Assembly: GCF_006345805.1 (NCBI RefSeq)
Contig: NW_021825264.1
Location: 1-16,124 of the forward strand
Length of the DNA: 16,124 bases
Direction: 5' to 3'
From: Octopus sinensis
Lineage: Eukaryota
Shown here in pieces: positions 1 to 16,124 of the stretch (position 1 is its first letter; the number at the start of each line of letters is the position of its first letter). Both the position numbers and the translations under genes were made by a program. A model generated the notes under the pieces. The model made no database searches, was not told the DNA's origin, and worked only from the letters and a program-made list of their open reading frames with translations.

Positions 1-91
1 TGCGCGCGTGCGCGTGTTTGTTGTGTGTGCGTGCGTGCGTGTGCGTGTTGCGTGTGCGTGTGTGTGTCTGTGTGGTGTGTTTGTCTGCGTG
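1..91. repeat. (GT/GC)n compound microsatellite
   Basis: Degenerate GT/GCGT repeats directly visible. Confidence 0.9.
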
Positions 92-404
92 TATCTTTTA
101 AAATCTTCCGATTTTTGGTGACTTATGAAATAGACATTTCGTTTTGTAACCGAAAATGAAGCGAAAGAGGTTAGCTAAGCTACTGTAGCGTTCGATTGTA
201 TCTTCAGACAACTGAACGACTCCATTTAATTCATCAGAAGTTACTTAGACTTCTTCTCTCTGTCTGTCGTCTCTCTCTCTTCTCTGTCTTTTCGCTCTCT
301 CTCTGTCTGTATTTAACTCACTATATAACATATGAGTTTCTCTCTCTCTCAATATAAACTATTCTTCTCTATTATTACCCGTTGCTAAGCAACACAGGGA
401 AAAG

Positions 405-748
405 GTGTGTGCGTGTGTGACTGTATTTTCAATTGTGTGTGTGTATGTGTGCGTTTGTGCCTTTCGACACCAGTGCGTGCGTAACGACACACACACAAAC
501 GCCCACAAGCATACACACACAAAATTGAAAATGCACAGTTACACACTCAAACACTCACACACAGAAACGAAAATACACACGCACACATAAATAAAAACAG
601 TCACACATACACACTGAAATGAAAATACTCACACACACTCACACTCACACATGCACACATGCATACGGACAAACACCACACACACACACACAAAAAAGGA
701 AAATACACAGTTACACACTCACACACACACGCTCACACGCATACACTA

Positions 749-784
<36 letters not shown>

Positions 785-870
785 ACAAGTAATGAACTGG
801 AAACACGCGCGCACGCAGACACAGAAATGAAAACACACATATGTGTGTGTGTTTGTGTGTGTGTATGTAT
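405..870. repeat. CA/GT-rich compound minisatellite, copy 1 (core GAAAATACACAGTTACACAC), first unit inverted
   Basis: Core recurs at about 527, 568, 620, 699 and 829. Positions 415-447 are the approximate reverse complement of 510-546. Confidence 0.75.
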
Positions 871-875
871 GAATA

Positions 876-1087
876 GATTTGGTTGATGGAAACTGAAAGA
901 AGCCCATCGTATATAAATGTATACATATATGTGTGTGTGAGTGTGTGTGTCTGTTTCCCCTCACCCTCCAACATCGCTTGACAAGAACCGCTAGGTTTAA
1001 AATAATGTCTTGGGATTGATTTGCTCGACTAAATGCGGTGCTCCAGCATGGCCACAGTCAAATGACTGAAACAAGGAAAATCAAAAA
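876..1087 (+). mobile_element. Octopus-type SINE, 5'-truncated and internally deleted
   Basis: GGAAACTGAAAGAAGCCC..CATCGCTTGACAA..GTGCTCCAGCATGGCCACAGTCAAATGACTGAAACAAG matches the octopus SINE as recalled. It is homologous to 9140-9341, which has about 70 extra internal bases. Confidence 0.75.
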
Positions 1088-1104
1088 CATATATATATAT
1101 ATAT

Positions 1105-1180
1105 GTTCTTTTATTTTACTTGTTTCAGTCATTTGACTGTGGCCATGCTGGAGCACCGCATTTAGTCAAGCAAATCGATC
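1105..1180 (-). mobile_element. Inverted SINE 3' tail (right arm of palindrome)
   Basis: 1119-1180 is the reverse complement of 1014-1075 with 2 mismatches. Confidence 0.85.
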
Positions 1181-1219
1181 AGGGCCTTCAAGAAGGCTGT
1201 CCATATGCTAGAAATAGCA

Positions 1220-1372
1220 GGCAAAGTCGACCTCGCGGAATTTGAACTCAGAGCGTAGCGGCAGATGAAATACCTATTTCTTTACTACCCACAAGAGGCT
1301 AAACACAGAGGGACAAACAGACAGACATACGGATTAAGGCGATTATATCGACCCCCATTGCGTAACTGGTAC
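1220..1372 (-). mobile_element. Second octopus tRNA-derived SINE family fragment, segments in permuted order
   Basis: Minus strand contains the B-box-like CTGAGTTCAAATTCCGC and GTACCAGTTACGC..GGGGTCGAT. Homologous to 10645-10730. Confidence 0.7.
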
Positions 1373-1374
<2 letters not shown>

Positions 1375-1428
<54 letters not shown>

Positions 1429-1540
1429 TATATGTATATATATACAAATTGATATAGGGTGTAATAAATATTATCTGATAATTGATATTTGATTTAGATG
1501 TTTCTCCATTTTCTCATGTTGTATATGTATGTATATATAT
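1375..1540 (+). repeat. Left target-site duplication of the RTE: (TA)n plus ~75-bp unique motif
   Basis: 1445-1517 matches 5650-5725, both are preceded by (TA)n, and they flank the element directly. Confidence 0.75.
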
Positions 1541-1595
1541 CTCTTCTCTTCTCCCCGTCTGTCTTGATAGACAATGGTTGCGCCAAGTGTGGGGC

Positions 1596-4500
1596 CTACT
1601 TTGATGATGTGCTGCGTCTGCTGTGACTGAACAGTCCAATTCTAGAGTGGCAGTCCCTGGTACAGTTGCTGCACACGAACATCGATGGGTACGTGTGGGG
1701 TGTTGCTGCAGTTGTCCTCCTCCTGTCCTGCCTGTCCGACCACGGCTGTGCTCTCCTTTCCTCAGCCATGGAAACGCCTTTCCTCACTGTCCGACGCCAG
1801 GCAGAGCAGTCAGCAGCTGTTACCTCCCACGTGTCCACACAGATGTTGGCAGTCCTCAGGTCGCGCTTGCACACATCCCTGTATCGTAGCTGTGGACGTC
1901 CCTTGGGTCGGGATCCCGTGGTGAGTTCGCTGTACAGGATGTCTTTAGGTATGCGACCGTCCTGCATGCGGCAGACGTGTCCGAGCCAGCGCAGTCGTCT
2001 CCGCACGAGGAGGGCATGCATGCTTGGCATATTAGTCTGTTCCAGGATGACTCCGTTTGGTACTGGGTCCTTCCAGGAGATGCCAAGGATCCGTCGAAGA
2101 CACCCGCATGTGGAAGCCGCTGAGGCGGCATTCCTGCCGGGTGTATGTTGTCCAGCTCTCGCTGCCGTAGAGTAGGGTGCTCAGCACGCAGGCTCGGTAC
2201 ACTGCGATCTTGGTGGTTATTGTGAGCATGTTGTTTTCCCACACTCTCCTGGAGAGCTTAGCCATGGCAGCAGCAGCCCTCCCAATCCGTCTGTTCAGCT
2301 CCGGCTCGAGGGACAGGCTGCTGGAGACCGTCGATCCCAGGTAAGTGAACTCGTTCACCACCTGCAAGCTGTGGTCGCCGACACTGATGCTGGGGACCCC
2401 TCCGACGTCCTGGCCCATGATCTCTGTCTTTTTCAGGCCGATGGTAAGGCCGAACTCTTGGCAGGCATCCGCCAGGGAGCTGAACAGCCTCTGGAGACCC
2501 GGCTGGTTGTGTGATGTTAGGGCGGCATCGTCAGCAAAGAGGATCTCTCTGATCAGCACCTGACGGACTTTGGTCTTAGCTCTGAGCGTCCAAGATTGAA
2601 CAACCCACCATCAGCCCTGGTGTGGAGGAACACTCCGTCGTCGGACGTTCTGAAGGCATAGGACAGGACAAGGGAGAAGAAAATTCCGAAGAGCGTCGGC
2701 GCCAGAACGCAACCCTGTTTCACTCCACTCTGGATGGCGAACGACTCCGAGGGCAATCCGTCAAACTGCACTGTTCCCTGCATACCGTATCGTGAAAGGA
2801 GGTGATGAGTTTCAGCAGTCTGGGAGGGCAACATATCCTACCCAGGAGCGCAAACAGCCCCTCCCTGCTGACTGAGTCGAACGCCTTAGCCAGGTCGATG
2901 AAGGCCACGTATAGGGGCTGTCTCTGTTCTCGACTCTTTTCTTGAAGCTGCCTGAGTGAGAAGATCATGTCGATTGTAGACCTCTCTGCCCTAAAGCCAG
3001 ACTGAGACTCGGGGTACACACGCTCTGCAAGCATTTGCAACCTCTTCAGGACCACCCTGGCAAATGCCTTACCGACAGTGCTGAGCAGGGATATGCCCTT
3101 GTAATTATTACAGTCGCTTCTGTCCCCTTTGTTTTTATACAGTGTGATGATGTTTGCGTCACGCATATCCTTAGGGACAGAGCCCTCCTCCCAGCACTGA
3201 CAGAGCAGCTCGTGGAGATGGCCCAGAAGGGCTGGCTTCCCGCACTGGATGACTTCTGCGGGGATGCCGTCTTGCCCTGGTGCCTTGCCCCGAGCGAGTG
3301 AGTCAATTGCTTTGCTCAGTTCTTCCTTTGTTGGAGGCAGGTCAAGCTCCTCCATGACAGGCAGAGCAGGAATGCCGACGAGGGCAGACCTGGTGACCAC
3401 ATTCTCAGTGGAGTAGAGGTTCTGGTAATGCTCGACCCACCTCTCTATCTGCTTCGCTTGGTCCTTGATGACCTCGCCATCCCTGGACTTCAGTAAAGCA
3501 ACCTTGCTGACAGTGGGCCTGAATGCTTTCTTCATCCCCTCGTACATCCCTTTCACGTTACCACTGTCAGCACAGCACTGGATGTTCTGGCATAGGTTCT
3601 GCCAGTAGATGTTGGCGCAACGTCTGGCCGTCCTCTGGGCGTCACTTCTGGCTGTTCTTAGTAGCCAGGTTCTTTTCTGATGGGTCGCGCTTATAGTTGA
3701 CCAGTGCTTCCCTCTTGGCAGCAATGACAGGCTCCATCTCAGGCAGGTGAGCCTCAAACCAGTCTTGATTTCTCCGCTCCCTCTTTCCTAGGGATGACAT
3801 GACTATTCTGCAAGTGGTGTCGCGAATAAGCTGCCATCTCTCCTCGATGGACGTGGCTGCGTGATCTTTAAGGGCCTCCTCCATGCGGTTGGTGAATTCC
3901 GAGCGGAGGTCGGGGTTGGTTGTCCTGGCGGTGTTGATGCGTGGGCGGCTTTTCCCTACGGGACGGCGGATTTTCTTTGGGGCCAATCGGACCCTACTGC
4001 ACACCAGAGAGTGGTCTGTATCACAGTCAGCACCATGGTAGCTGCGTGTGAGAAGCACACTGCCGAGGTGGGCTCGCCGGGTGATGACCATGTCCAGTTG
4101 GTGCCAGTGTCCGGACCTTGGGTGCCTCCATGAGACCCGGTGTTGTGGCTTAGTCGTGAAGAATGTGTTGGTAACGCAGAGTTTCCGGTAAGAGCAAAGC
4201 TCCAACAGTCTCTGGCCATTCTCATTCATCTTCCCCACGCCAAAGCGTCCAAGGCAGTCTGGCCATGCCCCATGATCGAATCATCCCACCCTTGCGTTGA
4301 AGTCGCCCAGAAGGAAGATGGGCTCCGACCCTGGTATCTGGCTGATGGTGGCGCCGAGCTCCTCATAGACCCGGTCTTTTATTTTCTGAGGAGAGTGGAG
4401 TGTTGGGGCATAAGCACTAATTATGTTTACCTTCCCGTTGATGTTGCAAGGCCAAGAGTGAGGATGCGCTCTGAGCCATTTGAAGGAGGGATCGCCATGG

Positions 4501-4849
4501 GGAGCAAGCTGTTCCTCACGGCAAACCCCACGCCATGCTGGCGGGCCTCCTCGACGGGTCTCCCCTGCCAGTAGAAGGTGTAGTCCTTCTCCCGTAGCAT
4601 GCCGTCTGCGGCGAGCCTGGTCTCTTGCAGCGCCGCTATGTCGATGTTCAGCCTTTTCAATTCGGTGTTGATGACTGCTGTCTTCCTACTGTCGTTCATC
4701 TGTCGTAGATCGTCAATGATGCCAGGGCACATGGTCCTGACATTCCAGGTGGCCAGTCGCAAGACTGGACACTGGGTATTTGTTTTTCCTTTGTTTGCTG
4801 GTGCAGGGTTTTCAGTCTGCTTTTCAGATTTTGTCCTAGCTCCAAGCAC
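1596..4849 (-). pseudogene. RTE ORF (~1080 codons): AP endonuclease, reverse transcriptase and C-terminal zinc finger; frameshifted as assembled
   Basis: Endonuclease motifs TWNVRT, ALQETR, SAYAPT, GDFNARVG, HQLDMVI, DTDH. RT motifs KGKAPGQDGIPAE, GISLLS, QSGFR, FIDLAKAFDSV, GVKQGCVLAP, LFADD, FTYLGS. C-terminal CSNCTRDCHSRIGLFSH. Lesions near 4440, 4282, 3662, 2788, 2586 and 2103. Confidence 0.95.
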
Positions 4850-5406
4850 CCATTGAAGCGGGCAGTCTGTGGCGGCTTAGCACCATTATTGGCCGGGGGC
4901 TGCCCAGCTTAAGGCGGGCGGTAGCTGACCAGTGGGACTTCAATGATCCCTCCCACCGTTAGAGACCCGTAGCGCCCGGGATTACGCCAATTCACCCTGG
5001 CTTAAAACTCGTAACTGCCATCTCAGCTTGTTCCATCGATGGTAGTTTCTCCATGGCGCAAGCCTGGGCGGTAGGAACGAAGACACTGGGCTGCCCAGAC
5101 ACCAGAATCTCCCTCTCGGGCCCCCAGACATAATCCAAAGAATGCAGTGCAGTACGTTTGGAGTCTGGTTGGCTGCAGGAGTTGCCGGAAAAGGGTCGAG
5201 ATTCGACACCCTACCGCCTTCAGGGCTCCACTCCGGATTTTCTGTCTGGGTTTACTCCCATAGCCTTTCCCTCTCCCAAGAGCATCCGCAAGGCAGCGGA
5301 GCGAGGGTTGGAGTCAGAGTTTTCCTTCTCCTAGACTGGCTGTCAACCAAGGCTAACGAGCCCAGTCTGCCCACCCGGTTATACCGCCAAGCACCCGGTC
5401 GCGCCA

Positions 5407-5582
5407 CACAGCAGGCTCAGTGAGAACAGGGGGTACCGCGTGAAGGTGCTGCTGTGGACACAGTAGTGCAGGAGGGGCCATAAGCAAGAACTTTCCGCAA
5501 GGCGCATCCAGGTAGAAGTTCTGCAGCGATCATTACACCTGGAGAGGAGAGGCTATGAGAGACGCAATCATTTTCCTTGCCC

Positions 5583-5585
<3 letters not shown>
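5407..5585 (-). ncRNA. HDV-like (CPEB3-type) self-cleaving ribozyme at the RTE 5' end
   Basis: Manual fold on the minus strand. P1 GGGGGGC(5585-5579)/ACCCCCU(5434-5428) with G1.U wobble. P2 CACAGCAG(5456-5449)/CUGCUGUG(5414-5407). P3 ACC/GGU. L3 UUCACGC(5444-5438). GU after P1. J4/2 CUGA with putative catalytic C5420. G1 is the first base of the element. Confidence 0.8.
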
Positions 5586-5620
<35 letters not shown>

Positions 5621-5760
5621 ATATATATATAGTATATATAATATATATACAAATTGATATAGGGTTTAATAAAGTATTATCTGATAATTGATATTTGATT
5701 TAGATGTATTTCTCCATTTTCTCATCTTTCTATCTTGTATATTTATATAATATATATACT
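5586..5760 (+). repeat. Right target-site duplication of the RTE: (TA)n plus unique motif
   Basis: 5650-5725 matches 1445-1517 and shares GATATAGG and GATATTTG with it, unlike the third copy at 7197-7270. Confidence 0.75.
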
Positions 5761-5762
5761 AT

Positions 5763-5799
<37 letters not shown>

Positions 5800-5850
5800 T
5801 GTATATATATATATATTTGTGTGGTGTGTGTGTGTGTATATATATAATAT

Positions 5851-5887
<37 letters not shown>

Positions 5888-6043
5888 GTAGTTGTATATA
5901 TTTAACAAGATATTTAACAAGATAAAGGTTTTATTTTTTATGGACTTGAAAATTGCTAGAAAATGAAGGATCGTGGCAAAGTTTGGCTGCTATTTCTAGC
6001 ATGTAAAAATTACCTGTTATGGGCAATTTTCTATTTTGAAATG

Positions 6044-6084
<41 letters not shown>

Positions 6085-6164
6085 GTGTTTTTGTGTTGTT
6101 GTGTGTGTTTGTGTGTGTGTGTGTGTGCGCGAGCGTGCGTGTGTGTGTGTGTGTGTGTGCGTGT

Positions 6165-7112
6165 CTGTGCGTGTGTGACTGTATTTTCAATTGCGTGTGT
6201 GTATGTGTGCGTTTGTGCCTTTCGACACCAGTGCGTGCGTGCGTAACGACACACACACAAACACTCACACACATTCATGCACAAAATTGAAAATGCACAG
6301 TTACACACTGAAACACTCACACACAGAAACGAAAATACACACGCACACATAATTAAAACCAGTCATAAACACACACAGAAATTAAAATACTCAGACACAC
6401 TCACACTCACACACATACGGACAAACACACACACACACAAATGAAAATACACAGTTACACACTCACACACACACGCCCACACGCACGCCCACACGCGTAC
6501 ACTAGCGCGCGCACACACACACACACGCACAAACAATGAACTGGAAACTCGCGCGCACGCAGACACAGAAATGAAAACACACATATGTGTGTGTGTTTGT
6601 GTGTGTGTATGTATGAATAGATTTGGTAGATGGAAACTGAAAGAAGCCCATCGTATATAAATGTATACATATATGTGTGTGTGAGTGTGTGTGTCTGTTT
6701 CCCCTCACCCTCCAACATCGCTTGACAAGAACCGCTAGGCTTAAAGATAATGTCTTGGGATTGATTTGCTCGACTAAATGCGGTGCTCCAGCATGGCCAC
6801 AGTCAAATGACTGAAACAAGGAAATCAAAACATTAATATATATATATGTTCTTTTATTTTACTTGTTTCAGTCATTTAATTGTGGCCATGCTGGAGCACC
6901 GCATTTAGTCAAGCAAATCGATCAGGCCTTCAAGAAGGATATCCATATGCTAGAAATAGCAGGCAAAGTCGACCTCGGCGGAATTTGAACTCAGAGCGTA
7001 GCGGCAGCCGAAATACCTATTTCTTTACTACCCATAAGAGGCTAAACACAGAGGGGACAAACAAGACAGACATACGGATTAAGGCGATTATATCGACGCC
7101 ATTGCGTAACTG

Positions 7113-7194
<82 letters not shown>

Positions 7195-7290
7195 TACAAA
7201 TTGAGACAGGGTTTAATAAAGTATTATCTGATAATTGATTAATGATTTAGATGTATTTCTCCATTTCTCATTTGTATATGTATGTATATA
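6165..7290 (+). repeat. Tandem/segmental duplication unit, copy 2 (no RTE inserted)
   Basis: Co-linear with 405-1540, including the SINE at 6620-6830, palindrome arms 6759-6820/6862-6923, the SINE at 6962-7116, (TA)n and the motif at 7197-7270. Confidence 0.95.
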
Positions 7291-7314
7291 TATATATATA
7301 TAATATATATATAT

Positions 7315-7360
<46 letters not shown>

Positions 7361-7362
<2 letters not shown>

Positions 7363-9080
7363 CTTAGATAAACTTAGATATGTTTTCGACCAAAGATGGT
7401 CCAGGCCATGTCTAACTTAATAGCACCACCTGATAGGATTATTCGAATCCTGTTTAAGTCAAGTTTTGTTCAAGTAGTGAGTTCTTGTTGGGTGAGTTAT
7501 ATCCAATTATGGGTGGCTTATCTGGTATTCTTTGAGGAATCTATCCAGACTCTGTTTAAAGTTGATGGGATCCTTTTCCTCTTTGATCTCTCTCGGGACA
7601 ATGTTAAATAGGGCAGGGCCTGTTGAGGAAAAGAAATTGTGCTGCAGTGTACATGTATGTTGTGATCTTGAATTGGGCAGGGACGTATAGCCCGTGGTCC
7701 AAGTCTTGGATGAACCTTGAAGCTAATGTTTAGGTCGTTTGGGCAAAGTTGACGGTATATTTTCCACATCGTACAAATGATGTACCGCTCACGGCGACGC
7801 TGGAGGGAGTAAAGTTTCAAGGCTTTAAGGCGATCCCAATAATCGAGAGCAGCCATGCCTTCAATGCGTTTAGTGAGTGCCCTCTGGGGTGACTCAATTC
7901 TGGAGATGTTTTGTCTTGTTTGAGGAGACCACAGTGGGCAGCAGTATTCAAGGTGTGGCCGTACAAGGAGCAAAAAAGTGGTATGATGACACCTTGTTCT
8001 CTGGACCGGAAAGTTCTTAAGATCCAGGACCCATCCTACGAGCTATATCGACCTTCTGTTGATGTGTTGCACTCCAACTGAGATCGTCATCAACAATTAC
8101 ACCCAGGTCTCTGATATTGTTAGAGGCTGTGAGCTTTCCCCTGAAGGAAGAGAGTATGGCTGTTTTAGTGAGGAGTTTCTTCCAAAATGCATCAGCTCAA
8201 ATTTTCCCCTCGTTCAGTTGCATTTTATTTCTGTCTGCCCATTGACTCACAGCATATAGATCAGACTGGAGTTGAGTTCGGTCTGCTTCTTCATTGACGA
8301 TTTGCTGGAGTTGGTGTCATCAGCAAATATTTTCACTTTGCAGTAATGTACGACACTGAAAGGTCGTTTATGTTGATTATGAAGAGTAGCGGACCCAAGA
8401 CAGTCCCCTGGGGGACACCGCTGGTGACTTTGCTGGGCTTGAGTGGACTCCATCAACTACAACATGTGTTCTATTCGCCAGGAAATACTTAATCCAGTGT
8501 AGAACTTTTCCACGGATTCCAACATTTGCCAATTTTGAGAGTAGGATATTAGGTCTACCCTGTCGAACGCTTTACTGAAGTCAAGATATATGACATCAGA
8601 GTTCGAACCTGTTCCCAAGGCTTTGAGTACATCTTCAATGTGGTGTAAGAGCTGTGTTAGACAGTCCCTGCCACAGCGAAAGCCATGCTGATTTGCATTT
8701 AGTAGTTTTCTGGGTCTCCAGAAGTCAGCCATCCTTGATCTTAACACTCTTTCAAACACTTTGATGATGTGGGAGGTGAGTGAGATTGGGCGATAGTTGA
8801 GTGCGAGGGATCCGTTTCCCTGTTTGAAAACCGGGATGATTGACTGGGATAGAAACTGTTTTTGGTATATAACCTGCATCTAATGAATTCCTCCATAGGT
8901 GGTCAGTGGGACAGCAAGTTGGTGTTTACATTCCTTCAGGAGACTAACGGGGAATCTATCAGGCCTACGGCAGAGTAGTATTTGACCTCATTTATTGCTG
9001 CTACGATGCCAGTGGGAGTGAAGGTTATGTCTGCAATTTTGTGTTGGGAGTCACTAAAGACAGCAGTATTGTTTCTGCAA
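7361..9080 (-). mobile_element. 5'-truncated CR1-type LINE (RT and C-terminus, frameshifted)
   Basis: RPISLTSHIIKVFER, NQHGFR, YLDFSKAFDRV, KIFADDT, RPHLEYCCPLWSP, RLKALKLYSLQRRRER. The 3' end is a 10-bp tandem tail (AACTTAGATA x2, 7361-7380). TA runs lie at both ends. Confidence 0.92.
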
Positions 9081-9139
9081 TATATATAGAGAGAGAACAT
9101 GTATATACATATAGATATTTATATATATGTATATGTGTG

Positions 9140-9341
9140 TATGTTTCGGTGTCCCCAAAACCGCTGGACAACCAATGCCGGTGTTTTTTACACTCCATTA
9201 ACTTATCCGTTCGGGAAAAGAAGACCAACAGAATTAATACTAGACTGACGCAGATAAAAGTCTTAGTGTCGATTTGCTTTAGAAAAGGCTGTGCTCCAGC
9301 ATTGGCACAGTGAAATGACTAAACAAAGAAAAGAGTAAAAG
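9140..9341 (+). mobile_element. Diverged octopus-type SINE, 3' half
   Basis: Homologous to 876-1087 (GTCGATTTGC..GTGCTCCAGCA..CACAG..AAATGACT..AAAAGAGTAAAAG). Confidence 0.75.
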
Positions 9342-9427
9342 TGTATGCGTTACGTCTGAACATTGTATTGTAGAGTTAATTAGCTTCCATAATACATTTT
9401 GATGATAGTTGTCACGTAACTAAATGT

Positions 9428-9740
9428 AAGGGAGGTAACTTTTGAAGATTTTTAGTTGTCTCCCTTTCTAGAGTTACTCCCCTTGAATATTATAATTTAT
9501 CAATAGTTAATAGTAATTTAATTAAATTTAAGGGAAGTAACTCTGGAAGATTTTAAAGTTATCTTCCTTCGTAGAGTTACTTACCTTGCATATTTATTTA
9601 ATAATAATATGCAAGGGGGAGTAACTCTAGAAAGGGAAATAATTAAAAAATCTTCCAGAGTGACCTCCCTTAGATCTAATAAAATTATTTTTACGTATTA
9701 TTAAATTATAATATTCAAGGGAAGTAACTCTAGAAAAGGA
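9428..9740. repeat. Modular foldback palindrome with seven alternating AAGGGRAGTAACTCT-like motifs
   Basis: Motifs at 9428(+), 9470(-), 9530(+), 9573(-), 9612(+), 9657(-), 9716(+). Arms 9461-9594 and 9606-9740 are reverse complements by eye. Confidence 0.85.
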
Positions 9741-9754
9741 AATAGGTACAAAAT

Positions 9755-9840
9755 TTAGGGTTAAGGTTGGGGTTAGGGTTTAAGGTTAAGGGTTTAGGGT
9801 TAGGGTTAGTGTTTAAGGTTAGGGGTTGGGGTTAAGGGTT
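9755..9840 (+). repeat. Degenerate interstitial telomeric repeat (TTAGGG and variants), G-rich on +
   Basis: TTAGGG, TTAAGG, TTGGGG and TTTAGGG units directly visible. Confidence 0.85.
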
Positions 9841-9990
9841 CTTCAAGAGCTGCACTTAATGTTGCGTGTGTCCGTGTTTCTGGGTCGCAATTTTTGAACC
9901 ATTCGTAAAGCATCAGGTAGACTTGTTTTACAGCGTCAATAGACTCATCATCAATTTTCAGTTCAGTTGTATCAACTCCTAAAAAAATAG
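9839..9990 (-). pseudogene. Truncated exon encoding the C-terminal half of a death-domain-like fold
   Basis: Phase-1 acceptors TTTCGCAG| (exon start 9990) and TTTTTTTAG| (start 9978) are in the same frame. Translation AIFLGVDTTELKIDDESIDAVKQVYLMLYEWFKNCDPETRTHATLSAALEE fits the death-domain pattern LG..I....Q.Y.ML..W......T...L..AL. It runs straight into the telomeric tract with no convincing donor. Confidence 0.6.
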
Positions 9991-10310
9991 CTGCGAAATA
10001 CGCAACAATAAGAAATAAATGCAACAACCTTAACAATATTAACAATAATATAAAAGATGTGTGTTGTTATAAACATAACAAAGAAACTATTTCAAGAGAG
10101 AAATATAAAAAATAGCTAAGAAACAAGAAAACTATAAGACATTGTTATTTATATCTTTATAAATCCGAGTAAAATTACATAATGGATTTTAAAAACAGAA
10201 AAAATGAAATAAAATTTATGTTCCTGAAACAAAAAAGTGAAACAGAATGTATACTCATACGTGTGTGTATTGTGTCGATGTATATATAATAAAAAAACAG
10301 TCTATATATT

Positions 10311-10331
10311 TATACTGGCGACAAGTGCGAG
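10311..10331 (+). pseudogene. Displaced 3' end of the EGF exon (YTGDKCE)
   Basis: TAT ACT GGC GAC AAG TGC GAG completes the minus-strand EGF at 10732-10820 in frame with canonical Cys5-x8-Cys6 spacing. Confidence 0.55.
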
Positions 10332-10574
10332 TGTCATAGCTTATTATACATTGATTCGTATATGGCTTCCTTTATTGAATTCTAATTTAGAAAGATTGAA
10401 ATCAATTCACTATTCACGAGTGAGTTCATATTCTTATGTATATGTACATATAAACACATTAAACAAGAAAGAATGTCTTTATGTATTGTCATGCGTGTGT
10501 TTATATGTGTGTGCGTGTGTTATATTAGTTCTCAACAAGACATATTGGTACAAGGTTATCAAGGTAACAATGTC

Positions 10575-10576
<2 letters not shown>

Positions 10577-10634
<58 letters not shown>

Positions 10635-10647
10635 TTATTATTATTAC
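10577..10647. repeat. (ATT)n microsatellite
   Basis: More than 20 near-perfect units visible. Confidence 0.95.
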
Positions 10648-10730
10648 GTTCTGAGTTCAAATTCCGCCGAGGGGTCCTACCGGGGTCGATTAAATAAGTA
10701 CCAGTTACTCGCTGGGGTCGATGTAATCGA
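10645..10730 (+). mobile_element. SINE fragment (same family as 1220-1372)
   Basis: TTACGTTCTGAGTTCAAATTCCGCCGAGG..GGGGTCGATTAAATAAGTACCAGTTAC..GGGGTCGATGTAATCGA. Confidence 0.75.
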
Positions 10731-10820
10731 ATTCTGGTTTGCACGCACAACGGTAGGAACCTAGGAAATTCTGACATATGGCACCATAACGACAAGGATT
10801 CCTTAAACACTCGTTGATGT
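10731..10820 (-). pseudogene. Calcium-binding EGF-like domain exon, broken after Cys5
   Basis: Acceptor CATTTTTCAG| in phase 1, typical of EGF modules. Translation (D)[29 protein letters not shown] has the DINEC start and the C-x-N-x4-Y-x-C-x-C motif. Confidence 0.85.
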
Positions 10821-10897
10821 CTGAAAAATGAAACCGAAATTTTATTATTTTCAAAATTATTTGAAGCAAAGAAAGAGTATTTCAATGGAAATTGAGC

Positions 10898-11197
10898 CCT
10901 AACTCTACCCCTAACCCCTAACCCGAACCCCTTCTGTAACACTGAACCCCCGAGACCACTTCTGTGACCACCCGAGACCCCATCTGTGACCCCACTTCTA
11001 GAGACTAACCCAAACCCCTGACCATGTGAGCCCCTCATCCCTGTGACAAGCGAGACCCCTTCCTGTGCCCAACCAATTCCGGAGACCCCACCAATTCCCG
11101 AGACCCCACCAATTCCGGAGACCCCACCAATTCCCGAGACCCCACCAATTCCCGAGACTAACCCTAACCCTAACCCTAACCCTAACCCTAACCCTAA
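10898..11197 (-). repeat. Telomeric-repeat / minisatellite composite, G-rich on -
   Basis: CCCTAA variants at 10898-10930, degenerate CCGAGACC..CTGTGAC units, an 18-mer CCAATTCC(G/C)GAGACCCCA x4.8 at 11073-11158, and perfect (CCCTAA)6 at 11162-11197. Confidence 0.9.
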
Positions 11198-11620
11198 GCG
11201 TGCAGAACGCTTTCATCGCTCTGCGCACATGTCGGGTAGGTCGGTCAGAGAGCACTTCCGTGCTTGTAGAGTTTATCTCGAACCGGCAGTGCCTCCCGAT
11301 AGCACTGCAAAGCACGGGACTTCTAGGAGTTATCCATCGTCCCCATCTTGAAAGTCCTCCTCAACAGACTGGTTAGTTCAATTTTGTCAATGCCTAGCGT
11401 CTCTCCAAGTGCTTCATCGCACTTTCCCTACACTAACCCTCCATAGAACTCAAGAGTGGACTTTCCACTGATCCTTGACCCAGGACTGCAGCTTACTCAA
11501 GGAGATGAGCCGTGGAAAAGCCTGTTTGACAAACGATGACCACACTTGTTCACCGTTTACGCAGAATGTTTGGAGATGCCGCAGCCCCAGTGCATGTCTT
11601 CCACAGCATGCCCAGTGTTC
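11198..11620 (-). mobile_element. Decayed Tx1-like (L1 group) LINE ORF2 C-terminal fragment including the zf-RVT region
   Basis: Manual translation: HALGLRHLQTFCVNGEQVWSSFVKQAFPRL..EFYGGLV*GKCDEALGETLG..QCYREALPVRDKLYKHG..CAQSDESVLHA. Homologous to the 14235-15300 copy. Confidence 0.75.
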
Positions 11621-11679
11621 CGGAAATCGGAAAGCGAAAGCACAAAGACGTAAATTGGAAAAGGGAAAAGTAAAACAGT

Positions 11680-11860
11680 CTTTAAGAGTTCTCCATGTTA
11701 GACCTTGAATTATAAGGCTAAAAAGATATCAAAAATCTAATCAAGAAGAGACGGAATTTTCCAGATCTTCAAAATATATTTATACTTGACAACGACTGAA
11801 AATTCCTGACCTAGAGTCCAATAGAGAATTAAGCATCTTAGATCTGAACAGGATATGCAC
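11680..11860 (+). mobile_element. Possible highly decayed CR1/L2-like 3' ORF remnant
   Basis: Weak resemblance across frames (HVRP..KDI..QRLKIPDLES..ILDL) to the CR1/L2 C-terminal YVRPxLEY..ERLKxLxLxSL..DL. Could be chance. Confidence 0.25.
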
Positions 11861-12462
11861 TCTTTCAGCTAAACAAAGCATATATTTATTCGATCCATTC
11901 ACATAAATTATGGATTCTCAATTACTTCCCATCCAGTCACATGTGGTGTTTCGTTTTCTTCCAAACTTAGCCAGTTTCGTAGCTTTACTTTTGTCCTATG
12001 TCGGAAGGGGATTATGTGATTGGCATAACGACTTTTAAATTCACCTTAAATAAGCGAAAGAATAAAAGAATAAAAGAAAATGTGTGTGTGTACATGCATA
12101 CAAAAATACACCCACATACGCACGGATATGTACATAAGCGCGCACACACACACATATAGGCGTATGCATTTATTGTTTCGGTAAGTTGTGTCCACGAGAA
12201 AGACACTTCCAGTGCTCTCATCTGAGAAGCACCAGCATTAACCAGGGGTTAACATTGCGACAGACTGGTATCCTGTGAGTTGTATCCTTGTGTGTTGAAA
12301 TACGTTCGATACCGAGATATACTGGGGGCCTAATGAGCCTGTAGATCAGGCAGAGAATTTAGCTTAGAAAATACTTTAATGTAGACATTTAGGCATGCGC
12401 AGTTAAGTGTTTCTGTAACGTTTATGGAGTGAAAGTCGATATGAATATGACAAAAAAAGAAA

Positions 12463-12545
12463 TACCGTATTTTCCGGTGTATAAGCCGCTATTTTTTACC
12501 TGGGAAATTTAGTGTGCCTCTTAGAGAAAGGTGCGCCTAATGTGT
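12463..12545 (+). mobile_element. Solo left TIR of a Tc1/mariner-pogo (Tc2-like) DNA transposon
   Basis: TA|CCGTATTTTCCGGTGTATAAGCCGC plus downstream GGTGCGCCTAAT resembles Tc2/pogo termini as recalled. No partner TIR seen in the window. Confidence 0.55.
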
Positions 12546-12831
12546 GTATCTTTTTTTATAAGTTCCAGGAGGAAAATTATTTGTTAGGGAGATCGAATAA
12601 TTCCACTGATTTTTTCAGAGAAAAGGTCGGTCGATGAAAGACTATTGCTACAGTACATTGGTGCCTGGAAGAAAACAATGCACATTTGTTTTGTTTTACC
12701 TTCATGTTTTGATAAGGTTTTTTTTATCCAATAAAGAATTTAATATTGACGGAATGTAAAACAAGTGTCAACCTGACAATCGACAAGTGAACACATTCCA
12801 AATAGCTAATATGTGTGTGTGTCTATGTACG

Positions 12832-12837
12832 CATATA

Positions 12838-12924
<87 letters not shown>

Positions 12925-12934
12925 CACACACAGA

Positions 12935-12968
<34 letters not shown>
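12832..12968. repeat. Long (TA)n microsatellite
   Basis: Directly visible. Other (TA)n tracts are at 7117-7196, 7280-7360, 13950-14018, 15303-15357 and 15955-16124. Confidence 0.95.
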
Positions 12969-12970
<2 letters not shown>

Positions 12971-13480
12971 CATATGCAATACATATGAAATATCCAAAAT
13001 TGCATTTACAAATGCATAATATATACATACAAGCTCTTACATACATACATGCAAACACACACACATATACGCACAATATATATACATATAAACTCCTACA
13101 TTAATACACAGTATTAAAAACATTAAGTAGTCAGCATATATATATAGATACCCACAGAAATATAAATATATATAACACGCATCCCAAATTTATTCCAAGT
13201 ATTATGATCAATCGATTAAGATTGTTAGTAGTACAAAAAATCGGGTCGGTATTTTTCTTAGTATTTCACTTTTGTTAATTATTGTTTGAAGCCGAGAAGG
13301 GTCAAATGACATTAGAGACGGTTGAAAAGCAAAAATTTGAAGTGATTTCGCATCTGTTCGTAAAAGTTAGTGAATGTTTATATATATATATATGTGCGCA
13401 TATATATATATTGCGTCATTTGTTTTATTTACCATACATTTTTTCATTCAAGTAGCGGAACACAACGCACACAATAATGC

Positions 13481-13557
<77 letters not shown>

Positions 13558-13559
13558 GA

Positions 13560-13938
13560 TTGGCGTCTTTATTTCTCATTATATGAATGCGATATGAAAA
13601 GTTTGCGTCAGCAGTCAAAGATGGGCGTTGATAGTGGAAGAGTGTAAATAAGAGAGGGGAAAGAAAGTGATAGAAAGAGAGAGGGAGGGTGGGAGAAAGA
13701 AGAGGTAGTGGGTTTTGTGTGTGTATGTGTGTGTGTATATGCGTAACTGTATGAGACTGTTTGCCTCCGCGGAACTGAAATTAACTTGAAATAATCTAAG
13801 TATTATTTTACAAATTGTGATATCTCTGCGTGTGTGTGTATATGTATGTATATATATACCACACGACACACACAGTTATCAGAATTATATATACGTATAT
13901 ATTCATGTATATGTATATATCTATATACACACACACAC

Positions 13939-14020
<82 letters not shown>
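13560..14020 (+). repeat. Older duplication unit, copy 1 (paralogous to 15357-16124)
   Basis: TGGCGTCTTTATTTCT..TCAGCAG, AGTGGAAGAGTGTAAAT, AACTTGAAATAATCTA..ATTGTGATATCT and CACACAGTTATCAGAATTATATATACGTAT all recur in order at 15357-16070. Confidence 0.85.
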
Positions 14021-14021
<1 letters not shown>

Positions 14022-14234
14022 ATACATTTATGCACAGTTTGGTGTGTGTGTGCCGAATCACTGAAATCTGAAATATTAGAAGAAATTTACCAAAAACTTT
14101 CAACCATGATATGTGTATATGTCCTGGTGTGTGTTTGTGTTGTGTGTAATGTGTGTGTGTGATGCAATGAGATACATAACAATGCCTAAGTGTTTCTTTA
14201 ATATAAAACTGAAGTGAATATTAATGATAATGTT

Positions 14235-15300
14235 AAATGACATAATTTTTCTGTGAAGGAGGTTTAGTCTTCAATGATTTCAGTCTCATCCACCACTGTA
14301 CTTCTTTAGCCACCGGGCAGAAGAAACTGCTTTTCATTCCCGACCAAAAGAAGGTGGCGGGGCGATCTTTACAATGAACTCGGCTCGTAAACTGGACGGA
14401 TGAGTGCATGGAGGACTACTTCATCGCCCTGCTTACAACCCAAACATATCCGTCCGACAACACTTTCGTATCTGTAGAGCTTGTCTTGAATCGGCAGAGC
14501 TCCCCGGTAGCGCTGCCAGGTCAGGGATTCCTGGAAGTTAATGACCAGTTAGTTGATTCCCTCCCCCTTCCCCCCCCCTTCGTCGTTGTTCTTTCCCCTC
14601 TACTAATCCCCTATAGAAATCCATGGTGGAACTTTCAACGCCCGCGTTGCCCGACTGGCAGAAAGCTGTGAGAGCTTGCCGACACACGCTTCACTCAGTA
14701 CTGTAGCTTCATCAGTGAGACGAGCTGCGGAAACTCCCGTTTGACAAACAGTCAATCCCCCATGCTCACCGTTAAAGAAACGCAGGAGATGTTCGCAGTC
14801 TCAGCGCATGTCTGCGAATCATTAGCAACGGCATGTACAGTACTCCACTGAGAGGTTGTTGACAGCAGATAGAACGTCTGATGTGCGGAACACGTCCCTT
14901 CTTTAGAAAGCGGAATAACAAACGCTCTAACTTTATCGGGCATGGGACAACATTCAGGCAGTCATAGATGAGGGAAGCGATGTACGCATTCGCCACCTCG
15001 ACTCGACCCTTCACGAACAGCTTCCTCTCTGCCAATTTCTGGGTGAGATCGACTATCCTGTCCGTCACCTCCTAGCCGTTGTTGTCCACCTCGGAGTCTA
15101 GAGCAGACCAGACCCCAAACAGTTTAACCTTTCCGTTTAGCGCCCTACAAACTGTCGGTTGGTATGGGTCTGCCTCTCCATCTGCCGAGTTGCAGGCCCA
15201 CCGACATCTCTTGGATAAGCTTTGCTCCTATCAACGCTTCGTGGACAGTATTATGATGACGTAGTCCGTGTTAGCTGATACAAACATTCCACATCCTAAG
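14235..15300 (-). mobile_element. Decayed Tx1-like LINE ORF2 fragment (RT C-terminus to zf-RVT)
   Basis: Degenerate YADD region (VSANTDYV), SVGLQLGRWRG, VKLFGVW, ERKLFVKGRVEVAN, RRHALRLR, DFYRGLVEG, YRGALPIQDKLYR, VAKEVQWWMRLK. Many stops and indels. Confidence 0.85.
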
Positions 15301-15356
15301 ACATATATATATATATATATAGTATATATATATATATCTATATATATATATATATA

Positions 15357-15984
15357 TGGCATCTGTATTTCTAATTTTATTATTTCGATTTGAAAAGTTG
15401 CACTCAGCAGTTTTTGATGATGGCGGAGGAATTGTAAGAGTTAAAAGGAGAGAGGGAGAGAGGGAGTGATAGAAGAGAGAGAGATGAGAAAGAAGATGAG
15501 GTAGGTTGATGTGTACGATTGTGAGTGTGTGCGTGTGTGTGTTTTTGTGTGTGATGCAATTAGATACTAGTGGAAGAGTGTAAATGAGAGAGGGGAAAGA
15601 AAGTAATAGAAAGAGATGGAGTGAGAGAGGGAGAAAGAAGAGGGAGAGGGTTTTGTGTGTATGTGTGTGTGTGCGTGTATGTGTTTGTGTGATGCTATTA
15701 GCTACTTAACCATGCTCTAAGCAGTTAGTGGGAAGGATACATGTCAATTCCCTTCATTTACTCGGTATACCCTTCTTCTTCCCCAGATTAGCATTCCAGC
15801 AGTAATGGAGAAATAAAATTGTGTCACTGTCTGCTTGTGTTGTGTGTATGTATATGTGTGTGTATGTATATGTGTGTGTATAAGCGTAACTGTAACTGAG
15901 AGTAACTTGAAATAATCTAGGTACTATTTTACAATTGTGATATCTGTGTGTGTGTATATATATGTATATATATATAATATATAT

Positions 15985-16019
<35 letters not shown>

Positions 16020-16072
16020 GAACACGCACACACAGTTATCAGAATTATATATACGTATGTATCATGTATATG

Positions 16073-16110
<38 letters not shown>

Positions 16111-16124
16111 CATATATATATATA
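15357..16124 (+). repeat. Older duplication unit, copy 2, with an internal extra GA/GT unit and an unrelated insert
   Basis: Matches 13560-14020. The GA-tract+GT-tract+GATGC(A/T)ATTAG unit is tandemly repeated (15415-15567, 15568-15705). The segment at about 15706-15830 has no counterpart in copy 1. Confidence 0.8.

Follow-up and report, generated by a model that had tools for sequence, protein, structure and literature searches.

Does the 5' end of an RTE-clade retrotransposon of Octopus sinensis encode a self-cleaving RNA, and would such an RNA set the first base of the element? The question arises from a 16,124-nt stretch of genomic DNA (contig NW_021825264.1, positions 1 to 16,124; hereafter the window), in which a first-pass annotation, made from the sequence letters, had proposed an HDV-like ribozyme on the minus strand at 5585-5407. 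The annotation had stated that HDV-like ribozymes process the 5' ends of R2 and some RTE retrotransposons, which agrees with PMC3774820 and PMC6765202; both, citing Ruminski 2011, describe RTE elements with HDV-like ribozymes that cut at their 5' junction, the RTE cases being known since 2011. The same two papers give release from an upstream co-transcript as the established role of the ribozymes of R2, R4, L1Tc, baggins and RTE elements. Judging from the comparative evidence set out below, the first ~180 nt of the Octopus RTE family very probably encode a working HDV-like (delta-like) self-cleaving ribozyme; for the decayed copy in the window, our confidence in a working ribozyme is lower.

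A decayed RTE element and its copies in Octopus

The element that carries the candidate ribozyme was delimited from its ORFs, its GC content, its homologues and the extent of its paralogues.

1521-5585, minus strand: RTE-clade non-LTR retrotransposon carrying the ribozyme

It forms a block of 55% GC (~1521-5585) within AT-rich surroundings. On the minus strand, a 5' UTR of ~736 nt precedes APE and RT reading frames that survive in pieces, the motif CxxC...H...H is found at the C-terminal end of the coding part, and the tail is a short run of (AT)n/(ATAC)n. The ORFs match Exo_endo_phos (PF03372) and RVT_1 (PF00078) proteins of the RTE type. Their best homologues are O. sinensis proteins with 96-97% identity, followed by RTE-type APE/RT proteins from many marine animals with 55-75% identity. 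The O. sinensis homologues are annotated as 'craniofacial development protein 2-like' or 'uncharacterized'. The host is an APE/RT non-LTR retrotransposon, and the window copy is a dead, decayed RTE-clade LINE.

Further O. sinensis copies were gathered through members of two protein clusters. One of them, L003 (CM016873), is the orthologous locus, collinear with the window over ~10 kb at ~96% identity and at 98.8% inside the element, and L012 is a haplotig of the window locus. The loci L005, L002, L006, L008 and L009 are 5'-truncated or rearranged and are uninformative on the ribozyme. The ribozyme core of the window copy equals the family consensus, its four copy-specific changes all falling in J1/2.

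Architecture of the candidate ribozyme

Reading of the minus strand placed P1, P2, P3, L3, the GU dinucleotide and the CUGA with C5420 exactly where the first-pass annotation had put them. The complete set of parts, in 5' to 3' order, is as follows.

5585-5579, minus strand: P1 5' strand, GGGGGGC; G5585 is G1, the first RTE base, with predicted cleavage 5' of G1
5578-5457, minus strand: J1/2 peripheral domain, 122 nt, partly conserved, with two to three hairpins predicted (alignment and RNAalifold)
5456-5449, minus strand: P2 5' strand, CACAGCAG, followed by C5448, which pairs with G5416
5447-5445 and 5437-5435, minus strand: P3, ACC/GGU, closing L3
5444-5438, minus strand: L3, UUCACGC; U5444 and G5439 are equivalent to the U20.G25 wobble of CPEB3
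5434-5428, minus strand: P1 3' strand, ACCCCCU, pairing with GGGGGGC
5427-5426, minus strand: GU after P1, forming P1.1 (one C-G pair and a U.U); C5442 pairs with G5427
5425-5421, minus strand: linker UCUCA, 5 nt, replacing P4
5420-5417, minus strand: J4/2, CUGA, with the putative catalytic C5420
5416-5415, minus strand: G5416, which pairs with C5448, then bulged C5415
5414-5407, minus strand: P2 3' strand, CUGCUGUG, the end of the ribozyme

The strands follow one another in the order of the nested double pseudoknot, namely P1-5', P2-5', P3-5', L3, P3-3', P1-3', P1.1, the position of P4, J4/2 and P2-3'. P1 consists of a G1.U pair (G5585-U5428), five G-C pairs and a terminal C.A mismatch; it is closed by G1.U in the window and by G1-C in two diverged relatives described below (L036 and L048). 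The putative catalytic cytosine, C5420, is the first base of a J4/2 of the form CNRA. L3 begins with a U and contains the G required for the metal-binding U.G wobble, while an L3 cytosine pairs with the G of P1.1; the definition of these features and the CPEB3 numbering were taken from PMC4836649.

The annotation had also described a J1/2 of ~120 nt and a UCUCA in place of P4, and both stand: J1/2 measures 122 nt in the window copy (123 nt in the other Octopus copies) and the linker 5 nt. The P4 helix is absent, with five unpaired nucleotides instead, in all four lineages compared in this study. Since the literature treats P4 as dispensable (PMC3774820, PMC10879173), we did not regard it as a condition of membership in the HDV-like group. 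We also weighed another register, in which CUC/GAG would form a 3-bp P4 and C5415 would be catalytic, and rejected it: it leaves no J4/2 after the cytosine, its hairpin is not conserved, and the invariant cytosine of the relatives aligns with 5420.

The predicted cleavage site and the insertion boundary

In the window, the base preceding G5585 is the final A of a (TA)n run, and the annotation had equated G5585 with the insertion boundary. Comparison of the copies confirms this. Five independent full-length insertions, the window locus (counted once together with its orthologue L003 and its haplotig L012), L001, L007, L010 and L011, share one and the same G-run as their start. Full-length copies open with GGGGGGCAA(A)GG directly after AT-rich sequence, beyond which the flanks are unrelated; the start of L011 is AGGGGGC. 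A target-site duplication of 10 bp, ATATAAATAT, borders L010 and stops a single nucleotide short of G1. Within 1 nt, the site of predicted cleavage is therefore the real 5' terminus of the element, which places it at the element boundary as in the 5'-terminal ribozymes of other retrotransposons.

We considered whether the (TA)n run could itself belong to the element, and rejected this. The 5'-truncated copy L009, which starts at element position ~196, also adjoins (TA)n, and the L010 target-site duplication is plain AT-rich sequence. These two flanks indicate that (TA)n reflects a target preference rather than element sequence.

Motif searches and the chance expectation

The simplest alternative is that the resemblance arose by chance, a 5' G-run (for example of cap-derived or untemplated G) complementing a C-run by an ordinary hairpin. 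We addressed it with a descriptor script of our own. The strict version demands six or more contiguous pairs in P1, no fewer than five of them Watson-Crick, a P2 of at least 7 bp, an L3 starting with U, the P1.1 G-C pair and CNRA. When the 4056-nt element was dinucleotide-shuffled 300 times (1.2 Mb), it gave 2 matches, or ~1.6e-6 per position, a rate to be read loosely because the thresholds were set after the candidate was known. The loose version gave 225 matches in the same 1.2 Mb, or ~1.8e-4 per position, and ~3 junk matches when both strands of the window (32 kb) were scanned; taken by itself, it lacks specificity.

On real sequence (151.6 kb on two strands, 303 kb), the strict descriptor matched solely the 5' ends of copies of this element, and no intact copy of the family was missed. 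A descriptor search of the kind that the annotation had recommended thus recovers the 5' end of the element without background in 303 kb. A chance origin is very unlikely on this evidence, given the low strict rate in shuffles and a match whose start, at the element's first base, was set beforehand.

The covariance-model search that it had also recommended gave the opposite outcome. At the gathering score, Rfam returned no HDV-family match in the whole window, and at E<=10 it returned no HDV, CPEB3 or drz match on 5350-5650 (301 nt) or on 5400-5462 (63 nt). The E<=10 output consisted only of (TA)n-driven noise. Together with the loose-descriptor rate, the missing Rfam match is what can be said for chance resemblance. 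However, the miss is expected and carries little weight, since the models cannot bridge a 122-nt J1/2, expect a P4 and cannot encode a pseudoknot. A covariance model that we built on the 3' core (R1) added no members when run over 332 kb of RTE loci; its only matches were weak, antisense ones to L029, L052 and L026 (E 0.05-0.2).

Covariation in diverged relatives

Because the Octopus copies differ by only ~4% (~96% identical), covariation is not assessable among them. The changes that the ribozyme shows in individual copies, a lost C in the P1 3' strand of L007 and the loss of G1 plus an A-to-C change in P2 of L011, look like post-insertion decay. Diverged relatives were obtained by a protein-guided scan of metagenome contigs, which yielded 80 RTE loci.

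One of these, L036:54-267, was found independently by the strict descriptor and lies ~790 nt upstream of the APE ORF, as compared with 736 nt in the window. Its P1 is GGGGGGC/GUCCCCC, with 7 pairs, its J1/2 is 157 nt long, its P2 is CGUAGCAA/UUGCUACG, its P3 GCG/CGC and its L3 UUCCCGU; the 3' part continues with GU, the 5-nt linker UAUGA, CAGA, and a G followed by a bulged U. By BLAST, the 5' UTRs of L036, L048 and L016 are ~70% identical to that of Octopus across the ribozyme, and all three share the element order, a J1/2 of ~150 nt, 5 nt at the P4 position and CNRA. In the O. bimaculoides RTE L004 (66% RT identity), homology to the 5' UTR of the window element starts only at 5240. The first ~140 nt of L004 are unrelated, and relaxing the descriptor did not reveal a motif there; L004 may be truncated or may carry another 5' module.

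The constructs were aligned with J1/2 removed, and 20 pairs were counted over 7 sequences from four lineages, two of which (L048 and L016) are damaged in P1 or P3. Standard pairs occupy 92.8% of the resulting cells, and six pairs are changed on both sides, three of them in P2, two in P3 and one in P1. In P2, where 96.8% of cells are paired, the double changes are A-U to G-C, C-G to U-A and G-C to A-U. Two of the three P3 pairs are double-changed (ACC/GGU versus GCG/CGC in L036). P1 is 85% paired across lineages, and in L036 its G1-U becomes G1-C and its C7.A becomes C7-G. The pair C5448-G5416 (columns 41 and 73) is kept in 7 of 7 rows. None of 500 shuffles reached the observed pairing and covariation, and sliding the 3' partners by 1-3 columns lowered pairing to 36-51%, with 0-2 compensatory pairs. 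RNAalifold, applied to the full-length alignment, recovered P2 with covariation unaided. The conservation of P1, P2 and P3 with compensatory changes, which the annotation had asked to see in other copies of the family, is therefore found in diverged homologues rather than in Octopus copies. These compensatory changes in three helices effectively refute chance resemblance, against which the independent discovery of L036 at a similar distance upstream of the APE ORF also speaks.

Conservation also extends to the unpaired core. Invariant positions comprise three in L3 (the initial U in column 45, a C in column 47 and a G in column 50), the G of P1.1 (column 62), the A before J4/2, the first C of J4/2 (aligned with C5420), the A of CNRA and the G that follows. 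The GU after P1 is invariant in the four lineages, and J4/2 reads CUGA, CAGA, CAGA and CUAA, conforming to CNRA each time. The linker is 5 nt long throughout (UCUCA, UAUGA, UACCA, UUUCA) and always starts with U and ends with A.

Two structural caveats raised by the annotation can be judged from the same alignment. The bulged C in P2 exists (C5415), and a bulge after the G-C pair is a conserved feature, present as C, U or G in every lineage but L048. Likewise, the CUC/GAG mini-hairpin suspected of sequestering the catalytic cytosine can form in Octopus, yet it is absent from the relatives and is consequently not part of the design.

The pattern of invariant nucleotides bears on a second explanation, according to which the region is a conserved, non-catalytic 5'-UTR RNA, such as a binding site for the element's protein, an internal promoter in its RNA form or an IRES-like element for translation initiation, and the 5' end is the transcription start. 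A uniform 5' end would also be expected from an internal promoter, and in L1Tc, according to PMC3383444 and PMC8256844, promoter and ribozyme lie within the same 77 nt. In addition, the ~130 nt of UTR beyond the ribozyme contain another conserved stem-loop (5369-5332), common to many RTE families that lack the ribozyme module, which shows that the UTR has other RNA functions. Against this explanation, the conserved unpaired nucleotides sit precisely at the active-site positions of the HDV family (the L3 U...G, the P1.1 C-G and CNRA with its invariant C), and a purely structural element would have no reason to keep them. Moreover, such roles do not exclude catalysis, the known cases combining both. 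We consider a solely non-catalytic RNA improbable.

Competing structures and the question of activity

Folding predictions are less favorable to the ribozyme than the alignment. J1/2 alone is no more stable than its shuffles (z = +0.67), although RNAalifold hairpins within it show a few compensatory changes. A conserved J1/2 block, AUGGCCUCUCCU, can pair alternatively with the P1 G-run, and in the unconstrained MFE structure the G-run does pair with this conserved GGCC(C/U)CUCC block (GGCCUCUCC) rather than with the P1 3' strand. A U-to-C change in the block, carried by the window copy, strengthens the alternative pairing, which in these models could act as a trap for an inactive fold, especially in that copy. 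P1 of Octopus has only 6 pairs. The unstable J1/2, the alternative pairing of the P1 G-run and the U-to-C change of the window copy count against efficient cleavage.

These observations lend some weight to a third explanation, in which an ancestral RTE ribozyme persists as a relic that cleaves poorly or not at all in Octopus, the copies merely preserving the master sequence. The competing structures just described (a 6-bp P1, an unstructured J1/2, the alternative P1 and the mini-hairpin) would fit a relic, as would the tolerated copy-specific damage in L007 and L011; and with a divergence of only ~4%, conservation within Octopus is uninformative on selection. However, the Octopus consensus core is intact in every pair and every core nucleotide save the terminal C.A of P1, and human CPEB3, which has the same terminal P1 mismatch (A30), does cleave, more slowly than the chimpanzee form (PMC4836649). 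The full-length copies that end at G1 likewise fit a working ribozyme in the master element. A relic appears to us marginally less probable even than a solely non-catalytic RNA, and a working ribozyme in the family remains the preferred reading.

Comparison with the ribozymes of other retrotransposons

The putative ribozyme is of the large-J1/2, P4-less type, a combination that the annotation had considered unusual. This assessment has to be revised, as there are precedents for both features in silkmoth R2 and, for the missing P4, in abalone (PMC3774820). In the R2 ribozymes of Bombyx mori and four other Bombycoidea, J1/2 spans 216-498 nt and P4 is missing (Eickbush and Eickbush 2013, PMC3774820); they cleave in vitro, RNAs of five species having been assayed for self-cleavage during co-transcription (PMC3774820). 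They share with the Octopus ribozyme the long J1/2, the lack of P4 and an L4-J4/2 region that is little conserved save for the catalytic C and one A. They differ in belonging to the R2 clade, which is specific to 28S rDNA. Many R2 elements draw the 5' strand of P1 from 28S sequence, and their cleavage occurs upstream of the junction, whereas the Octopus P1 consists of element sequence, with predicted cleavage at the junction.

The HDV-like ribozyme of the abalone Haliotis discus, as described in PMC3774820 (citing Webb and Luptak 2011), has 5 nt for P4; compared by that description, it matches the Octopus ribozyme in having a mollusc host and exactly 5 nt in place of the helix. Minimal drz and theta ribozymes without P4 are also known (Riccitelli 2014; Kienbeck 2024, PMC10879173). 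Like the Octopus ribozyme, they lack P4 and place the catalytic C first in J4/2; unlike it, they are ~50 nt long, have a short J1/2 and occur in phage and metagenomic contexts, often beside tRNAs (PMC10879173).

A further parallel is the drz-Agam-2 family of Anopheles gambiae (Ruminski et al. 2011; Webb et al. 2016, PMC4908430), which shares the RTE host, the 5'-terminal position, junction cleavage, the large J1/2 insertion and the same presumed role, release from a co-transcript. Compared by description, drz-Agam-2-1 has a 12-bp P2 and a stable, structured J1/2 (P1.2), which it requires to cleave fast (PMC4908430), while the Octopus ribozyme has a P2 of 8+1 bp, no P4 and a J1/2 that is not especially stable. 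Both architecture and role are thus already known, and what appears to be new is the host; our literature search found no paper joining HDV-like ribozymes and cephalopods.

Resemblance to the CPEB3 ribozyme

The annotation had stated that the human CPEB3 ribozyme has the same terminal P1 mismatch, and this is correct: the mismatch involves A30 (PMC4836649; primer in PMC10919898). The human ribozyme further has the U20.G25 wobble, a P1.1 of one C-G pair and a U.U, and a 4-nt J4/2 starting from C57 (PMC4836649). For the comparison that follows, the CPEB3 sequence was checked against the numbering in PMC4836649 and a primer in PMC10919898.

In CPEB3, P1 is GGGGGCC as compared with GGGGGGC in Octopus, a difference of one flipped pair, and the terminal C.A is that of the human allele. 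The P2 strands ACAGCAG/CUGCUG are identical in Octopus, L3 is UUCACGU rather than UUCACGC, and P3, GCG/CGC, equals that of L036. The P1.1 GU, with one C-G pair and a U.U, is found in both ribozymes. By a hand count, ~38 of 51 alignable core positions are identical between Octopus and CPEB3, and the variants of Octopus, L036 and L016 jointly reproduce almost every CPEB3 core position.

The differences concern the periphery and the context. In CPEB3, P4 is an 18-nt hairpin, J1/2 lacks an insertion and J4/2 reads CGAA. The ribozyme resides in a conserved mammalian intron, while the Octopus ribozyme lies at the 5' end of a transposon, with no P4 and a 122-nt J1/2. The mammalian intron, the P4 and the short J1/2 that define the CPEB3 family are thus lacking in the window ribozyme and, given the absence of an Rfam CPEB3 match, it falls outside the Rfam definition of that family, the likeness being one of sequence.

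Nevertheless, since the HDV-like family has only six invariant nucleotides, as stated in PMC8256844 (citing Webb 2009), so close a likeness hints at common ancestry. It is conceivable, although we think it rather unlikely, that CPEB3 and the RTE 5' ribozyme share ancestry and that CPEB3 is an exapted remnant of an RTE-type 5' end. A close relative of the CPEB3 core in a mobile element would in any case bear on the origin of the mammalian ribozyme.

A model for the RTE 5' end

The following sequence of events would account for the observed termini. The RTE would be transcribed within a longer host or read-through transcript, and its RNA would fold into the nested double pseudoknot, with P1 and P1.1 stacked and P2 on P3. 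C5420 and an Mg2+ held at the L3 U.G wobble would then catalyse scission immediately 5' of G5585, releasing an RNA that starts, with a 5'-OH, at the element's own first base. Reverse transcription up to this RNA end would produce the same 5' terminus in every full-length copy; cleavage 5' of G1 thereby implies that full-length cDNA copies all start at G1. The fold may have a further role, for example in translation initiation on the uncapped RNA, as has reportedly been proposed for R2 and L1Tc. Catalysis, co-transcription with upstream sequence and a further, for example IRES-like, role of the fold are the inferred parts of this model, whereas the sequence elements, their conservation and covariation, and the agreement of the predicted cut site with the insertion boundary are observed.

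The model may bear on work already done in octopus. RTE-2_OV, an RTE-clade LINE, has been put forward as a transcribed, possibly active element in octopus brain (PMC9115989), and that paper contains no mention of a ribozyme. Its ORF is 3327 nt long and its UTRs measure ~600 nt; it encodes a C2H2 finger and has a microsatellite tail. The window element is similar to it in layout. If the window family were the same as RTE-2_OV or its sister, part of the reported "expression" could be a by-product of host-gene transcription, and the true RNA 5' end would be a 5'-OH rather than a cap, which would affect the detection and quantification of the transcripts.

To conclude, our analysis adds a mollusc lineage, with covariation support, to the class of P4-less HDV-like ribozymes with a large J1/2. 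Self-cleavage out of host or read-through transcripts would explain how an octopus RTE without a promoter could acquire a defined RNA 5' end.

Conserved elements of the RTE

In the J1/2 segment of the predicted HDV-like ribozyme, the block AUGGCCUCUCCU is kept in all four lineages and is able to pair with the G-run of P1. The resulting helix is an alternative, non-catalytic one that prevails in both the unconstrained minimum free energy fold and the RNAalifold consensus, and it could be a folding trap or a switch.

Conserved and candidate elements (window coordinates unless a locus is named)
5470-5481: J1/2 block AUGGCCCCUCCU; partner, P1 G-run at 5579-5585
5332-5369, minus strand: conserved 5'-UTR stem-loop, just downstream of the ribozyme
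5331-5318: AGGAGAAGGAAAAC, directly after the stem-loop
4865-4915, minus strand: second conserved non-coding block (L004:5505-5555; L005:2992-3045; L036:793-835)
L029:906-997, L052:1150-1241, L026:825-916, minus strand relative to APE, upstream of it: weak 3'-core matches
1596-1700, minus strand: CxxC...H...H zinc-finger-like motif FVCSNCTRDCHSRIGLFSHSRR, C-terminus of the RTE ORF

The stem-loop is conserved in nine RTE families, the majority of which lack the ribozyme module, and four of its eight stem pairs display compensatory changes; within the 5' UTR it may serve to bind protein or in translation. The second block, just upstream of the APE ORF, reads GCTGGGCAGCCCCC..CCAATAA..G.T....CCGCCAC and is common to Octopus families and metagenome RTEs. 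The start of L005, a 5'-truncated or rearranged copy, appears to coincide exactly with its equivalent of this block.

The 3'-core covariance model gave weak antisense matches (E 0.05-0.2), probably due to chance or to a distant relic, in three related metagenome RTE loci; AUGGCCCCUCC and an AGCAG/CUGCU stem recur in all three. In the window element, the C-terminal motif recalls the C2H2 finger of the octopus element RTE-2_OV, reported as unusual for RTE elements (PMC9115989).

5' modules and insertion sites

L004, from a related O. bimaculoides RTE family (RT identity 66%), shares its 5' UTR with the window element from the equivalent of window 5240 onward. Its first ~140 nt (L004:5011-5150), preceded by a (TA)n(TG)n run, differ from the window element, and no HDV-like motif was found in them. 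This copy may be truncated, or the families may exchange 5' modules.

Junctions and repeats
5' junctions: window 5586-5640; L001:5088-5139; L007:4070-4108; L009:4075-4102; L010:4912-4928
Window 5586-5746 and 1377-1540: ~160-bp sequence ending in (TA)n, one copy on each side of the RTE
Window 6942-7293: further match to the ~160-bp unit
Window 408-1540 vs 6166-7321: larger repeat

The two flanking copies are ~96% identical when the microsatellite is left out. Either they are a target-site duplication of unusual length, or the RTE has inserted into a unit that is repeated in tandem. The unit has a third copy, which along with the ~1 kb that follows it is repeated ~5.7 kb away at ~90% identity.

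Comparison of the five 5' junctions, that of the 5'-truncated copy L009 among them, revealed (TA)n or AT-rich sequence as the insertion site; the target-site duplication of L010 is ATATAAATAT. The 3' tail of the RTE itself is a short stretch of (AT)n/(ATAC)n. Together, tail and insertion sites suggest that the family targets TA microsatellites by annealing of its tail to the target.
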